In this document: positions 1 through 64,000 of the stretch, piece by piece
Numbering within the stretch: position 1 is the first letter of the stretch
How the letters are laid out: the number at the start of each line of letters is the position of its first letter
Virus record (IMG/VR): IMGVR_UViG_3300022876_000002
Reading direction: 5' to 3' (one strand)
Length of the DNA: 64,000 nucleotides
From: a virus
Taxonomy: Duplodnaviria > Caudoviricetes
The notes under the pieces: model-generated
Told to the model about the DNA's origin: nothing
Database searches by the model: none
Seen by the model: only the letters and a program-made list of their open reading frames with translations
Made by a program: the position numbers and the translations under genes

Positions 1-833
1 GTGTGCAGGATACCTTGCAGTACCGCTGTTGCCAAGTGAGTCTTACGGTGGAACCACTCGGAGTCTTTCAGGCCACGACCGTTGGAGATCAACGACATGC
101 CCGAGGACTTACCGTCACCAAGTACGTCTACCTGGTTAGTGATACCTTCCCCGTAGTTGGAGTAGATGACGTTAGGCAGGATGACGTTGGGTAGGTCAAA
201 TACCGCACCACGTGCAATCGCCAGCTGATAAGCCTGGTTGATCGACACCCCACCTGTACGTGCCATCAGCGCCACGATGTTTTCTTTCAGCGAGTCGTCG
301 TTCCGTACGTAATGACTGAACAGTTCCTCGCCTTCGTCCACCGTTACTTCATTCGCGTGGACTTTCCGACGAATCTCACAAATACCTGGGTTAAGCATGA
401 ACTCATCAACAGACTCTGCCGTCGCAGAGATAATCGACCGTTCCGACATCACGGTGATCATGTTGTTGAGCTTAGCTTGCCACGAGTGGATCAACCGCTT
501 GATTGCATCCATCTCGAGTGGATCATCGATCAATGGACCGATAATACCCAGGATATGATCCAGAGGGATTTTCAACACCTTGTCATTATAGACAATGTTG
601 CGGTGCTTCTCCTCACGAATCGACGGGATCAGTTCGTCGACTGTGTAAGGAATCTCTGGATACCGACGGTGGACGTTCATCCCTTGCCACGACAGCATCA
701 TTGCATATGCGTCGGACTTTACCGTTTTGCCATTGTCATCAGTTACATCGATAGCTTTACGGTGATTCCTGAAACGAAGTACATCCATCTCAGTAAGGTT
801 GGCGAAATCCCGTAGATTAACATGCATTCCCAT
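1..833 (-). CDS. non-virion RNA polymerase beta'-like subunit, C-terminal part (phiKZ gp74-like); runs off the window start
   Basis: Absent from the ORF track because it is truncated. Manual reading gives ATG at 833 (MGMHVNLRDFANLTEMDV...) with a GGAG RBS just upstream, and the frame stays open to base 1. It lies directly downstream of the beta-like subunit, as gp74 does. The product call is mainly from synteny. Confidence 0.75.
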   Translation of the reverse strand, partial: MGMHVNLRDFANLTEMDVLRFRNHRKAIDVTDDNGKTVKSDAYAMMLSWQGMNVHRRYPEIPYTVDELIPSIREEKHRNIVYNDKVLKIPLDHILGIIGPLIDDPLEMDAIKRLIHSWQAKLNNMITVMSERSIISATAESVDEFMLNPGICEIRRKVHANEVTVDEGEELFSHYVRNDDSLKENIVALMARTGGVSINQAYQLAIARGAVFDLPNVILPNVIYSNYGEGITNQVDVLGDGKSSGMSLISNGRGLKDSEWFHRKTHLATAVLQGILH

Positions 834-844
834 ACGGGGGCTCC

Positions 845-3052
845 TTAAGTGTTAGGTTGTTCGTCGGCACGTTGGAGCATTTCTTCCAGCACCTGATCCT
901 TGATCATGTTACTCGCATTAACGTCGAAGACATCCAGCGAACGGTCAGAAGCCAGTTCTTCACGCAGTGCATAACCCGAGTCAGACATCATGCTCGCTGA
1001 CATCTGTACCGCCACGTTCATATCGTACTCATCCGGCTTGACGATGTAATCAATGTCAAACGGATCATCTGCCCGCAAGATACGACGGGTAGCACGGGTA
1101 CGCAACTCCGGAGAGTTAGCCAACGCCAGGTTCTTGTTGATCTCTTGCGGACCAGACTGGCTATTGGTCAGACGTGCTTCGGTTTCACCTTTGTTACGGT
1201 TCGGTTTGTTCTGCAAGATATCCGAATACTTGTGCATGTCATTCGGCTTAGTCGGCATACCGTAAATGTTCGACAACGGCAGTGACTGTGCAGACATATC
1301 AGTACCAAACTTATCCAGCAACATGAAGTGCTGGTTGGTAATGAGTACCGGTTGGTCAGACATCACTTCCTCGTTGAGTGAGTCTGTAAAGATAATGCGT
1401 TCTGGTTTGTAGCTATATACCTCGCGCAATGCGCGGATGATCGCTACGCCATACAGTTTAGTGTCGGATACTACTTCAACACTGATCTGTGTCTTGCAGA
1501 CGTGGTCAACGAACTCTTCGATAACCGCCGGGTCAATGATTGCATCCCGTACCAGGTCCCCGAACTCTGGGAAACCTGTGTCGAAGAACTCTTGCAGCTT
1601 GAGGAACGCTTCGCCGTAATTACCAACCTTACGCAGCTTGATGACATCTTGCTGCAGGCGCATGCTGATAAAGTTGACCGACTGCTCCAGCAACATCGAG
1701 AAAATCTGACGACGGAATGCTGGGATGTTGTTTACCACGATGTCGGCAATGGTCCCGTCTGCATAACGAGGTGCCATATGACGTGGGATGATCCGAACGA
1801 TTACCCCTTTGTCACCGTTCATACCGGTCATCTTGAACTTGACCCGACCTGGAACCATTTCACGCAAGGTGATGTTGATATTCCAGTCTTTCAGTTTAAC
1901 GCGCTTATACCCACGGAACAGTGGGTTGATTTTACCCATGACACTACGGGTATAGTTGGCAAATGCAAAGCGCACGAAAGTGTCAAGTGTGTTGGACACC
2001 GGAATGTCTACACCGGCATTAGTCGACAGCTTATTATGGTACCAACGGATTACCGCGTTCCACATGTCGTTCTGACGGCGCTCATACCGATCCAGCTGCT
2101 TGGTATGCGTCTGCTCGATGTAATCAGTAGACCGATTGTTACTACGGTCTTTCATACGCTCACTGATTACTTCTACCGCCATTACTTCCGAGTTAATCGG
2201 TGCGCGGAACAAGACGTCGTGGTTAAGGTCTGGTGTACGCAGTGCCTTCTTGGTCAACGTGGTAAGTGCAGTCTTGCTATTGCGCTTACGGAAGCCCATC
2301 ACGATGCCGTCAGGACGGATACGCTCACCAGACTCTGGCAGCACCTTCGGGTTCTCGTCAGTACCGTTCAACAGCAACGGTACGTACTCGTCCTCATTAT
2401 AACTGAAACCACGAGTGTGCTTGAACATGCACTTGAGCTTTTCAGTCGCAGCCCAGTCGGTGATCGCAATACCGTCCTCCTCGTTGTAGTGGAAGCTACC
2501 AGCACAAACCTTGAGGTTCATACCGAACATCCACTCACCGGTCTTACTGACCCGAGGTGATTGACCGAAAATAGTACCCTTGGCAAATCGTGCACCTTTC
2601 TCGATCCGTGCCATTACCGCTGGATCGTAAACGTACTCGAAGCCGATATAAGTGTTCTGTGTGTTGTACTTAGGCAGCTCCAGAATGTCATAAGCGTTAA
2701 GCTCATCGTTCTTAAAGAGCAACCACATCGAACTCCACTTGTCAGTGATCTCCCCGCCTGGGTTAGGGCTATGTACGTAGAACACTTCTTCCACGATCAT
2801 GTTAGATGGCGCTTCAATGCGACGAGCGCCTTCCGAGTAGTTATACTCAGCCCCCGAAATCAGTGCACGCTCACTACGCCCATTGGTATCCACCGACTTC
2901 GGGATCATGTTACCGACCATGTACATACGAGTCGGAGAAGATACCCACGGGAACACTACCAGGTTAATACCAACCCCTTGTAACTCGGGGATCATTTCGT
3001 TTTCACGTTTAAGGTATTGATACTTGGCCTGGCTTAGATCTATCTTACCCAT
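845..3052 (-). CDS. non-virion RNA polymerase beta-like subunit, C-terminal part (phiKZ gp71-73-like)
   Basis: 735 aa. Beta-subunit motifs YNEEDGIAI and KFKMTGMNGDKGVI...ADIVVN (equivalent to GDKMAGRHGNKGVI...DIVLN). Position fits the nvRNAP block. Confidence 0.9.
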   Translation of the reverse strand: MGKIDLSQAKYQYLKRENEMIPELQGVGINLVVFPWVSSPTRMYMVGNMIPKSVDTNGRSERALISGAEYNYSEGARRIEAPSNMIVEEVFYVHSPNPGGEITDKWSSMWLLFKNDELNAYDILELPKYNTQNTYIGFEYVYDPAVMARIEKGARFAKGTIFGQSPRVSKTGEWMFGMNLKVCAGSFHYNEEDGIAITDWAATEKLKCMFKHTRGFSYNEDEYVPLLLNGTDENPKVLPESGERIRPDGIVMGFRKRNSKTALTTLTKKALRTPDLNHDVLFRAPINSEVMAVEVISERMKDRSNNRSTDYIEQTHTKQLDRYERRQNDMWNAVIRWYHNKLSTNAGVDIPVSNTLDTFVRFAFANYTRSVMGKINPLFRGYKRVKLKDWNINITLREMVPGRVKFKMTGMNGDKGVIVRIIPRHMAPRYADGTIADIVVNNIPAFRRQIFSMLLEQSVNFISMRLQQDVIKLRKVGNYGEAFLKLQEFFDTGFPEFGDLVRDAIIDPAVIEEFVDHVCKTQISVEVVSDTKLYGVAIIRALREVYSYKPERIIFTDSLNEEVMSDQPVLITNQHFMLLDKFGTDMSAQSLPLSNIYGMPTKPNDMHKYSDILQNKPNRNKGETEARLTNSQSGPQEINKNLALANSPELRTRATRRILRADDPFDIDYIVKPDEYDMNVAVQMSASMMSDSGYALREELASDRSLDVFDVNASNMIKDQVLEEMLQRADEQPNT

Positions 3053-3088
3053 CAGTTTACTCCAATTACTATTACCATCTACATTCAG

Positions 3089-3110
3089 ATGATATAGGTT
3101 CGAGATTATT
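3089..3110 (-). promoter_or_regulatory. early (virion RNAP)-type promoter motif
   Basis: Minus strand AATAATCTCGAACCTATATCAT matches the window consensus AATATTTCAARCCTATATYAC, about 37 nt upstream of the nvRNAP beta gene. Confidence 0.55.
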
Positions 3111-3140
3111 TATCACCCCTTCGCACAAGAGGTATGTTCC

Positions 3141-3470
3141 ATGCCCATTGGTGGTCTTAACGTTAACGCAACCAAGGATATCTTCTTTACTGACAGATAC
3201 AAGATTATGGTGCGTTCCTTGAAAGAAGTCTTGCTAAAACAAGCACAGGCTTTGCCAATCCCCAACCCAAACGATCGTTATGCATATCGGTATGACTTTT
3301 ACCGACTGCTACGTGAGCTCGGGGTTGAATCCCATCTGCATTGGACCGTCGCGTTCCTAAACGACGTGACCGACCCATTTGCTGATAATAGTAAAAAGAT
3401 AGAAATACTGAACATCAATGAATCAGTAATTCTCTCCGCAATATCCCGAAGTAATACGCGTCGAGGTTAA
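3141..3470 (+). CDS. small hypothetical phage protein (start may be Met at 3207)
   Basis: 109 aa ORF filling the gap between two minus-strand genes, ending at a strong bidirectional hairpin. Function unknown. Confidence 0.6.
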   Translation: MPIGGLNVNATKDIFFTDRYKIMVRSLKEVLLKQAQALPIPNPNDRYAYRYDFYRLLRELGVESHLHWTVAFLNDVTDPFADNSKKIEILNINESVILSAISRSNTRRG

Positions 3471-3484
3471 AAAATAACTGTAAG

Positions 3485-3516
3485 CTAGTACCTCCGGCTA
3501 ACGCCGGAGGTACTAG
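3485..3516. terminator. bidirectional intrinsic terminator
   Basis: 14-bp perfect stem CTAGTACCTCCGGC/GCCGGAGGTACTAG between convergent genes. Confidence 0.75.
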
Positions 3517-3529
3517 TATTACGGGGCTT

Positions 3530-5017
3530 TTACCAGGTGAAGTTAGCGTTGTTGTTATCTACGACAACGCTCGACTGACCGGCAGTTGTTGCTACAGTTG
3601 GAACCTGGATACCAGACATTGCTGCCAGCGCCGGGTTCATCTGCATCATGGCCAGCATAGCCGGGTTCATCATTGCAGACATCGGGTTACCCAGTGCTGC
3701 CAGTGCGCCCATACCTGGAGTAGGCATGCCCGGAATACCACCCGGGAAGGCACCTTGGTTTTCCACACGCTGCAAGAACGTACCAGACTTGGTGCAGTAG
3801 TAGATCACTGCTGCGTTGGTCAGGGTGTTGATTGCATGGTGGATCACTTGGTTGGAACCGAAGTCGATCTCGTATTTCAGCCAACGGTCACCACTCGCCA
3901 TTGGTGGCGGAGTTACGTTGAATCCAGCGAGCACAGTACCAGCCATTGGCTGAGCGATCTGCGATTGCTGGATCAGCTGCGCTTGTTGGTTTTGTGGCAG
4001 TACCGCTACCTGTTGACCAGCACCAGAAGAGTTCACCGACAGAATACCACCGAGAGCACCCAGGTTCGAGTTAGCAGCAGACTCGTCTTGGGTGTTGTTG
4101 GTGTTGTAATCCATCGCCGGTACTTGACGATAGATGTCAGGCAGCTCTTCCAGCTGTTCGGTCCAGCTGAGATCGATCGCGTAGATACCGAGCTTGTTGA
4201 AGTCCGCACGGAACAGGTTCTGGATGCGGTTCATCTGCTCGGCTACTTGCTCGTAGCAACCACAGAAGGCAATCAGGCGCGAAGCTACCGAAGTAGTGGA
4301 CTCGCTGCTGATGCTATCAGGATCTACCACACCAGGGATGATCGAACGGAACAGATGTGCCATCAGCTTGAGCGCTGCACGCGAGATAGAACGACCATTG
4401 AGCTCTACAGACTGGTTATCGGATTCACCTTCCGACTGTGCCAGACGCTTGACGATCTCGTTGTAGATCGGGAACGACGGCTTGGCTTTGTAGTACACGC
4501 GCTCGCCGCTACCGCTGGACGACCGACCCTGAGCACGCGACACCTTGATGTGGATGAAACGGTTGTCGTGGCCCTTGTCATCAACTTCCACCTGGAAGCG
4601 TTCCATCAGATCCTTGATCTCTTGGATTACGGTCTTCTTGACACCGCGCAGTGGCTCGATGATATCCAGGGTGTTCTGTTTCCAGCTGGATTTCTCTTTA
4701 CCGGTACCAGCAACACCCAACAGCACGATCGGGTATTTCTTGAACAGTTCCAGCAGGTGGATCACTGCCATACGACGAATGATCTTGAAGACTTCAGTCT
4801 CCTTGCTGACGATGTTCTCACACGCTGGGTGGAAGAACACTTTGTCCATGGTGTCCTTGGAGTCCAGGACTTCCGACACCGGCAGGTAAACGGACATGTC
4901 ATCGATCTTAACGTCGATTTCCTTATCACCCAGCTTAAGCACAATACGACTGTCAGGCTTGATGACACAGCCCCACGAGCACAGCATTGCTTTATACAGT
5001 TTGTTCAGATCGTTCAT
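3530..5017 (-). CDS. conserved nucleus-block protein (phiKZ gp70 position) with low-complexity Q/G/P/M-rich C-terminus
   Basis: 495 aa with strong codon bias, located between the gp69-like and gp71-like genes. Confidence 0.7.
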   Translation of the reverse strand: MNDLNKLYKAMLCSWGCVIKPDSRIVLKLGDKEIDVKIDDMSVYLPVSEVLDSKDTMDKVFFHPACENIVSKETEVFKIIRRMAVIHLLELFKKYPIVLLGVAGTGKEKSSWKQNTLDIIEPLRGVKKTVIQEIKDLMERFQVEVDDKGHDNRFIHIKVSRAQGRSSSGSGERVYYKAKPSFPIYNEIVKRLAQSEGESDNQSVELNGRSISRAALKLMAHLFRSIIPGVVDPDSISSESTTSVASRLIAFCGCYEQVAEQMNRIQNLFRADFNKLGIYAIDLSWTEQLEELPDIYRQVPAMDYNTNNTQDESAANSNLGALGGILSVNSSGAGQQVAVLPQNQQAQLIQQSQIAQPMAGTVLAGFNVTPPPMASGDRWLKYEIDFGSNQVIHHAINTLTNAAVIYYCTKSGTFLQRVENQGAFPGGIPGMPTPGMGALAALGNPMSAMMNPAMLAMMQMNPALAAMSGIQVPTVATTAGQSSVVVDNNNANFTW

Positions 5018-5030
5018 ATTGGTCTCTCGC

Positions 5031-6476
5031 TTACTTCTGCTCGATGAAGTATTCGCGCAGGTTATTCAGGAAATTGACGGACTCGGTTACACCGTTTTCG
5101 TTACTGGCGATGTTGGTGCTGGTACGAGCCAAGTAATACGTAGCATTCACGTAGCGCTCTTTAGCTTCGGTTTCACCATTGAAGTACACTTCGACGGAGG
5201 TCTCACCGAACAGCGAGCAGTTAACTACGATGTTAACCACGGTGCACAGGTGTGCGTAGGCGTTGTTGTACTTGGTGTAGAACTTGTCTTTGAACAGCTG
5301 CTTGAAGCGTTCCAGACGGTTGATAGAGTTCTGATCTTGGTCAGTGATAGACATCCACTCACCAACTACCATTTCCACACCACCGTTGTCACTGAGCCCG
5401 CCGAACTCGTGTACGTTGTTGGATGCTGCAAACACGATGTGAGTCAGACCAGTACGGATCAACAGGTCGGTAGTCAGCATAGCGATCTCTTGTGCCGTGG
5501 TTTCGACCATATTGGACGCACCATAAGCACTGGAGTTAGCTATCTCGTCACGCATTGGGAACCGCGCTTCGTCCAGCATGCTCAAGTCGAGCACGTCCGG
5601 CAGGGCAGGGAACACGTCACAGATCTCACCCAAGGTATAACCCTGGAAACCATTCCAGCTGTAATGGCCAGCACCAATTGCCATTGCCTTGAAGAACGGG
5701 TTCTGCGAGATAATCGTTTCCTTCATGCTGCTGCTGTACAGGCTACCAGCAACCGAGTCCTGCAACGACATGTTGAAGTCTTGGTCATGCAGCACGTTAC
5801 CAGCAATTTTCAGCAACTGCTTGGCATGGAACGTGGAGTCCAGGTTCTGCGTCTTGGATACCAGGGTGTGCTTGCCGAGGCTAGCGCCAACGTTACCGTG
5901 GTAGTGATCCTGACGGTTCTCCTGCTCAGTGGACATGTAACCCAGTACCTCGTTGGCCATGTCCTCAGGACGTACGGCGCGGAGCTGACGCTGTTGAGTA
6001 GGGTCACCCAACAGGAACTGGTCAGAAGCACTTACTGCTTGCTTGACCATCGGCATGCCGTCGTACAGATTGGTGATCGACTCTTTGGCTACAGTGTAGC
6101 TACGGATTGGTACCAGCATGGTGGCAGGATCGATACCACCATCTTCCATCAGACCGCCGCCTGCGCAGTAGAAGAGTACGGTCAGTTCCTCCTCTTTCAG
6201 CGCGTCCATCATTACCGAGAACTTGAGCATCGCCAGACCACAACGTTGGTTGTAAGTCTCTTCGATGTTTACCTGACCGCGTGGGTTGACAGTAAGACCA
6301 CCAGACTGACCGGCGATGTTGTTGAGCATGGACTCGACGATACCGCCTTGTGCTGTGGCCATCAGCATTTGGTCGATGTTCTGCGATTCCAGGTTAAGCT
6401 TATTGTGGCGGTGTACGTGTGGATGCACCGGGTTGCCCATGCCGATACGCGCCATGGTCATCATAATGTCTGCCAT
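5031..6476 (-). CDS. picA: probable nuclear protein import factor PicA/Imp1 (phiKZ gp69 position)
   Basis: 481 aa, immediately downstream of the gp68-like gene. Assigned by conserved gene order only, not by a motif. Confidence 0.6.
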   Translation of the reverse strand: MADIMMTMARIGMGNPVHPHVHRHNKLNLESQNIDQMLMATAQGGIVESMLNNIAGQSGGLTVNPRGQVNIEETYNQRCGLAMLKFSVMMDALKEEELTVLFYCAGGGLMEDGGIDPATMLVPIRSYTVAKESITNLYDGMPMVKQAVSASDQFLLGDPTQQRQLRAVRPEDMANEVLGYMSTEQENRQDHYHGNVGASLGKHTLVSKTQNLDSTFHAKQLLKIAGNVLHDQDFNMSLQDSVAGSLYSSSMKETIISQNPFFKAMAIGAGHYSWNGFQGYTLGEICDVFPALPDVLDLSMLDEARFPMRDEIANSSAYGASNMVETTAQEIAMLTTDLLIRTGLTHIVFAASNNVHEFGGLSDNGGVEMVVGEWMSITDQDQNSINRLERFKQLFKDKFYTKYNNAYAHLCTVVNIVVNCSLFGETSVEVYFNGETEAKERYVNATYYLARTSTNIASNENGVTESVNFLNNLREYFIEQK

Positions 6477-6497
6477 TTCTAACCCCTACTACCTTAA

Positions 6498-8078
6498 TTA
6501 ACTATTTACTTGTTTGACCAGAGCCATGAATTCATTCCTGATATCGTTCTCGATATCGATTGGGAACAAATCACCAGCGGAGACTCGATCGTAGATTACC
6601 AGGTCATCCAGTACCCCGTACTCGAGGTTGGACTGCCAGGTGCCATTACCAAACTGAGTAAGGAAGTCATCTGCGGCTAGCAGTGCTTCATTATAACCTC
6701 GGTTCTCACTATTGCGTGACTGTACGTCACAAATCGATGCCAAATAGTTCTTGTCATCGTCGCTCAGCTTAAGCCCCTCGGCCAAACTGCGCACGCCATT
6801 CGGATCGTGGATTGCACCCAAGACCGATGGTAGGTACTTATATCCTTGTTCGCTCAGTTTAACTTGAGCGAGGGCGATAGCGGCCATCAACTGCGTATAG
6901 TTACAAGCTTCCCAGATGAACGAGCTAACTACGTTCATATAAACCAGTTCCAGCAGTCGCAGGATATGGTTGTGGGTATCGAAGTCCCAGTTGATCGGCA
7001 GGTTGTCATAAACCTTCTCGACTAACTGTTCGTTCTTGATCTCCAATGCAATGCACTGGTATTTGAACCGATCTTTGTAACGTGGTGCATCGGTTTCGTC
7101 GAACAAGCCAAAGCTAAAGAACTCTGCTTCGGATTCCTGGTCGGACTCTTTGACGTCTTCGGTAATACCGTATTTGTCAAAGTTAGAACGCTTGTCTTCC
7201 TCGTCTACTCCTGGACGGTCTTCCTTGGGTTTGAATGTGGCGCTGGTCTCATGCTGCTTAACCGCACCGTTGATACTGTTGGCGATGTTCTTGTCGTATT
7301 CTGTTTCAGGGATTACCGCGCAGCACAGTCGATTGAAGATCGCGCTATACAGTACCTTGTCGATGAAAGTGTCGCCACTACCACCGCCGTCGATCTGCGT
7401 AGGTACGTCACGCTTGTTGAACGAGAACTGGAAGTAACTGTTGAGTTTCTCCCAACCAGGCATTTGTGTAATCTGCAAGTTGTCCTTGAGCAACTCGCCT
7501 GCTACGATCTCACTGAACCCTGCACCCATCCGACCTTCGAAACGTTGCAGGACGCCGAAGATGATCGGGTATACACAACGTACTACGAACAGGAATTTCA
7601 CCATGTTGACGTAGTCGATGTCAGTGATCGTGGTCTGAGCTGGGTAATCACCCTTGCTAGCGGCCTCACTCAGGTTCTTTGGAATCTTGAGGTACTTGGA
7701 GTTCTCGATGAACGCACAGTACTTCTTGATATTGATCAGATCCCACACACCGTCACAGATTGGCTTGAGCCTGGCGATCTCAGTATTGTAGTCGAGGAAC
7801 TTGCCGTGCTCTACAATTGAGTGCGCCCGATCGAAAAGTTTGAACAATTCGATTTTCTGTTCAGTGGTCAGTACCGCATCAACGTACTCGTTCATGCAAC
7901 TGAACAAATTGTTCTCGACGTCAGACTTGTCCTTGAGTACTTTCTCCAACTGTACTTTAGCACGTCCATGGAACTTTAACGTTTGTTCATTAAGAGATAC
8001 TTCGATCGCCTTAATGCCCTTTTTACCCGTACGCTTGATGTCAATAGAGAACATATTTTTAATACCTTGGCTACTCAC
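6498..8078 (-). CDS. non-virion RNAP promoter-specificity (sigma-like) subunit, phiKZ gp68-like
   Basis: 526 aa. Segments YLKIP...TTITDIDYVNM and KEDRPGVDEEDKRS resemble recalled phiKZ gp68. Size and position fit. Confidence 0.75.
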   Translation of the reverse strand: MSSQGIKNMFSIDIKRTGKKGIKAIEVSLNEQTLKFHGRAKVQLEKVLKDKSDVENNLFSCMNEYVDAVLTTEQKIELFKLFDRAHSIVEHGKFLDYNTEIARLKPICDGVWDLINIKKYCAFIENSKYLKIPKNLSEAASKGDYPAQTTITDIDYVNMVKFLFVVRCVYPIIFGVLQRFEGRMGAGFSEIVAGELLKDNLQITQMPGWEKLNSYFQFSFNKRDVPTQIDGGGSGDTFIDKVLYSAIFNRLCCAVIPETEYDKNIANSINGAVKQHETSATFKPKEDRPGVDEEDKRSNFDKYGITEDVKESDQESEAEFFSFGLFDETDAPRYKDRFKYQCIALEIKNEQLVEKVYDNLPINWDFDTHNHILRLLELVYMNVVSSFIWEACNYTQLMAAIALAQVKLSEQGYKYLPSVLGAIHDPNGVRSLAEGLKLSDDDKNYLASICDVQSRNSENRGYNEALLAADDFLTQFGNGTWQSNLEYGVLDDLVIYDRVSAGDLFPIDIENDIRNEFMALVKQVNS

Positions 8079-8084
8079 TACCCT

Positions 8085-8106
8085 GATAATTTAGGTCTGA
8101 AATTAT
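8085..8106 (-). promoter_or_regulatory. early-type promoter motif (divergent copy)
   Basis: Minus strand ATAATTTCAGACCTAAATTATC, a looser match to the window consensus, just upstream of the gp68-like gene. Confidence 0.4.
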
Positions 8107-8124
8107 CTTAGACAGCTATAATTT

Positions 8125-8155
8125 AAACCTAGGAGGGGATCACCCTCCTAGGTTT
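8125..8155. terminator. intrinsic terminator hairpin
   Basis: 13-bp stem AAACCTAGGAGGG/CCCTCCTAGGTTT downstream of 8182-8940. Confidence 0.7.
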
Positions 8156-8181
8156 TGTAGTCCATTACAGTTAATCAGTCC

Positions 8182-8940
8182 TTAGAACGGAATGTCATCT
8201 TCGAAGTCGTCGAAGTTGCTGTTCGACTGGTTCGGGTTACCGCCGCCATTACCACCCTGCTGGGTGCCCTGACGATAGCCACCACCACCGCTACCACCGC
8301 CGTTGAAGTCACCCTTCGGCTTCGGTGGCTCCCAACCATCACGTTCCATGCGGTCCAGGACTTCCTTGTGGAAGTTGACCCACGAACGGGTGTACATGCG
8401 CGACATGAAGCCGCTGTCTTCCACGATCTCGCCGGCGTCGTTGCGTACCATGACCACCGAGGAGTTTGGACCTTTGAAGCGGGTCTTGACTTTGTAGTCG
8501 CCTTTGGTGTAGACCAGGTTGATCACACCTTTCTCGTCACGCGAGATCGAGAACATGACCTTGGTGATCGGTTGTTCCGACAGACGCGACTGACCGCCGA
8601 CACGAACGAAGTCGTGCTTCTTAACGTAGAACTGACGAGCCGGGAACTCGATCGACATGTTCGAAGCTTCCAGCAGAGCTTCGAAGAGAATGTTGCGGTC
8701 GTAGCCGGACATCTCCACTTCTTTGTGCGGAGATTTCGCACCTTCTTTGAAAATGCCGTCGGAGATCTTCAGAACGATCTTGCCGGCGTTGGTAACTTCC
8801 CACATGAACTGTGCAGGGTACTTGCCACCTTCCAGCGGTGCATCCGTTGCAGGGTGAGGCTGGCGCCAGTCGTTCAGGAAGCTCTTCTTGCGAGGAGTGC
8901 CTTGTGGACGACCGCCATTGTTGTTTTGCTGGTAGCTCAT
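8182..8940 (-). CDS. chmC: probable nucleic-acid-binding nucleus protein ChmC (phiKZ gp67 position) with Gly/Asn/Gln-rich tail
   Basis: 252 aa directly upstream of the gp68-like gene. G/N/Q low-complexity C-terminus as described for ChmC; ends FDDFEDDIPF. High-expression codon bias. Confidence 0.65.
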   Translation of the reverse strand: MSYQQNNNGGRPQGTPRKKSFLNDWRQPHPATDAPLEGGKYPAQFMWEVTNAGKIVLKISDGIFKEGAKSPHKEVEMSGYDRNILFEALLEASNMSIEFPARQFYVKKHDFVRVGGQSRLSEQPITKVMFSISRDEKGVINLVYTKGDYKVKTRFKGPNSSVVMVRNDAGEIVEDSGFMSRMYTRSWVNFHKEVLDRMERDGWEPPKPKGDFNGGGSGGGGYRQGTQQGGNGGGNPNQSNSNFDDFEDDIPF

Positions 8941-9003
8941 TATTAAATCCTTGAAAAAATGGATACGCCTGGTATAGATTGGATCTACAGTGAGATTACA
9001 TTG

Positions 9004-9288
9004 CTACTTAGCTTTGTACTCAGGCATGGGTTTACCGGTGAAGTGGTTCTCAATGGCTTCTTCCAACCACTGTCTATGTCCAGACTCACCGTGTGCGATT
9101 TTGCTAAACAATTCGGGGATCAGTTTGATCACCTCTGCGGCCAGCCGGAAATCCCCAGTGGGGATGTCATGACCTTCAGCCGTATTGGTCATATCTTCCA
9201 AACCCACACCTAACGCGTGTAGCTTCTCTTTAAGAGTTGCGTTATCTGCCGGTGGGTACAGGCACTTGCCTTGGAAGTCAAGAGTCAT
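9004..9288 (-). CDS. hypothetical protein
   Basis: 94 aa with AAGGAG RBS, tightly packed in the minus-strand operon. Confidence 0.7.
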   Translation of the reverse strand: MTLDFQGKCLYPPADNATLKEKLHALGVGLEDMTNTAEGHDIPTGDFRLAAEVIKLIPELFSKIAHGESGHRQWLEEAIENHFTGKPMPEYKAK

Positions 9289-9297
9289 AAAGGCTCC

Positions 9298-10095
9298 TTA
9301 AAGCATGGAGATCAATCCAGCCCGCTCTACCCCTTGGGGTAAGTTCATGATTGTAGACCGAACCCGAGCGGTACTAGTAGCTGTTGTCCAGTTGGATTCA
9401 TCGGCGATGCGTTTTACTACCTCGCGGATACCAGCGATACTAGCTTGGAAGTCCGTAGACTTATCACCAAATACCTGAATAGTAAGCCTGTTCAGCGGAA
9501 TGTTGAACAGTTTACTACCGCCTGTCAGTTTTGTGTTCCAATCAGGATAAGCCTTCAACACCCCCGTATAAGACTCTAATAGTTTTAGCCGCGTAGTGCC
9601 ATTGGTTTCGCACAGATCCACTGGGTGGTGTGTCAATACAATACCGTTACCACTAAAGACTGGCATGCCTACGTCGGTTTCTACTATAAGCTTTTGGTAT
9701 TTCTCAAAGACCCGATCACACGTGGCTTTGATTGTCTTTGCAATGGCCTGCTGTTTAGCAGTCCCCTTAGTATGATCTTTGATATCAGCCTTAGGGTACT
9801 TACTAGACAGGCTCTTGTAAGACGGGTAATAGATGACAAACTTTACGGGTTTGCCATTACGATGAGTTTCAACGTATTTGGCTAAGTAGGCAATATCTTC
9901 CGCTACTTCCTTAGCCAGCACGCTTGGATCATGATACTCGGAGTCTTCCTTTGTGTAGGACTCTTGAGCATTGCGCACCAAAGTACGCAGATTGAACAGG
10001 ATAGAGTCGGTGTTTTTAAGCACCGACAAAGCCCCTTGTTCCAATGCCAAGGATGTCCCTACCGAGATTCCTAATGTACCGACGGTACGGCTCAT
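9298..10095 (-). CDS. conserved jumbo phage protein (possible nuclease-associated, PIN-like fold; weak)
   Basis: 265 aa, 4-nt overlap with the phosphoesterase gene. The functional call is a guess from ILFNLRTLVRN and its context. Confidence 0.6.
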   Translation of the reverse strand: MSRTVGTLGISVGTSLALEQGALSVLKNTDSILFNLRTLVRNAQESYTKEDSEYHDPSVLAKEVAEDIAYLAKYVETHRNGKPVKFVIYYPSYKSLSSKYPKADIKDHTKGTAKQQAIAKTIKATCDRVFEKYQKLIVETDVGMPVFSGNGIVLTHHPVDLCETNGTTRLKLLESYTGVLKAYPDWNTKLTGGSKLFNIPLNRLTIQVFGDKSTDFQASIAGIREVVKRIADESNWTTATSTARVRSTIMNLPQGVERAGLISML

Positions 10096-11219
10096 GAGAA
10101 TTCCTCCAGTACGGCCATTGCTTCGGCGTTTGATATGTTGTGTTTGGCCAAGTTGTCTTTGAACGACTGGTCAGCTGCCAATGACTTAGGCAGCGACTCT
10201 TTGGTCAACGATGTACCAGTGTAAACCTTGGTGGTAAACAGGTCCTCGTCAATCAACTCATCGTCGTTCTTTTCGTTCTTAGCCTTGATGTGGAAATGCG
10301 GGTACTCTTTACTGAGCATGCTGATTACAGGGTTGACCACCATTGCGCTACCACCCATAACCCGGATATGGGAGTGGTGTGGTAACTTGCGCTTCTGGAT
10401 GAAATCGTGCAGGTCTGTAATCAGGTCGCCAGCGGTGATATCAGGTGACACTTCCATGGTGAGGTAGGGTAAGGCACTTTTGTTCTCCCAGAAATTGATA
10501 TCACACTTACCGGCTTTCAAATCGAAGTCCACAACCAATCCACCCTTAGGGTGTTCTTCGCCATGTCCACCACGGTCAAAGGAGCCAGACGTCGCTAGCT
10601 TACCTCTACGGACGGGGGTGTGGATATGGCCAGCCAGGATGCAGTACCGAGTAATGGACTCCCAGCGTTCTAGGTTGTGGCACTTGTGTCGCATTTTGGC
10701 AACTAACTGGAACTCAAACGCACCGTGGAAGTGGATCTGGTCCACCATTTCCAAACCGGCGTCTTGCAGTACCTTTAAAGCAAGGTCCCAGACCTCATCA
10801 GGAGTTAAGGCTCCCATGTTGTCTGGAACGTACATCACTGTCAGACCATCGAGGTGTTCGTAGGTAACGATACTCAGAGTATCGATATAACGCACATCTA
10901 GGCCAGGTGGAGCGAGATTAAGGAAATGTCGTGGCTGACACCAGTCGTGCGACGAAGTCCCTTCTAACCACACCACAGTGGCTTTAGGATTAACCTTATA
11001 AAGATGATGCAGGAAATCCTTAGCCCAATCGAATACCACATGGGTATCTTGGTGCGGTAACTCTACCATGCGTTCAAAGAAATCACCACCGAAGGTGATC
11101 ATGTCCACTTTAGCCAGGTCATGATCTTTACGCAGAAACGTAGTGAGGTTATTCAGTACGTGTGTGGTCGGCGTATTTTGGTGGAAGGTGTGGTGATCAC
11201 TGCTCCATAACAAACGCAT
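10092..11219 (-). CDS. metallophosphoesterase, SbcD/Mre11-like nuclease (phiKZ gp65-like)
   Basis: Calcineurin-like motifs SDHH, GGDFF, EGTSSHD, FHG, LAGHIH. Confidence 0.85.
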   Translation of the reverse strand: MRLLWSSDHHTFHQNTPTTHVLNNLTTFLRKDHDLAKVDMITFGGDFFERMVELPHQDTHVVFDWAKDFLHHLYKVNPKATVVWLEGTSSHDWCQPRHFLNLAPPGLDVRYIDTLSIVTYEHLDGLTVMYVPDNMGALTPDEVWDLALKVLQDAGLEMVDQIHFHGAFEFQLVAKMRHKCHNLERWESITRYCILAGHIHTPVRRGKLATSGSFDRGGHGEEHPKGGLVVDFDLKAGKCDINFWENKSALPYLTMEVSPDITAGDLITDLHDFIQKRKLPHHSHIRVMGGSAMVVNPVISMLSKEYPHFHIKAKNEKNDDELIDEDLFTTKVYTGTSLTKESLPKSLAADQSFKDNLAKHNISNAEAMAVLEEFS

Positions 11220-11236
11220 TGTAGTTCCTTATTTAC

Positions 11237-12019
11237 TTAGCACTCCAGCGGGTCGTAATCTTGTTGCGCACCGGGAGTATCATTTACTTTGGTTTCGGAT
11301 TTAGCCGCACCAGTGCCGAAGTCGATATTCCACTGCTCTTTGACCAACTTGTTGATGAACTCTTTGTCCTCGTTGGACACGTGCTCATTACGGAAAGCAG
11401 CATAAAGAATAGGACGAGCACGGGTCAGTAGCGACTCGTCGATCTGTTCGTTGTGAATGTTGTCACGGATGAACCAGATCTGGCCTTCTACGTCCGGGAT
11501 GATGTTGTTTTTGGCGTAGTACCAGTCAGACACCATGTCAGTGATAGTCCGTGGCTTAACGTTAGCCAGGGAGTTCTCGGAGAGTTCTGCCAACTGCGCC
11601 GAAGCCATCGGGTCGGCCGAACGTTGCGAGTCAGCCGAGATCTGCTTGATCGCCTGTTCGATGTGACGGAACATGCGGTACTGCTCAGGACCCAAGTTGT
11701 TGGAAACCAGTGGTGGGATGATCAGCATTGGCTTGTTGTCTTTGTCGATGATCATCACCGATTGCAGGCCGTCAGCCGACAGGTCCAGCCACTCTTGGGT
11801 GTTGAAGTAGTTGCGACCGTTACGACGACCCAGGGCAAACTGGATCAGCCACTTGGCCTTGAACTCGTCTTCGTCCATGACCGTGGAGACGTTGAAGGGC
11901 ACGGTCTCACCTTTGGCGGTCATCATGCGCTTGCCGTCTACTTCGGATACGGTGTAATCTTTCAGCCACCCGAAGGACTCTTCGATGATGCGCTGTTTGG
12001 TGGTCATTGGTTGAGTCAT
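11237..12019 (-). CDS. conserved hypothetical protein
   Basis: 260 aa, codon-biased, operonic spacing. Confidence 0.7.
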   Translation of the reverse strand: MTQPMTTKQRIIEESFGWLKDYTVSEVDGKRMMTAKGETVPFNVSTVMDEDEFKAKWLIQFALGRRNGRNYFNTQEWLDLSADGLQSVMIIDKDNKPMLIIPPLVSNNLGPEQYRMFRHIEQAIKQISADSQRSADPMASAQLAELSENSLANVKPRTITDMVSDWYYAKNNIIPDVEGQIWFIRDNIHNEQIDESLLTRARPILYAAFRNEHVSNEDKEFINKLVKEQWNIDFGTGAAKSETKVNDTPGAQQDYDPLEC

Positions 12020-12423
12020 CGTGCTAATCTCTCTTCGTCAAGGATGCGGTATTGTTCACCGGTTTTCTCAATGGTGCGCCCTAAATCATAGACCTTGCCG
12101 TCAACAAATACTCTTATGTCCAACTGGACAGTGTACAGTGACCTGGACTCTCTGATGTACTTGTAGGTCACAGTTACCTCAGACCCTGGGAACATCTCGT
12201 CCATGTAGCTCTTGAGCTCCTGGTTGGCTTTCTCAACCAGTTTCTCTGGGGTGTTACCGTATTTCATGAACAGGTAAAAGAAACTTGGTACCTGCCCGAT
12301 TACTTTACCCTGGTTACGGCGACTCTCTAACCAGTAGGTAAAATGTTTGGCTAACGCAGTCTCTACCGACTGGGTTTCCCAACCAACACTGGAATCCATC
12401 GAACCTAAACAAAAAGTAGACAT
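12016..12423 (-). CDS. conserved hypothetical protein (possibly structural)
   Basis: 135 aa, 4-nt overlap with the next gene. Confidence 0.65.
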   Translation of the reverse strand: MSTFCLGSMDSSVGWETQSVETALAKHFTYWLESRRNQGKVIGQVPSFFYLFMKYGNTPEKLVEKANQELKSYMDEMFPGSEVTVTYKYIRESRSLYTVQLDIRVFVDGKVYDLGRTIEKTGEQYRILDEERLAR

Positions 12424-12512
12424 TACGCTATACCCGCTAGTGGTTATCGTAAAATCGAAAAAAAAAATAAACAGTTGGGCTAAGGGGTGTTGCCACCCCC
12501 TAGCTTTACAAC

Positions 12513-13130
12513 TTACTGCTCGCTAACTACGTCGTCGTCTTCCGACTTGACATTGAACAACCCTTGCGCACGATGGTAGTCAGTTGCCTTCCAGGTGCGG
12601 TGGATCGAGTCGAGGTCACTGAACGACACCTGAGTACCACCGGTGTCGAAGAAGTGACTGTGCGACAACGTGTGTTTGCCGTCTACTGTTTGCAAGTCCA
12701 GGATCCCGTGCATCGCTTTACGATAGAACGGGTTGGCAATACCCACACCTTTACAAGTGGCGTGAGTGTCTGTCAGACCTTCGATCAACCCATCCAGCTT
12801 AGCCTGCATGTGAAGCGGGTTAGCCATGATGTAGTTGGCCATCAGTCCCTGAGCTGACATGATGTCGTTTGCGTAACCAATGAAACCGATGTCGAAACGA
12901 CCAATGTGGGCACGCCCACCCTGCGATAGCAAGCGACGACCGAATTCCCAGGCACGTGAATTCAGGAAGTTATTGAAACCATCCAGAATCTTCGTAGCCT
13001 GTCCGGCCAGCCAGCCACCAGCAGCTTGTACAGCGGCGACATTTTGGTTGACGTAAGCAGCATTCTGCGCAATCTGCTGATCGGTAAAGCTACCCGACAT
13101 CGCATATGCAAATGCATGAGCGCTGTTCAT
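12513..13130 (-). CDS. conserved hypothetical protein
   Basis: 205 aa with GGGA RBS, followed by a hairpin (about 12479-12504) and a T-tract. Confidence 0.7.
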   Translation of the reverse strand: MNSAHAFAYAMSGSFTDQQIAQNAAYVNQNVAAVQAAGGWLAGQATKILDGFNNFLNSRAWEFGRRLLSQGGRAHIGRFDIGFIGYANDIMSAQGLMANYIMANPLHMQAKLDGLIEGLTDTHATCKGVGIANPFYRKAMHGILDLQTVDGKHTLSHSHFFDTGGTQVSFSDLDSIHRTWKATDYHRAQGLFNVKSEDDDVVSEQ

Positions 13131-13153
13131 TGCCTAAGCCTCCCTAGTACGGA

Positions 13154-14776
13154 TTAATCAATAATGGCATGCGTATGCATCAGTGTGTTCAAGTTCATCA
13201 GGTTGGTAGCCGTTTGCGAGGCATAGTCACCTACCTTGAACGGGTTATTCCGATCCAACGTCTGGTGATGACCCCAACCACCATACGCTTTTGCTTTGGA
13301 TTCGTTATCCACCAATACAACCGCATAGATTTGGTCACCATCGAAGTCGGCGTTCTGGATCTTAACACCCAAGATTGGGAGTTTGAACGATTCGTCTTCG
13401 AGGTCCCGGTTTACCCCAAACTTAAAGGTACGGCAACTCAGGTATTCGATCGATGGATTTCGACCTGCCTGAATCAAGCACTTATTGTTCTCTTCCATGT
13501 CGCGGAAGAACTCATCAATCAACGGATCGATATGATAAGCCGCTTGCTTAATGCGAGCCAGTGCTTTATATGGGGTGTGACCACGACGGTACAGATAGTT
13601 CTTGATGTGGATTTCCAACATCGAGATTGCCATTTTCCACGGCACTATCAGCAGGTCAGGATCAATTACACCAGTTTGCGACGTAATAATAGACCGGCCA
13701 GTGAAAGGAACCGATCCAGACGCGCAGTGTTTCCGGTTTAAGCCATGTTTCTCAAACAGCCCTTTCGGGTTGTTCGTCGACCGGTACTGCTCGGACAACA
13801 TTACCAGGGTCTTGCCTACCGTCTCAGCATTCTTCTGGAGTTCCGCTTCGGTCAGCTGATGGCAGATGTTGGACTTGAGAGAGTCCACCAACGTGACATA
13901 CATAGCCGCCGTGATTGGCTGATACGAATACGAGAACGTATCTTTACCAGACTTCTCCAAGATGGTGCTGTAGCGGTTTGGCACTTTCATGTAATACGGG
14001 AAGGCAATGTCTTTATTGCGCTCCCACACTTCCATGTAAGCAGGACCCTCTTTGGTATCCTTGAAATGCTTACGACCCGGGCCTATCAGGATGTACTCCA
14101 TCAAGGCATCAGCATTACGGTAGAACGTGTTGATGTTGAACTCGGAAATACCCAAGGTTTCGAACATGTTGCGCAGAACGATACCAGTCGTGTTGCGGTT
14201 CTTGTCGACTTCTCGACGGTAATCCTTATCTAGGAAATACCACGGCACACAGACTTTAGGGCTACCTATTGCGATGTTGCTGAAAAACGTTGCCAGAAAC
14301 CCGAGGTTGACGAAACGGTCTACCCCTTCTGGTGCTTTCAGCCAGAGTTTGGTTTTATCTCCTTTATTAAGGAATTTCTCTGGTGGATCACCACATCGAT
14401 CACAGATCTGCGGGCGGTCTTCACGCAAGCGGAAGTTACCACGCAAATGTCCACACGAACACTTGGCAATAGTTTCGAAGCTATTACCACTGAACTCCAT
14501 GCGGGTTAAACGTCCCAGGGTTTCCCGGTGTTCTTCCAGCTTGAGGTCCAGGTCATTCAGGTAGATCGGCCGCAGCTTGCTGGTGTCGTGCAGGTAGTCG
14601 TAGTTCTCGAAGTCCGGATAAAGGGGCTTGGAGTACCGCGGGTCATCCGTTACGATCCCACCGAAGGGAGCAGCAAACTTATTAAAGAAGGGCATCGGAT
14701 CGATGCGTTCTTCACTGTAACTTGTCAGTAACGCAATGGCTTTGGCGTTTGACTCATTAATAGCAGGTAGTTCCAT
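13154..14776 (-). CDS. non-virion RNA polymerase beta'-like catalytic subunit (phiKZ gp55-like)
   Basis: 540 aa. Catalytic NADFDGD, N-terminal Zn motif CSCG...CDRC, GRNPSI. Lies next to chimallin. Confidence 0.93.
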   Translation of the reverse strand: MELPAINESNAKAIALLTSYSEERIDPMPFFNKFAAPFGGIVTDDPRYSKPLYPDFENYDYLHDTSKLRPIYLNDLDLKLEEHRETLGRLTRMEFSGNSFETIAKCSCGHLRGNFRLREDRPQICDRCGDPPEKFLNKGDKTKLWLKAPEGVDRFVNLGFLATFFSNIAIGSPKVCVPWYFLDKDYRREVDKNRNTTGIVLRNMFETLGISEFNINTFYRNADALMEYILIGPGRKHFKDTKEGPAYMEVWERNKDIAFPYYMKVPNRYSTILEKSGKDTFSYSYQPITAAMYVTLVDSLKSNICHQLTEAELQKNAETVGKTLVMLSEQYRSTNNPKGLFEKHGLNRKHCASGSVPFTGRSIITSQTGVIDPDLLIVPWKMAISMLEIHIKNYLYRRGHTPYKALARIKQAAYHIDPLIDEFFRDMEENNKCLIQAGRNPSIEYLSCRTFKFGVNRDLEDESFKLPILGVKIQNADFDGDQIYAVVLVDNESKAKAYGGWGHHQTLDRNNPFKVGDYASQTATNLMNLNTLMHTHAIID

Positions 14777-14864
14777 GGCGAACCCCTAAAAACTAAAAAG
14801 CAGAATAGAGGCTAGGGAGGCGCGAACCCCCCTAGCCTTTATTCAGTTAAAGGCCAAAACCTTA

Positions 14865-16925
14865 TTAGTACAGCGGGGTGAAGAAGTTCACCGACTGACC
14901 GGCTTGGACGATCGGACTGTTGCTACCAGCAGCCACAGTAGTAGCCAGGCCGATACCAGGCGCGAACGCCAGGCGGTTGGTCTGGAAGCTACCCAGGTTG
15001 TTGGCGGCGTTCAGGTTGCCGATACCGTTCATCGCTTCGGCCATGGCAGCCATGAAGTCCGGAGCGAAGATCGCCGAGTTGCCGAAGGCGTTGATGTGGT
15101 TGTGACCGTCGAACAGCGAGGACGATTGCTCGATCCGCAGTTTCTGCGAACGTTGCTTGAAGTCTTCCTGCTGTGCGTTGCCGTAGACCAGACCCAGGTA
15201 GTTTTCGATCGACGCTTTCGCGGCAGCCGAGTTGCCAGGCTTGGCGTTGCAGATGAACATTTCGTCCACTTCTTGGGTGTTGATGTGACGCTCGCGGTCG
15301 TCCTTGCCACCAGGGGTAACGGCCAGGCCGTTGACAACGATGGAGTTGGACTGGATCAGGATCGGCTTGGTTTGAGCCGGGAACCAGCCGCGATCGGCTG
15401 CACGGTTCTTCGCGATGACTTCCGAGAAGCGCTTGTTGGTCATCGAGTCGATCAGTGCCACAACAACCTTGACAGCCTTGGCGTTGTCCGAACCCACCAG
15501 CTTGCGCATGAAGTTGATGATCGGAGCATCCGGACCGTTCGAGATCAGGTTGATCTTGAACACCGCGTGAGCCGCCACGTTCTGACGGATCCAGTTGGTG
15601 ACGAAGTCGGTGTCGTTGATGTTCTTCTCGTTCAGCGGCGGACGGATCTGAGGGTTCAGGATCTGCGCTGCGCCAGGCATGTTCTGCACCATCATCTGGA
15701 TCCGGGTCTCCAGACCGGCCAGCGAACCACGACCACCTACGTGTTGCTTACGCAGTGCGTCGGCGAAGACGTACTGGTTGTTGGTGGTCATCAGCGCGAA
15801 CAGGCCGAAGAAGAACGGATACAGACCGCCGTTACCACGCATCATTTCACCGGCAGTGACGGTGTCGATGGTGATTTCCGGCTGCAGCGGACGGTAGGCA
15901 CCTGGCCAGATGTTCTGACCCAGAGCGAACACACTGGAACCCATGAAGCTTTGCAGGGCCTGCATGTAGTCGTTGCTTTGAGCGCGGGCCATCATGCGAG
16001 CAGCGTATTCTTCGTACGCGGTACCGATCAGCGACACGGTTGCGGTAACACGAGCGATCTCGCGGGTGTTGACCGGGTTGTACTGCTGGGTGTTGTTGCC
16101 GTTGGCGTTCATGGTAGTCACGATGACTTCCATGTTGGCTGGCGACAGGGTCTTGCCGTCGGTCAGACGTTCCTGGATGGCTTGTACGCGAGCTTCCGCA
16201 GTACGGTCTTTGCCGTAAGGGGAATCAGGCTCCAGCCATGGGGACGGAATGTCCATGCCCATTTCGACGATTTTCTCAGCACCGTATACCAGCAGGGCCT
16301 TCTCCCACTGACGGGCCAGGTACATGGCCAGGTAGTGCGGTTGGTCCTTGGTTTCGCCGGCTTGTGGATGCTTGAGCATTTCCATGTCGACAACCACCAG
16401 GTTGACGATTTCAACGGCGTTGGCGCCCTTGGTCTTCGCAGCCGAGTCGTAATGCTCTTTCAGGCGATCAACGAACTGCTTGTTGATCTGTGCCGAAGGA
16501 GTGATCGGAATCGAAACGCGTTGCTGCTGGCCGGCGGCGACGTTGATGGTGATGTGCTCGGTACCGATCGAGTTGTCACGGTCCGAGAACAGCGCCGCCA
16601 TGATGTACATCACACCTTCGATGACGGTGTAGAAGCCCAGGCCTGGCAGTTGTGCCGAGATGTTGGTGGTCAGGTGTTCGATGGTCGGTACGATCTGACG
16701 TTGCTTGGCGTCAGTGGTGGAAGTGTTGATGTTCTTGTAGATGTGGTCGGTCAGGACCTCATATACTTCGGTGACGATCTTGAGGTTCCGGGTGTCCGAA
16801 ACCAGGGAGTTCATACCGAAGAGTTGAGCCAGAAGACCGCTCGCATTGTTGGACGGGCCCGATGGCTTGCTACCACCGTTGTTGTCGGCCCAGCCACCGT
16901 ATTCGTTTTCTTTATCAAGAGCCAT
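14865..16925 (-). CDS. chmA: chimallin, major phage nuclear shell protein (phiKZ gp54-like)
   Basis: 686 aa, extreme high-expression codon bias, immediately upstream of the gp55-like gene, with its own early promoter and terminator (about 14809-14838). Flexible N- and C-terminal tails. Identified by synteny and size. Confidence 0.82.
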   Translation of the reverse strand: MALDKENEYGGWADNNGGSKPSGPSNNASGLLAQLFGMNSLVSDTRNLKIVTEVYEVLTDHIYKNINTSTTDAKQRQIVPTIEHLTTNISAQLPGLGFYTVIEGVMYIMAALFSDRDNSIGTEHITINVAAGQQQRVSIPITPSAQINKQFVDRLKEHYDSAAKTKGANAVEIVNLVVVDMEMLKHPQAGETKDQPHYLAMYLARQWEKALLVYGAEKIVEMGMDIPSPWLEPDSPYGKDRTAEARVQAIQERLTDGKTLSPANMEVIVTTMNANGNNTQQYNPVNTREIARVTATVSLIGTAYEEYAARMMARAQSNDYMQALQSFMGSSVFALGQNIWPGAYRPLQPEITIDTVTAGEMMRGNGGLYPFFFGLFALMTTNNQYVFADALRKQHVGGRGSLAGLETRIQMMVQNMPGAAQILNPQIRPPLNEKNINDTDFVTNWIRQNVAAHAVFKINLISNGPDAPIINFMRKLVGSDNAKAVKVVVALIDSMTNKRFSEVIAKNRAADRGWFPAQTKPILIQSNSIVVNGLAVTPGGKDDRERHINTQEVDEMFICNAKPGNSAAAKASIENYLGLVYGNAQQEDFKQRSQKLRIEQSSSLFDGHNHINAFGNSAIFAPDFMAAMAEAMNGIGNLNAANNLGSFQTNRLAFAPGIGLATTVAAGSNSPIVQAGQSVNFFTPLY

Positions 16926-17006
16926 GGAAGTTTTTCCTTTTACTATCTTCGAAGATTTGCTAGCGGTTATATCACATAAAGATAATCTTTACTGTGATTC
17001 ATTGTA

Positions 17007-17027
17007 GTAATACAGGTTTGAAATATT
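17007..17027 (-). promoter_or_regulatory. early (virion RNAP)-type promoter of chimallin
   Basis: Minus strand AATATTTCAAACCTGTATTAC; the core resembles the phiKZ early motif TATATTAC. Confidence 0.65.
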
Positions 17028-17163
17028 CTTAGCCCAAGCAAATGCTATAGGTTTAGACACCAAAACTATATCACCAAATTTCCAAACTGCGTGGGGGTCC
17101 CTCCTGGAGTTTCCTCCAGGAGTACTTTCCTATATAATGGAAACACACTGAGATTATACCTAC

Positions 17164-18258
17164 ATGCAAACTCTAACGTTTCCGACTGCAGGTAGTTACA
17201 TTTACCCAATGAAGCATTACCCTGGGATGAACAACCTGCGCAGGGTTACTACTTTCAATGAGCGTGCGTTCCGTGGTTACGTTGATCAGAACCCGTTCAA
17301 CCTGGAGAACCAACACTTGTTGGTGGGGATCCTCCAGCAGCTGGCAATCGATCCTGAGTGGGATCTAGACTACGTTGTCAGCTATACGCGGTTCCGTTCT
17401 AATAGCTTAGCAACCGTGTTTAAAATTAATTCCATCAGTGGTGTAGGCGAACCTATAAAGGACGGCCTGTACCGTGAGGGTACCACTGAGCTGTGGGGTT
17501 TACTGGAACACGATAAGGTTTATCCGCAGACTATCCGTTTGGAAGACCTGCGACCTGTCGTTCCAGTTTACACCAATATACTGAAACGTGGGTATAAACT
17601 TACTGTTGAGCGATCACTCAATCCCACCCATCGTGGTTTTGATATGGCCATCATTGGTTTGAACCTGGTAGAGCTAGCCATTGGCTGGTGGCTATACATG
17701 CGGGAGGACCGTGATCGTGACACGGGGATCCATGCGTACCTGTGTAAGTATCCTCTTTATTACGCGCAACTGATGCACAACCAGGGGTTAACGGTAAACT
17801 ATCTGTACGAGTTCTTTGTCCGTGGGGTTCCTTTAAAGGACTTGTGGGAGATGGAGCAAGTCAAGTTTACTACGCTGGGTGAGGAGAAGCTATATAAAGA
17901 GTATTTCAGTTTCCGAGTGGATTTCCTGACTAGCCGTAAGCTGGTGGATATCGGTCATCTGGTAGCCAGTGTGGATAACATATACCATCCGAATTACTTC
18001 AACTATGAGGACGGTGGACGCAATAAGTTGTTATCCCAAACCCGCTGGTTATGGGAACCTAACTCGATCAGGTGGTACAGTATTTACTTTGCCATCTGTA
18101 ACGCTCTAGGGCATCCTGTGGGCGACGTTAAGACTCGATTGAAGCGTACCCTACCGATTGTGCACGAAGGCTTCAATAAGTGCCCTTCCACCTTATGTAG
18201 GGAAAGTTTCAAAAGGGAATCCTTGGAACTGCACCGCTTAATACTAAAAAACAAATAA
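17164..18258 (+). CDS. probable virion structural protein (phiKZ gp52 position)
   Basis: 364 aa, divergent from chimallin and between it and the DNA polymerase. Assigned by synteny. Confidence 0.6.
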   Translation: MQTLTFPTAGSYIYPMKHYPGMNNLRRVTTFNERAFRGYVDQNPFNLENQHLLVGILQQLAIDPEWDLDYVVSYTRFRSNSLATVFKINSISGVGEPIKDGLYREGTTELWGLLEHDKVYPQTIRLEDLRPVVPVYTNILKRGYKLTVERSLNPTHRGFDMAIIGLNLVELAIGWWLYMREDRDRDTGIHAYLCKYPLYYAQLMHNQGLTVNYLYEFFVRGVPLKDLWEMEQVKFTTLGEEKLYKEYFSFRVDFLTSRKLVDIGHLVASVDNIYHPNYFNYEDGGRNKLLSQTRWLWEPNSIRWYSIYFAICNALGHPVGDVKTRLKRTLPIVHEGFNKCPSTLCRESFKRESLELHRLILKNK

Positions 18259-18270
18259 AAAGTTGTTTAA

Positions 18271-18312
18271 TATAACCTACCCTAGCCCTTGACGGGGCTA
18301 GGGTAGGTTATA
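18271..18312. terminator. bidirectional terminator / palindromic repeat
   Basis: 18-bp perfect stem TATAACCTACCCTAGCCC/GGGCTAGGGTAGGTTATA between convergent genes. Confidence 0.75.
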
Positions 18313-18320
18313 CCAATTAT

Positions 18321-18524
18321 TCATGCTGCTACCTTCACAACAGTGCTCAGAGCATTGATCTTTGCAGTCAACTTGTTCATCTCTTTGCACAGCAGTCGGT
18401 ACTCTTTATCCAAGCATACACCTGGACCTTCTTCCCGGAACCAAGCACTACGTTTAGCATTCAGTGCTTCGCGTTCTTTGATCAGGTTAGCAACAGTGTT
18501 TACTTCAAAGTCGAAAATGGACAT
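18321..18524 (-). CDS. small hypothetical protein
   Basis: 67 aa with GGAG RBS and an early-like motif upstream (about 18586-18606). Confidence 0.6.
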   Translation of the reverse strand: MSIFDFEVNTVANLIKEREALNAKRSAWFREEGPGVCLDKEYRLLCKEMNKLTAKINALSTVVKVAA

Positions 18525-18620
18525 GGTAAAACTCCTAGGGTGTTAGTGTAGTGAACCAAATGGTTTACTGACCTTATACACCCTAGTTATATAGACCCAA
18601 GACTCCCTAGAAGTTAAACC

Positions 18621-18959
18621 CTAGTAAGTTCCATCCGACCGGGCTGAACGCTTGTCTTCGAGCATGGCCCAATAACGTTCTGGAGTTACCACAATAGAGG
18701 CGTCAAATTTACCGTTTGTGAGTTTGAAGAACTCTTCAATATCTTCTTCTCTCTTGAAGTAAAGATGGTTATCATGGTCGTACATATAGTACTCCACATG
18801 GGTCTCCTTAGTTACTTCAAAGCCAAATTCAAGTCTTTCCAAGGAAGGATCTTTAAAGTACGTATTGAGCTCGTCTTCATAGTTGAAGGCGCCTTCAGCA
18901 GCGAACTCTAGTCCAGACCCCTTATGTTTGTAGTACGCCAGCGATGGATCAATGTTCAT
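18621..18959 (-). CDS. hypothetical protein
   Basis: The track ORF starts at 19013. The Met at 18959 (MNIDPS) reduces the overlap with the polymerase gene to 11 nt and is the likelier start. Confidence 0.55.
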   Translation of the reverse strand: MNIDPSLAYYKHKGSGLEFAAEGAFNYEDELNTYFKDPSLERLEFGFEVTKETHVEYYMYDHDNHLYFKREEDIEEFFKLTNGKFDASIVVTPERYWAMLEDKRSARSDGTY

Positions 18960-21054
18960 CGGACACCAGTCGTGTAGCTTTGCTGTTAAGGAAGTACAAT
19001 CCGAGCGACTCAAGGATTGCGTAAATGGATTTAAAGTTCTGCTGGATCAACAGACGCGAATCCACGATAGGTAGTAGCTCTTTCGGTATCCCACCCATCT
19101 CATCGATCATGTCCACTGGGATATAAACCGATGTCAACTTAGGACGGGTCTCGATGTAAGCATGGAAGTTCTCTCCCCACACTTTATCTTCTACCGAATC
19201 GAAATACTGTCGCATCTTAGACTTGTTGTGCAACGCCAAGTTGACTTTGTAAGCCCGGTATGGCAGTTCTGGTGCTTTGCCGTACTTGGGCGCAAACACA
19301 CTCTCCCACAGTTCATGGTAGTAGTAGATGCTCGACTCTGGGTTAGAGTAAGCGTTCTCAGCTTTGATACCGTTCTTGGTCAGCCAGGTGTAACCACCCT
19401 CGTCAATGTCTTGGAACAGTGCACGTTCAATGTCAGCAATCTCGCCCAACAGTTCAGCAGCATCCAACTGCTTCTTGTTGTAGATAGCATCGAGTACCTT
19501 ACGCATGAGCGTGTTGGTGAACTCACGTACCTTAAGTGCGATCTTAACCCCACGCAAGTGCACACCTTTGAGCTCTAACTTAGGTTTGGGGTGCAAGATA
19601 CCTTCCAGCATCAACTGCATTGCATAGTAGTGCTTGGACATGGAGGTCGTCACGTACGAACTGAACAAGTACTCGTTTTTCATGTTCAATCGGTACATGT
19701 ACCGATTAGACACGTTCATGTTCTTACTGAGACGCGCGTGCTGGTCTACTGCGATGCAACGGATGAAATACGTAAGTGCGGCGTTAAAGCAGATACCACC
19801 CTGCTCGTCTTCTACGTAGTCGTCGATAATCATGTCTACCGAGTAGATCATCGAGTCAGTGTCAGACGTCAGTACGTTCTCACGCACCAGCTCTTTCGCA
19901 CTGAACACACCACTTGGTGGAATGTCTGCACGGAAGAATGCGTTAATGAATGTACTCCACTTCTCTTCCAACGACAAGTGGTGGGTGTTGAGGAACGTCA
20001 TCTGCTTGCTGTCGGGCTTCTTACCCAACTTGGTAATACAGAGGATCTCGTAGTCCGAGTTAGCCGGCTTGACACCAGTAGACGGATCGTAGTCCTCTGG
20101 CATCTCTGGCAGAGCACACCAATCGTTGAAGAACCGTTGCATCAGTTCCCGGTTGGTAGTGTACAGACCACGCAAGTCCATGGTGCACAGCAGGATGGTC
20201 AGCTCCAGTGGGCTCAGACCTTCCAAGAACAACTGGATAGCACCCAAACGAGTTGGGTTCTTCCAGTAGTAACGAGCGCAACGACGAACCATGTCCATGA
20301 CTTGGTCGACTGTTGCATAATTCATTGAGTATTCGTTGATCACACGATGGATCAACTTACGGTCAGCAAACGCCAAGGTACTGAGGAACAGTTCCATTGT
20401 TGCGTCGAAGCTAACCAACAAACGGTTACCGGTAATCAGACGCTCGTTCAGCAAGTTAGCGGTCGAGGTTACAGTCCGGCAAGTACTGGTCAGAGTAGTG
20501 TGACCAGATTTGTTGTATAGCGGAGTACCAGAAGAAGACATACCACCCGACTGGGCGTTGTTGAAAATCTTCAGTGCGTTCTGGATCTCGTCGAATGCTT
20601 TTGCTGCTTCTTGGTCGTTAACGCCAAGTGCTTCTTTTTTCTTACCCTTGTACAGACGACGGAATTCAATGAAAGTGTCTGTACCAATGGCGTTTACCGA
20701 TTGTTCATCATCGGTGTGCTTGTACGCTACAAAGGACGGGCTGAGGATCCAGTTATTATGTTCTACTGTCTGGAAGAACTCACTTGCTGGCATGACCGTT
20801 GGAACACGATCACCATACTTATTCTTTTTGAATACACCGAACTTGACTTCCTTGAAGCCGTTCTCGTTCGGGATAAAGACTTTCTCACATAACTCGAGTA
20901 CTACGTTGTAATCGTACCCGTAAAGCACGCTAAGGTACATCGCAGCCTGAATGTGATACGACTTGATGATATCACGATTAGGCTTGTACTGCTCAGCCAT
21001 GAAGGGGTTCTTCACTTCCTTGGCTGGTTTTAGGTTAGTTACTTGAGCAGTCAT
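18949..21054 (-). CDS. family-B DNA polymerase, polymerase-domain subunit (phiKZ gp50-like)
   Basis: 701 aa. KIFNNAQSG (motif B-like), TSDTDS (motif C), KHYY, LKGV. Confidence 0.9.
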   Translation of the reverse strand: MTAQVTNLKPAKEVKNPFMAEQYKPNRDIIKSYHIQAAMYLSVLYGYDYNVVLELCEKVFIPNENGFKEVKFGVFKKNKYGDRVPTVMPASEFFQTVEHNNWILSPSFVAYKHTDDEQSVNAIGTDTFIEFRRLYKGKKKEALGVNDQEAAKAFDEIQNALKIFNNAQSGGMSSSGTPLYNKSGHTTLTSTCRTVTSTANLLNERLITGNRLLVSFDATMELFLSTLAFADRKLIHRVINEYSMNYATVDQVMDMVRRCARYYWKNPTRLGAIQLFLEGLSPLELTILLCTMDLRGLYTTNRELMQRFFNDWCALPEMPEDYDPSTGVKPANSDYEILCITKLGKKPDSKQMTFLNTHHLSLEEKWSTFINAFFRADIPPSGVFSAKELVRENVLTSDTDSMIYSVDMIIDDYVEDEQGGICFNAALTYFIRCIAVDQHARLSKNMNVSNRYMYRLNMKNEYLFSSYVTTSMSKHYYAMQLMLEGILHPKPKLELKGVHLRGVKIALKVREFTNTLMRKVLDAIYNKKQLDAAELLGEIADIERALFQDIDEGGYTWLTKNGIKAENAYSNPESSIYYYHELWESVFAPKYGKAPELPYRAYKVNLALHNKSKMRQYFDSVEDKVWGENFHAYIETRPKLTSVYIPVDMIDEMGGIPKELLPIVDSRLLIQQNFKSIYAILESLGLYFLNSKATRLVSDEH

Positions 21055-21151
21055 AAGCGACCTGTTTATGCAATCTAAAAATTAAAGACACAAAAAATAA
21101 AAAGGTGGCACCAAGTCCCCTAACTTAATAGGAGACTTGGTGTTAACTTAA

Positions 21152-21565
21152 CTACTCGTTGGTAAACTTGTTGCTGGTGTAGTTGGCGCCCAGACTGGCC
21201 ATGAAGGTCTTCAATGGTGCTTCCCAGGACTCTTGCCAGTTGGTGATGTTTACCACGTTGCGCATGGACTGCACGAACTGGAAGGTAGCATCCTTGATCC
21301 AAGGAATACCAATCACCTCAGGACGACCATCGGCATTGGCCACTACGATGTAACCGTAAGCGGTTGGGTCGTCGATGTTGTTGACTTTGTTCTGGAAATA
21401 AGGGTAAAGCATGCGGTGCTTCACATTCAATTCCGGATCCAGTGAGCGAGCGACGTTGTAGGTTAACTCACCGTCTACCCGCACACCTTGTTTGCCATCA
21501 CCGATTAAACCGTTGCGCTCGAACTGGAAACTTACTACGTCTCCCTTTTTGGGATTGATTGCCAT
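21152..21565 (-). CDS. conserved hypothetical protein
   Basis: 137 aa with GGAG RBS, codon-biased, followed by a hairpin at 21109-21142. Confidence 0.7.
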   Translation of the reverse strand: MAINPKKGDVVSFQFERNGLIGDGKQGVRVDGELTYNVARSLDPELNVKHRMLYPYFQNKVNNIDDPTAYGYIVVANADGRPEVIGIPWIKDATFQFVQSMRNVVNITNWQESWEAPLKTFMASLGANYTSNKFTNE

Positions 21566-21885
21566 GGTGTCCTCCGTTGGACCACAATTAACACTAGTGG
21601 TATCATCAAAGGATGGCCATCGAAGGTTACAACCCGTCCGGGGGTAGACGTGACTACGTAATCAACTACGCTTTCGTCTTCCAGGTCCTCAATCATAATG
21701 TCAATCAAGCACTGGTCTGCCGCAGTGTCTGGGTCGTCGCAGGTCATCATTAATTCGACTTCCCGCGCCAGGTAGCTTTGCAGATTATCAAACTCGAAGA
21801 ACGTTTGATCGTCCGCTACTTCTGGTAATGACGCCAGGTAATTGAGCAGCGCATCGTAATCAATGTCTAGGATACGCTTGTACAT
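21535..21885 (-). CDS. hypothetical acidic protein
   Basis: 116 aa in the small-gene cluster between PhuZ and the DNA polymerase. Confidence 0.6.
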   Translation of the reverse strand: MYKRILDIDYDALLNYLASLPEVADDQTFFEFDNLQSYLAREVELMMTCDDPDTAADQCLIDIMIEDLEDESVVDYVVTSTPGRVVTFDGHPLMIPLVLIVVQRRTPWQSIPKRET

Positions 21886-21890
21886 GAGAA

Positions 21891-22214
21891 CTATTCCAAG
21901 TAGTAGAAAGTAAACACCACCGTCTTGCCGTTAACGGTGAAGTTCTCCAAGTATACGCTGGTATGATCCGTTACTGCTGCCTGGATAGACTCCATGGTGC
22001 GGAAGAAGTCTGTTTGCAGGATTTGTTGGCACTCAGGGATCGGGTGGCTAAAGCCCTGGGTATTAGTCGGGATCATGTTCATCAGGGTAATGTCTACACC
22101 CTGGATCGAGAACAGGTTCTTGTACGCACCGAGCATTTCGTGGACATCGGTGTTAGGTGGCAGTTGCACCACGTAGGTAAAGACCTGCTTTTGTTTTGCT
22201 TGCTCAGTCATCAA
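21891..22214 (-). CDS. hypothetical protein
   Basis: 107 aa with GGAG RBS, operonic. Confidence 0.6.
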   Translation of the reverse strand: MMTEQAKQKQVFTYVVQLPPNTDVHEMLGAYKNLFSIQGVDITLMNMIPTNTQGFSHPIPECQQILQTDFFRTMESIQAAVTDHTSVYLENFTVNGKTVVFTFYYLE

Positions 22215-22536
22215 AAAGCTCCAGATAAATTACGTGATCTTTAATGCTGAAAGACGAAAGGGTTGCGTCTTTAATAGCACTATGTACCAGAATACCAATT
22301 TGTACCAAGTGCGGGATTACTTCCAACAGTAGGAGCTGGAACACCGCTGGATCTAGTTTCAGCAACTCGATGGTATCTTTGGTCAGGTCTTCCTGTATAT
22401 CTGGCTCGTTCGCCAACCAGATCTGCACCAGGAAGTTTAACAGGGTGTCGATCTCGGCGACACCCAAACCATGGTTGGTGAAAATGTCTTTTACCATCCC
22501 CAGAGGAACGGTTACTACTTTAGTCTTGGGTTCCAA
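22204..22536 (-). CDS. hypothetical protein
   Basis: 110 aa with GGAG RBS and short overlaps with neighbours. Confidence 0.6.
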   Translation of the reverse strand: MEPKTKVVTVPLGMVKDIFTNHGLGVAEIDTLLNFLVQIWLANEPDIQEDLTKDTIELLKLDPAVFQLLLLEVIPHLVQIGILVHSAIKDATLSSFSIKDHVIYLELFDD

Positions 22537-22987
22537 AGCAAAACTCCTCCAATGGTGATAGCTCGGATGGTATTAAAAAATCTCGTTCATCTATTGCTAC
22601 CAAGATGTTCATATTGGGCATTAGCTTATAGCCGCACTTATAATCCAGCACAGACTTAGGTGTTAGATCAATTACCTGTCGATAGATGTGTGCGGCACCA
22701 TCCTGGATGATATCTTTAATGTCATCCTCTAACAGGTTCTTGCGACAGATAATCTGGTCGTAGTGCTGTTCGTCAAACCGCACCCCACCAGGGTAACCTT
22801 CAAATGCAGCTTCAATGCTTGCTTCCCACAAACCTTTGGCTAGATCAGGCCAGCGTTTAGGTGGTAGGTTACCCACGATAATTCTGGATGTTTCTTCGCT
22901 GATCTTTTCGTACAAACTCTGCGCGTCGATTTGATGAAAGCGGAGGGATTGACTGAGCCCTAGCACCATCAGATTTATTGAACTCAT
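22520..22987 (-). CDS. hypothetical protein (start uncertain)
   Basis: 155 aa as tracked, overlapping the upstream gene by 119 nt. An alternative GTG lies at 22876. Confidence 0.55.
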   Translation of the reverse strand: MSSINLMVLGLSQSLRFHQIDAQSLYEKISEETSRIIVGNLPPKRWPDLAKGLWEASIEAAFEGYPGGVRFDEQHYDQIICRKNLLEDDIKDIIQDGAAHIYRQVIDLTPKSVLDYKCGYKLMPNMNILVAIDERDFLIPSELSPLEEFCFGTQD

Positions 22988-23426
22988 TGATATCGTCCAT
23001 ACTTGGTGTGTCAGTTACCACATCCATGATATCCTCTTCTTCCCGCACTGGAGGAGTGATGTTCCACCCTAGTCGCTCTGCGGTAGCTTCCAGATCCATC
23101 ACGATAACGGCTGTAGTATATACCACGCCGATTACCGAGTAATCCACTTTAACTACCAATCGTGGATCCCAGCCATTATCACGAATCATGCGCTGGATCA
23201 TTGCTACATACGACGAGAACACTTTATCTGGTACGGACATACCATAAGTGTCAGCAAAGTCTTCGATATCTTCGGCGATTTTGTTTTTACGCTTACCGCT
23301 AGATTCGTTAATGTATTCCACTGCAGCCGTTACTAACGCTCTGGCAATCTCCAGTCTGACCATCAAGGTAGTGTCGGCTTCCAAGATGAAGTCATTGGCT
23401 AATGCCATTATGTCGATCTTAACCAC
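22869..23426 (-). CDS. hypothetical protein
   Basis: 185 aa with GAGG RBS. Confidence 0.6.
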   Translation of the reverse strand: MVKIDIMALANDFILEADTTLMVRLEIARALVTAAVEYINESSGKRKNKIAEDIEDFADTYGMSVPDKVFSSYVAMIQRMIRDNGWDPRLVVKVDYSVIGVVYTTAVIVMDLEATAERLGWNITPPVREEEDIMDVVTDTPSMDDINEFNKSDGARAQSIPPLSSNRRAEFVRKDQRRNIQNYRG

Positions 23427-23438
23427 AGGGTACCTCGG

Positions 23439-23735
23439 TTAATATTCCAGTGTTATTAATAGAAAAGCGTTGGCTTTACCATAGGCGCTAATATTGACGT
23501 AAGCATCACGAGGTACACCCGCTATCTTTTCCAATATCCCTTCCCGTAGCCCCTCGAAGTCATGCCCATGCATGCGATGGTAAATACGTTGCTCGTTAAA
23601 TTCAGTAAACCCTTCATCCATCAAAACGGAAATAACGTCTGTAACGTCTATTTTGCGTTCTAAGAGCTTTTTGCCGTCGCCGATAGGACGGCCAAGGGTA
23701 AACCGTTCAAGGTTAATAGAGAAGCTTCTAGACAC
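23439..23735 (-). CDS. hypothetical protein
   Basis: 98 aa, alternative start codon, GAGGGG RBS. Confidence 0.55.
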   Translation of the reverse strand: MSRSFSINLERFTLGRPIGDGKKLLERKIDVTDVISVLMDEGFTEFNEQRIYHRMHGHDFEGLREGILEKIAGVPRDAYVNISAYGKANAFLLITLEY

Positions 23736-23803
23736 CTTTACGACCCCTCTCGTTAAACATAGTATCGCATATATATGGTCAACCAGTTAAAAACAACTAT
23801 AAC

Positions 23804-23837
23804 CCTAAGGGTAGGAGCATTAGCTCCTACCCTTAGG
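23804..23837. terminator. terminator hairpin downstream of PhuZ
   Basis: 15-bp perfect stem CCTAAGGGTAGGAGC/GCTCCTACCCTTAGG. Confidence 0.7.
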
Positions 23838-23849
23838 TTACATCATAGC

Positions 23850-24845
23850 TTACAGCAAGACGCCGTTGGAATCAGCACCGACGGACATGTCTTTCTGTTG
23901 TACGTAGACGCCCTGGTTGGTGGACTTGACCTTGGTCAGTTTTTCCAGTTGTTGCTCCAGGTCGGCTACGGATTCACCGTGGTCCAGCAACATGTGCAGC
24001 TGGGTGGTGTCGGCTGGGGTTTGGATGCCCTTGCCGAAGATGCCGGTGGAACGGATCACAGTGCCGGAGAAAGCAGCAGTGATGTTCTCGGACTTGTCGA
24101 ACAGGCTGACGGTAGCTACCGGGATTGGGCCCTTGTAGTTTTCTGGGTTGTCGTAGAAGCTGATGCGCGACAGTGCTGGTGGGACACCGTAGTGCTTGGA
24201 GTAGTCCAGCACGTTGAGCAGGTCTTGGAAGTCTTGCTCTTCGTTGTCACCGTTGGCGAACAGCGAGAACAGCGAGATCTTCTGAACGACGTCGCGGTCG
24301 ACTTGGCCACGGGTCTTGCCTGGCTCGTTGCGGAACTCCATGTAGTTGATCGGAGCGTTGAGCTGGTTCGGTTGGGTTTGGATCGCCATCGACTGCAGAG
24401 TCTTGATGGAGTTTTCCATTTCGACCTGGGAGGTGTGGTCGGTGATGATCGCCAGTACTGCCGAGTGGCCGTTCTGTTTCAGCCAGCGGATCACCAGGGT
24501 AGCCAGCAGGGCACCAGAACCACCAGCGCCGGAGCAGGCAACGATGTTGAACACGCCTGGGGTGTACTTGTTCATGGTGCGGTCAACGAACGGTACAGCC
24601 TCAGCGTAGTTGGTAGCCTTGACCTTACCGGAACCGTTGGCGAGCTTCTTCGGATCACCGCTCAGTGGGACGCGTTCCAGCGGGATGCCCAGTTCTTCTG
24701 GCAGGCGGTTGTTACCGGAGGCGTCGAGTGCCAGGTAAGTTGCCTTGGCCACCTTGTCCGAGTAGGTGCTGGCTTTCAACAGCTTAGCGATGTTGATACC
24801 GGCGCCGCCGCAGACGATGATGTTCAGCTCTGGTTTAGTCGACAT
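23850..24845 (-). CDS. phuZ: phage tubulin PhuZ
   Basis: 331 aa. Tubulin/FtsZ motifs CGGAGINI and GAGGSG, short C-terminal tail, high-expression codon bias. Confidence 0.93.
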   Translation of the reverse strand: MSTKPELNIIVCGGAGINIAKLLKASTYSDKVAKATYLALDASGNNRLPEELGIPLERVPLSGDPKKLANGSGKVKATNYAEAVPFVDRTMNKYTPGVFNIVACSGAGGSGALLATLVIRWLKQNGHSAVLAIITDHTSQVEMENSIKTLQSMAIQTQPNQLNAPINYMEFRNEPGKTRGQVDRDVVQKISLFSLFANGDNEEQDFQDLLNVLDYSKHYGVPPALSRISFYDNPENYKGPIPVATVSLFDKSENITAAFSGTVIRSTGIFGKGIQTPADTTQLHMLLDHGESVADLEQQLEKLTKVKSTNQGVYVQQKDMSVGADSNGVLL

Positions 24846-24920
24846 AAATTACTCTCTTTACCAAGTGGAAGTGTATTGCGAAATCATTTATGTAAAAGAT
24901 CTGTAGATCCATACACGTAG

Positions 24921-24941
24921 GTAATATAGGCTTGTAAATTT
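24921..24941 (-). promoter_or_regulatory. early-type promoter of phuZ
   Basis: Minus strand AAATTTACAAGCCTATATTAC. Confidence 0.65.
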
Positions 24942-25144
24942 ATTACCCTACATAAAAAGGTTATCCAGTATAAATGCAAAAAAGAAAAGCATTACCTACC
25001 AGTACCTAAACCACATGGGCAAGGACTGGTAGGCTAAGCTTAACTACACTGGGATGCTATCAACTAACTAGGTCGAACCCTACAACGACCAGGTATGTGA
25101 TTGAGCAATACAATATAAAGTGCAGTTACAAAAAAATAAAGTAT

Positions 25145-25452
25145 AACCCCACCCAATACCCCTAGACCAGGCGACAGTGTCGGCTAGGATCAGGGCATTG
25201 AGCAGGGGGAGGTTTTCTTTGGTTGCCTCAACAGCACAACCCAACCAGCGAATAACTAGGCAGACGATTACTGGTTGTTGCCTTAGGACCTCCTAACCTT
25301 TGGCAGGGGCAGGGGCTACAGCATGGGTCGAAGATACAAAGGAAGAGTGACGTACCAATTGAGAGGCACACCGGCCAGCAAACCTGACAACGGGTACATC
25401 ACTCTGACTAGGCAAGCGAGGGCAAGCTTAGTCTACACGGCCGCTAGGTCCA
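25145..25452 (-). ncRNA. candidate structured ncRNA (3' block of the RNA locus)
   Basis: No credible ORF. Several stems, including AGAGUGAUGUACC/GGUACGUCACUCU whose U-G pair works only on the minus strand. Followed by a T-tract at about 25130-25140. Confidence 0.45.
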
Positions 25453-25456
25453 TGTT

Positions 25457-25532
25457 TGGCTCCACGTCCTGGATTCGAACCAGGGACCAACAGATTAACA
25501 GTCTGCTGCTCTACCGACTGAGCTAACGTGGA
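25457..25532 (-). tRNA. tRNA-Asn(GTT)
   Basis: Canonical 76-nt cloverleaf TCCACGT...CT GTT AA...TTCGAAT...ACGTGGA G CCA. Confidence 0.96.
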
Positions 25533-25540
25533 AGAAATAT

Positions 25541-26111
25541 TGACGGTCCATTCGGGCTTTTACCGCACTTACTCATGAGCTTGCGGCTCAAGGGGGTCCG
25601 ACCGTCCGGGCGCCGAGTGCTTTCTTTACCTACCAGGGTTCCTTGATCAATGGTCCTTTGTAGGTTAATATGTTGTTCGACCTGGTAAGGGGGAAGGGAG
25701 GCTCGTTTTATCCCCCGACTTGGACCCATGCACCGTATGGACTACTGGGCGGCTCCTTTTAGTGTAGCCCGGCTGTACCCTACCGTCTTTCCACCAGATC
25801 AAACAAACTCTTAAATAAAGTATCCGTTCGCCACACCCGCGTTATTCGCATTCCGCAAGCGCGTCATGTACTTACATTCCCGTTGCCACGGATCACAGCA
25901 AAGCACGCAGAGCGCGCTAGCACGGGAAAGAGTCCCCCTAGGACTTCTTGTGTGGGCGGCTTGCGCAATGCAAAGCCGCCCTGCGAGCCAACCTGACCGT
26001 CGGCTAAATGCCAGCAACAAGGTACCGTGACGAACCTTGTTGCCGGACTAGGTGTGTGTTCCTCAGCGCCCTTCGCCGCCCACAGCGCACCACCTTTGCT
26101 GAGGGACACAC
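25541..26111 (-). ncRNA. candidate large structured ncRNA (middle block)
   Basis: About 570 nt with no credible ORF and dense GC-rich helices with GNRA-type loops, located between two tRNA elements. Confidence 0.5.
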
Positions 26112-26114
26112 ATT

Positions 26115-26254
26115 TGGTAGAGAGTACACGATTCGAACGTGTGGGCCCATAAGTGTCGTTGGCCGACACCCTGAGCACATCCGGTTTCATGTAAGGCCGC
26201 CCTAGGGTACGCCCACAATCCTCCAGACTCCTTAAACCACTCGGACAACTCTCT
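26115..26254 (-). ncRNA. tRNA-like RNA with 38-nt anticodon region and 37-nt variable arm (class II, Ser(UGA)-like)
   Basis: Perfect acceptor AGAGAGT/ACTCTCT, A73 and encoded CCA, D arm TCC-GAGTGGTTTAA-GGA, T arm ACACG-TTCGAAT-CGTGT; 140 nt in total. Confidence 0.8.
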
Positions 26255-26434
26255 GTTAACTTTGTATAACATAGGAAATCGGGACGGATCCCAGGGTAGA
26301 GCCCTGGTCTTACGCCGTAAGCATACGACGCATTATGGATCGCCCTCCGTCTTGAGGCTTTTCTTCCCTAAGTCTAGCCAACCCTGACGGCCGTTAGGCT
26401 AGAGAGTTAACCGCAACCCGGGTTTATCCAAATA

Positions 26435-26520
26435 TGGTGCGAGAGACGGGCATCGAACCCGTATGGCCAGAAGCCGACAGATTTTAAGTCTGTTGTGTAT
26501 ACCAATTCCACCACACTCGC
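26435..26520 (-). tRNA. tRNA-Leu(TAA)
   Basis: 86-nt class II cloverleaf with anticodon arm ACAGA-CT TAA AA-TCTGT, variable arm, TTCGATG T-loop, A73 and CCA. One T-T mismatch in the acceptor stem. Confidence 0.92.
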
Positions 26521-26559
26521 AAAACACACCGTTACATATCATAACCATGTGTAGTAAAA

Positions 26560-26900
26560 AGATAAGAGGAACTGCTCCAGATTGCGACATCCTTCACAAT
26601 CCCTCTGTCACCTAGACCTCGGTAATAGTGTTAACCCTTTTACCGCCGTAAAGGCCCGCCTCATCAAACTCTCTGCTCACAACCATGCTGCCGGCCAGAT
26701 CGAAATCACAGGGCGGTCAGCACAGAAGAAGCCCAGTAGGAAAGTTTGGGTGACTTAGTGGGTTTGACGTTCCACTCATAGGTTCTGCTTAGAAAAGCTT
26801 GTCATCGCGATTCATCGCATCATACAACCACCGGCTCCACCTTAAGGTTCCGGCTGATCTCCTCAATGGGAGAATTCGGTTTAGGCGTTAACAATCACAC
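26560..26900 (-). ncRNA. candidate structured ncRNA (5' block of the RNA locus)
   Basis: No credible ORF. Multiple hairpins (TCTCC-CATTGA-GGAGA, AGTGG...CCACT, TGCTG...CAGCA enclosing GAT-TTCG-ATC) and a possible closing pair TGTTAAC/GTTAACA. Confidence 0.4.
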
Positions 26901-26933
26901 CTGTTGTATATAATGGATTATTGCAGTAACAAA

Positions 26934-28124
26934 TTAACCAATCGGACTACCAGTGGCAGACTGCATGCCGTTTACTGGGGCCTCACCAGCTCTTATGATC
27001 AAATCACCTTTGGACTCAACGATGTATTCATTGGCTTCTTTGAAAGTGTTACCCAGATAGTAGAGACCAGTGCCGTTGTAGCCGATACCGTAGTACTGCA
27101 TTTCACACTGATCGCTAGACTCAGCAGAGATCATTGCTGTCAGGTGTTCTTGTGCGATAGCTGAACTAACGTTTTCAACATAGACGGGGTTGGCGTACTC
27201 ACTGAACTCGGCAATGAACTTGTCATCTACCAAGACAACCAACGCTGACAGGCCGTTGCTAAGCCACTTGCGGTGCGACAGGATGATTACTTTACCTGGG
27301 TAGCGATTACCAGTTTTGGTGATCTCTTCACGGATAAAGTTTTTGGTAGTTTTGCTGAAATTGCCGAAAACTGTGTTATAGTACTTGAGCTGATCCGGGT
27401 CATCCAGTGCGAAAGGGCGTTTGACACTAGGGATATCTTCTTCTGGCCCTGGGTCCCTTGCAGGCTTGGCATTAGCCTTAGCGTAGTTAGCTTCCAGCAT
27501 CACCAGTTTGTTTTCTGGGATCAACCCACCTTGGCGAAGCTCTTTGATCATTTCTACTGTGGCGTAAACGTTGTATTGCTGAATACGTTTGGCGGTCAAC
27601 GAGTAAGCGTCGAAGAAGGTACCATCCAGGTATGCACCAACGTTACCATGGAAGTTAGCCAGGATGGTACCGGAGTCGTACTCTTCTTCTGACTCTACAA
27701 CACCACCTGGGGCCAGGCCTGCTTTAGCCAATGCTTCGCGCAGGTTAGGGTTAGCACTGAACATAATCTCACGTGCCAATGCCGCAATGCGAACTGGATC
27801 CGCGCTGTCCAGCAATGCGGGCAAATCAACATGTACCGCACCTGGGTCGTCAGTGAGGGCCTCTTTGTAGAGACCACCCATACCAGGGTACTCGAGGTCT
27901 TTCTCCGTGATCTTGGAGATAGTGTCCCCGGAAGCATTCATGATGTAAACGTTGCCAGTGATCGGATAAGACCGATTCTTACCTGGCAGTGCGTGTTGGA
28001 TTACCAGCCCACGGTTACCGCCCGGTGGAGTACCTAAGTTGACTTTGATGTCAACCGGTTCTTCTACAACCAGCATGCGGAAACTCTTGTTGTCGCGGTC
28101 CATCATTTTGATAATGAGGTTCAT
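26934..28124 (-). CDS. hypothetical protein, paralog-array member D
   Basis: 396 aa. N-terminal module ends YPITGNVYIMNASGDTI. Confidence 0.8.
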   Translation of the reverse strand: MNLIIKMMDRDNKSFRMLVVEEPVDIKVNLGTPPGGNRGLVIQHALPGKNRSYPITGNVYIMNASGDTISKITEKDLEYPGMGGLYKEALTDDPGAVHVDLPALLDSADPVRIAALAREIMFSANPNLREALAKAGLAPGGVVESEEEYDSGTILANFHGNVGAYLDGTFFDAYSLTAKRIQQYNVYATVEMIKELRQGGLIPENKLVMLEANYAKANAKPARDPGPEEDIPSVKRPFALDDPDQLKYYNTVFGNFSKTTKNFIREEITKTGNRYPGKVIILSHRKWLSNGLSALVVLVDDKFIAEFSEYANPVYVENVSSAIAQEHLTAMISAESSDQCEMQYYGIGYNGTGLYYLGNTFKEANEYIVESKGDLIIRAGEAPVNGMQSATGSPIG

Positions 28125-28184
28125 GTAAACTACTCGTATTAGTTAGTGGTTTGTCTTACTGGTATTACGTACGTGCTATGTTGC

Positions 28185-28212
28185 CTAAGGTCAGAGCCGC
28201 CCCTGACCTTAG
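28185..28212. terminator. intergenic hairpin
   Basis: 10-bp stem CTAAGGTCAG/CTGACCTTAG. Confidence 0.5.
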
Positions 28213-28233
28213 TATTACTTTGCTCGGTAGAAA

Positions 28234-29076
28234 TTAACTAAAGGTAACCGGTCGGATATCAAAAACTTCATTATCCAAATTGACGGTAAAGGCTTGTTTG
28301 TTAAGAAGGCTGTCAACTCTCCAGCCTTTGTCTGGAATATACTCAAGCCCATGGGACTCTTTTTCTTTGGCCGAAAGTGTATCGACTGTACGGCACCCTA
28401 GTTCAGTAACTACGATATGCGGCTGAGATGCACACTCCATGATACCTAACGTTTTGTCGAAATGAGGATTTACATACAAAATCCATGGTCCATTAGGTGG
28501 CAAATCTATCATCCACTGGAACATTTGGGTAAATGGATCAACATGATCTGCGCTAATTAATTCGTTCAACTGATCAAGGCTGTTGCTAGGGCGGAATTGC
28601 AATTTACCAAGACCCAAGTAAAGAGTCGGTGAAGCCGCACGTAAATCTTTAGCACTATTCCAAACGGTAGCTGGATCACTCCCCTGGACACTCCCACCTG
28701 GATTCAATGGAGGGAACTGCTTAGGTATTTCGCTATGTTTATTCAATTCTTCCCAGTCAATAGGGCGGTCCCCGCCGAGTATTTCCCGGATAGGTTGTAA
28801 TACTGCTTCGGTCTGTTCTTCAATACGCACTGGAGCCATGAGCTTTTCATAGCTCACTTCACTTAACACCAACCCATCAGGGTTCATGATAGTGACGTCA
28901 CCAGTTACCGGAATAACTTCAGAGCGGAAGTCACCAAAACCCTCGACCACCACCAATGGGTTATTGGACTTGGTCGCAGCAAATACCGCCACACGGCCAG
29001 CATGTAGCACAGGGATCAAATGGAACCCGACTTTATCCGAGTGCATTACCTTGATAATAGTTACTGGTTTAATCAT
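28234..29076 (-). CDS. hypothetical protein, paralog-array member C
   Basis: 280 aa. Module motif IPVTGDVTIMNPDGLVL; 1-nt overlap with the upstream gene. Confidence 0.75.
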   Translation of the reverse strand: MIKPVTIIKVMHSDKVGFHLIPVLHAGRVAVFAATKSNNPLVVVEGFGDFRSEVIPVTGDVTIMNPDGLVLSEVSYEKLMAPVRIEEQTEAVLQPIREILGGDRPIDWEELNKHSEIPKQFPPLNPGGSVQGSDPATVWNSAKDLRAASPTLYLGLGKLQFRPSNSLDQLNELISADHVDPFTQMFQWMIDLPPNGPWILYVNPHFDKTLGIMECASQPHIVVTELGCRTVDTLSAKEKESHGLEYIPDKGWRVDSLLNKQAFTVNLDNEVFDIRPVTFS

Positions 29077-29690
29077 TACGCGGGTTCCCCTATCAATTTC
29101 TTAGCTTCTTCTTCAGACAAGTTAAATGTAAAACCGAAATTAGTTGCTACTGGTTCGCGAGTCTTTCTGTTCACCCCGATAAATGAGTAAGCTAACTCCG
29201 GAGTGGTTGGGTCGATAAAGATTTCGTGGTCATGGCACGATGCGTAGAAAGCCTGATCGGACCCTAGGAGCACTATTGGACTTTCTTCACCCATGTGCGG
29301 CCTGGGGATATATACCGAAATAGGGTTTCCGCAGTAGAGGGTGGCGCGGGTTCTTACTTTCCAGATGCCATTTGTAGAGACAGTCAGTCGTTTTTCCAAC
29401 AGCTCCATCCAGAACTCTTTGCTTCCTGGTGCGGTGGGAGTGGGAGGGTACACCAGATCGGAAAGTTTCACTAAATGGATCAAGGCACCTGTGTGAGACT
29501 TGATCTCTACGTCACCACGCAGTTGGTAAACGGCGGTATTTTCCTCCAACACCCCGTCTATTTCAACAACCCCTTTCTGGATAGTCAGGGTAGCGTCACC
29601 TCGGCCAAACTTCATGACCTCTTGACTACCCACTTGGAGGACAGTACCTACTGAACCATAGCTAGTAAACAACGTTACAATAAGACTCAT
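29076..29690 (-). CDS. hypothetical protein, paralog-array member B
   Basis: 204 aa. Module motif YQLRGDVEIKSHTGALI; 4-nt overlap with the upstream gene. Confidence 0.75.
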   Translation of the reverse strand: MSLIVTLFTSYGSVGTVLQVGSQEVMKFGRGDATLTIQKGVVEIDGVLEENTAVYQLRGDVEIKSHTGALIHLVKLSDLVYPPTPTAPGSKEFWMELLEKRLTVSTNGIWKVRTRATLYCGNPISVYIPRPHMGEESPIVLLGSDQAFYASCHDHEIFIDPTTPELAYSFIGVNRKTREPVATNFGFTFNLSEEEAKKLIGEPA

Positions 29691-29941
29691 GACGCGCTCT
29701 CTACACTATCGGCCGTGACAGTTTGGATTACTTCACCGTTTGCATTACAGATCTCCACTTCCCCATCAAAGCCGTAGGCGGTAATGCTGTTACTAGATCC
29801 ATTAACTGAAGGGATACGTACATGTGGATCGGAATTGGTGTACCGACCGAATTCAATGCGCTCGCCAACTTTAACGGTCAATACGTTTTTCACAACGCCT
29901 TTGCTGTTTTTAACGATTACCAACATTGCCAACTGACTCAT
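29687..29941 (-). CDS. hypothetical protein, paralog-array member A (module only)
   Basis: 84 aa with GGAG RBS. Motif YGFDGEVEICNANGEVI. Confidence 0.75.
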   Translation of the reverse strand: MSQLAMLVIVKNSKGVVKNVLTVKVGERIEFGRYTNSDPHVRIPSVNGSSNSITAYGFDGEVEICNANGEVIQTVTADSVESAS

Positions 29942-29973
29942 ACTTACTCCAATTATTAAAATGCGTGTATAAA

Positions 29974-30001
29974 CCCTACCTAGCTTATTAGCTAGGTAGG
30001 G
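29974..30001. terminator. intergenic hairpin / palindromic repeat
   Basis: 12-bp stem CCCTACCTAGCT/AGCTAGGTAGGG. Confidence 0.55.
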
Positions 30002-30007
30002 GTACCA

Positions 30008-30658
30008 TTAAACGGCTTCTACTACGATCGGGTCTTCGACTTCTGGCTTCGGATGGGTGGAAGCTTCACCAGGAGTAGTCTCCGGCTTAACCGCTTCATC
30101 CTTGGCGTCCTTCGGATCTTTGATCACCAGGTGGGCCGGCCGTACCGATTTCACTTCTGGTACTGGCGGGAACACGAACACGTCCACGTCACCACCAGAC
30201 ATCACATCCAGTTTACAGGCAGTCTTAACCGCCTTAGCAGCATTCTGCCCCACACACATAGCAGCCAAAGCAAAACGGCTACCACTACCACTGGAGTAAG
30301 GAATGTTTACCGGCAGCAGGAACTGTTCTTCACCACGCTTCTCTTTGTTGGCGTAGATGCTCCAGGCCAGTACCTCGTGGCGTTCAGTGATCAGGATCGC
30401 CTCGAAGTCCAGTTCCTCGTCATGGGTTACCCGCGTACGGTAGTCAATCCCCTTACGCAGGTATTCCTTGATGTACTCGATGGCATGTGCCTGGCCACAC
30501 ACGCCGAATGCGATGATGCGTACGCCAGCGGCTTCCCAGTACTCGGTAGCCTCATTCGGGCGATGGATTTTCTTGAAGTTACCTGGCATGGCCATCCAGC
30601 CTTTGGTAGCCTGACCATCACTTGCCATCATCCCTTCGCTAACTGCGATAGTAGTCAT
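30008..30658 (-). CDS. HslV/proteasome-beta-like Ntn threonine protease
   Basis: N-terminus M-TTIAVSEGMMASDGQAT (HslV has TTIV...AGDGQAT), KKIHR, GSGSRFALAA, followed by a Pro/Lys/Glu-rich tail. Confidence 0.85.
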   Translation of the reverse strand: MTTIAVSEGMMASDGQATKGWMAMPGNFKKIHRPNEATEYWEAAGVRIIAFGVCGQAHAIEYIKEYLRKGIDYRTRVTHDEELDFEAILITERHEVLAWSIYANKEKRGEEQFLLPVNIPYSSGSGSRFALAAMCVGQNAAKAVKTACKLDVMSGGDVDVFVFPPVPEVKSVRPAHLVIKDPKDAKDEAVKPETTPGEASTHPKPEVEDPIVVEAV

Positions 30659-30766
30659 TTACTATAAACCCCTTAGGTACCAAATAATGATCGTCTGCCT
30701 AACTAACCAGTAGTAAGCAATAACATAACACTCTAGCAAATAAATAATCCGGTGTTATTCATACTG

Positions 30767-30787
30767 GTAATGTAGATTTAAGTATTT
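30767..30787 (-). promoter_or_regulatory. early-type promoter of the protease/paralog operon
   Basis: Minus strand AAATACTTAAATCTACATTAC, a near-consensus copy. Confidence 0.5.
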
Positions 30788-30789
30788 CT

Positions 30790-31170
30790 TAGGTAATGCA
30801 AATATAACCCTTACCCTACCCTCCCTAAGGAAGATAGAGGTATAATAATTAATATATATTTTTCTAATTTTTGACACATTCTATGTCTATTTAAATTTAG
30901 TAATATAGTAAAGGGGGCGCAGCCCCCTTTACTAGTCATCTATGCTAAAGCATAAAGGCTATGAGTCTCGTCATCTACTAGCGTAGATTCCTCGGCCTAA
31001 GCATCCTCCCCGGTAAGGCTATTCACTCCGTTCCGTTCGCCGAAGGCTCACTTCACTACGTTCATAACCTTACCACCCCTCCTTCAAAAATCTGAAATGA
31101 GAAAGTGGCAATTAACATAACATACAAACCAGATAAAAATTAAGAGATGCTATAGACCTACTTAGAGGTA
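30790..31170. other. AT-rich divergent intergenic region with hairpins
   Basis: AT-rich tract at about 30841-30905, perfect 12-bp hairpin 30906-30934, long hairpin 31012-31074. This is a strand-switch point. Confidence 0.6.
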
Positions 31171-31177
31171 AACAGAC

Positions 31178-32026
31178 ATGAACGCGGTTCAATATGCAAT
31201 CAATCGATTACACGGAAGTGACATCGATGAGTATTTGCTCAAGCTAGCCTTTGAGCAGAATCCAAATACCAACTGGTCAGGTAACTGGTACAACACTGTT
31301 AATGCCACTACGATAGACCAAGGGGTACTGGAGAAAGTAATCCACCGTACGGTATTGCCAGCCTGTAATGCACGGGGTGGTAAAACTGAGTACATCGATA
31401 TCTCTAGCAGCCGCATCCGTGACTTGGGTAACGGTTGTATTGAGGTTAACGTACCAGACATTATCACCGGTGGTCGGAAGATCATTAGTGTGGCCGAAGT
31501 CTACTTGGGTTCCATGACCTCTGCTACTGGTATGCTGGGCATTGGTATCAACGACAACGCACTGTGTGGCCAGGGTGCTATCAGTGACATGACGCAGTCA
31601 CTGTTGGACTCGATTACCCCTAGTCGTATGTTCCCGGTTACCTTTACCAACATCCACATGACTGGTAACAACAGTTTCGTGATCTTTGGTATGAACTCCG
31701 GTACGTTCTCTATGTCAGCTAAAATGACCTTGGAGTATGATGAAGGGTTGTCCAGTATCAGCCCACGGCACCACGAGCTGTTTGCAGACCTCGTGGAGCT
31801 CGCTGTGAAGGCTTATATCTACCGTACCTGCCGTAGACCTACCAGTGACGCTGTAAAGCGCGCAGGGGTCGCCCTGGACGATATCAAAGACGATATTGCT
31901 AACTATCGCTCGGCATGGGATGACTATAAGGAAATGGTCAAGACCACTTGGACTAATGCCATGGCTTGGAGCGATCGCCTGACTGTAAACGAGACTATCA
32001 AGTCGTCGGTCCCTAGACGAATGTAA
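31178..32026 (+). CDS. probable virion structural protein
   Basis: 282 aa with GAGG RBS; first gene of a + strand operon next to the terminase. Function from synteny. Confidence 0.6.
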   Translation: MNAVQYAINRLHGSDIDEYLLKLAFEQNPNTNWSGNWYNTVNATTIDQGVLEKVIHRTVLPACNARGGKTEYIDISSSRIRDLGNGCIEVNVPDIITGGRKIISVAEVYLGSMTSATGMLGIGINDNALCGQGAISDMTQSLLDSITPSRMFPVTFTNIHMTGNNSFVIFGMNSGTFSMSAKMTLEYDEGLSSISPRHHELFADLVELAVKAYIYRTCRRPTSDAVKRAGVALDDIKDDIANYRSAWDDYKEMVKTTWTNAMAWSDRLTVNETIKSSVPRRM

Positions 32027-32035
32027 GGTAACCCT

Positions 32036-33361
32036 ATGACAGCTTTTGTCCCCTTCAGTTGGTTCGAGCCGCTATCGGAACACGGTATCGGTTGTATTGC
32101 TGGGATGGAGGAACTCTTTAGTGATATTAACTACAAGAGTGACCAAGCCATCCTGGCGGTGTGTAACAAGTTTGGTGAGTACCTAGACATCACCCCACAA
32201 TGGGCTATGTCACTGCGACGCTATGTTTATGGTTTCACCACCCGTACAGTGGGCATGGTCAACTATCTGGACTTCTTCGGTAGCCCTTACCTGGGACTCC
32301 AGAAAATTACCTTTACCACTGGGGACCGTAACTTATGGTTCAGTGAGATCTTCGACGTCGACGAAGAAGAACTCAAAGAGAACCTGCACGAAGTCAAGTC
32401 CATTCAGAAAGAGTGGAACGTAGTAGGGGATGTGTTCAACATGACCATCCCTTATCTGCTGTACCGCACGTACCACTCCAAGCTAGACCCCAAGACGAAA
32501 CACCAAGCAATGGTGGATATCGTCTGCATGTATCACTACAAGTGCTTCACCAGCATCATCCACAACGACTACCCTTACCAAGCGCGTAAGGAAGTGGTCC
32601 TGGAAACCTACAACCGCTTGTCGAAGAAATACGACATCAAGCAGTACGGTAGCTGGCGTGCACTGATTGAAGCCCGAGCGAACTTCATCCTGGATCCCAA
32701 GACTGGTATCCACTTCGATGCGTTCACCAAAATGGACGACGATAAAAAGATCGTCTACATGGTCGGGGATATCCAGAACCGGTTCCGCCGGGTAATCAAC
32801 GATATCAACAAGGTATTCCACGAAGTAAAGAACAAGACCAACATCGTCTCCATTGAAGGAGCAAAGGTAAACCTCCAGGACGAGATTACCATCAAGTCGG
32901 TGTCCAAGGAAGTTACCCAGAACAACTTGTATATTGACCGGATCCTCACCGAGGAAACGTCGTTCTACAAGCCCGAGCTGGTTAACTATGCCTCCTCCGT
33001 TTTGGAGCACCCCAATACCGAGAAACTCGCTTACTTGGTACAGCAGTTACCTGGGGCCTACAAGAACCCCAAAGACAAACATGCTAAGGTGTTTGTCGAT
33101 GCCGTAATCGAACACATGTGGGAATACCTGCACTCGAACGGCATCAAGAAGACCAACGTGTCGGAAGTCCTTGTTAGACTGCGTGGTGCATATGGGGCAC
33201 CCAAGTCCAACAACAACACCGTTAAGGTGGTACGCCAGGAAGGGGAAGAAGTCGTCCGTAAACTGACGGGTATCAAAACCCCGATGGCGGTACAATCCTT
33301 GCGTGCTGGACTCAGTCTGTACATCGTTATCCGAATCCTTTCCAAAGACCTCTACGACTAA
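32036..33361 (+). CDS. conserved protein, probably structural
   Basis: 441 aa, operonic with the previous gene. Confidence 0.6.
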   Translation: MTAFVPFSWFEPLSEHGIGCIAGMEELFSDINYKSDQAILAVCNKFGEYLDITPQWAMSLRRYVYGFTTRTVGMVNYLDFFGSPYLGLQKITFTTGDRNLWFSEIFDVDEEELKENLHEVKSIQKEWNVVGDVFNMTIPYLLYRTYHSKLDPKTKHQAMVDIVCMYHYKCFTSIIHNDYPYQARKEVVLETYNRLSKKYDIKQYGSWRALIEARANFILDPKTGIHFDAFTKMDDDKKIVYMVGDIQNRFRRVINDINKVFHEVKNKTNIVSIEGAKVNLQDEITIKSVSKEVTQNNLYIDRILTEETSFYKPELVNYASSVLEHPNTEKLAYLVQQLPGAYKNPKDKHAKVFVDAVIEHMWEYLHSNGIKKTNVSEVLVRLRGAYGAPKSNNNTVKVVRQEGEEVVRKLTGIKTPMAVQSLRAGLSLYIVIRILSKDLYD

Positions 33362-33370
33362 GGTAAGACC

Positions 33371-33664
33371 ATGACCATCGCCAACGCTAAAATCGAACGC
33401 TACAACGAAACCCACATCCTGGGTGTAGCGGAGCTGACCCACTCGAAAGGCACCGAAGAAGTGCGCTTTGTAGCACCGAAGCCAGTGGAAGGTTTCGACC
33501 CGCACGGCAGCCCAGAGCTCGATGCCAGTGCGCGTTATTTCTCCAGCCCAATGATCGCGCATACCAACTTCGACGACCTGTCGAATAACGTAGTGCTCAC
33601 CCCAGCGTTCATCGGTCGCGACCTGGGCGCCATGCAAGCCCACCTGGTCAAGAACTTTAAGTAA
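33371..33664 (+). CDS. small conserved protein
   Basis: 97 aa with AAGG RBS and strong codon bias. Confidence 0.7.
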   Translation: MTIANAKIERYNETHILGVAELTHSKGTEEVRFVAPKPVEGFDPHGSPELDASARYFSSPMIAHTNFDDLSNNVVLTPAFIGRDLGAMQAHLVKNFK

Positions 33665-33671
33665 GCGGTCA

Positions 33672-33706
33672 TATACCCTCCTGGCCGTCAAGGCCAGGAG
33701 GGTATA
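33672..33706. terminator. bidirectional terminator
   Basis: 15-bp perfect stem TATACCCTCCTGGCC/GGCCAGGAGGGTATA between convergent genes. Confidence 0.75.
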
Positions 33707-33710
33707 GCCC

Positions 33711-36700
33711 TTATGCTGCAAGTTTACGTTCAAGCATCCGTTTAGCGCGCTCGATCTTCGCCCCTTCAAGCAGGCTGTCGACAGTAAGCAGCTTCGCGGT
33801 TTCTGCTGGGAGCAACTTAGTTAACTTACGGATCTCTGCTTCCAGACGCAATGCCAAGATGTTGTCATTGGTTTTCAGCAGTTCTTCAGTAAGTCCGTTG
33901 ATTTTCAACCTGATGTTGTCAAAGAACGCGACGATACTCGGGTCCATCTTGGTCTCTTCTTTTTGCTTACCTACGTCCAGCAGGTTTTGCGTGTCAGTAA
34001 GAGCCAGTGCAGGCATGATCCCGTAGTACGGTTTGTTACCACCCAACTTGATGAACCAGTACGTTAGCAACCAAGCAATTACCAAGTCATCGTGTTGCTT
34101 AGAGTCGTGGTCAATGCGATCGCCCTTAGTCCGCAGGTTGATCAACTCATCAGCCAGTTTGTCGTAAGCAATACCATACCCCGTTACAGCAACCGCTTCC
34201 TGAATCAAACCATACAGCACCTTACGCGACGACGCCGAAGTGTTGAAGCCGAACAAGTGTTTGTATTTCAGGTAGAAGTTTTTGTCCCGGTACGAGAACT
34301 TGGTGTTCTGCACTGCTTCCAGTTCCTTGGAGTGCAATGCGGGTTCGTGGTAGACCTGGTTGAATATCCGCTGGAATGGATCCATCCCTTTGGACGGCAG
34401 CAGGATAAGCAAGCTGTCGATCATGTGGTGAGCATAGTTACGCTCGATCACCAGCACACTGTTCTGCAACACTTGCAGCATGTCCACGATAATCGCTGTA
34501 ACGTCGTCCAACATAGCCAGTGGGTAACGACCTACCCCAACGACCTTGCCGGTCTTCATCGAGCGGATAATCAACGTACAGGCGTCCTTGTTGATGGCCG
34601 ACGACGTATCCACCCCAATGATGAAGTGGTCGTTGTGTTCCTTCTTGGACATTTCCATCAACTGCTCTTGCGTAACAAAGAAGTCTACGAACAGACCACT
34701 GTCACGGTATTCCTTGCTCCAGAGTTTCTCCCGCTTAACGTTGTTGATGGCTTCACGAGTCAAGTCATCGAACAGCCGGTTCTCACCGTCCTCCACCCAC
34801 ATTAACAACAAGTCGATCTTGGCCTTAGCAAGGCTGAGGTTGAGCTCGTCGATTGTCCGTTTGACCCAGTCCTTGTTTTTACCCAACTGCATGTAGTTGT
34901 AAACCATGGACACCGACGGTGCGGTAGTCTTAGTTGGGCTAGCACGAATCAAGCGGTCTTTGAGGTGGGACTCGCTGTACGAATCAAAGAACTTCTCACG
35001 CCACTCGGTAGCAGACATTAACTTCTCGAACATGAATGCACCACTTGGATGCAGGGTTGTGTTCGGAGTAGTGATATATCCAATACCGTATGGCTGGCCG
35101 TTCTCCCGGCACAGTTCCATCTCAGTAAGTGCAGATGGCATCGCGCCGTTGATGATCGCCTCAATCCAGGAGATATACCCTGGCTCATCGAGGAACGTAG
35201 TGCCTACCGTTAAACCACGACCAACGTCCCCTGCGGCATCCTGGCCGATCTGTGGCACGTTAATCGTTAGTACGTTTACCTTGTCCTCACCAAACGCCCG
35301 GTAAGTTAAGTAGGTACCTGCGTCTTTGTCCTTGTACGTTGAGTTAACCAGATAGTTAGGAATACAACTCCGCATCCGTTTAACTGCGTCAATGAACTGC
35401 GCACGGTTATCCGACTTCAGCGTAATCACATGGGTCTTGTAGCCACGACCGTTGATATACGTTAACCAGAAGTTAATGACCTGGACCGACACCGTGTTGT
35501 GGGTGACAATAAAGTCATCGGTGATATACAGGTGCTGCTCGTTATCCACCTCAATACAAGTACACTCTTGATCACCACTAAATTCAATCTTGGTGATGAA
35601 AAGTTGGTTGGGTACGTTAGGTTCTTCAGCCTCGTTGAACTTGTAGTACTTGCAACCTTCTGGCAGTGTGATTACCACACCTTCATCAGTGGCAGTAGCA
35701 GTACCACCGAGCCCACGTGCCAGGTATTGGAGTTGATTTACGATTACCCGGTTAGAGGTCTTATACAGCAAACCCTTTGGGGTAGGGTGGGCTAGATCCA
35801 GAAACGCGTGTAACACGTCTCTGCGGTCCTCTATACAGCCTTCCAGGTAGTCCTGTGGCAGACCCTGAGCATGAGTGATGCTCAGGTCGTTATCATTGGA
35901 CATGCGCAGGTAGGCACTGTCACCTTGGATCACCAGTTTCAGGTGTTTAGGCAACTTGTTGCTCAGGTACCAAGTAGCTTTCTGACTGATCTTACCCAGA
36001 TGGATTAACTTACCATCGTTAGGTGCAGCAAACAGCAGACCCATCACATAAGGACGGATCATGCGTTTCTTTTTGGGCGGTCCTTCTTCAGGCTCGATCA
36101 GCGGTAGCTCAATCTTGATACCTTTATTGATACGTCGTTTAATCTGGGACGTGGTGTACTCATCCCAGATAGGGTCTACGTTGACCTTACGGTTATGGTC
36201 GCCAACCGACCACAGGTGTTCTGCCCCAGCTTCCGTGGTACGTCCATCCGAGCAGGTAACCAAGTAGGTACGTTTCTTACCTTGTGGGTGTACACCAATA
36301 ACCGTGGTCTCGTTACCATAGCGGTCAATGATCTCATCACCAACTCGCAGGTCGCCAATGTTAACCCAATGGTCTTGCGGACGACCGTAAGCATTTTCTT
36401 TACGCTTCTTACGGACTTTCTTGGTGTTCGGTTGGTACTTGCCCTGCTGACGGGGCATGATCATGTAGCTGGTAATGTGGTTCAGGTAGTTCCAGATAAA
36501 ACTGATGTTACCCCGGTTAGCCTGGAAATACCGATCCGCACGTACCTTACAGACTTCACGTAGGAAATACCAGAAGTTAGCCCGGCACTCCTCCATGATC
36601 CACTGACGTTGTTCGTTGGTGAGATCCTCAGCATAAGGGTCCACACCACGCAACATTGGGTTGTTCAATTGCAGACAGAAAAAATAGTTCTTGATACCTT

Positions 36701-36980
36701 GCCGTTTGAAAATCTCGGCAGTACGCAGGAAGCTATGGTTCTTAGTCTTGTTGTCAGGGATTGCGCCGTAACGAGGAAAGTCCTTGAGGAACCTCACCGT
36801 CTTAATACTGTGCAGACTGTCCTCGTTGAAATGAGCCATTAAGGTCTCATCATCAGTACGTGAGTGGCTGTCGATCCGTTTGGCCTGATCGTCGATCAGT
36901 TCCTTAGGTAATGTGTGAGCACCCAGGTATTCCTGCAGCTTCTTAGCTGACTCGAGGAGCTTGGAATAATCAGAAGACAC
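33711..36980 (-). CDS. terL: terminase large subunit (phiKZ gp25-like) with intein
   Basis: 1089 aa. Walker A PRQQGK/T split by a 314-aa insertion, Walker B TTFLDE, nuclease motifs IGVDTS and HDDLV. Confidence 0.93.
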   Translation of the reverse strand: MSSDYSKLLESAKKLQEYLGAHTLPKELIDDQAKRIDSHSRTDDETLMAHFNEDSLHSIKTVRFLKDFPRYGAIPDNKTKNHSFLRTAEIFKRQGIKNYFFCLQLNNPMLRGVDPYAEDLTNEQRQWIMEECRANFWYFLREVCKVRADRYFQANRGNISFIWNYLNHITSYMIMPRQQGKYQPNTKKVRKKRKENAYGRPQDHWVNIGDLRVGDEIIDRYGNETTVIGVHPQGKKRTYLVTCSDGRTTEAGAEHLWSVGDHNRKVNVDPIWDEYTTSQIKRRINKGIKIELPLIEPEEGPPKKKRMIRPYVMGLLFAAPNDGKLIHLGKISQKATWYLSNKLPKHLKLVIQGDSAYLRMSNDNDLSITHAQGLPQDYLEGCIEDRRDVLHAFLDLAHPTPKGLLYKTSNRVIVNQLQYLARGLGGTATATDEGVVITLPEGCKYYKFNEAEEPNVPNQLFITKIEFSGDQECTCIEVDNEQHLYITDDFIVTHNTVSVQVINFWLTYINGRGYKTHVITLKSDNRAQFIDAVKRMRSCIPNYLVNSTYKDKDAGTYLTYRAFGEDKVNVLTINVPQIGQDAAGDVGRGLTVGTTFLDEPGYISWIEAIINGAMPSALTEMELCRENGQPYGIGYITTPNTTLHPSGAFMFEKLMSATEWREKFFDSYSESHLKDRLIRASPTKTTAPSVSMVYNYMQLGKNKDWVKRTIDELNLSLAKAKIDLLLMWVEDGENRLFDDLTREAINNVKREKLWSKEYRDSGLFVDFFVTQEQLMEMSKKEHNDHFIIGVDTSSAINKDACTLIIRSMKTGKVVGVGRYPLAMLDDVTAIIVDMLQVLQNSVLVIERNYAHHMIDSLLILLPSKGMDPFQRIFNQVYHEPALHSKELEAVQNTKFSYRDKNFYLKYKHLFGFNTSASSRKVLYGLIQEAVAVTGYGIAYDKLADELINLRTKGDRIDHDSKQHDDLVIAWLLTYWFIKLGGNKPYYGIMPALALTDTQNLLDVGKQKEETKMDPSIVAFFDNIRLKINGLTEELLKTNDNILALRLEAEIRKLTKLLPAETAKLLTVDSLLEGAKIERAKRMLERKLAA
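35496..36437 (-). mobile_element. intein (class 3-type) in the terminase Walker A motif
   Basis: GK|YQPNT...EAGAEHLW...CTCIEVDNEQHLYITDDFIVTHN|T. Ends His-Asn followed by Thr(+1). Removing it restores PRQQGKTVS. Confidence 0.92.
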
Positions 36981-37008
36981 TATAAATCCCCCAAGCGGTT
37001 TAAAGGAG

Positions 37009-37038
37009 CTAACCTACCGGCTTACGCCGGTAGGTTAG
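37009..37038. terminator. intergenic hairpin
   Basis: 13-bp stem CTAACCTACCGGC/GCCGGTAGGTTAG. Confidence 0.6.
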
Positions 37039-37052
37039 TAATCACGTAGTAT

Positions 37053-38780
37053 TTACGCAGTGACGCTGACACCAGTGTTCGCCAATTGGATTTCGTTACC
37101 AGCCGAATCCCGTTTGACCCACACCACGAACCAGGTCTTGCCGGTCTGCACAGAGATCGGCAGCGCCAAGTCCTTGTTCCAGTCAGACAGTGGGTACATC
37201 CACTTACGCCCGTCTTCGTGCATCAAGTAGAAGTGGGTAGGTGTAGGTGCCTTGTCTTCGTTGAACGAGTCGAAGCTTGGGTAGATACCCCAGTACAGCA
37301 GGTTCAGCCAAGCGGTCTGCGAGGTCATGGCGTTGGTCAAGCTAACTTTGGTGTTGGCACCATCGTTGACTTTGATTTTCAGTTCAGCACCCTGGTAGGT
37401 CGGTTTGTCGAAGACGAAGCTAACCTCGAACTTACGACCAGCCGTATTAAGATCACGCAACAAGGTGATCTCGGTATACTGAATGAACGTTACGGATTCG
37501 TAATCAATCGACACATCACGCAGGTTGATGTTGAAAATCATCGACTGTGCTACGCCGTAAGTAGACGGACGCCATGCCGGAGACTGACTGTTGATCTTGA
37601 CTTTCGCCGACACGTCAACAAAGGTCTTACGGTCCAGGTCATACAGGAAGTGCTGCAGACGGTAACCGTTGATCGTCGAATCCCACTGCGGGTAGGTGAA
37701 CAGACGTGGGCTGTACGCACCTTCCTTGGCTGCTGCTTCGAACGTGTAGATAGCCCGCTCGAATTCAGGGTTACCGGGACGGGCAACGTAGAACTGCTCG
37801 TTAGCCGCTAGCTTGTACACCAGTACCACTTGCGAGGTCTGACCTGGGTAGGTAGGACGGTGTTCCTGCAAGCCCTCGATAGAGAACTTGGTACCGTTAA
37901 CTGCCAACGGCCCAGAGCTGCTACCGTCGCTGTACAGCACTTCCGCACGCAACTCCAAGGACAGCAAGTTGACGTTGATAGGCACCATAACCTTATCAGG
38001 GTTGTTGGCGTTGCTGAACCATGGCGTAAGCAGACGAATCGAGTCGATGTACTTGATACCAACCCGGTGGTCTTTCATGTACGCGGAGTGCTGCACGCGC
38101 ACCAACTGCCCAGGTGGAATGAAGTTACCGTCGACGTCGTAGAACGCCAGGAAGCATTGCTTGCCGTTAGGCAGAGCTTCTTCGTTCTCCGTTACGCTGA
38201 ATGGACCAGTGGTTTTGATCTCCAGGTTAGTACGATCCACGATCTCTGCCAGTGGGGTAGGGATCTTGTTGGTCTGCATTACCAGACCTTGGTCGTACAC
38301 AGCCGAGATAATCTTGCCCTCGTTAGGAGCATTGCCCAAGTACAGCAAAGCGTAGTTCGCACCAGGACGCATGATGGTCGCATCTACACGCGCTACGTTA
38401 GGCCGTACACTGAAGTCTACAGCCAACAGGGCTTCACCAATCATTGGCCCACCACGGATACCAAAGATCCAGTCTTGTTCGACCGTAGCTTCCTCATCCG
38501 AGTTGATGGCGAACCAGGCTTCGAGTTCAGCTTTCAACGTACCTTCGTAGTCGACACGTTTTACCCGATACCAGGCTTTGTTGGGAACGTCCACTACCAA
38601 CTGGTTTTCCCGAGGTACTACATAACGCTCGAGTTCAGACAGTGGGTGGATGTCTGGATCGAACATGTCCTCGATATACAACACGAACATCAACGCGTTG
38701 CTGTTACGCGGATCGGCACTGGTGCCTGCAATCGCACCACTGACTACCGCATTGGGGGTGCTATCAAATAACCCTGCCAT
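37053..38780 (-). CDS. virion structural protein (phiKZ gp26 position)
   Basis: 575 aa, beta-rich, between the terminase and the gp27-like gene. Assigned by synteny. Confidence 0.7.
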   Translation of the reverse strand: MAGLFDSTPNAVVSGAIAGTSADPRNSNALMFVLYIEDMFDPDIHPLSELERYVVPRENQLVVDVPNKAWYRVKRVDYEGTLKAELEAWFAINSDEEATVEQDWIFGIRGGPMIGEALLAVDFSVRPNVARVDATIMRPGANYALLYLGNAPNEGKIISAVYDQGLVMQTNKIPTPLAEIVDRTNLEIKTTGPFSVTENEEALPNGKQCFLAFYDVDGNFIPPGQLVRVQHSAYMKDHRVGIKYIDSIRLLTPWFSNANNPDKVMVPINVNLLSLELRAEVLYSDGSSSGPLAVNGTKFSIEGLQEHRPTYPGQTSQVVLVYKLAANEQFYVARPGNPEFERAIYTFEAAAKEGAYSPRLFTYPQWDSTINGYRLQHFLYDLDRKTFVDVSAKVKINSQSPAWRPSTYGVAQSMIFNINLRDVSIDYESVTFIQYTEITLLRDLNTAGRKFEVSFVFDKPTYQGAELKIKVNDGANTKVSLTNAMTSQTAWLNLLYWGIYPSFDSFNEDKAPTPTHFYLMHEDGRKWMYPLSDWNKDLALPISVQTGKTWFVVWVKRDSAGNEIQLANTGVSVTA

Positions 38781-38794
38781 TTTTCACCTATGTC

Positions 38795-41470
38795 CTAGGG
38801 GCGCACACTGGAGTTAACCGTGTAGCTCCCTTCAATTTTGCACACGGAGTTTAAGAACAGTTCGTTTACCTTACGAATGAACACGAACTCTGTTGGGTTA
38901 ACCAGAGGAACAGTTGTATTCGCATACGGTTGGATCTCAAAATACCGACGATCGTAATCCAAGATAATTGGGTCGTAAGTCAACCACCACAAGTATGGTT
39001 GTACCAGATCCCGCACTTCCTGGTCACTGAACGTAGTCATCCCGTTAGTGAACTTAGGCACTGTCAGCAACCGGTTAAGGATAGCGTTGGTAACCACGTT
39101 CATGAACGGACTGTACAAGCGGTATTTGTCCTGGAGGTTAGGTACTACTGGAGCACCTACAGTACCCCCCGCCGGAGTGTCACCTTTCTCGTAGTGGATT
39201 TCTTCCGCCGCCGTCTTAGGCTTAGGCAACCACTTGGTCAGGTAATCACTTACCCGCTGGTCTACTTCACGACTAAGCTTACGCCGGGGATAAGACTTGT
39301 AGTCCTCCACCTTGCCGATTGGGCAATAGATGTGCTTGACACAGTAGGGGCGACCGTTAAGGATGGACCACTGGTCGTCAGGTACCAACCGCTCAGCGCG
39401 AGGGACCAAATCACTAAGGTATAACGCGCCATTAATAACCGTACGAGTAACTCGATCCCCACGCAGGTTGTAACGACTAAAGCGGCCAATAACCCCGCCG
39501 TCCACGAACCCAAGCTCGGTGTCAGCGTTAGGTCTAACCAGATTATCGTGGAAACCATGCGCTCGTACAGTGATCGTTTGCGGGCCATCAACAATGAACT
39601 CCTTGTTGTTGATGTAGCAGTACTGGTTGTTTCCCCACACCCAATCGACGTTCTCGATCAAAGGATGACCGTTTAACCAAAGATCCACTTCGGCAAAACT
39701 GTACGGGAAAATCTGACCACCACCAGTGTAGATCTCAGTAAGGGCGAATGCCAAGCTGTGATCGATGTGTTCCAGTTGGAACGTGTAAGCCAGGCACTTC
39801 TTGTTAGTGACCAGCACACCACGTTGGTTAACCCGGTCTAAGCCTACCCAGGAAACCATACCATTCTGGATTTTGTAAATCTTGGTATCGTCGGTAACAT
39901 CTTTCCAATCACCAGAAGGCTTACCGGTGATAATGTTCCAATTAACCACGTAGACCCGGAGATCATAGTTAGCATCAACCGCAGTGTCTACGTTAACGAT
40001 TTGTACGTCTACCGTACGCCCGGCTTCACCAAGGGTGAACTCTACCATTTTGCAGGCAGCGTTTTTAGGGCTGTAGAACTGGAGGTTCTGCTGATTGTAG
40101 AAAGCAATCAGTTTACCGTTTACGTCGTGTTCCCACGCAGTGAACCGTGCACGATAAGTGAAGGGTACTTCTACCCCGCGTTCACCTGGAGCATACGTAG
40201 CAGCCAACGGGGTCTCGCTAAGCACCCTGGTAGCGGCGTTGTAACCAATACCAGCAATGGCACTAGCTTTGCTGATGTTCCGCCACTGGCTACGGGTAAA
40301 GGACATGGTAGCCCCTTTCTCCAAACCATTGGCAGTCCACTCAGGCACGGTAGCCCGTGCACCAGTCATGGCACGCAAGATGTTCGCGTCACTGAACCGG
40401 TAAAGGTAACGGATGCGATGATGTTCGTGAGGCCATTGATAGATCCAGTCGGACTTCCGTACCAGTACGGTGATCTGGATGTTGCCTACTGTTGACAGAT
40501 CCGGATGGTACCCAGCAGCATTGTCAATGAATTCACCTGCAATAGCCACGTCACAGTGAGTCAACTGACGTACCGCACTGACGTCGTTACGGGGCAGCAA
40601 CAGACCTCGGTTGTTCTTACCAGTCAAGTAGTAGTCGTTATCGTCGAAATAACGAATAGTGAAATCACCCTTCACCTTTGGTGGGTGGATGATCACCTTG
40701 CGCTTCTGGTCCAGGTCGGAATAGAAGTTCTGCAAGCTACTGTACGAGTAGGTCTCTACCCGCAATACGGTTGGGTCGTGCCAGAACTCGACAATGTCCC
40801 CGATCTGCAATCCAGGGATAGCCGACAGGTTACCCTTGTAGAAAGCCCCGTTGTGGAACGCTCCAGTATAACCAGGTTTGGCTTTCCACTTGTTGTACAT
40901 GCTGACGAACGTGGCCAGTTCTTGCTGGTTGGCGTACGTCATCGACTCGTAAACAAATGGGTTGTGCGTGTCGTCCGAGTTCTCCCATTTTTCCACAGGG
41001 GAGCTAGGAGTGTAGCAACGGAACCACATGTCTGCTGCGTAAGGCATTGGGTATTGTTTGAATTTCTCAAACGCAAACAACACCAGCCCGTCGTAGGTGT
41101 GCATGATCCAAGCGTGGCTACGGCTGTACTGGAAACCCTTGGCGTTGTACAGGTCGATCTGTACCCCACGCTTACGACACAGCCGCCCGATGTTGATCCA
41201 GCGATCCAACGGGTTACGATTCAGCAGATTGTTGCGGAAGTTCCAATAACCAGGTACCAAACCAGCAGCACTGAAAATGTGGAACGTACGGTTTTGACGA
41301 GGCAGTGTACGCCACCGACCCATCAAGTTAAAGTTGTGGACCACACCGTCATTAGGAGTAGCCCGCACCAATTTGCATTGGTACTGGTTGTTCTCTTCCG
41401 GGTTACCCCAGATTTGTTGCTGGGCATGCAACACTAATGGAGTGTCGTCTGCGGGAGATCTATCGGCCAT
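38795..41470 (-). CDS. virion structural protein (phiKZ gp27 position)
   Basis: 891 aa, aromatic and beta-rich. Assigned by synteny. Confidence 0.7.
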   Translation of the reverse strand: MADRSPADDTPLVLHAQQQIWGNPEENNQYQCKLVRATPNDGVVHNFNLMGRWRTLPRQNRTFHIFSAAGLVPGYWNFRNNLLNRNPLDRWINIGRLCRKRGVQIDLYNAKGFQYSRSHAWIMHTYDGLVLFAFEKFKQYPMPYAADMWFRCYTPSSPVEKWENSDDTHNPFVYESMTYANQQELATFVSMYNKWKAKPGYTGAFHNGAFYKGNLSAIPGLQIGDIVEFWHDPTVLRVETYSYSSLQNFYSDLDQKRKVIIHPPKVKGDFTIRYFDDNDYYLTGKNNRGLLLPRNDVSAVRQLTHCDVAIAGEFIDNAAGYHPDLSTVGNIQITVLVRKSDWIYQWPHEHHRIRYLYRFSDANILRAMTGARATVPEWTANGLEKGATMSFTRSQWRNISKASAIAGIGYNAATRVLSETPLAATYAPGERGVEVPFTYRARFTAWEHDVNGKLIAFYNQQNLQFYSPKNAACKMVEFTLGEAGRTVDVQIVNVDTAVDANYDLRVYVVNWNIITGKPSGDWKDVTDDTKIYKIQNGMVSWVGLDRVNQRGVLVTNKKCLAYTFQLEHIDHSLAFALTEIYTGGGQIFPYSFAEVDLWLNGHPLIENVDWVWGNNQYCYINNKEFIVDGPQTITVRAHGFHDNLVRPNADTELGFVDGGVIGRFSRYNLRGDRVTRTVINGALYLSDLVPRAERLVPDDQWSILNGRPYCVKHIYCPIGKVEDYKSYPRRKLSREVDQRVSDYLTKWLPKPKTAAEEIHYEKGDTPAGGTVGAPVVPNLQDKYRLYSPFMNVVTNAILNRLLTVPKFTNGMTTFSDQEVRDLVQPYLWWLTYDPIILDYDRRYFEIQPYANTTVPLVNPTEFVFIRKVNELFLNSVCKIEGSYTVNSSVRP

Positions 41471-41473
41471 ATA

Positions 41474-42388
41474 TCACCCATGTAAGTCGTAAGCGTAATC
41501 CAGATTGAGTTTAAACGTAGCGAGCGTGTCTTTGTTGTACTTTGGATCCAGGTCCAGGCCCAACGGGGTTTTGTCGTATGCTTTAAAAGCAACGGCCCCA
41601 TAAACGAATGCAGTGAACAGGCAAGGTGCTTCAGTAGCAGCTCCTACTACGTGTTTACCCAACGCTGCAAACGTGTAAGTGGATACCAAGTGCAGGAAGT
41701 CACGGAACGTTACAGTTTTCAGTTTGTACAGTACCGGGTTTTCAATGATCGCCTCATGGAGTTCTACCAGGGTAGGTAAACGACCGACGTTCTCGATAAC
41801 ACCCAGTACAAAACCTTTGTCAGCCCCGAAGATAGACCGGGTAACGTTGATAGTCACCAATTCCAGATCGGAGTTAACAGGTTCTTCCAGACCGATGAAG
41901 TAATGCGCCAGCAGGATTTTCAGAGTCATGGCCTCGTTACTACCCATTGGGTTACGGCCAATCGAACTGGTTACCCCCAAGTTGCCCCGGTTGATAATCA
42001 GGTTACCCAATGCCCCAGCAAAAGCTTTAGTGGCCACGTTACGGGCTTGCTTCAGCGGAGTAAGGTTGTTCATTACTACGTCTTGCTGTAAGAAGGCAGC
42101 CAAACGCATGATCGTCAACTCATTTGGGTTGGTGACCACATTAGACTTTTCATGACGGTACGGACGCTCGTCATAAATGGTAATCATCTTGCGGTTGTAG
42201 GCTTGCAAGGTGATAGGGAAAGCGAAAATCTCGATTGGTAACTTTTTCTCGTGGGTGATTACAAACACCCCTTCCTTCTTGGTGGTCGTGAGACTTTGAT
42301 TGATATGCAAAGCCTGTATGGTGGCCTCCACCTTGTTCAGAACACGGAATGGTTTTCCGATAGTTGTGTTGTACGCGTCGATTTGCAT
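41474..42388 (-). CDS. virion structural protein (phiKZ gp28 position)
   Basis: 304 aa, divergent from the sheath gene. Assigned by synteny. Confidence 0.65.
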   Translation of the reverse strand: MQIDAYNTTIGKPFRVLNKVEATIQALHINQSLTTTKKEGVFVITHEKKLPIEIFAFPITLQAYNRKMITIYDERPYRHEKSNVVTNPNELTIMRLAAFLQQDVVMNNLTPLKQARNVATKAFAGALGNLIINRGNLGVTSSIGRNPMGSNEAMTLKILLAHYFIGLEEPVNSDLELVTINVTRSIFGADKGFVLGVIENVGRLPTLVELHEAIIENPVLYKLKTVTFRDFLHLVSTYTFAALGKHVVGAATEAPCLFTAFVYGAVAFKAYDKTPLGLDLDPKYNKDTLATFKLNLDYAYDLHG

Positions 42389-42503
42389 CGGTAAACCTCA
42401 TCAAAATAATATGTTATGTGCAGTGTGGAAAGACACCACATAGTCCCATAAAGGCTTGCATACGATTGTTTTAGGACCCCCTTCTGAACGTTAAGAGGTT
42501 CAT

Positions 42504-44678
42504 ATGACTGCTTTGACTAGCATCATCCCGGGGAAGGTGATCAATAACGGGATCAATGACGTATCGATTCCGGAGTACACGCCTGCCCAATCCACTCGCC
42601 CGTTGCACCTGCCAGTCATCCATGGAGTTTTCCCGAAGGGGCAAATGGCTGACGTAAATGGTGTGGTCTGGGTGAACACCAGCCAAGTAGGCGCGGTATT
42701 CGGTCAAGAAATCTTTGATCCTACTTCGCCGTACTACAACCCGAACTCCCTGCTGCTGCAAGCACTCGCTGCTGGTGGCCAGGCTTCGGTCGGTATCCGC
42801 CGTCTGTCGGCCAACAACGTGATAGCTCGTACTGCTCTGTCGGCTTTCGTTAGCCGTAAGACCATCCCGGACTACCAGCGTGACATCAACGGCCGCTTCA
42901 AGCGCGATGCCAACGGCGACTTGATCCCCAACGGTTCGAAGACCTTCAACGGTCTGGTAATCGAGATCAAGCCCGACCCGGATGCTGCTACCAAGGGTGT
43001 TGGTGCACTGACCCGTCGTACTATTCCAGCAGTACCTGCTGCCGGTGGTAACCCAGCGGTTCCTGCTCAGGAAGTGTTCCCGCTGTTCGACGGTATCGGT
43101 GGCATCGGTGACGAGTACAACAAAGGTGGTATGAACTTTGGTGTCCGTCCTGATGGCTTCGCCTACGGTGACATCGCCAACTTCGTAAAAGAGACCGGCG
43201 TGTTCCCGTACACCCTGCGTCAGTTCACCGACACCACGGCTGGTAAGCGTGTAAACGCTAAGACCTCCAAAGGTCGTGAGAACGTCGAAGCGACCCTGTT
43301 CGAGTGCGTGTACCAAAAGACTCGTTACAGCCTGCGTCGTGCCTTCGGCGAGTTCACCGGTACCGACGTCAACCGTAAAGTGGTTCCTGCTCCTGCCCCG
43401 TACTCCGGTGTGCACGTGTACCAGGATTCCATCACCGCGCTGTGCCAAGCGATGTACGCCATCGAACAGCCGAACAACACCGGCCTGGTTGAAGTCAAGA
43501 ACCAGCCGTACCGCCAGATGAACCCGTTCACCTGTGTGGACCACAATGGTGCTCCTTACTACGCGATCGCTACCGTTGACACCGTCAGCTGGGACATGAC
43601 CGCGGCAGTCAAGATCACCGGTGGTGTTTCGCCGTTCCTGGACAACGCAGGTAAACTGCCGTCCTACATCACTCCGGCTCCGCTGGACGATCCGTTCAAC
43701 GTATTGGCGAACACCAAGTCGCCGATCAACCGTAACGATGCGTGGTCGATCAACAACCACCTGATCGCAACGGACATGGAGCAGTATGTAGACTCGATCG
43801 AACAGTCGAACTACACGCGTAACCGTCAGTCCTTCTTCTACGACGTCGGCTACAAGCAAGACGTCAAAGACCAGGCCATCCGCCTGCTGGGCAGCCGTAA
43901 GGACATCATGGTAATCCCGTGCGCTACCGTATGGGCTCCAGGTAAGGCCACCGACATGGGTCAGCTGTACGCCCGTGCTGGTCAGCTGAACTCGGCTGTG
44001 CGCATGTTCCCTGAGTCCGAGTACTGGGGCACTCCGACCACCCGGTCGTCGATCAACCTGATCGAAGCGTTTATCATCGACGAAGTCACCGCAGACCTGT
44101 TCTCCGGTAACATCGACCTGGCATTCGCCTACGCCCAGTTCGCTGGTAACGCTCAGGGGATCATTTTCCCTGCGTTCTCGCCATCGCACGCGGACAACCG
44201 TATTCTGCGCACCATGCACACCCCGAACATCGAGTTCGAAGGTGACGTACAGTCGGCAGAGAACTTCAACCGTGGCTGCATCACCCTGCGTCCGTACGAC
44301 GCCGGTGATCGTCTGTTCCGCCCGGCCCTGGTAACCGTCAACCCCAACGTTGACTCGGTCCTCAAAGACCAGGTTACTGCGTTCCTCTGCGTGTGCATCG
44401 AGAAAATCTGTCAGGACATGTGGAACGTCGTCTGCGGCGACACCAACCTGACTGCGGCAAACTACGTGGCTGTGTTCAAGGACAAAGCCGAACGTAAGTG
44501 CCGTGACTCGCTGGGTTCGCTGGCGCGTAACATCACTGTTACCCCTTCCTACTCGGAAGGCACCGTCGGTAGCCGTGCTGTAATGAACACCCGTGTTGAT
44601 GCTTACTTCAACAAGGGCAAATATCAAATGACCATGGATCTCTTCGCCCACAACGAAGAAGATCTGGCCAACGCCTAA
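42504..44678 (+). CDS. tail sheath protein (phiKZ gp29-like)
   Basis: 724 aa with very strong codon bias. N-terminal PLHLP...FPKG segment typical of the family; followed by a ~300-aa tube gene. Confidence 0.85.
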   Translation: MTALTSIIPGKVINNGINDVSIPEYTPAQSTRPLHLPVIHGVFPKGQMADVNGVVWVNTSQVGAVFGQEIFDPTSPYYNPNSLLLQALAAGGQASVGIRRLSANNVIARTALSAFVSRKTIPDYQRDINGRFKRDANGDLIPNGSKTFNGLVIEIKPDPDAATKGVGALTRRTIPAVPAAGGNPAVPAQEVFPLFDGIGGIGDEYNKGGMNFGVRPDGFAYGDIANFVKETGVFPYTLRQFTDTTAGKRVNAKTSKGRENVEATLFECVYQKTRYSLRRAFGEFTGTDVNRKVVPAPAPYSGVHVYQDSITALCQAMYAIEQPNNTGLVEVKNQPYRQMNPFTCVDHNGAPYYAIATVDTVSWDMTAAVKITGGVSPFLDNAGKLPSYITPAPLDDPFNVLANTKSPINRNDAWSINNHLIATDMEQYVDSIEQSNYTRNRQSFFYDVGYKQDVKDQAIRLLGSRKDIMVIPCATVWAPGKATDMGQLYARAGQLNSAVRMFPESEYWGTPTTRSSINLIEAFIIDEVTADLFSGNIDLAFAYAQFAGNAQGIIFPAFSPSHADNRILRTMHTPNIEFEGDVQSAENFNRGCITLRPYDAGDRLFRPALVTVNPNVDSVLKDQVTAFLCVCIEKICQDMWNVVCGDTNLTAANYVAVFKDKAERKCRDSLGSLARNITVTPSYSEGTVGSRAVMNTRVDAYFNKGKYQMTMDLFAHNEEDLANA

Positions 44679-44693
44679 AGGAGGGTGTAGACC

Positions 44694-45593
44694 ATGGCAT
44701 CGGATACTAACCTGCCGCACCGGACGCCCGAGACGCTGCTTAACGTCAGCGACCCGTTTGTCCAGGCACTCGATATCGGTAACCGTCCGGTCATCAACCC
44801 AGCGCAAGGTGGGCAGTATGGCTGGGCTGGTAACATCTTCGAGTACGTTTCCACTCAACCACACGTTTCGCAACAGGCGTTCTGCATCGTGTTGTCGACT
44901 CCAGCCGGGTTCTCCCGGCTGCCAGCCGGTGACCAACTGCACTCCCTGTGCAAATCGTTCTTCGAGAACCGTACGCGGATCTTCGACGGTCTGTCCGACC
45001 AGACGCAAATTCAGTTCGCTGATATGCGCTGGACCGGTCACCGTATGGCGATCGCTGTTGGTGCTCAGCGTACCCTGGGTGCTGTGACCCACACCGGTTA
45101 CGACGTCGAAGGTGAACCATTCACCAAGATGTTCAAGGTATGGCAACAGTGGCTGGTAATGGACGCTGAAGTCCTCAACGCCAAGATGGTCATCCTGGAC
45201 GATCCGGGTGACATGCTGCTGGACGAAACCGGTTACTCGGCTATCTACTTCGAGCCGACTCGTAACTTCCGGGACATCGCCCACGCCGCGCTCCTGGTGG
45301 GTGGTCAGCCTACCCAAAACGTGCAGATCACTCTCCGTCGCAACAAGGACGAAGAGAACCAGATCCGCGATATCGCAATGGAGATGACTGGCGTCATCGA
45401 ATTCGACACCTACGCGGTGAAAGAGATCGCTCGCCAGATGCTCCAGCTGATGCCTCTGTACAACCCGGATGCTGTTACTGCTCCGGTCGGCTTCAGCCAG
45501 CGTACCGCGATCCTGGAGAACCTGCCGTCTGGCACCATCGAGCGCATGGTTGAGCAATCGACCCGCATCGATCAGCCAGCCTACCTGGGTTAA
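44694..45593 (+). CDS. tail tube protein (phiKZ gp30-like)
   Basis: 299 aa with GGAGG RBS, directly after the sheath, strong codon bias. Confidence 0.8.
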   Translation: MASDTNLPHRTPETLLNVSDPFVQALDIGNRPVINPAQGGQYGWAGNIFEYVSTQPHVSQQAFCIVLSTPAGFSRLPAGDQLHSLCKSFFENRTRIFDGLSDQTQIQFADMRWTGHRMAIAVGAQRTLGAVTHTGYDVEGEPFTKMFKVWQQWLVMDAEVLNAKMVILDDPGDMLLDETGYSAIYFEPTRNFRDIAHAALLVGGQPTQNVQITLRRNKDEENQIRDIAMEMTGVIEFDTYAVKEIARQMLQLMPLYNPDAVTAPVGFSQRTAILENLPSGTIERMVEQSTRIDQPAYLG

Positions 45594-45611
45594 GCGGTAA
45601 AGTTGTGGTTA

Positions 45612-45650
45612 TACCCCTACCCTAGCCCTTACAGGCTAGGGTAGGGGTTA
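45612..45650. terminator. bidirectional terminator / palindromic repeat
   Basis: Stem CCCTACCCTAGCC/GGCTAGGGTAGGG between convergent genes. Confidence 0.7.
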
Positions 45651-45658
45651 TGACTGCG

Positions 45659-46087
45659 TTATAGGAAAGGCTTGTGTTGGCTGTTGTCATAGGTATAAAT
45701 GTTCCCATTCATACTGATTAGTGCATCATTCTTCAGATTGATGACCTCGTTAAAGATCAACAAGTCCTTAGAGTGCGATCCTTTCCTGCTCAAGCTTACC
45801 GCTGCAGAACTGATGAAGCCACACATCTCCTTTAACGTTAATGACACCGGGAACCTACACTCCCATCCCCTTACACCTTGGGACAGTTGTGGGATCTCAG
45901 CTGTGTCATCGCGTATTAAGTCGATACGTCCACCGTAAATACCTAACTTGTACTCAAACGCCAACCCTGTGGGGGTTTTTACTACTGAGTATTTGAATCC
46001 TTTCAGCTCCAGGTAACGACTCCATACGCAGAACAAAGCCAGTAACGTTACAACGCACGCAATGAAATTCAGAGCTACGTCTAACAT
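45659..46087 (-). CDS. hypothetical membrane-anchored protein
   Basis: 142 aa with an N-terminal hydrophobic helix; AT-rich. Confidence 0.6.
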   Translation of the reverse strand: MLDVALNFIACVVTLLALFCVWSRYLELKGFKYSVVKTPTGLAFEYKLGIYGGRIDLIRDDTAEIPQLSQGVRGWECRFPVSLTLKEMCGFISSAAVSLSRKGSHSKDLLIFNEVINLKNDALISMNGNIYTYDNSQHKPFL

Positions 46088-46091
46088 AAGG

Positions 46092-46838
46092 TCACCTGCT
46101 AAATATTCTGTGTTGATTTTGACTAATAACCGATTTGATAATCGTTTTATTAGACGCCTGTTGTTTGAACAATAAGATGTAATCTTGGAAATAGGCTCTA
46201 GAGGCGTTGGTTAGCTGAGTCCAGATAGAACCATTGTGTCCGTACAGTTCGTTGAACCCTGCTGCTAACGACTCGTGCCAAGAGTCTATTTGACAAATCC
46301 CATCGTCGTCATTGTCCCCACACTTGTTTTCCCTGACGTACGAGATCACCGCAGCATCGATGTCATTGAACCGCACATTGGTGAGGATACTGACTTCCGA
46401 TACCATGATTACAAAAGCACCGTCTACGCTGCGTCTGAACCGTTGTCGGTTATAACGCAGGCAGTTACAGATACTTTTGATCTCGTTGTCGTCAAAGTAC
46501 GTGCTAGCTACTTTGTTAATGAAAGCAATAGCAAATGCCACAGCTCCTTCCTGGGGATCGGTTCCTACGAAGCCACGACCGGTTTCCATGAGCATAACAC
46601 TGGCCAACAGAATGCCCTGACTATCGACATTCAATTGTTGTGCCTCTGCAACCTCCTTAGCCGTCACTAGAGCATGTTGTAGCCATGCAGTGTCATAACC
46701 CCTAGGGTTACCTTTAATGTGCTTGTAAACGCCGATAACGAAGTCCAGTGGCAATACGTCAGCTACCGAATCCAAGATACTCCTAAAAGTAGCTAAGTCC
46801 TTGCGGTCTTGGATGGTAAACCGTGTCGTCATAAACAA
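46092..46838 (-). CDS. hypothetical protein, possibly a degenerate HD-domain fold
   Basis: 248 aa with GAGG RBS. LLASVMLMETG aligns loosely to the llAallHDiG pattern. Confidence 0.6.
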   Translation of the reverse strand: MFMTTRFTIQDRKDLATFRSILDSVADVLPLDFVIGVYKHIKGNPRGYDTAWLQHALVTAKEVAEAQQLNVDSQGILLASVMLMETGRGFVGTDPQEGAVAFAIAFINKVASTYFDDNEIKSICNCLRYNRQRFRRSVDGAFVIMVSEVSILTNVRFNDIDAAVISYVRENKCGDNDDDGICQIDSWHESLAAGFNELYGHNGSIWTQLTNASRAYFQDYILLFKQQASNKTIIKSVISQNQHRIFSR

Positions 46839-46922
46839 TACCTCTTAAATTAGTGTAACTCCCCAAAAAATTGAAAAGATGGGGTTGGGTACCACTACCC
46901 CCGAAGGAGTAGTGGTATTTGG

Positions 46923-48260
46923 TTAGAGATAGAAGTTGTTTTCTACTACTTCAGCAGGGTGTTTGCCTACGAAGCTGGTAGCCAGGTCCGAGAGCATCAG
47001 GCAAGAGAAATTCAGACTACGCATGATTGCAGCACCATCCCAATCGATTACTACAACCGGCGCGCTTTCGGTTTTAACCAACCAGCGAACACGTTCGGAC
47101 AGTACCGTGCGGAAAGCATTGCGCTTGTACAGGTCCTCCACTTCATTTGGAATACCAGCGTTGTTGTAAGCCCAGGATACCCATTCCTCGCTTATGGTGA
47201 ACAGACCACGATCGACCCAGGTTTGATCCTTGGCAAAGATGGAAGGTTCTTCACTCGGTGCCTTGACATCACCCGGTGTAGGAGTCGTTTGATCACCACA
47301 ATGATCGCCCACTACGGCCAAATCTTCCATGCCGTTATATTGTGACAGAACGTCTTTATAACCAGCCCCAGATTTAGGTTTTGGGAACAGTTCCACAGTA
47401 CCTACACTGAAGATTGGCGAAACAAGGCTCTCGGCGAAGAACGTATCCCAGGCCACCATGGTGGTGATTTCTTTACGCTCCTCGGTTTGGAAGTTCCTGG
47501 TGTACAGAGCACATACCGATGCCAGCAGAACGCGTTCGTACTTACGACGATGTTCTATCGTGTCCAGACGCAGCTCCAGATCGACCACGACTTTGGTGTG
47601 CCAGTCTGGGTTAACCTGGTAGAACCCATCGTCACCGGCGATCGTAACTTGCGGCAGGAACTTTTCAGCCACACGGTAAAGCTCGTCAGGCTTCATGATG
47701 TGAGCTTTGAACAACCGCTCCAGACATTCGCAGTAGTTGATCTGGAGGGAGTCGAGTCGGGACTGGGTTTCTTTGTGCTTTGCAATCTCGTGGTCGAGTT
47801 CCTCGGCCAGCTCCATCCCGGTGTTCTGAGCTTTCTTAACGTGCTCTTCAGCCAACAAGAGTTTGCTTTGAAGGTCAGACACTGTATTTGCATTATCACG
47901 CATCGCGCGGTGTTGTGCATTACAGTTCTCGGTTACTTCATCGCGGAGGGCGTTGTACTGACCCTCACGTTCTTCGATCAACCGTCGCAACTCAGCGATC
48001 TCGCGTGGGTGATCTTCTTTCAGCTTGAGGATGATACCGTCCAGGACCTTATGGTCGTCAAAGATATCGTCCAACAGCTTGCAGGCATCAGCGAGCAACT
48101 TGTTGGCACGACCAACTGCTCGCGCTCCCACAGGTTTGGCAGACTCTTTGGAAGTACGCATAGCGTTAACTGCTTCTTGCAGCGAACGCTTCACACGGAA
48201 AATACGATCTTCCACCGGAATCACTTTAGCGTTAGCCGGCTTCACATTGGTATCGGTCAT
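46923..48260 (-). CDS. coiled-coil-containing hypothetical protein
   Basis: 445 aa. Heptad-like E/K/L-rich N-terminal half. Confidence 0.7.
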   Translation of the reverse strand: MTDTNVKPANAKVIPVEDRIFRVKRSLQEAVNAMRTSKESAKPVGARAVGRANKLLADACKLLDDIFDDHKVLDGIILKLKEDHPREIAELRRLIEEREGQYNALRDEVTENCNAQHRAMRDNANTVSDLQSKLLLAEEHVKKAQNTGMELAEELDHEIAKHKETQSRLDSLQINYCECLERLFKAHIMKPDELYRVAEKFLPQVTIAGDDGFYQVNPDWHTKVVVDLELRLDTIEHRRKYERVLLASVCALYTRNFQTEERKEITTMVAWDTFFAESLVSPIFSVGTVELFPKPKSGAGYKDVLSQYNGMEDLAVVGDHCGDQTTPTPGDVKAPSEEPSIFAKDQTWVDRGLFTISEEWVSWAYNNAGIPNEVEDLYKRNAFRTVLSERVRWLVKTESAPVVVIDWDGAAIMRSLNFSCLMLSDLATSFVGKHPAEVVENNFYL

Positions 48261-48305
48261 TACAAAACTCCAGATTAATAAAAGGTATTACAGCGGTGGT
48301 GTAAA

Positions 48306-48746
48306 TCAGTTGTCGTCGACCCAGGCCATGTTGGCGGTCAGCTGATCACTGAAATTGAATTGCTTGATGTCACGGCAAGCGTCTTCCAGGATAACCTGGT
48401 TGTCCCGGTCAACACTCAGAGTAACCAGGGTGTGGTCGCCGTAATCGGTGACAGTGAACTTGCCCTGCTCGTCACCCTGGATGAAATACATGATGGTGTC
48501 TTTGACTTTCTGCGGAGAGTTGTACTCCGAGTTCCAGAACATGTCATTGGTCTTTTTGACCACCGAGTATTTCGGGGTGTCCAGATCCGTGCCGTAATTA
48601 ACGACCAGACCGTCGTCAGACTTGTTGAAGATTACCTCGAGCTGTTTACCCTGCTGGGTGTCGCAGCTCACAATGACTTCAGGAGAGGCAACCGCGTTAA
48701 CAGCTACCAGACCGAACAGTACACCAGCGATGATAGATTTACGCAT
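48306..48746 (-). CDS. secreted/periplasmic protein with signal peptide
   Basis: MRKSIIAGVLFGLVAVNAVA|SPE is a typical SPase I signal; two Cys; AGGAG RBS. Confidence 0.75.
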   Translation of the reverse strand: MRKSIIAGVLFGLVAVNAVASPEVIVSCDTQQGKQLEVIFNKSDDGLVVNYGTDLDTPKYSVVKKTNDMFWNSEYNSPQKVKDTIMYFIQGDEQGKFTVTDYGDHTLVTLSVDRDNQVILEDACRDIKQFNFSDQLTANMAWVDDN

Positions 48747-48791
48747 GATAAAACTCCTAGAACAATTGATTGATTGACCTTCATCATGGTA

Positions 48792-48811
48792 GTAATATAG
48801 ATGTAACTGCT
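48792..48811 (-). promoter_or_regulatory. early-type promoter core
   Basis: Minus strand ...CATCTATATTAC upstream of the secreted-protein gene. Confidence 0.5.
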
Positions 48812-48827
48812 GCTAGGAATTAACTGC

Positions 48828-48867
48828 TACTATACCAGGTAGGGCTTGCGCCCTACCTGGTATAGTA
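48828..48867. terminator. terminator hairpin / palindromic repeat
   Basis: 18-bp perfect stem TACTATACCAGGTAGGGC/GCCCTACCTGGTATAGTA. Confidence 0.7.
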
Positions 48868-48873
48868 AACAGA

Positions 48874-49131
48874 TTACAACTTCCAGCCAGCTGGTTCTGG
48901 TTCGTCCGGGAGATCTGGAGCAGGAGGCACTGGATTACGGATATCCTCCTCAATCAGCTCCAGTAGATCGGACAGATTGGAGCGGACGTAACCTTCGCCC
49001 CAGTTAGTAGACCACTCAGCCCGTCCGGCAATGTAACAGATGTCGAAATCGACTTTCCGTTCATTGGCAGCTTTAACAGCGGCAGCCACTCGCTCTTCTA
49101 ACGATTTAGGCTGGTTAGTTGTAACACCCAT
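48874..49131 (-). CDS. small hypothetical protein
   Basis: 85 aa with GAGG RBS and a Pro-rich C-terminus. Confidence 0.6.
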   Translation of the reverse strand: MGVTTNQPKSLEERVAAAVKAANERKVDFDICYIAGRAEWSTNWGEGYVRSNLSDLLELIEEDIRNPVPPAPDLPDEPEPAGWKL

Positions 49132-49139
49132 TTAGCACC

Positions 49140-49889
49140 TCATTTATCGAAAATCCCGTTATTAGGTACTTTCCCAGGAACAATCTTGGACAACACACTA
49201 TCCCCACGCAAGCTTGGTGGAATCTTGATGCTCGGAGCATGTGCTTTCTGCTTATTACGATCCCCTTTGATTTTCATCAACAGAGACTCTACCTGCCAGA
49301 ATACGTTGTCAGCACTTTGCTCGGCATCTACCAGATGATAAATACCCGGATCTTGTTTTGCTACGGATTCAAAGTAGTTCTGGATACGGTTATTCCGCTC
49401 CATGGTCCAGTTATCAAACTGGTCACTACCTTTTTCGGTAACAGAGATCCGCGCAGCAAAGGTCTCGGGATCACCGCCCATGATGATGGTCATGTCAGGG
49501 ACCAGACCAATTGCATCATGGTGTAGTTTGTCTAGCGTGTATAACGGCAGTCCACGACCAATACCTTGGAAAGCAAAGGTACTGAGCATATAACGGTCAC
49601 ACAGTACTACGTCGCCACGTTCCAGTGCTGGTTTGATAACGGTCTCTACATGCTGAGCACGAGCTGCTTTAAATAGCAGGGCCTCCGCCATAGGGGTTAA
49701 CGGCTCTGCATCAGGGATGCCCTCACGACACAGCTTACGCAAGAAGTTAGCCGCCGGAGTACCACCTGGCTCAAAGGTACGGACACAAGGAATACGCTCC
49801 TCAGTGAACCATGCCTGGATGCGATCGCATAAGGTGGTTTTACCGCTCCCACCCAAACCTTCCGTTACCAATAAAAATCCTTTAGACAT
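49140..49889 (-). CDS. tmk: thymidylate kinase
   Basis: P-loop EGLGGSGKTT, EPGGT, ALLFKAAR, CDRYMLSTFAFQG, PDMTI. Confidence 0.92.
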   Translation of the reverse strand: MSKGFLLVTEGLGGSGKTTLCDRIQAWFTEERIPCVRTFEPGGTPAANFLRKLCREGIPDAEPLTPMAEALLFKAARAQHVETVIKPALERGDVVLCDRYMLSTFAFQGIGRGLPLYTLDKLHHDAIGLVPDMTIIMGGDPETFAARISVTEKGSDQFDNWTMERNNRIQNYFESVAKQDPGIYHLVDAEQSADNVFWQVESLLMKIKGDRNKQKAHAPSIKIPPSLRGDSVLSKIVPGKVPNNGIFDK

Positions 49890-49942
49890 CGTAAACCCAC
49901 CTTACACCTGTTTATGGTGTAAGATGGGTTGGTCAGTTTTAA

Positions 49943-50863
49943 TTACGATTGCTTATAGACCACCCCACGGAGGTAACGTTCCAGTTCGTCGTGGTCATCA
50001 GTAACCAGAGCAGCAGACCACGGTTCCAGAGGGATGTTGATCAAGTGACCTACTCGCTTTTGCAGTGGCTCCAGAGCAAAACCATATTCAATACTGGTGA
50101 GCTTAGGATCTTCTTCTAATACTTCAGCGCGAGCGCGTTGGAGGTAACCGAGATTCTGCAAGTCACTCAGAGAAACCCAACCCATCATGGAGTACTTGTC
50201 ATCAAGGAATTCCATGACCGTTGTCACGGGTACAGGTACCGCGTAAATAGCAGCTACATGCGGCGCGCCGTTGTAACCTGGCTTGCGTTTACCATCCCGC
50301 AGGAAATGCATCGGCGGAGTAAAGTTCTTATGGAATGCCTCGTTGTCGTAATCAATGGCCATGAGTGTAGTTTCGACCTTGGCTTGGTACTGACGCTTAG
50401 CTGCATGCATCAGGGTTTCAGTACCCCAGATCTGACCAGACTGTTTACGATAGTACTCATCCACTTGAACAGGGTAACCACAGACGTCGTTTTGCAGTAC
50501 ATCACCGCTGATACCGATGGACAGTACCTCGTAAGTTTTGCCTTCGTTATCAGTCTTGGTTTGTTTGTATACTGCTACTGAAGGCATGTAATCACGCTCG
50601 TCTGCATCCAGTTGGTAACGCCCTTGCCTGTCCAAAGGAGGCATTTGTTTAACGGTAATACCGTAAGTTACCAGCGGTGCGATAGTGGTGAACTTATCCA
50701 GGTAGCCACGTGCAACACCGCACATACCGACGTCAAGCAGTTGATGATGGAGACCACCACCATAGCGCATACCAAAGGTAGGAGCACCGAACATATCAAC
50801 GACACACTCTTCGAACAGGCCGAATACCAGCTCGCTATCTCTATCATTGAAAACAGGTTTCAT
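49943..50863 (-). CDS. hypothetical protein, possibly a degenerate Nudix-like fold
   Basis: 306 aa. LSIGISGDV...TLMHAAKRQ resembles SIGxGGH...AxRE of phage Nudix-like proteins but lacks the box glutamates. Confidence 0.55.
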   Translation of the reverse strand: MKPVFNDRDSELVFGLFEECVVDMFGAPTFGMRYGGGLHHQLLDVGMCGVARGYLDKFTTIAPLVTYGITVKQMPPLDRQGRYQLDADERDYMPSVAVYKQTKTDNEGKTYEVLSIGISGDVLQNDVCGYPVQVDEYYRKQSGQIWGTETLMHAAKRQYQAKVETTLMAIDYDNEAFHKNFTPPMHFLRDGKRKPGYNGAPHVAAIYAVPVPVTTVMEFLDDKYSMMGWVSLSDLQNLGYLQRARAEVLEEDPKLTSIEYGFALEPLQKRVGHLINIPLEPWSAALVTDDHDELERYLRGVVYKQS

Positions 50864-50865
50864 AA

Positions 50866-51099
50866 CTAATGCTCCAAAAGTTTATAAATAGAAGTTACAA
50901 AGAAGAAGGAATTAATAGCAAAATGCATATAAGCAGTAATGGCGAACTGACAAAGCCAATCATGATAATGGAGTTTAGTATAACTCCAAGTTAGCATACG
51001 GTGTCTGTACAAGCAGTTTAACGTAAGCATAACTGTTGCTACAGTAAGAACTATTTCCCAGAACATTCTGACACCTTGTCGCTGACAATCAACGACCAC
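50866..51099 (-). CDS. small membrane protein (start probably Met at 51066)
   Basis: Two hydrophobic stretches. Confidence 0.45.
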   Translation of the reverse strand: MVVDCQRQGVRMFWEIVLTVATVMLTLNCLYRHRMLTWSYTKLHYHDWLCQFAITAYMHFAINSFFFVTSIYKLLEH

Positions 51100-51443
51100 G
51101 GAGACATAGGGCGTAAGCTGTAGAACCCAGCTACATTTACTGTCTTATCCAAGTGGTATTTGGTGGTATGCGAGTAGATCATCAGATCCACTTGCTTGGT
51201 TTCATCTTCGAGCAGCTCTTGCACACCATTATGCTCAAAGTAAATACGCATTATAGTGACGAACGTCTCTACGTCATCACCAGGGATATAGAAGTTGTTA
51301 TCAGCACGCGCTACGTCTACTACACCACGCAAGTGGTACCAGAAGGTGCTAGTGGTATAGCCCTTAACGATTTCACGGAAAGCTTCAGACAGTGGAACTT
51401 TGATCCCACCAGGAACTTTCTCAAACTTAATGTTGTTAGCCAT
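51051..51443 (-). CDS. hypothetical protein
   Basis: 130 aa, operonic. Confidence 0.6.
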   Translation of the reverse strand: MANNIKFEKVPGGIKVPLSEAFREIVKGYTTSTFWYHLRGVVDVARADNNFYIPGDDVETFVTIMRIYFEHNGVQELLEDETKQVDLMIYSHTTKYHLDKTVNVAGFYSLRPMSPWSLIVSDKVSECSGK

Positions 51444-51520
51444 TGCCGTACCCTAAAAATGAAAATGCGGAATAGACCCTGCTCCTAGGTGTTACCCCAG
51501 GAGCAGGACTCAACTACTGC

Positions 51521-51964
51521 TTAGCTGAACAGCTTGGTTGCCATGTCAACGTTGACCTGGTCTTGCTCAGCCATCCAGGCGGCGTGGTCGCCGGAGTGCT
51601 GATAGGTGGTCTGGGTGGTGCTGTGACCGTAGATGTAGACGTCGTCGGCAATCTGGTTGCGCAGGTGGTGCTGGGAGTTGATGATCACACCGCCCAGTTC
51701 CAGAGTACCGTCGACAGTGGAGATCTTGTTGTTTTCTTCGTACTGCTTACGAGCGATCTGAGCTACCGCTTCGCGGACCTGGCCGGAAGTGTCATTGAGG
51801 AAGTTAACGTGAGTCTGCAGCGACTCGACGGTAACGTTCTCCGGGAACTCGACCTTGGATGCATCAAACGTTACGTGGTTGGAGCCTTTGTTGTAATCAT
51901 GGTGCTCCACCAGCGAGGCCACACCGTTACCCATCAGTTTGGCGTATTCGTTATTCAGCGACAT
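51521..51964 (-). CDS. highly expressed hypothetical protein
   Basis: 147 aa with strong codon bias, its own consensus early promoter and a terminator (51478-51507). Confidence 0.8.
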   Translation of the reverse strand: MSLNNEYAKLMGNGVASLVEHHDYNKGSNHVTFDASKVEFPENVTVESLQTHVNFLNDTSGQVREAVAQIARKQYEENNKISTVDGTLELGGVIINSQHHLRNQIADDVYIYGHSTTQTTYQHSGDHAAWMAEQDQVNVDMATKLFS

Positions 51965-52060
51965 AAGAGACTCACTTATACAAAATAGGGTTTAGTAAAC
52001 TACCAAAGGAAGAGGAGTGCGTACACGTCCCCTCAGGCATTTGCCTGTTTGGTCATCCTA

Positions 52061-52081
52061 GTGATATAGGCTTGAAATATT
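52061..52081 (-). promoter_or_regulatory. early-type promoter
   Basis: Minus strand AATATTTCAAGCCTATATCAC, one of the best consensus copies. Confidence 0.65.
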
Positions 52082-52088
52082 CTTACTG

Positions 52089-52817
52089 TTAGATGTAGTA
52101 AGTCAGCAAGCGCAGCGGATCGAAGATGTGGATGTGGTCATCGTCGGCCGGGGTGTCGAAGTGTTGCTGTGCTTCTACCAGGCGTTGTTCGAAGAACGCC
52201 GGGGTGAAACCTTGTACATCCAGCAATGCATGGAAACAACCGATTTGTTGCGCGTAGCGCTCGATCAGTTCTTCCGCGGACTCACCCAGGTCGAAACGGC
52301 TACCCAGGTAAATCACCAACATTTCGGCGATTTTCTCGTTGTCGGTGGACACCGCCATGTCAACCAGGGCGTCGTCGAAACCGATCAGACGAGTAGCGAT
52401 CACCTTGAACAGTTCTTCATGGGTCTCGAAGGTATGAGCAGCAGTGATGTTGCTGATAGCCTTGTTGGTGAAGTTTTCACCGCTAATGGTGTTCTTGGTC
52501 CAGGCAGTAGTACGCACACCACGCGACTGCATGTAGGTTTTGATGATGTAAGCGATGTAGGTATAGACCGCATCGGTCTTGACCGTGCTTACCGCCACAC
52601 CCTTGATCAGGTGCTCACCGGTTTCAACGTTAGTGAAGCGCGCCCAGCGTTCCTTCGAGGTCTGCAACAGTGTGCGCAGAACCTGGATACCACCAACGAC
52701 ATCCCGCAATGCCAAGGCTACGGAAACTTGGTCCAACTTGGCATTCAGCAGGTTGTCTTTAGCGAATTGTTCGTCCATCTGTACTACTCCAATTTCGTTG
52801 AGTATTGTTGGGCCCAT
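52089..52817 (-). CDS. conserved hypothetical protein (phiKZ gp174 position)
   Basis: 242 aa, codon-biased, downstream of the head protease. Confidence 0.65.
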   Translation of the reverse strand: MGPTILNEIGVVQMDEQFAKDNLLNAKLDQVSVALALRDVVGGIQVLRTLLQTSKERWARFTNVETGEHLIKGVAVSTVKTDAVYTYIAYIIKTYMQSRGVRTTAWTKNTISGENFTNKAISNITAAHTFETHEELFKVIATRLIGFDDALVDMAVSTDNEKIAEMLVIYLGSRFDLGESAEELIERYAQQIGCFHALLDVQGFTPAFFEQRLVEAQQHFDTPADDDHIHIFDPLRLLTYYI

Positions 52818-52896
52818 TCACCGGGTAATACATTGTAGGCCCAGCTAAAAAATAAATATACCTAAGGTGGAGGCGAACCCCCACCTTAGGCTACAA

Positions 52897-53745
52897 TCAG
52901 AACACGTTCAGCGAGCTGGTTACACGCAGTTGTACTTTGTCGGTGTGACGATAAGTCTTTTTGATCTGTTCGATCATGTGGACCAGACCATCGTGCGACT
53001 CAGTACCAGCGAAACGCACCTGGAAGGCTTCCTTACGCATTTCACGGTCGCATACGTAGATAACCTCATCTACGGTAGCGGACATCTCAGCAGGCCCTTG
53101 GCGGAGCTGCTGTGCCATGTAATCTTCCAGACCAGCAGTACGGTGCTTACAGGCCATCAACATGCCTTGTTCCATAACCAGATCGTAGCCAGTGAAGTAA
53201 TCCACCTCACGGACACGGTCACCGAGCTTCTGAGGCTTGGTAACAGTACGAATGGAGAAAGCAGTGTTCATGTCAGGGTCGGCAAGCGATTCCTTCAGAA
53301 CATAGCTCAGAGGCCCCCACGGGCGTACTTCGATCTTGTTGTAGATAGGACCGGTTTCACCTTGGTCCATGATCCAGTGGATCTTGCGGATCGAACCACA
53401 CACGTTCGCTTCCACGATAGTGCGCAGGCGATGGATCCATTGGAACACGTCGGTGATTGGGGTCTGCACGATGCGACCGTCACGCCATTCCCAGTAGTAC
53501 TGAGGCGGGTGGCCGAGTTCACACCACAACTGCTTCTCCGAGATCCGACGGTTGAGATCGGACTCAGGACGCATGCACTCACGCAGGTATTCGTTGAAGC
53601 GGTATTTGATACCACTCCGGTTCTCGATGTTGAAGCCCCCGGCGTTTACCAAGTAGTAATCACCACCTGGCTCCATCGGTTGCAACATACCGCGTTTACC
53701 CGTACCTTCTAATACCGTGCTGCCAAAACTGATAATTTGACTCAT
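52897..53745 (-). CDS. head maturation protease (phiKZ gp175-like)
   Basis: 282 aa. Motifs ELGHP, FSIR and YDLVMEQG of the herpes-like prohead serine protease fold. Confidence 0.85.
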   Translation of the reverse strand: MSQIISFGSTVLEGTGKRGMLQPMEPGGDYYLVNAGGFNIENRSGIKYRFNEYLRECMRPESDLNRRISEKQLWCELGHPPQYYWEWRDGRIVQTPITDVFQWIHRLRTIVEANVCGSIRKIHWIMDQGETGPIYNKIEVRPWGPLSYVLKESLADPDMNTAFSIRTVTKPQKLGDRVREVDYFTGYDLVMEQGMLMACKHRTAGLEDYMAQQLRQGPAEMSATVDEVIYVCDREMRKEAFQVRFAGTESHDGLVHMIEQIKKTYRHTDKVQLRVTSSLNVF

Positions 53746-54485
53746 GTCGGAATACCTCGCATAATCCGTTCGTAATCTGTAACCTTGGTATCCGGGTTGA
53801 CAATAGCCGCAACGGTGTTGTCTTGCAGATAACCACTGGATATCTTAGCGAAGGTACCGTCGATCAACATGCTGCCGTTGTTGAGCCCAACAATCAGTGG
53901 TGGACGACCCTCCGCAATAGCCTTACTGTAGCGATAAGGCTGGTCAGGGTTATCCGGGTCACGGAACATAATGGATGTGAGGACACGTGGGACCTGGAAA
54001 GTGCTGCCCACGTCTACACCGCATTCAGCTTTGGCGTTGTCAAACAAGCCTTCGACTTCACGGTGCGACATGTACCAGGTGATCTTAGCGTAGTAGTAGA
54101 ACTCGAGCATGTAGAAATACGGTTTGTTCGAATCCTGAATCACCTCCAAGGACTCAATAACCGTATCCCCTTTCTCAAACTCCAATACCAGATAAGGTAC
54201 ACCCTTGATGTTGACCTCACGAATGTTCAGCGGTAGTAGGGTAATGTCCATCAACGCTACCAGAGGAGCATAACACTCATCCGGAATCACCAAACCTAAT
54301 ACAGCAGCTGTAGTAACTTTGTCACTAACAGTAGCCATCCCGTTATCCACAAACCGCCTTGGGATATAAACTTCCAAGTAACGGTTTGCGATAACGGAAC
54401 CATCAGGTAATTCAGTGAGTGCTTTAGCTTGAAAGCTAGCGCTGGGTTCCCTACGGAGCCCTTCTATACTCATGCTACCAGACAC
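53742..54485 (-). CDS. virion protein (phiKZ gp176 position)
   Basis: 247 aa, overlapping both neighbours. Assigned by synteny. Confidence 0.65.
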   Translation of the reverse strand: MSGSMSIEGLRREPSASFQAKALTELPDGSVIANRYLEVYIPRRFVDNGMATVSDKVTTAAVLGLVIPDECYAPLVALMDITLLPLNIREVNIKGVPYLVLEFEKGDTVIESLEVIQDSNKPYFYMLEFYYYAKITWYMSHREVEGLFDNAKAECGVDVGSTFQVPRVLTSIMFRDPDNPDQPYRYSKAIAEGRPPLIVGLNNGSMLIDGTFAKISSGYLQDNTVAAIVNPDTKVTDYERIMRGIPT

Positions 54486-56008
54486 TTACCAACGATAGTC
54501 TGTACGACCGCTACAGTCAGACGCTCGCGTTGTTGTTCCGGAGTGGCATCGGCTGCACACTCTTGGTAAGTACGGCTGAGGATCTCAGCGGCCAGGTCAC
54601 ACTTGAGCAGAGCCAGGAACTTTGGCACGATCTGCGACGCCATGACATGAGTAGTCAGGGAACCGCCGGTGTCGTCCAGCACACCACCGCTAAAGTTGTA
54701 ACCGCTACCCAGCACACCGCGGAAGCACAGCTCCAGCTCTTTCTGGAAGTGGTTACGCACCCAGGTACCCAGCAACTCTTGGGACTGACCACGTACTTCA
54801 GCCAGACGTTCGCTCAGGTTCTCGTTGGTTACGATGAACTCACTGATAGCCGCCAGACCGGTAGTGATGAACCGATCTTTGGCGTGAACAGTCAGTTTCT
54901 CGTGAACGTGGTTGTAGTACACCTGCGAAGCCGACATGTACTTGGCTGGATTAGCCAGAATGTCTAAGACAGGCTTTGGATTGCCCAGCAGACGTTCCCA
55001 GTACCAACCCAACAGGCATTCGGTCAGCGAACCACCGGACTCACCCTGGGAGATTTGTTCCAGGGCCTTATCGGTGTAGAACACCATGGCATCTGCTTCA
55101 ACGAAGCGAGCACCAGCTTGTTCAGCGCCCTTACCATCAGCCAGACGGACTGGACCGTTGTCGGACACCGACAGACCATTGGCGCGGTAGCCTTGCACTA
55201 CCTTACGCAGGTTGACCATATGACAGGTCAGCGCGTTCCACAGAGTAACCACGTACGCGCGGTAGTCTTCGATGGAACCAGCTTTCAGCCAAGGCACCAG
55301 GTCATCCGAAGTGTACATCTTGGTGAGTACGACGTACATTTTCAGGATGCGCTCGGAATCCAGCTGCTTAACACGGCTGAAGTCGAAGTTACCGTTGGCC
55401 GATTTAACGAACAGGTCGTTGAGGGTGGCGATGTCACCCAGGGCACCAGCAGCCCAAGCAGGCGAAGTGTCACGCTCGCGCATGACTTCTACTACGTCAG
55501 CGTGGTTCGAGTTGACGAACGCCAGTACTTGGTCGTTGGTAGGCCATTCGAAGTCCAGACGTTTCAGCATGTCCAGACCAACGTTGGTGTAGGTGAACGA
55601 CTCGTCAGCTACCTTGGTTGGGTAGTTAGGCGAATCGAAGAACGGATCGTCCAACCAAACGAAGGTGTGCTTGAAATACTGCTGAGCAATGCTGCGCAGA
55701 GATTCCTTGCTGTAGCAGATATCTGCTTTCTGGCCGATAGCCAGCGCTAGTGGTTTGCCATAGGCACTGATGTTGTCCAGTGCGCCACGGATGATCTCAC
55801 CCAGGCGATTACCAGCAGCTTCCATGATGGTGGTGTGCTCCGATTCCGAAGAACCAGTTACATCCACGATCTCCTTACGGAATTGCTCACCGTAAGGTTC
55901 CAGGCCGTGGCTCACACCATTCAGACCTTCAAGGATCTGTGTAGGGCGGAAAGTAGGGTTACCTACGGCGATCAGCTCGGCCAGACCGATACTCGATTGA
56001 CGGATCAT
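54470..56008 (-). CDS. virion protein (phiKZ gp177 position)
   Basis: 512 aa with AAGGAGG RBS, codon-biased. Assigned by synteny. Confidence 0.65.
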   Translation of the reverse strand: MIRQSSIGLAELIAVGNPTFRPTQILEGLNGVSHGLEPYGEQFRKEIVDVTGSSESEHTTIMEAAGNRLGEIIRGALDNISAYGKPLALAIGQKADICYSKESLRSIAQQYFKHTFVWLDDPFFDSPNYPTKVADESFTYTNVGLDMLKRLDFEWPTNDQVLAFVNSNHADVVEVMRERDTSPAWAAGALGDIATLNDLFVKSANGNFDFSRVKQLDSERILKMYVVLTKMYTSDDLVPWLKAGSIEDYRAYVVTLWNALTCHMVNLRKVVQGYRANGLSVSDNGPVRLADGKGAEQAGARFVEADAMVFYTDKALEQISQGESGGSLTECLLGWYWERLLGNPKPVLDILANPAKYMSASQVYYNHVHEKLTVHAKDRFITTGLAAISEFIVTNENLSERLAEVRGQSQELLGTWVRNHFQKELELCFRGVLGSGYNFSGGVLDDTGGSLTTHVMASQIVPKFLALLKCDLAAEILSRTYQECAADATPEQQRERLTVAVVQTIVGKCLVA

Positions 56009-56164
56009 TTAGTTGCCCTCCTTACCTGCAGCAACAATAGCCTTGCTGATCTGCTCGTCCAGAATGGACTCTTCCAGCGGGGCCAGGTAGACCAGGCCGA
56101 TAGCCGCCAGAGTGTGTTTTACCAGCTCGATGGTGTTAGCACCGGTGATAATGTCATCAACCAT
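56009..56164 (-). CDS. 51-aa protein below the ORF-track cutoff
   Basis: MVDDIITGANTIELVKHTLAAIGLVYLAPLEESILDEQISKAIVAAGKEGN; its stop abuts the next start; biased codons. Confidence 0.65.
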   Translation of the reverse strand: MVDDIITGANTIELVKHTLAAIGLVYLAPLEESILDEQISKAIVAAGKEGN

Positions 56165-56195
56165 TTTTTCTTTAGACACTTTACGACTCCCGGTA

Positions 56196-57104
56196 TCAGT
56201 AAAGCTGGTTAGACGTAACGCGGTTTGCAGGGAGCATCCCGTCGTAGTACGTAGTGTACAGACGAGTGTTGATCTCGCCTACAGTGATCATGCCATCGTT
56301 GTTGAAATCGAAGCCTCTGTTCTGCACATAGGACTTGATCTCAAGCGGAGTAGAACCGTCCTTACGGAACAGGACTTCATCCGGCTTCTTACCAACGGCA
56401 GCTGGATAGAAGATGGTCAGGTAGAAATCCTCGAGACGAGTGTACTTCTTACCACGACGCATCCACATTTCGAAATACTTGAACACCCATTCCAGCTGTT
56501 CGAGTTGCGACAGCTTGATCAGGTCTTCTACCGTAGTACCCAGGTCTTTTGCGGCATCTTTACCGAACTGGATCAGACCGAAGTAGTAGGCGCCAGCCTT
56601 GTTACGAATGGTAGGACTGAACGTACCCGCCGACTCGAAGTGCATACAAGCCATAAGGGCCGATGGGGCTTCTGGCCACAGGTTGTGCTTACGACACCAG
56701 GCAGTAACCTTCTTGAGGAACTCTGCACCCACCAGCTTGGACCAACCCAAGTCGTAGTAAGCTACCTTGTTGTAGGCTTTGTAGTTGTTCACTACTTTCA
56801 AGAACCCACCCCAAGTACCAGAGCCCATCAGACCATCTGGCGCACCATCGTAAACCTTCAACAGGTTCAGGTTGGTCTGGATGATCTTGAGCGCTGCCTC
56901 TTCAGTCATTACTGGTGTAGGCAGTGGCAACGTAGTGTTGAACGTCCGGCTACCGTTCATGCGGTAATCGTAGTCCTTTAACAAGGTGGATACTGCTGCA
57001 GCCGATCCCTTGCCCCATTTACCGTCGATATCACCAAGATAAAGGCCGCACTCTTTCGAGGCGACCTGGATATCCCGGATTGCATTAAGCAACCGATAGT
57101 TCAT
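56196..57104 (-). CDS. lysozyme-like / lytic transglycosylase with peptidoglycan-binding repeats (endolysin-like)
   Basis: Two PGBD-like repeats (LYLGDIDGKWGKGS, VYDGAPDGLMGSGT) plus MHFESAGTF...YFGLIQF catalytic motifs. Confidence 0.8.
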   Translation of the reverse strand: MNYRLLNAIRDIQVASKECGLYLGDIDGKWGKGSAAAVSTLLKDYDYRMNGSRTFNTTLPLPTPVMTEEAALKIIQTNLNLLKVYDGAPDGLMGSGTWGGFLKVVNNYKAYNKVAYYDLGWSKLVGAEFLKKVTAWCRKHNLWPEAPSALMACMHFESAGTFSPTIRNKAGAYYFGLIQFGKDAAKDLGTTVEDLIKLSQLEQLEWVFKYFEMWMRRGKKYTRLEDFYLTIFYPAAVGKKPDEVLFRKDGSTPLEIKSYVQNRGFDFNNDGMITVGEINTRLYTTYYDGMLPANRVTSNQLY

Positions 57105-60100
57105 CTATTTACCCCTGTAGACTTTAATGGCCAATTTACTGAACCCACACATCAGTTCGTTACTGGCGGCTTCGTCACGCAGACTACACACCATCCGGTT
57201 AAGCATACCCTTGAAACTAGTCTTAACGTCAACCTTACGACCATCAGCAGTGTAGATGGGTTTAGGCATGACGTAACCAGTAGTGGCCTTCATCTGGTTA
57301 CCGAGTACGAATTTGTCCGCAGTAGTACTGACGTCCAACGACTCGATCATTACAGTGACCAGAACCATTCCTGGCGGGATTACTGGTTTAGCAACGTTCA
57401 GGTTACTGTTGACACCGCCAGTTACTGGCTGCTTGCCTTCAGTCTCCATGAAGCGCTTACGTTTACGGTCACCCTCTTTAACCAGCTTCTTAACAGTCTC
57501 GGACATCTCTTCTTGAGGAGAGTTGTACTTAACGTCGATATGAATAATTTTGCCGTGGTACTTACTGCGGATCTGACGAATACCCAAACGGTTAAGCTCG
57601 CTTAAGTTGTCATCACCCGCCCCGTCACTGAGGACGTGGCTGTCTTCGATTTCGCATAAAATCGTGTCATAATCGACCTCATCACCCACCTTAGCACGCA
57701 TCACAAGCGACTGGTTAGCCATCATTGTGAACCGAGCAGGGTTAAGGTAAGGAGTAACCGACTCTTCTACGAGATCACGCGACACAGCGATGGAGTCTTC
57801 GAAGGTGTCCTGGTCTTCGAGCATCGCAATACGAACCATCTGGGCAGTTTTCAGTACCGCTTGCCCAGGGTTGAATGGATCGCGAGCAAACCATTCCTCG
57901 TCCCAACCGATTACGTCACCCTTACGGAATGTGTCACCTACCTTGAGGTCGGTAGCACGAGTGTGACGGTGGTATTCACCACTAGCCTCACCAATCACCA
58001 GACCCAGTGGGTAAGTGTCCGTGGTACCGTCCTTGTAGGTAACCAACAGTCGGTCTTCCTCGACCGCGGTAACCTTACCCTCCTGTTGGGCTACCTTACT
58101 GTACAGTTCCGAAGTACGGTGGGGAACAATCGAGTCGTAACCAGTCCGAGTAATACCCCAAGTGTAGTTCCGCGCACTAACAGCCTGAGACCACTGTGTA
58201 GATACGAAGATCTGACGCTTGGCATCGTCCTTGGTGATAGATGGCGACAAGTTACCAGTAACCGACAGCAAACCAGTGTAGCTAGCAGAACTGTGCAGAT
58301 CCATGTTGCCACGGTAGTCCGCAATCAGAGGGTCACTAGTAGTGTAGGTAGTGAAACCTACTTTACCACTATCCTTGTTCGCCTCAGAGATCCTGCCTTT
58401 ATAACTAGGCAACTGCACACGAGCACTTTGGGTAACCGTGATCTCACTACGACCACCAGTACCACCGAACGTCAACTCTTCCTGGTCTTTCAACTGGTGG
58501 ACCGGACCTACTTCTTCCACCAAGTTAACCGACGTGTCCGTGAGGATACGCATAGTTACTGCGTCAGGGTTGATTTCCAGTTTGTGCTTACGGTCAGTAC
58601 CTTTGTTGTTGTACTTACGAATGGCGTCACACAGCTCGCTGTAAATGTGACCAGCGAAACGCTCGTAGCCAACGAACCGTTGTTCTTCGACTTCAACCGG
58701 GTTACGGGTCTGATCGGTCTCCAACAGGCTAACCGCATCCAGCAGCAAGTAGTGGAAGGAATCCGCGTACTTCATCTTGCGGAGTTCAGCCTTGGTTACT
58801 GGGTCAATGAACAGGTCGTACAGACACTTCATTTCACGGAAATGACGAGTCTTAACTTTAGCATCGGCAATCAACGGACCCCAGATCCCTGGGTTGTTCA
58901 GATCGCTCTTACTGAAGTTACTGATATTGCCCAAACCAGACAGACCACCAAACACCATCGACACGTGTTTGTCACGACGGTTGAACACCAGGTACTCGTC
59001 GTTGAAGGCGATAGCGAACTCGTCTTCAGCCAACTTAACACGGGTACCGCTAGGCACCGACCGGGTAACAGCTTTGGTAACACGCAGCAGCTCGTCAATA
59101 CCGAAGTAGTAGCAGAGCAGCACGCCGATAGGGAACAAATACCCACCAACACTGATAGAGCAATACTCGATAGGTGCTTTAGCCACCGAGATCCCCATCA
59201 GGCCCTCAATGGTACCTTGTTCTACACCATCCAGGTAAACGTTGCCGAAGCTATCCAGCGTCAGTGGTTTACCATTTTGCACACCCACCAAGAACGAGTC
59301 CTTCTTATCGTACTTGGCAAAATCTGGATGCTCTTTTACCAAGTTGTGGAACCGGAAGTCAAAAGTAAACTTCTCAGTTTTGATCCACTGGAACTTAGTG
59401 GCCAACGCACTGTAGATACGCGGTGCATGCAACGACTGGTCAAACTTACTACCACGGTTGAAGGTAAGGGTTTTCTCCCCACCTTTACGGATCACCTGTT
59501 TAGACAACCATACTGACAGGTTCTTGGCCATCTCCTGGCTGCGGGTTACCATCAAGCGGTTAGGGTAGTAACTACTCAGTGCTACGGTGTCTCGATCGAT
59601 CTTGCGGATCGGGAGTTCACGACGTTGCAGCTGCATGTGGTTCTTAACCCCGTCTACCACAAACGTACCGTCAGGCTGAACCTTAGGGAAACGAATTGCG
59701 TGGGTAGACTGATCACCGTTAACGTGGTGCACCTGAATCGACATTACGTCGTAACTACCTTCAACGCTGTTGATCTCTTCCAGCTTGAAGTTGTTCAGGG
59801 CAAAGCCAGCGTTCTGGATACCCAAGGTCATACCGACTACGTCTTTATAAAGGAAACGTTTTACGTAACCCTTTTTCAACACATTGGCCTTGGACTCCAA
59901 CATCGACTCATCCAAAATCGAAATGAAGTTAGCTTCGATCTTAGCGTCGTTCTTTAACTCTTTCAGTTCCTCTGGGGAGATCTTGATGAAATCCTCCAGG
60001 GTCTGACCGTTCTCCATGCGAATGGTTTTGTACTGCTCACCTTTCTTCATGAAGAACTTTTGTTCGGCAACACTAAGGTTACCGTTACGTGCCCGTTCTT

Positions 60101-61472
60101 CCAGCGCCAGTGCGATACCAGCAGTAGGTGTGTCGAACGGGTCACGCTTGACGTTGATTACCTGCTCGACTTGTTCTTGCTCGAGCAGGGTATCGTCTAC
60201 TGCGGAGTTCCAGTCTTGATCATCCTGAACAGGATTTCCGCTTCCCGCGCCTCCGGCGTCGTTATTACCAGATGCCACATCTCGGTCAGCGTCTTTGAGG
60301 ACATCCAAGAGACCACCGCTAGGACCAGGATTACCCACAGCGCCATTGTCCTTACCAACTTTTTCTTGGACACTGTGTGCTGGTGTTCGTCCTTGCTCCT
60401 CTTCAGATCCAACCGTTCCTGCATCCAGATTGGAATTATTTTCTTCTTCCTCTCCATTTGGATTATCCTTCTCTTGTTCGCTGATCCCTCCGCGCGAGAG
60501 GTTAAGCAAGGCTAGGTAAAAGCGCTTCGCAGCGTTTAGTCGTTTTGGGCTACCAGTTCTGTGACTGGTTTGCTTTGATTTGTCTACCTTGGCCAGGTAG
60601 TTTTTATCGTTCTCCTGATCCAGCCAACCTTTAATGGTAGCCAGATTGATAATCAAGCAACGACTATCGAAAACAAAGATGATGTGCAGGTTTTGCAGCG
60701 CCTGCTCTTGCAACTTGTTGAACAGAGAATACTGGTAGTCACCGAATACAAATGCCATGAAGTCGATCAACCAATAGCTAGACTCAGCCTTGGTTAAACG
60801 TACAGACTGGTTATTCGGTACTGGTTTGTTATTAACCAGGTCGTACTGGTGGATAAAGTGATCGTAGTCAATCAACAACTCGTTGAAACCAGGGAAGTTG
60901 ATTGGCAGATCAATACGGATAAACTGTTGACGCTGGTGTACACCAGGGCGGTCCACTTCCTCGTTAATGCCTTTAATAAGCGCATTAAAGTGGTTGTAGT
61001 ACCGTTCGTAGTTTACGAAGATCCCTGGGCGTTGGATAAACATCCGATCCAACAGACCATAACTCTTTACGATCAGGTTTTGTTCCCGATTGTAAACAGA
61101 CTTGATCTCTTTGGTCCAGTTGTAGTTGTAGTGGGTAGCGCGATACGCCTGGATAGCTTTACGCACTTCCAGTGGCACGTTACGCCCACCACCCAGTACA
61201 GGCTCGTAGTGACTGACAAAATCAAGGAACACGTTACCGACGAAGTTACTTACAAAAGCTTCGCTACGGCTAGGACCGATCTCCAGTACTTCCTTAGGGA
61301 AATAATGGTACAGCGACATACGCGGTAAGGTGATCTCACTGATCGGCAGGAAAGCAGGGTTAACCAGTTCTTGCCGTTTACGCATTACGAACCAACGATG
61401 GAACTGCGGATACATCGCAGCCATCGCTTCGGTTCCAGCAACCGCCGCTAACGGGTCGTTAACTTGCGTCAT
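57105..61472 (-). CDS. virion RNA polymerase beta-like subunit (phiKZ gp178-like)
   Basis: 1455 aa. DDAKRQIFVSTQWSQAV (cf. DDANRALMGANMQRQAV), TFEDSIAVS, ADKFVLGNQMK. Confidence 0.9.
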   Translation of the reverse strand: MTQVNDPLAAVAGTEAMAAMYPQFHRWFVMRKRQELVNPAFLPISEITLPRMSLYHYFPKEVLEIGPSRSEAFVSNFVGNVFLDFVSHYEPVLGGGRNVPLEVRKAIQAYRATHYNYNWTKEIKSVYNREQNLIVKSYGLLDRMFIQRPGIFVNYERYYNHFNALIKGINEEVDRPGVHQRQQFIRIDLPINFPGFNELLIDYDHFIHQYDLVNNKPVPNNQSVRLTKAESSYWLIDFMAFVFGDYQYSLFNKLQEQALQNLHIIFVFDSRCLIINLATIKGWLDQENDKNYLAKVDKSKQTSHRTGSPKRLNAAKRFYLALLNLSRGGISEQEKDNPNGEEEENNSNLDAGTVGSEEEQGRTPAHSVQEKVGKDNGAVGNPGPSGGLLDVLKDADRDVASGNNDAGGAGSGNPVQDDQDWNSAVDDTLLEQEQVEQVINVKRDPFDTPTAGIALALEERARNGNLSVAEQKFFMKKGEQYKTIRMENGQTLEDFIKISPEELKELKNDAKIEANFISILDESMLESKANVLKKGYVKRFLYKDVVGMTLGIQNAGFALNNFKLEEINSVEGSYDVMSIQVHHVNGDQSTHAIRFPKVQPDGTFVVDGVKNHMQLQRRELPIRKIDRDTVALSSYYPNRLMVTRSQEMAKNLSVWLSKQVIRKGGEKTLTFNRGSKFDQSLHAPRIYSALATKFQWIKTEKFTFDFRFHNLVKEHPDFAKYDKKDSFLVGVQNGKPLTLDSFGNVYLDGVEQGTIEGLMGISVAKAPIEYCSISVGGYLFPIGVLLCYYFGIDELLRVTKAVTRSVPSGTRVKLAEDEFAIAFNDEYLVFNRRDKHVSMVFGGLSGLGNISNFSKSDLNNPGIWGPLIADAKVKTRHFREMKCLYDLFIDPVTKAELRKMKYADSFHYLLLDAVSLLETDQTRNPVEVEEQRFVGYERFAGHIYSELCDAIRKYNNKGTDRKHKLEINPDAVTMRILTDTSVNLVEEVGPVHQLKDQEELTFGGTGGRSEITVTQSARVQLPSYKGRISEANKDSGKVGFTTYTTSDPLIADYRGNMDLHSSASYTGLLSVTGNLSPSITKDDAKRQIFVSTQWSQAVSARNYTWGITRTGYDSIVPHRTSELYSKVAQQEGKVTAVEEDRLLVTYKDGTTDTYPLGLVIGEASGEYHRHTRATDLKVGDTFRKGDVIGWDEEWFARDPFNPGQAVLKTAQMVRIAMLEDQDTFEDSIAVSRDLVEESVTPYLNPARFTMMANQSLVMRAKVGDEVDYDTILCEIEDSHVLSDGAGDDNLSELNRLGIRQIRSKYHGKIIHIDVKYNSPQEEMSETVKKLVKEGDRKRKRFMETEGKQPVTGGVNSNLNVAKPVIPPGMVLVTVMIESLDVSTTADKFVLGNQMKATTGYVMPKPIYTADGRKVDVKTSFKGMLNRMVCSLRDEAASNELMCGFSKLAIKVYRGK

Positions 61473-63091
61473 TTACGATTCCTCATGCCGCTGGTGGCGG
61501 CTTTCAAAACAAACATTAACGGCTCGTTGACCGGGTCATACAGGAAGTTACCACTACCACTGATGTAGTATTCCCGCTTACCGAACAAGTCTACTACTTG
61601 AGCCTTGGTGTCTTCACCGCAAAGACTGTTAGAGTTCAAGGCGTCACCATCGTGGTCAGAACCCAGTGCCTGCTCACGAGTAGGGTCTACCGACATAGCG
61701 TCAAAGTAGTCTACGCGTTCACCCTTAATAGGGTACTTAGGCAGTTCACCGATTACTGTGCCGTCTGGCTCGATTAGTGTACGCTTCTTGCTACCAACCG
61801 TAGTCAGCAGGTTTACCTTGGCTGGGAAAATGGAACCCAGACCAGTAACCGGATAACGTGTCTGTTGAGACATCTGTCGACGGATAGCTTCTTGGCAGGA
61901 CAGGTAGTAAAGTTCCATGTACGTCATCGGTGTTACCAACTTACGATCCTTACCTTCAGGCAGGTCGTTGATATCACCCAGCACACAGACTTCTTTGCCA
62001 TCGTCGTAAACCAGTGCCAAATAGTGGCCACTGATAATGATGGGCTTATTACGCAGGTTAACGTTAGAGAAACCGTTAAACAGTTTGCTGATACCAGTCG
62101 CTGTAGTCCATTTGTCTACCGTTGCCGGTTGGACCTCAGTGTACTCGTATTCCAGGGTTTTGGTATTTACCAACTTAGCCTGGTCGCTACCTGGGGTAAA
62201 CACACCTTCCAGGTACTTGGTGGTCATGGCATGGATACAAACATACTGGTAGTTCAGCAATGCTTGCATCAGGCCCATGTCTACACTGTTCGGATCTACA
62301 CCGTCGTCCTCAAATAGGTTACTACGGGAAACCTTACGTGCAGTAATAACGTTACGAGTACCAGCCACTACACCGCGGGTAGACATACGACGTTGCAGGA
62401 TACCACCCTTACCGCCCATCAGACCAAAGATGTACTGGTCGATGTCGTTAAAGGACGATTGCAGCCCCCAACGTACAGTGTCGTATAGCGGGTTCTCAGC
62501 GTCACCAGCAGTACCAATGGATACTACACGGGTACGGAACATCAACTTACGGTAGTACTCAGTGAACTCTGGTTCACTTGGCGCACCGTTAGGCATGAAC
62601 TGGATATCGCGTAAGCCAGCAGGGATTACCAAGACTTTGGTACCCAGTGCCGTGTTACGGAACATGTTGATAAACTTAACACGTTGCTTACGTTTGTACG
62701 AGTCGGTTACCGTTACCACCAAATCGTAGAAATGCTTGACGAAAAAACTGTAACCAGTCTGTCCGTCGATGATGTTGGATTTTATGAAATCCTTGGCTCG
62801 GTCGTCCCAGACGGCATATTCCGAGCCTTTCAAAATCCCGATGTACAGAGATTTTATTTGACCAAGCGCTTTTAAGTAGCTCGGGTTAAAAATAGGAAGC
62901 TTGACGTCAATGTAAGCTTCAGTTTTATCACGCTCTTTAGACCCCATTTTGCCAAAGATTTCTAAAGAGTACAGACCCTCGTCGTTGAGGTTCTGAGTCA
63001 TACCTTCGAAAGCATCGGTAGACGCCACAGGTTTGAAGATACCGGGGACGATCTCCCTGGTATCTAACAAGGTTATATTACTGGGTTTCAT
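61469..63091 (-). CDS. virion RNA polymerase beta'-like catalytic subunit (phiKZ gp180-like)
   Basis: 540 aa. LYSLEIFG, VIPAGLRD, and DxDGD (SDHDGD). Adjacent to the gp178-like gene. Confidence 0.88.
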   Translation of the reverse strand: MKPSNITLLDTREIVPGIFKPVASTDAFEGMTQNLNDEGLYSLEIFGKMGSKERDKTEAYIDVKLPIFNPSYLKALGQIKSLYIGILKGSEYAVWDDRAKDFIKSNIIDGQTGYSFFVKHFYDLVVTVTDSYKRKQRVKFINMFRNTALGTKVLVIPAGLRDIQFMPNGAPSEPEFTEYYRKLMFRTRVVSIGTAGDAENPLYDTVRWGLQSSFNDIDQYIFGLMGGKGGILQRRMSTRGVVAGTRNVITARKVSRSNLFEDDGVDPNSVDMGLMQALLNYQYVCIHAMTTKYLEGVFTPGSDQAKLVNTKTLEYEYTEVQPATVDKWTTATGISKLFNGFSNVNLRNKPIIISGHYLALVYDDGKEVCVLGDINDLPEGKDRKLVTPMTYMELYYLSCQEAIRRQMSQQTRYPVTGLGSIFPAKVNLLTTVGSKKRTLIEPDGTVIGELPKYPIKGERVDYFDAMSVDPTREQALGSDHDGDALNSNSLCGEDTKAQVVDLFGKREYYISGSGNFLYDPVNEPLMFVLKAATSGMRNRK

Positions 63092-63112
63092 ATAGTGACC
63101 CTTGGGGTAGAT

Positions 63113-64000
63113 ATGTCAGATTATGATGATTTCGAGAGTTACGATAACGACTGGGGGGATGATCCGTTCGAAGGTGACATGGACTTCGATTCGGACTTCG
63201 ATAACCCAGGCGGTAAGAAAGGGTTCCTACGAAGCGCTGTAAGCGGCTTTTTAGACGGTATCGTCGAGCGCACGATCGGCAGTACCGATGCAAAGATCAA
63301 CACGCTACAGAAGGTTCTGCCAGCCACCTGGAATCCTACCTTCCGTAACCTGCGTGATCTGAACCAACGTCGTCGCGACGTAATGGAACAGATTAAAAAT
63401 GGTACCTTTACCACTGTGCAGGATTTGCAGTATTTAGCAGACCGTGCGGCTAAAGCTGTTGGTAATAAGCTTCCTAATAAAATCTCCGAGACCCTTACTG
63501 ATTTCAGTAAAAGGGACTTCTCGGACTGGGAAAAAACCGATTACGACCGCGATGACACCGATAAGGCAGAAGGTGTATCGGACGAGGAAGTTAAAGCGTT
63601 AATCAGCAACGAAGACGCTAACGCTATCCTTACCCGAGAAACCTCCAAGTCGATCGGTAGACAAACCATCGGGATGATGGCTGAGATCGGTGGTCGGTCT
63701 ATCGCTAACATCCAAGGTCTTAACCAGACCGGTATGCGCACCAACCAGTTACTGGAACACTTGCTGGACTTCCAGCGTCGTGTAACCCAACGTAACGACC
63801 AGTTGATGATCAGCATCACTGCACGGCAATACCTTACTAGCTCCAAGTACTACAAGTTCATGGAAGTTAGTAACCACCGCATCGTCACCGAGTTGAAACA
63901 GATCGGTGAGTACGTCAAGATGTCGGACTACGAGAAAACCTCGAACATGCAAGCTCTGAAAAAGAGTGTGCGTGAGTCTGTATTCGACAAAGCCAAGGGT
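63113..64000 (+). CDS. large tail protein, N-terminal part (phiKZ gp181 / tape-measure position); runs off the window end
   Basis: ATG at 63113 (MSDYDDFESYDNDWGDDPF...), open to the window end, divergent from the gp180-like gene. Product from synteny only. Confidence 0.6.
   Translation, partial: MSDYDDFESYDNDWGDDPFEGDMDFDSDFDNPGGKKGFLRSAVSGFLDGIVERTIGSTDAKINTLQKVLPATWNPTFRNLRDLNQRRRDVMEQIKNGTFTTVQDLQYLADRAAKAVGNKLPNKISETLTDFSKRDFSDWEKTDYDRDDTDKAEGVSDEEVKALISNEDANAILTRETSKSIGRQTIGMMAEIGGRSIANIQGLNQTGMRTNQLLEHLLDFQRRVTQRNDQLMISITARQYLTSSKYYKFMEVSNHRIVTELKQIGEYVKMSDYEKTSNMQALKKSVRESVFDKAKG

What the first reader, a model, noticed from the sequence alone, without database searches (positions are those of the whole stretch)
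26115..26254. 140-nt tRNA-like RNA with intact acceptor, D and T arms but 31 extra nt in the anticodon loop and a 37-nt variable arm
Acceptor (7/7 bp), D arm, T arm, A73 and CCA are textbook, implying selection on the L-shaped scaffold. The anticodon stem UCUGG/CCGGA encloses 38 nt that fold into an extension (UGUGGGC...GCCUUACA) and end UGA-AA, as in tRNA-Ser(UGA). The variable region forms a long hairpin (GUGUCG-GCCAA-CGACAC). Simple excision would not give the invariant U33 (CAUGAAA), and A73 is not the Ser discriminator. It is therefore probably non-decoding: a possible decoy for tRNA-targeting defence nucleases, an aminoacyl donor, or a processing signal for the flanking ncRNAs.
Basis: partly seen in the sequence, partly recalled or inferred. 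Interest (0 to 1): 0.74.

Follow-up and report, generated by a model that had tools for sequence, protein, structure and literature searches.

The report
Hairpin-interrupted serine tRNA look-alike in jumbo phage
A soil jumbo phage carries a well-conserved, tRNA-shaped RNA descended from a serine tRNA whose anticodon loop is blocked by a hairpin. It is kept by selection, yet most likely cannot read codons, and joins a growing set of unexplained "interrupted" phage tRNAs.

Summary
On the minus strand, 26254 to 26115, lies a 140-nt RNA with a 7-bp acceptor stem, type-II D arm, canonical T arm, A73 and CCA, a 38-nt "anticodon loop" and a 37-nt variable arm. ARAGORN (default) and Rfam tRNA do not call it.

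The window is an uncultured soil, EL-like, nucleus-forming jumbo phage. I found six distinct sequence types of this RNA in related contigs. All 29 cloverleaf pairs are kept in all six, and 12 show compensatory changes, so it is selected and not decaying.

One relative has a normal serine-type variable arm. Removing 35 nt from its loop gives a perfect tRNA-Ser(UGA), so the family derives from tRNA-Ser(UGA) with a 31-35-nt hairpin at the 5' side of the anticodon loop. No uninterrupted copy was found.

Several features argue against decoding, at least in the window's clade:
- Loop positions 32-34 drift, with A33 fixed in three types.
- Variable arms reach 33-44 nt.
- The encoded CCA is not conserved.
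- There is no bulge-helix-bulge (BHB) motif and no ribozyme match.
- The phage genomes encode no recognisable ligase or splicing endonuclease.

Best reading (about 0.45): a processed, possibly serylated, non-decoding tRNA mimic. Main rival (about 0.3): a protein-spliced mini-intron. RNA contigs were uninformative. Earlier notes of this scan describe similar hairpin-interrupted tRNA-like genes in other jumbo phages.

The parts
26248..26254 (-). Acceptor stem, 5' strand (AGAGAGU; RNA positions 1-7)
   Evidence: Sequence. Pairs 7/7 with 26119-26125. Invariant in 6 sequence types except A1 to G1 (G-U) in L070.
26229..26245 (-). D arm of type-II tRNA style (UCC-GAGUGGUUUAA-GGA; RNA positions 10-26)
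   Evidence: Sequence. All 3 pairs are invariant. The loop is invariant except U/G at one position.
26223..26227 (-). Anticodon stem, 5' strand (UCUGG; RNA positions 28-32)
   Evidence: Pairs with 26180-26184. The first pair is U-A in 4 types and G-C in 2, a compensatory change.
26185..26222 (-). 38-nt 'anticodon loop'. It comprises a conserved 5' AGG(AU), an imperfect hairpin (UGUGGG...CUUACA) and a conserved 3' (U)GAAA that carries the UGA-AA remnant of a Ser(UGA) loop.
   Evidence: Constrained folds of all six types give stem, internal loop, hairpin. RNAalifold of the subgroups keeps the hairpin through G-C/G-U swaps and a few compensatory changes. NGG and GAAA are invariant.
26180..26184 (-). 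Anticodon stem, 3' strand (CCGGA; RNA positions 71-75)
26143..26179 (-). 37-nt variable region. It forms a two-tier hairpin: outer GCUCA/UGGGC, inner GUGUCG-GCCAA-CGACAC.
   Evidence: Fold z -2.19. The outer helix has compensatory changes at 5/5 pairs and the inner helix at 2/4. Length in relatives is 14 nt (L070) to 45 nt (L075).
26126..26142 (-). T arm (ACACG-UUCGAAU-CGUGU; RNA positions 113-129)
   Evidence: 4 of 5 pairs have compensatory changes. The loop is invariant.
26115..26125 (-). Acceptor stem 3' strand (ACUCUCU), discriminator A73 and encoded CCA
   Evidence: Sequence. In relatives the tail is G-UCU (L010), G-CCU (L075) or A-CCU (L070).
26260..26283 (-). Conserved upstream motif (CCCGAUUUCCUAUGUUAUACAAAG), a possible phage promoter, ending 5 nt before the RNA
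   Evidence: Near-identical motif directly upstream of tRNA-Asp in relative G003 (L072). Single occurrence in the window. The promoter role is inferred.
26053..26112 (-). Long hairpin (about 15-bp stem) starting 2 nt after the CCA
   Evidence: Sequence. L076 has a hairpin of unrelated sequence at the same place, and L010 has a shorter one.

Best explanation
The gene encodes a stable, non-decoding tRNA mimic that descends from a phage tRNA-Ser(UGA).

Proposed steps:
- It is transcribed with the phage tRNA cluster. The 5' and 3' ends are cut out like those of a tRNA, by RNase P at the 5' end and by host 3' trimming, with CCA addition where CCA is not encoded.
- It folds into a normal L-shaped core.
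- A hairpin sits on a conserved purine-rich internal loop (NGG opposite GAAA) and turns the anticodon arm into a closed rod.
- In most lineages the variable arm has also grown far beyond any known decoding tRNA, so the RNA is unlikely to work on the ribosome.

The acceptor stem and D arm are frozen in sequence while other helices covary. I therefore infer that a sequence-reading partner still recognises it. That partner is most plausibly seryl-tRNA synthetase, which ignores the anticodon. The RNA would then act as a tRNA-shaped ligand, for example a sponge or decoy for tRNA-binding host factors, or a seryl carrier.

Shown here: conservation, covariation, descent from tRNA-Ser(UGA), and age of the insertion. 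Inferred: processing, charging and lack of decoding. Not shown: the cellular partner.
For: (1) Selection on shape. Six sequence types keep 100% of pairs, and 12/29 pairs have compensatory changes.

(2) The interruption is at the same site in all six types. These span phages whose DNA polymerases are 75-100% identical to the window's. No uninterrupted copy was found in IMG/VR.

(3) Loop positions 32-34 vary...CAUGAAA in T1-T3...GUAGAAA in T4...UUUGAAA in T5/T6. A33 is fixed in the window's clade, which still shows compensatory evolution between T1 and T3. By contrast, tRNA-Asn of the same clusters keeps CUGUUAA unchanged while its stem covaries.

(4) Variable regions of 33-44 nt occur in five of six types. 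To my knowledge that is longer than in any decoding tRNA.

(5) In-silico excision gives an ARAGORN tRNA only for L070.

(6) The insert is 31-35 nt, too small for a group I intron. No Rfam ribozyme or intron match appears even at E<=10. The predicted junction is a 3x4 to 5x5 internal loop, not a bulge-helix-bulge.

(7) No RtcB, Rnl2-type ligase, 2'-5' ligase family, tRNA-intron endonuclease or CCA-adding enzyme was detected in the relatives searched, including two complete genomes, one of which (G003) carries the gene.

(8) The acceptor stem (7 bp) and D arm never vary, whereas 4/5 T-stem pairs changed.
Against: - G35-A36-A37-A38 of the old Ser(UGA) loop are invariant. The only change at position 34 (U to A in L010) keeps a serine anticodon.
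- If one 5' loop base is kept, T4-T6 would have U32-U33 after excision. This is what a spliced decoder would show, although the conserved NGG/GAAA loop could explain it as well.
- Insert sequences are free apart from being hairpins, as in introns.
- L070 has a perfectly normal variable arm.
- Host enzymes (RtcB, RNase III, unknown nucleases) cannot be examined because the host is unknown.
- No RNA ends, aminoacylation or binding data exist.
Confidence: 0.45

Rival explanations
1. It is an intron-containing tRNA-Ser. A host or unrecognised phage endonuclease cuts both strands of the conserved NGG/GAAA internal loop. A ligase then reseals the halves, which the tRNA body holds together. The result is a decoding tRNA-Ser (UGA, or AGA in L010). 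This would be a new, non-BHB, non-group-I tRNA intron at position 31/32 or 32/33.
For: - L070 and L075 give a perfect U-U-UGA-A-A loop after removing 35/34 nt, and L070 is then called tRNA-Ser(tga).
- GAAA and the 5' GG are invariant, as splice-site signals would be.
- Insert sequences drift freely but stay hairpins.
- The acceptor and D arm are invariant, consistent with aminoacylation identity.
- The complete genome G003 has no other tRNA-Ser.
- Precedent: 'enigmatic' introns in Lak megaphage tRNAs (PMC6784885).
Against: - In the window's clade any 7-nt loop made from the flanks has A33 (CAUGAAA or AAUGAAA).
- No single register gives U33 in all six types.
- Variable arms of 33-44 nt are unknown in decoders.
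- There is no BHB, and no splicing endonuclease, RtcB, Rnl2-type or 2'-5' ligase in the phage genomes.
- UCA is the rarest Ser codon in the window's ORFs, at 4%.
Confidence: 0.3
2. It is mainly a processing signal (a 't-element'). The tRNA shape recruits RNase P and 3' nucleases to cut the long structured non-coding transcript of this locus into its functional pieces. The tRNA-like piece itself has no further role.
For: - The gene sits inside about 1.8 kb of ORF-free, hairpin-rich sequence between tRNA-Leu and tRNA-Asn.
- A long hairpin starts 2 nt after its 3' end. L076 has a hairpin of different sequence at the same place.
- The neighbouring blocks are arranged in a different order in relatives, so the units behave as modules.
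Against: - RNase P and RNase Z need only shape. That does not explain the sequence invariance of the acceptor stem and D arm, the conserved NGG/GAAA loop, or the maintained long anticodon and variable arms.
- Ordinary tRNAs in the same cluster could punctuate the transcript equally well.
Confidence: 0.12
3. It is a disabled tRNA-Ser pseudogene, in which a hairpin insertion killed the gene and it is now decaying.
For: - It fails default tRNA detectors.
- It has A33 and an oversized variable arm.
- The encoded CCA is lost in some relatives.
Against: - 100% of cloverleaf pairs are kept in six diverged types, with 12 compensated pairs.
- The T loop, the D loop and tertiary nucleotides (U8, A14, G18G19, U54U55C56) are intact.
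- The insertion is shared by phages with only 75% identical polymerases.
Confidence: 0.03

Closest known systems
Bacterial/phage type-II tRNA-Ser(UGA) (Rfam RF00005)
   Same: - Acceptor, 3-bp D stem with GAGUGGUU-AAGG loop, T arm and tertiary nucleotides match.
- The remnant UGA-A-A sits at the 3' end of the loop.
- Relative L070 has a normal 14-nt Ser-type variable arm and becomes ARAGORN tRNA-Ser(tga) after excision of 35 nt.
   Different: - The loop is 38-42 nt instead of 7.
- A33 is fixed in the window's clade.
- The variable arm reaches 45 nt.
- The discriminator is A or G.
- The RNA is not scored by RF00005 at all.
'Enigmatic' introns in tRNAs of Lak megaphages (Devoto et al. 2019, PMC6784885)
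   Same: Both are short, non-self-splicing-looking insertions in the anticodon loops of tRNA genes of very large phages. The insertions are conserved between relatives and the removal mechanism is unknown.
   Different: - The Lak introns were predicted with eukaryote settings, which place introns at the canonical 37/38 site (my knowledge), and exist beside intron-less alleles.
- Here the insert lies at the 5' side of the loop (31/32 or 32/33).
- No intron-less allele was found.
- The residual loop is non-canonical in half of the types.
Archaeal/eukaryal protein-spliced tRNA introns (BHB motif, EndA/Sen, RtcB/Trl1)
   Same: The insert is of similar size (tens of nt) and lies in the anticodon arm. 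The exon halves would be held together by the tRNA body.
   Different: - No bulge-helix-bulge can be drawn: the junction is an opposed 3x4 to 5x5 internal loop.
- No tRNA_int_endo or RtcB gene was found in the phage genomes.
Group I introns in bacterial tRNA anticodon loops (e.g. cyanobacterial tRNA-Leu(UAA))
   Same: Both interrupt the anticodon loop of a bacterial-type tRNA gene.
   Different: Group I introns are longer than 200 nt with a conserved catalytic core. This insert is 31-35 nt and gives no Rfam match.
Non-decoding tRNA mimics: phage T4 species 1/2 RNAs, YrlA Y-RNAs with Ro60, plant mitochondrial t-elements, cell-wall 'non-proteinogenic' tRNAs
   Same: All are tRNA-shaped RNAs kept for jobs other than decoding. 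Some are encoded in phage tRNA clusters.
   Different: - No sequence or Rfam relation.
- No TROVE/Ro60 gene in the relatives.
- Unlike YrlA, the 5' and 3' ends here form a true acceptor stem.
- Unlike cell-wall tRNAs, the anticodon loop is closed off by a hairpin.

Membership tests
Canonical tRNA (Rfam RF00005 / ARAGORN) | Scores at or above the RF00005 gathering threshold (29 bits), or is called by ARAGORN at default settings | tested here: not met
   No RF00005 match at gathering or at E<=10. ARAGORN default finds only tRNA-Asn and tRNA-Leu.
Canonical tRNA (Rfam RF00005 / ARAGORN) | Cloverleaf helices supported by covariation, with conserved tertiary nucleotides | tested here: met
   100% paired cells and 12/29 compensated pairs in six types. 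U8, A14, G18G19, UUCGAAU and C48 are present.
Canonical tRNA (Rfam RF00005 / ARAGORN) | 7-nt anticodon loop with U33 | tested here: not met
   The loop is 38 nt. The best excised loops are CAUGAAA or AAUGAAA.
tRNA-Ser (identity) | Long variable arm, G73 discriminator, Ser anticodon; charging by SerRS | tested here: inconclusive
   The long variable arm and the UGA/AGA remnant are present. Position 73 is A in four types and G in two. The identity rules are from my knowledge of E. coli. Charging is not testable here.
Protein-spliced (BHB) tRNA intron | Two 3-nt bulges separated by a 4-bp helix at the exon-intron junctions | tested here: not met
   Constrained folds of all six types give an opposed internal loop (NGG(AU) / (U)GAAA), with no BHB.
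Protein-spliced (BHB) tRNA intron | Splicing endonuclease and RNA ligase available | tested here: inconclusive
   PF01974, PF01139, PF09414 and PF13563 are absent from G001, G002, G003, G005 and G006. The PF09511 control was silent. Host enzymes are unknown.
Protein-spliced (BHB) tRNA intron | Spliced product observed | tested here: inconclusive
   Metatranscriptome contigs of four runs are colinear with the DNA and show no joint. Contigs cannot show rare or small RNAs.
Group I intron in tRNA | More than 200 nt with a P3-P8 catalytic core (Rfam RF00028) | tested here: not met
   The insert is 31-35 nt, with no Rfam match.
YrlA / Ro60 Y-RNA system | Match to RF02553 and a TROVE (Ro60) protein gene | tested here: not met
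   No Rfam match. PF05731 is absent from five related phage records.
tmRNA | tRNA-Ala-like domain plus tag reading frame | tested here: not met
   ARAGORN default finds no tmRNA. The low-threshold calls elsewhere in the locus run through tRNA-Asn and are spurious.

The most novel reading that the evidence does not exclude
A previously unknown tRNA splicing route in bacteria or phages. A small hairpin intron sits at the 5' side of the anticodon loop and is marked by a conserved NGG/GAAA internal loop. Enzymes unrelated to EndA/Sen, RtcB or T4-type ligases would remove it.

A wilder variant uses a one-base-shifted stem register. That register gives U33-GAA-A37 in five of six types, so a serine-type body would carry a phenylalanine anticodon and could recode.
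Probability: 0.2. Interest if true: 0.85.

Novelty: new variant of a known kind. Interest (0 to 1): 0.55.

Why it matters
Phage tRNA genes are now seen as players in the conflict with tRNA-cleaving immune nucleases. Large phages keep turning up tRNA genes with unexplained insertions.

This family is a clean comparative case. It has six diverged versions, strong covariation, a fixed insertion site with a conserved junction motif, and one member that is a perfect tRNA-Ser apart from the insert. The family therefore makes the question "spliced intron or purpose-built tRNA mimic?" directly testable with a 140-nt RNA.

Either answer would be new biology. One answer is a non-canonical tRNA splicing pathway in bacteria or phages. 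The other is a class of ribosome-excluded, possibly aminoacylated, tRNA look-alikes made by nucleus-forming phages.

Tried and rejected
- Single-sequence folding gave no significant energy signal for the whole RNA (z -1.09) or for the window's insert alone (z +1.5).
- ARAGORN's relaxed 'tRNA-His(gtg) + 43-nt intron' parse is rejected. Its stem GUCUG/CAGGG is not conserved in L010 or the other types.
- A long-range pairing UGUGGGC (insert) with GCCCACA (end of the variable arm), which I saw in the window copy, has no counterpart in L010, so I dropped it.
- By inspection of the junction, hammerhead, hairpin-ribozyme and K-turn readings each fail on the required GA or CUGANGA positions. Rfam also found nothing.
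- BLAST of the element against 50,697 GenBank phages found no homologue. Model R1 found nothing in phages EL, vB_PQ1 or RisingSun, nor in 22 of 25 EL-like IMG/VR contigs. The insertion pattern is absent from the GTDB genome contigs.
- A looser pattern gave one false positive inside a coding region (L085).
- A D-arm/anticodon-stem pattern hit only tRNA-Tyr genes of Solirubrobacterales. This is a shared type-II tRNA motif and is not a host clue.
- Laying contigs of four soil metatranscriptome runs on the locus gave only colinear contigs of about 7.9 kb and no joints. This cannot show or exclude splicing, nor prove transcription.
- Searches for a motif-sharing second site in the window (GGAT...TGAAAC) were at chance level.
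- The PF09511 (T4 Rnl1) search is uninformative because its control was silent.

Full report
**What is there.** The finding lies on the minus strand. Read from 26254 down to 26115, the 140-nt RNA has these parts:
- a 7-bp acceptor stem (AGAGAGU/ACUCUCU) and U8;
- a 3-bp D stem with a GAGUGGUUUAA loop, typical of long-variable-arm (type II) tRNAs;
- a 5-bp anticodon stem (UCUGG/CCGGA) that encloses 38 nt;
- a 37-nt variable region;
- a textbook T arm (ACACG-UUCGAAU-CGUGU), then A73 and CCA.

Standard detectors ignore it. ARAGORN and Rfam's tRNA model report only tRNA-Asn (25457-25532) and tRNA-Leu(UAA) (26435-26520) on the same strand, and Rfam gives nothing even at E<=10. ARAGORN with introns and a lowered threshold offers a weak 'His(gtg) + 43-nt intron' parse, which relatives do not conserve. 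Thermodynamics of the single sequence is unremarkable (z -1.09). The case therefore rests on comparison.

**Where it is.** The window encodes a PhuZ-like tubulin and the divergent family-B DNA polymerase of phiKZ-type phages. The closest cultured relative is Pseudomonas phage EL, at 62% polymerase identity. It is therefore an uncultured, EL-like, nucleus-forming jumbo phage, and the sequencing runs that hold it are soil samples. The RNA sits in about 1.8 kb without credible ORFs, among hairpin-rich blocks.

**Relatives.**
- An IMG/VR record (G001) carries an identical copy.
- Via the PhuZ gene I reached a phage with 73% PhuZ identity. Its tRNA cluster has a 72%-identical copy right after tRNA-Asp (L010:4562-4704).
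- A covariance model of these two (R1) was searched in 25 EL-like contigs and found a third, 122-nt form (G003/G004).
- Pattern scans of IMG/VR and JGI metagenomes added three more.

In all there are six distinct types:

| Type | Locus | Length |
|---|---|---|
| T1 | window | 140 nt |
| T2 | L079 | 140 nt (2 substitutions from T1) |
| T3 | L076 | 138 nt |
| T4 | L010 | 143 nt |
| T5 | L075 | 151 nt |
| T6 | L070 | 122 nt |

Nothing similar was found in GenBank phages, including EL, in the other 22 EL-like contigs, or in the GTDB genomes. The family belongs to one clade of soil jumbo phages.

**It is under selection.** On the six-type alignment every one of 167 pair cells is a standard pair. 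Shuffled partners give 86.6% and slid partners 30-51%. Twelve of 29 pairs changed on both sides: T stem 4/5, variable-arm helices 7/9, anticodon stem 1/5. The alignment was fitted to the model, but the slide control is clear. The T loop, the D loop and the usual tertiary nucleotides are unchanged. A decaying pseudogene is therefore excluded for practical purposes.

The acceptor stem and D arm do not covary; they are simply invariant, while four of five T-stem pairs were replaced. That points to sequence-specific reading of that end of the molecule, as by an aminoacyl-tRNA synthetase. This step is inference.

**What it came from.** T6 has an ordinary 14-nt serine-type variable arm. Its 42-nt loop ends in ...CUUUGAAA. 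Deleting 35 nt in silico gives a molecule that ARAGORN calls tRNA-Ser(tga) at default settings. The family is thus a tRNA-Ser(UGA) gene carrying a 31-35-nt insertion at the 5' side of the anticodon loop, after position 31 or 32.

The insertion is at the same place in all six types. No uninterrupted version with this D arm and anticodon stem exists in IMG/VR. The insertion is therefore older than the divergence of phages whose polymerases are only 75% identical.

**Anatomy of the interruption.** In every type the insert folds as an imperfect hairpin. Its sequence is free, but it is joined to the anticodon stem through a conserved internal loop. The 5' side reads N-G-G, followed by A-U in five types. 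The 3' side reads G-A-A-A, preceded by U in five types. The junction is an opposed, purine-rich loop of 3x4 to 5x5 nt.

By inspection it is not a bulge-helix-bulge, a K-turn or a hammerhead core. It is far too small for a group I intron, and Rfam finds no ribozyme.

In five of six types the variable arm has also been extended, to 33-44 nt, by lengthening its hairpin (with a UUCG tetraloop in T3).

**Decoder or not?**

For a spliced decoder:
- G35, A36, A37 and A38 never change.
- The one change at position 34 keeps a serine anticodon.
- T4-T6 would have U32-U33 after excision.
- Inserts behave like neutral hairpin spacers.
- The complete genome G003 has no other tRNA-Ser.
- Short 'enigmatic' introns have been reported in Lak megaphage tRNAs (PMC6784885).

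Against a spliced decoder:
- The window's clade (T1-T3) has ...ACAUGAAA, so any 7-nt loop has A33. This state is fixed while the clade keeps evolving by compensatory change.
- No single stem register gives U33 in all six types. A one-base shift gives U33-GAA in five types but fails in T4.
- tRNA-Asn in the same clusters keeps its whole loop invariant while its stem covaries.
- Variable arms of 33-44 nt are, to my knowledge, unknown in tRNAs that pass through the ribosome.
- The encoded CCA is present only in T1-T3, whereas the normal tRNAs in these clusters encode it. This point is weak, since T4 tRNA-Ser also lacks CCA (my knowledge).
- UCA is the rarest serine codon in the window's ORFs, at 4%.
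- The related phage records searched, including two complete ones (G003, which carries the gene, and G002, which lacks it), contain no RtcB, Rnl2-type ligase, 2'-5' ligase family, tRNA-intron endonuclease, CCA-adding enzyme or Ro60 homologue. The T4 Rnl1 search had a silent control.
- Host enzymes cannot be judged.

**Direct RNA evidence.** Twenty soil metatranscriptome runs hold the locus. Only assembled contigs could be laid on it, and these are colinear pieces of about 7.9 kb without joints. That neither shows transcription nor excludes splicing of a small RNA.

**Verdict.** I rank the explanations as follows:
- A processed, stable, non-decoding tRNA mimic descended from tRNA-Ser(UGA), possibly still serylated because SerRS does not read the anticodon: 0.45.
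- A new kind of protein-spliced mini-intron: 0.30.
- A mere processing signal for the surrounding structured RNAs: 0.12.
- A pseudogene: 0.03.

What the mimic would bind is not known. Candidates are a tRNA-targeting defence nuclease, a synthetase, or a transferase.

Earlier notes of this scan describe comparable hairpin-interrupted or anticodon-less tRNA-like genes in other jumbo phages. I treat those as leads only. The Ro60/Y-RNA lead was tested here and not met.

**Novelty.** This is a new variant of a known but unexplained kind: aberrant or intron-like tRNA genes of very large phages. What sets it apart is the 5'-side insertion site, the conserved NGG/GAAA junction, the co-occurring variable-arm expansion, and unusually good comparative support.

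Noticed in passing
window 25540-25790 (minus strand), next to tRNA-Asn: A conserved structured RNA block.
- Window 25690-25790 is 78-82% identical to unannotated or 'hypothetical' stretches inside tRNA clusters of distant jumbo phages: Pseudomonas phages Psa21, D6 and HPP-Temi, and Erwinia phage pEa_SNUABM_9.
- The stretch 25455-25672 is 88% identical to L010:5057-5275.
- No Rfam family matches.
   Followed up: partly
L071:2080-2164; L010:5280-5363; L072:868-956 and 966-1050 (minus strand): Related EL-like phages carry further aberrant tRNA-like genes downstream of tRNA-Asn. They have normal acceptor, D and T arms but odd anticodon regions: a 12-nt loop, an 8-nt CGAAUGGU loop lacking U33, and 18-19-nt loops with an inner hairpin. 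RF00005 scores are only 40-55 bits.
   Followed up: partly
window 26053-26112 (minus strand): A hairpin with a stem of about 15 bp starts 2 nt after the CCA of the tRNA-like RNA. L076 has a hairpin of unrelated sequence at the same position and L010 a shorter one, so the structure is kept rather than the sequence.
   Followed up: partly
window about 26365-26397 and 25985-26010 (minus strand); L010:4775-4795; L072: A recurring hairpin motif of the form UAGCC-(N)-ACGG(C)CGUCAGG(G)U-(N)-GGCU appears on both sides of the tRNA-like gene and in relatives. Its position relative to the gene differs between phages, so the non-coding blocks look like shuffled modules.
   Followed up: no
window 26260-26283 (minus strand); L072 upstream of tRNA-Asp: A 24-nt motif (CCCGAUUUNCUAUGUUAUACAAAG) lies directly upstream of the tRNA-like gene in the window and, nearly identical, directly upstream of tRNA-Asp in G003. 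It may be a phage promoter for the RNA cluster.
   Followed up: partly
window 25300-25480 versus G001 (L001:1319-1395): The near-identical relative G001 has an extra tRNA-Gln(UUG) between the stretches matching window 25300-25482 and 25455 onward. The window lacks it, so tRNA content differs between 99%-identical genomes.
   Followed up: no
window 25400-26600: Twenty soil metatranscriptome libraries from 20 studies contain this locus. The four laid here carry it on long contigs at k-mer depths of 175-580. The longest near-identical records (46-69 kb) may be the window's own source, and DNA carry-over cannot be excluded.
   Followed up: partly
L071:780-867 (G002): The sister phage G002 lacks the Ser-like gene. 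It has a tRNA-Tyr(GUA) whose acceptor stem (GGAGAGA), D arm and A73 resemble it (47.5 bits against model R1). This hints at exchange or common origin among the type-II tRNA genes of these phages.
   Followed up: no

What the first reader, a model, noticed from the sequence alone, without database searches (positions are those of the whole stretch)
33711..36980. Terminase intein begins with tyrosine and carries the class 3 W-C-T signature
Seen: the insertion starts at Tyr (TAC, 36437) right after Walker A GK, so there is no Cys/Ser nucleophile at position 1. It has Trp in block B (EHLW), Cys at block F4 (TCIEV) and Thr in block G (VTHN), with Thr+1. Known: this WCT triad defines class 3 inteins, which splice through a branched intermediate on the block F Cys. 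A bulky aromatic residue 1 is unusual. Because Thr+1 is the Walker A Thr, splicing is needed for DNA packaging and could be a conditional switch.
Basis: partly seen in the sequence, partly recalled or inferred. Interest (0 to 1): 0.68.

Follow-up and report, generated by a model that had tools for sequence, protein, structure and literature searches.

The report
Class 3 intein in jumbo-phage terminase
The DNA-packaging enzyme of this soil giant phage is interrupted in its ATP-binding loop by a self-excising protein insert of the known "class 3" type; the insert does start with tyrosine, but in this insert family the first residue varies freely, so this is a good example of a known thing and not a new mechanism.

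Summary
ORF 33711-36980 (minus strand, 1089 aa) is the large terminase of an EL-like jumbo phage. A 314-residue intein (36437-35496) lies exactly between Lys and Thr of Walker A (PRQQGK|TV). Four intein-less relatives fix these boundaries.

Residue 1 is Tyr (TAC). The same codon is present in an independent 98%-identical assembly, so a sequencing error is very unlikely.

His B:10, Trp B:12, Cys F:4, Thr G:5, His-Asn and Thr+1 are invariant in 94 of 94 orthologous inteins. Residue 1 in those orthologs is M, L, A, F, Y, E, P, Q or D, and never Cys, Ser or Thr.

The AlphaFold model has pLDDT 94.6. Its splicing domain superposes on the proven class 3 M. smegmatis DnaB intein at 1.4 Å (Z 18.6). The whole model matches PI-SceI (Z 23.8).

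Class 3 inteins in terminase P-loops have been described since 2010, and the ortholog in Pseudomonas phage EL starts with Gln. This is therefore a new member of a known kind. This scan has also noted class 3 terminase inteins before, on other DNA.

- The LAGLIDADG domain has lost both catalytic acidic residues in all 75 EL-like orthologs, yet it remains under purifying selection.
- No intein-free allele was found in that branch.

The "conditional switch" idea remains untested.

The parts
33711..36980 (-). Large terminase (TerL) precursor gene, 1089 codons plus stop, GTG start
   Evidence: ORF list. The N-extein matches phrog_2 'terminase large subunit' at E = 2e-35 and the C-extein at E = 9e-9. 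The protein is 62% identical to Pseudomonas phage EL ORF011/TerL over its full length.
36438..36980 (-). N-extein, residues 1-181, ending in the first half of Walker A (MPRQQGK, 36458-36438)
   Evidence: Lys-1 is invariant in 94 of 94 intein-bearing homologs.
35496..36437 (-). Intein, 314 residues (protein residues 182-495), Tyr1 to Asn314
   Evidence: Boundaries come from intein-less relatives. AF2 model pLDDT 94.6. Fold matches to PI-SceI (Z 23.8) and class 3 DnaB inteins (Z 18.6, rmsd 1.4 Å).
36435..36437 (-). Tyr1 codon (TAC), the non-nucleophilic first residue of the intein
   Evidence: The same codon is present in independent record L001. Position 1 across 94 orthologs is M23, L21, A13, F12, Y9, E7, P5, Q3, D1.
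36210..36236 (-). Block B (TEAGAEHLW), with His74 (B:10, 36218-36216) and Trp76 (B:12, 36212-36210)
   Evidence: His and Trp are invariant in 94 of 94. The block aligns to AQHQW of Msm DnaBi1, PDB 6bs8.
35604..36152 (-). LAGLIDADG-fold homing-endonuclease-like domain (about protein residues 277-459), predicted catalytically dead
   Evidence: The whole model aligns to PI-SceI over 310 residues. No Pfam hit for the query, but PF14528/PF05204 hit in distant orthologs. pN is far below pS.
36012..36053 (-). Degenerate first LAGLIDADG motif (PYVMGLLFAAPNDG), with a gap or Ala where the canonical GDG Asp sits
   Evidence: Alignment to canonical orthologs P0077 and P0085.
35787..35831 (-). Degenerate second LAGLIDADG motif (EDRRDVLHAFLDLAH), with Ala at the catalytic Asp position
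   Evidence: None of 75 EL-like orthologs keeps both acidic residues.
35520..35567 (-). Block F (ECTCIEVDNEQHLYIT), with Cys294 (F:4, 35558-35556), the predicted initiating nucleophile
   Evidence: Cys is invariant in 94 of 94. The block aligns to VRCVEVDN (Cys118) of Msm DnaBi1.
35493..35516 (-). Block G (DFIVTHN|T): Thr312 (G:5), His313, Asn314 and Thr+1 (35495-35493)
   Evidence: T, H, N and T+1 are invariant in 94 of 94 (the labels are shifted by one, see full report).
33711..35495 (-). C-extein (residues 496-1089 plus stop), starting with the Walker A Thr (TVSVQV...)

Best explanation
This is a class 3 intein, orthologous to the one in Pseudomonas phage EL ORF011. It sits between Lys and Thr of the Walker A P-loop of the large terminase.

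Predicted mechanism, inferred by homology to the tested mycobacteriophage Bethlehem DnaB and M. smegmatis DnaB-1 inteins:
1. Cys294 (block F:4) attacks the Lys-1/Tyr1 peptide bond, assisted by His74 and held in place by Trp76. This gives a thioester branched intermediate on block F.
2. The N-extein is passed to the hydroxyl of Thr+1.
3. Asn314 cyclises and releases the intein.
4. An O-to-N shift yields the continuous P-loop PRQQGKTV.

Tyr1 has no chemical role. It is one of at least nine residues tolerated at a position that only needs to be a non-nucleophile.

Splicing is required for ATPase activity and hence for DNA packaging, because the P-loop is split by 314 residues in the precursor. 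That step is inferred.

In the EL-like branch the intein appears fixed and vertically inherited. Its LAGLIDADG domain has lost both catalytic acidic residues, so it is probably no longer mobile.
For: Boundaries and the split P-loop:
- Intein-less relatives read PRQQGK-TV.

Class 3 signature:
- There is no Cys, Ser or Thr at position 1 in any of 94 orthologs.
- His B:10, Trp B:12, Cys F:4, Thr G:5, His, Asn and Thr+1 are invariant in 94 of 94, although the N-terminal splicing region is only about 48% identical on average.

Homology to experimentally proven class 3 inteins:
- phmmer hits to 6bs8 (Msm DnaBi1) and 6rix/6riy (Mch DnaB1) align the H-x-W, C-[IV]-E-V and T-H-N motifs.
- VIA-align gives 6bs8_C Z 18.6, rmsd 1.4 Å, 123 of 125 residues and 26% identity, with model residue 6 (Tyr1) on chain residue 1 and Asn on Asn139.

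The mechanism in relatives is documented in PMC2807308 (obligate F:4 Cys, Pro1 prototype, terminase P-loop hosts), PMC5222942 and PMC6195587.

Tyr1 is genuine:
- The same TAC is in an independent 98%-identical record.
- Tyr1 occurs in 9 orthologs in at least 4 places on the extein tree, next to Phe1 lineages.

Selection:
- 22 synonymous against 1 non-synonymous difference in the intein versus L001.
- pN is 0.11-0.28 against pS 0.60-0.77 in all intein parts in three further pairs.

Vertical inheritance:
- Intein divergence rises in step with extein divergence.
- All 75 EL-like homologs carry the intein.

Dead nuclease:
- 0 of 75 keep both LAGLIDADG acidic residues, against 7 of 19 in the outer branch.
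Against:
- The order of the chemical steps is inferred from relatives that share only about 26% identity in the splicing domain.
- Pfam intein and Hint models do not detect this sequence.
- Synonymous sites are saturated in three of the four pairs, so those dN/dS values are rough.
- 'Fixed and immobile' rests on sampling of about 75 mostly metagenomic sequences and on motif loss. It does not rest on an activity test.
Confidence: 0.87

Rival explanations
1. The intein splices by a class 2-like route: Thr+1 attacks the N-terminal junction directly, and the block F Cys is only structural.
For: Position 1 is a non-nucleophile, as in KlbA class 2 inteins (PMC2807308). No experiment here separates the two routes.
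Against: The complete WCT triplet is invariant in 94 of 94 orthologs. In the tested WCT inteins the F:4 Cys is absolutely required (PMC2807308, PMC5222942). Per PMC2807308, the five known KlbA (class 2) orthologs lack the WCT triplet, and the one discussed in detail (Mja KlbA) uses Cys+1, whereas this intein has Thr+1. The closest solved structures are class 3.
Confidence: 0.04
2. The insert no longer splices. It is a domesticated insertion domain, and the terminase either works with it in place or is inactive.
For: The homing endonuclease motifs are degenerate, and the insert is universal in the EL-like branch. There is no direct evidence of splicing.
Against: Every residue needed for splicing is invariant across 94 diverged orthologs, while their surroundings change. 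That pattern is expected only if splicing is selected. A 314-residue insert between the P-loop Lys and Thr is incompatible with known Walker A geometry. This is the only terminase-like gene seen in the window.
Confidence: 0.04
3. The intein is a regulated (conditional) switch that times or gates DNA packaging, for example by redox state.
For: There is a precedent: the class 3 P-loop intein Msm DnaBi1 is reversibly blocked by a disulfide on its F:4 Cys (PMC6195587). The intein is retained with a nuclease-dead but selected middle domain and with no empty alleles in the EL-like branch. A second Cys at F:2 gives a C-x-C in 46 of 94 orthologs, including this one.
Against: The Cys48 partner of the Msm switch is Thr57 here. 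The F:2 Cys is Ala in 35 of 94, so it is not conserved. Persistence of a fixed intein is also expected without any benefit, because precise deletion is rare and imprecise deletion is lethal in a P-loop. Purifying selection on the middle domain can be explained by the need to fold and splice.
Confidence: 0.08
4. The Tyr codon is a sequencing or assembly error for Cys (TGC), which would make this a class 1 intein.
For: TAC and TGC differ by one base, and reads could not be inspected.
Against: The same TAC is in an independent record with 80 other differences. Tyr1 is in P0001 and 7 further orthologs. No ortholog has Cys, Ser or Thr at position 1.
Confidence: 0.01

Closest known systems
Pseudomonas phage EL ORF011 (TerL) intein. 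I recall an InBase entry 'PhiEL ORF11', but that is from memory and was not checked.
   Same: It is an ortholog. The host protein is 62% identical over its full length, the insertion point is the same (PRQQGK|TV), the length is 313 against 314 residues, and it has the same H-L-W, C-T-C-I-E-V and V-T-H-N|T motifs.
   Different: It starts with Gln where this intein has Tyr. GenBank annotates the gene as 'putative ATP-dependent DNA helicase'.
Mycobacterium smegmatis DnaB-1 and M. chimaera DnaB-1 class 3 mini-inteins (PDB 6bs8, 6rix, 6riy)
   Same: They have the WCT triplet and P-loop GK| insertion, a Ser or Thr +1 nucleophile, and the same splicing-domain fold (rmsd 1.4-1.9 Å, Z about 18, 25-26% identity).
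   Different: They begin with Ala1 and have lost the endonuclease domain (139-145 residues). Their host is the DnaB helicase. The redox partner Cys48 of Msm DnaBi1 is Thr here (PMC6195587).
Mycobacteriophage Bethlehem DnaB intein, the class 3 prototype (Tori et al. 2010, PMC2807308)
   Same: It is a full-length class 3 intein with a non-nucleophilic residue 1, WCT, Thr+1 and a P-loop host. Its tested mechanism is the one proposed here.
   Different: It begins with Pro1, its host protein differs, and it was not compared directly here because its sequence was not in hand.
Mycobacteriophage TerL1-a and other actinophage terminase inteins (Kelley et al. 2016, PMC5050341; bioRxiv 10.1101/2025.01.02.630785)
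   Same: These are inteins in the terminase ATPase domain. TerL1-a lies between the invariant P-loop Lys and the Thr. Class 3 inteins with LAGLIDADG domains are common in actinophage terminases.
   Different: They sit in different terminase families (Terminase_1/6 of siphophages). The TerL here is a divergent jumbo-phage type that Pfam does not detect. The inteins are only distantly related.
PI-SceI (VMA1 intein, PDB 1jva, 1vde)
   Same: The overall two-domain architecture is shared: a HINT splicing domain plus an inserted LAGLIDADG domain (Z 23.8, 310 residues aligned).
   Different: PI-SceI is class 1 (Cys1, Cys+1) with an active nuclease. Here both LAGLIDADG acidic residues are missing.

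Membership tests
Class 3 inteins (Tori et al. 2010) | HINT-fold splicing domain with blocks A, B, F and G flanking the insert | tested here: met
   AF2 model pLDDT 94.6. Z 18.6, rmsd 1.4 Å to 6bs8, and Z 15-18 to many other inteins.
Class 3 inteins (Tori et al. 2010) | No Cys/Ser/Thr nucleophile at intein position 1 | tested here: met
   Tyr1. 0 of 94 orthologs have Cys, Ser or Thr.
Class 3 inteins (Tori et al. 2010) | Trp at block B position 12, two residues after the block B His | tested here: met
   E-H-L-W, with His and Trp invariant in 94 of 94. It aligns to H65-x-W67 of Msm DnaBi1.
Class 3 inteins (Tori et al. 2010) | Cys at block F position 4 | tested here: met
   C-T-C-I-E-V, with Cys294 invariant in 94 of 94. 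It aligns to Cys118 of 6bs8.
Class 3 inteins (Tori et al. 2010) | Thr at block G position 5, followed by His-Asn | tested here: met
   V-T-H-N, with T, H and N invariant in 94 of 94.
Class 3 inteins (Tori et al. 2010) | Ser or Thr as first C-extein residue | tested here: met
   Thr+1, invariant in 94 of 94.
Class 3 inteins (Tori et al. 2010) | Splicing absolutely requires the F:4 Cys and passes through a block F branched thioester intermediate | not testable with these tools
   This needs mutagenesis and biochemistry. It has been shown only for relatives (PMC2807308, PMC5222942).
LAGLIDADG homing endonucleases (active, intein-borne) | Two-fold pseudo-symmetric LAGLIDADG domain fold inserted in the HINT domain | tested here: met
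   The whole model aligns to PI-SceI (310 residues, Z 23.8), TliVMA and PI-PfuI.
LAGLIDADG homing endonucleases (active, intein-borne) | An acidic residue (Asp/Glu) at the C-terminal end of each LAGLIDADG helix for metal binding | tested here: not met
   There is a gap or Ala at motif 1 and Ala at motif 2. 0 of 75 EL-like orthologs keep both, while 7 of 19 outer-branch orthologs do.
LAGLIDADG homing endonucleases (active, intein-borne) | Match to Pfam LAGLIDADG_3 (PF14528) or Hom_end (PF05204) | tested here: not met
   No Pfam hit for the query intein even at E = 10. Distant orthologs P0077 and P0085 do hit.
Phage large terminase (TerL) | Sequence match to a terminase family | tested here: met
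   phrog_2 'terminase large subunit': N-extein E = 2e-35, C-extein E = 9e-9. Pfam models find nothing.
Phage large terminase (TerL) | Intact Walker A (G-K-T/S) after removal of the intein | tested here: met
   Conceptual splicing gives PRQQGKTV, identical to intein-less relatives P0093 and P0095.

The most novel reading that the evidence does not exclude
In the EL-like branch of nucleus-forming jumbo phages, the terminase intein has stopped being a mobile parasite and become a retained, functional part of the packaging system. It is present in all 75 sampled genomes. Its endonuclease domain has lost both catalytic acids yet stays under purifying selection. Its thiol-initiated splicing could act as a post-translational timer or redox gate that keeps the terminase ATPase off until the right moment.
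Probability: 0.08. Interest if true: 0.6.

Novelty: new member of a known kind. Interest (0 to 1): 0.24.

Why it matters
For annotation, the gene is the terminase. Orthologs in GenBank are labelled 'ATP-dependent DNA helicase', 'DarB-like antirestriction' or 'hypothetical', and Pfam sees neither the terminase nor the intein.

For intein biology, the 94 orthologs form a natural mutational scan. Nine different residues occupy position 1 while the WCT/His/Asn/Thr+1 set never changes. That is clean comparative support for the class 3 rule that residue 1 plays no chemical part.

The fixed, nuclease-dead but conserved middle domain is a modest lead on how inteins persist after they stop homing.

None of this changes current understanding of protein splicing.

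Tried and rejected
- Sequencing error at Tyr1: rejected on comparative grounds.
- Other inteins in the window: tblastn of the intein against the 64-kb window found only itself; the next best hit had E = 0.34.
- The window's own assembly is not held, so the rest of the genome could not be searched for the extra intein copies that phage EL seems to have (3 matching places per EL record). The nearest record, G001, holds one copy.
- Pfam on the whole protein and on its three parts gave nothing, even at E = 10. A PDB sequence search with the intein-less relative P0093 also gave nothing.
- Redox partner of the Msm DnaBi1 switch: the equivalent of Cys48 is Thr here, so that specific mechanism does not transfer.
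- Overprinted or antisense endonuclease gene inside the intein, a layout noted elsewhere in this scan: only short ORFs of 68-122 aa overlap the intein. I did not test them further, and nothing suggests they are genes.
- Literature: the 2011 J Bacteriol paper on class 3 inteins (PMC3133030) is not held, and the supplementary tables of PMC2807308 are not held. I could therefore not check whether Tyr1 or the EL intein is already listed there.
- My survey of residue 1 outside the terminase clade located the intein start in only 104 of 209 WCT domains, using an x-Q-P motif, so the frequencies are rough.
- dN/dS from three distant pairs is unreliable because synonymous sites are saturated. Only the direction (pN far below pS) is used.
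Full report
**What is there**

The finding's interval is one ORF on the minus strand, 33711-36980, with a GTG start and 1089 codons. Pfam detects nothing in it. The N-terminal 181 residues match PHROG 2, 'terminase large subunit', at E = 2e-35, and the C-terminal 594 residues match it at E = 9e-9. The middle 314 residues match only the intein-bearing parts of terminase, DnaC-like helicase loader and primase PHROGs.

A tblastn search against phage genomes gives full-length matches. They are 62% identical to Pseudomonas phage EL and 57% to Erwinia phages RisingSun/Joad and Shewanella phage FishSpeaker. They are 42-45% identical to Vibrio, Klebsiella, Photobacterium and Aeromonas jumbo phages. 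The window therefore comes from an EL-like jumbo phage. Earlier notes of this scan on the same genome say the same. The upstream neighbour, 37053-38780, is a conserved virion structural protein.

**Checking the observation**

- Tyr1 is TAC at 36437-36435, directly after MPRQQGK.
- EHLW starts at 36221.
- TCIEV starts at 35561.
- VTHN starts at 35507.
- Thr+1 is at 35495-35493.

A search of 5.8 billion proteins returned 277 homologs. I aligned the query with the best 100, giving 101 sequences. Ninety-four carry the insert. The four close intein-less relatives (P0090, P0093, P0095, P0096) read PRQ[QF]GK-TV... straight through. This fixes the insert as residues 182-495 (314 aa) with no ambiguity.

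One correction to my own output: the labels for the block G rows are shifted by one. The columns printed as 'G6 H', 'G7 N', '+1' and '+2' are in fact Thr G:5, His, Asn and Thr+1. All four are invariant, as one search also shows by eye.

**Is the Tyr real?**

There is good indirect evidence.

An IMG/VR record (G001) holds a 98.0%-identical copy of this region, with 80 substitutions in 3942 bases and no gaps. It is therefore an independent genome, and it has the same TAC.

Tyr1 also occurs in P0001 (91% identical) and in seven more orthologs. On a tree of the exteins, Tyr1 appears in at least four places, each beside Phe1 lineages (TTY to TAY is one step). No ortholog has Cys, Ser or Thr at position 1. 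A sequencing error is effectively excluded.

**What kind of intein**

Across the 94 orthologous inteins, His B:10, Trp B:12, Cys F:4, Thr G:5, the penultimate His, the terminal Asn and Thr+1 never change. Over the same sequences, the N-terminal splicing region averages 48% identity to the query and the middle domain 33%.

By sequence, the intein hits three solved chains. They are the class 3 M. smegmatis DnaB-1 intein (6bs8), the M. chimaera DnaB-1 intein (6rix/6riy), and a gp41-1 variant with a grafted WCT motif (6riz). The H-x-W, C-[IV]-E-V and T-H-N motifs align in register.

An AlphaFold2 model built on 56 orthologs has mean pLDDT 94.6 and pTM 0.92. Its structural matches are:
- Foldseek finds full-length LAGLIDADG inteins first (TliVMA, PI-SceI, PI-PfuI) and then the class 3 DnaB inteins.
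- VIA-align gives PI-SceI Z 23.8 over 310 residues.
- For the splicing domain, 6bs8_C gives Z 18.6, rmsd 1.4 Å, 123 of 125 residues and 26% identity. Model residue 6 (Tyr1) lies on chain residue 1 (Ala1), and the terminal Asn lies on Asn139.

Every sequence-level criterion of class 3 is met. The one functional criterion, an obligate F:4 Cys with a block F branched intermediate, cannot be tested in silico.

**How it most likely works**

The mechanism below is inferred from the tested relatives (PMC2807308, PMC5222942, PMC6195587). It is not shown here.
1. Cys294 attacks the Lys-1/Tyr1 peptide bond.
2. The N-extein moves from that thioester to the Thr+1 hydroxyl.
3. Asn314 cyclises.
4. An O-N shift restores PRQQGKTV.

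In the precursor, 314 residues separate the P-loop Lys from the Thr. It is a sound inference that the ATPase, and so packaging, depends on splicing.

**How unusual is Tyr1?**

Within the orthologs, position 1 is M 23, L 21, A 13, F 12, Y 9, E 7, P 5, Q 3 and D 1. A Fitch count on the extein tree gives about 29 state changes, including intein presence and absence. Phage EL's own ortholog (ORF011) starts with Gln.

A profile of the family found 23,510 representative proteins at E ≤ 0.001 in 1.84 billion. Among the 150 best, I found 209 WCT domains. In the 104 whose start I could place by the x-Q-P motif, residue 1 was A 57, P 20, D 5, M 5, L 4, F 2, S 2, Q 2, C 2, E 2, G 2 and V 1. None was Tyr.

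An aromatic first residue is therefore a minority state in the wider family. It is common and recurrent in this terminase lineage. The simplest reading is an unconstrained position, which is what the class 3 mechanism predicts. It is a nice illustration but adds no new chemistry.

**The endonuclease domain and mobility**

Distant orthologs (P0077, P0078, P0081, P0083, P0085, P0086, P0098) have canonical LAGLIDADG motifs (…GVLLGDG…, …LLDTDG…) and hit Pfam PF14528/PF05204.

In the query and in all 75 members of the EL-like branch, the acidic residue at the end of each LAGLIDADG helix is missing. The query has a gap or Ala at motif 1 and Ala at motif 2. The nuclease is therefore probably dead.

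The domain is nevertheless not decaying. Against L001 the intein shows 22 synonymous and 1 non-synonymous change, 13 of them in the middle domain. In three more distant pairs, the middle domain has pN 0.11-0.28 against pS 0.60-0.73 (synonymous sites are saturated, so only the direction is reliable).

Intein-free alleles occur only in the outer branch, where intact motifs survive. That fits an ongoing homing cycle there and fixation in the EL-like branch. Intein divergence tracks extein divergence, which fits vertical inheritance.

**Comparison with what is known**

- Tori et al. 2010 defined class 3 by exactly this signature. They already noted that such inteins sit in helicase-like proteins, including phage terminase large subunits, mostly in the P-loop. 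Their prototype starts with Pro1 (PMC2807308).
- Kelley et al. 2016 describe the Lys|Thr P-loop site in mycobacteriophage terminases as a 'classic' insertion point (PMC5050341).
- A 2025 preprint counts 287 class 3 inteins in actinophages, almost all in terminase and Cas4 (10.1101/2025.01.02.630785).
- Inteins with LAGLIDADG domains in jumbo-phage terminases (Rak2, K64-1) have been mentioned (PMC5259590).
- This scan has itself reported class 3 inteins at terminase and helicase P-loops of a jumbo coliphage (e1-143032).
- I recall, but could not verify, that InBase lists the EL ORF11 intein.

I found no paper describing the EL-like terminase intein lineage as such.

**The conditional-switch idea**

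The precedent is real: Msm DnaBi1 is reversibly inhibited by a Cys48-Cys118 disulfide (PMC6195587). Here the Cys48 equivalent is Thr57. The extra Cys at F:2, which gives C-T-C, is present in only 46 of 94 orthologs. Nothing here supports regulation, and nothing excludes it.

**Verdict**

Its significance was overrated. This is a new member, in an uncultured soil jumbo phage, of a known kind of element at a known kind of site.

The two modest additions are:
- the natural 'mutational scan' of position 1 across 94 orthologs;
- the fixed, nuclease-dead yet conserved endonuclease domain in the EL-like branch.

Noticed in passing
window 33711-36980 and GenBank orthologs: Orthologous terminase genes in GenBank/RefSeq are annotated variously as 'putative ATP-dependent DNA helicase' (EL, RisingSun, phiKT1019), 'DarB-like antirestriction' (PDCC-1, Aphrodite1, Miami, N1M2, PS1) or 'hypothetical protein'. 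Pfam detects neither the terminase nor the intein in the query.
   Followed up: partly
homologs P0090, P0093, P0095, P0096 versus P0075-P0094: Intein-free terminase alleles are nested only in the Vibrio/Klebsiella/Aeromonas-phage branch, where some inteins keep canonical LAGLIDADG motifs. No empty allele was seen among 75 EL-like sequences, whose motifs are all degenerate.
   Followed up: yes
window 35556-35564 (minus strand; block F C-T-C): A second cysteine lies two residues before the catalytic F:4 Cys, forming a C-x-C. It is present in 46 of 94 orthologs and is Ala in 35. A possible redox role was not tested.
   Followed up: no
window about 36375-36422 (minus strand; intein residues 6-21): A Lys/Arg-rich loop (KKVRKKRKENAYGRPQ) follows block A. 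The loop is present in most EL-like orthologs and absent in outer-branch ones. It may be a DNA-contact or linker segment. Model confidence is a little lower there (77-92).
   Followed up: no
Pseudomonas phage EL records (column places_in_record): EL-type genomes show 3 separate places matching the query, which suggests two further related inteins elsewhere in those genomes. Only one copy is in this 64-kb window, and the window's full genome is not held.
   Followed up: partly
window 37053-38780 (minus strand) and 32036-33361 (plus strand): The neighbours are conserved. A 575-aa virion structural protein (phrog_3430, E = 3e-158) lies upstream of the terminase, and a 441-aa protein of unknown function (phrog_2921, E = 1e-145) lies downstream on the other strand. 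The same upstream neighbour is seen in L002-L004.
   Followed up: partly
representative proteins P0121-P0266: Many top hits carry 2-5 related WCT inteins in one protein, for example at PhoH-like, helicase and portal-like sites. They often start with the block A motif x-Q-P-L-D. This class 3 family is very large: 9,251 representative clusters at E ≤ 1e-30.
   Followed up: partly
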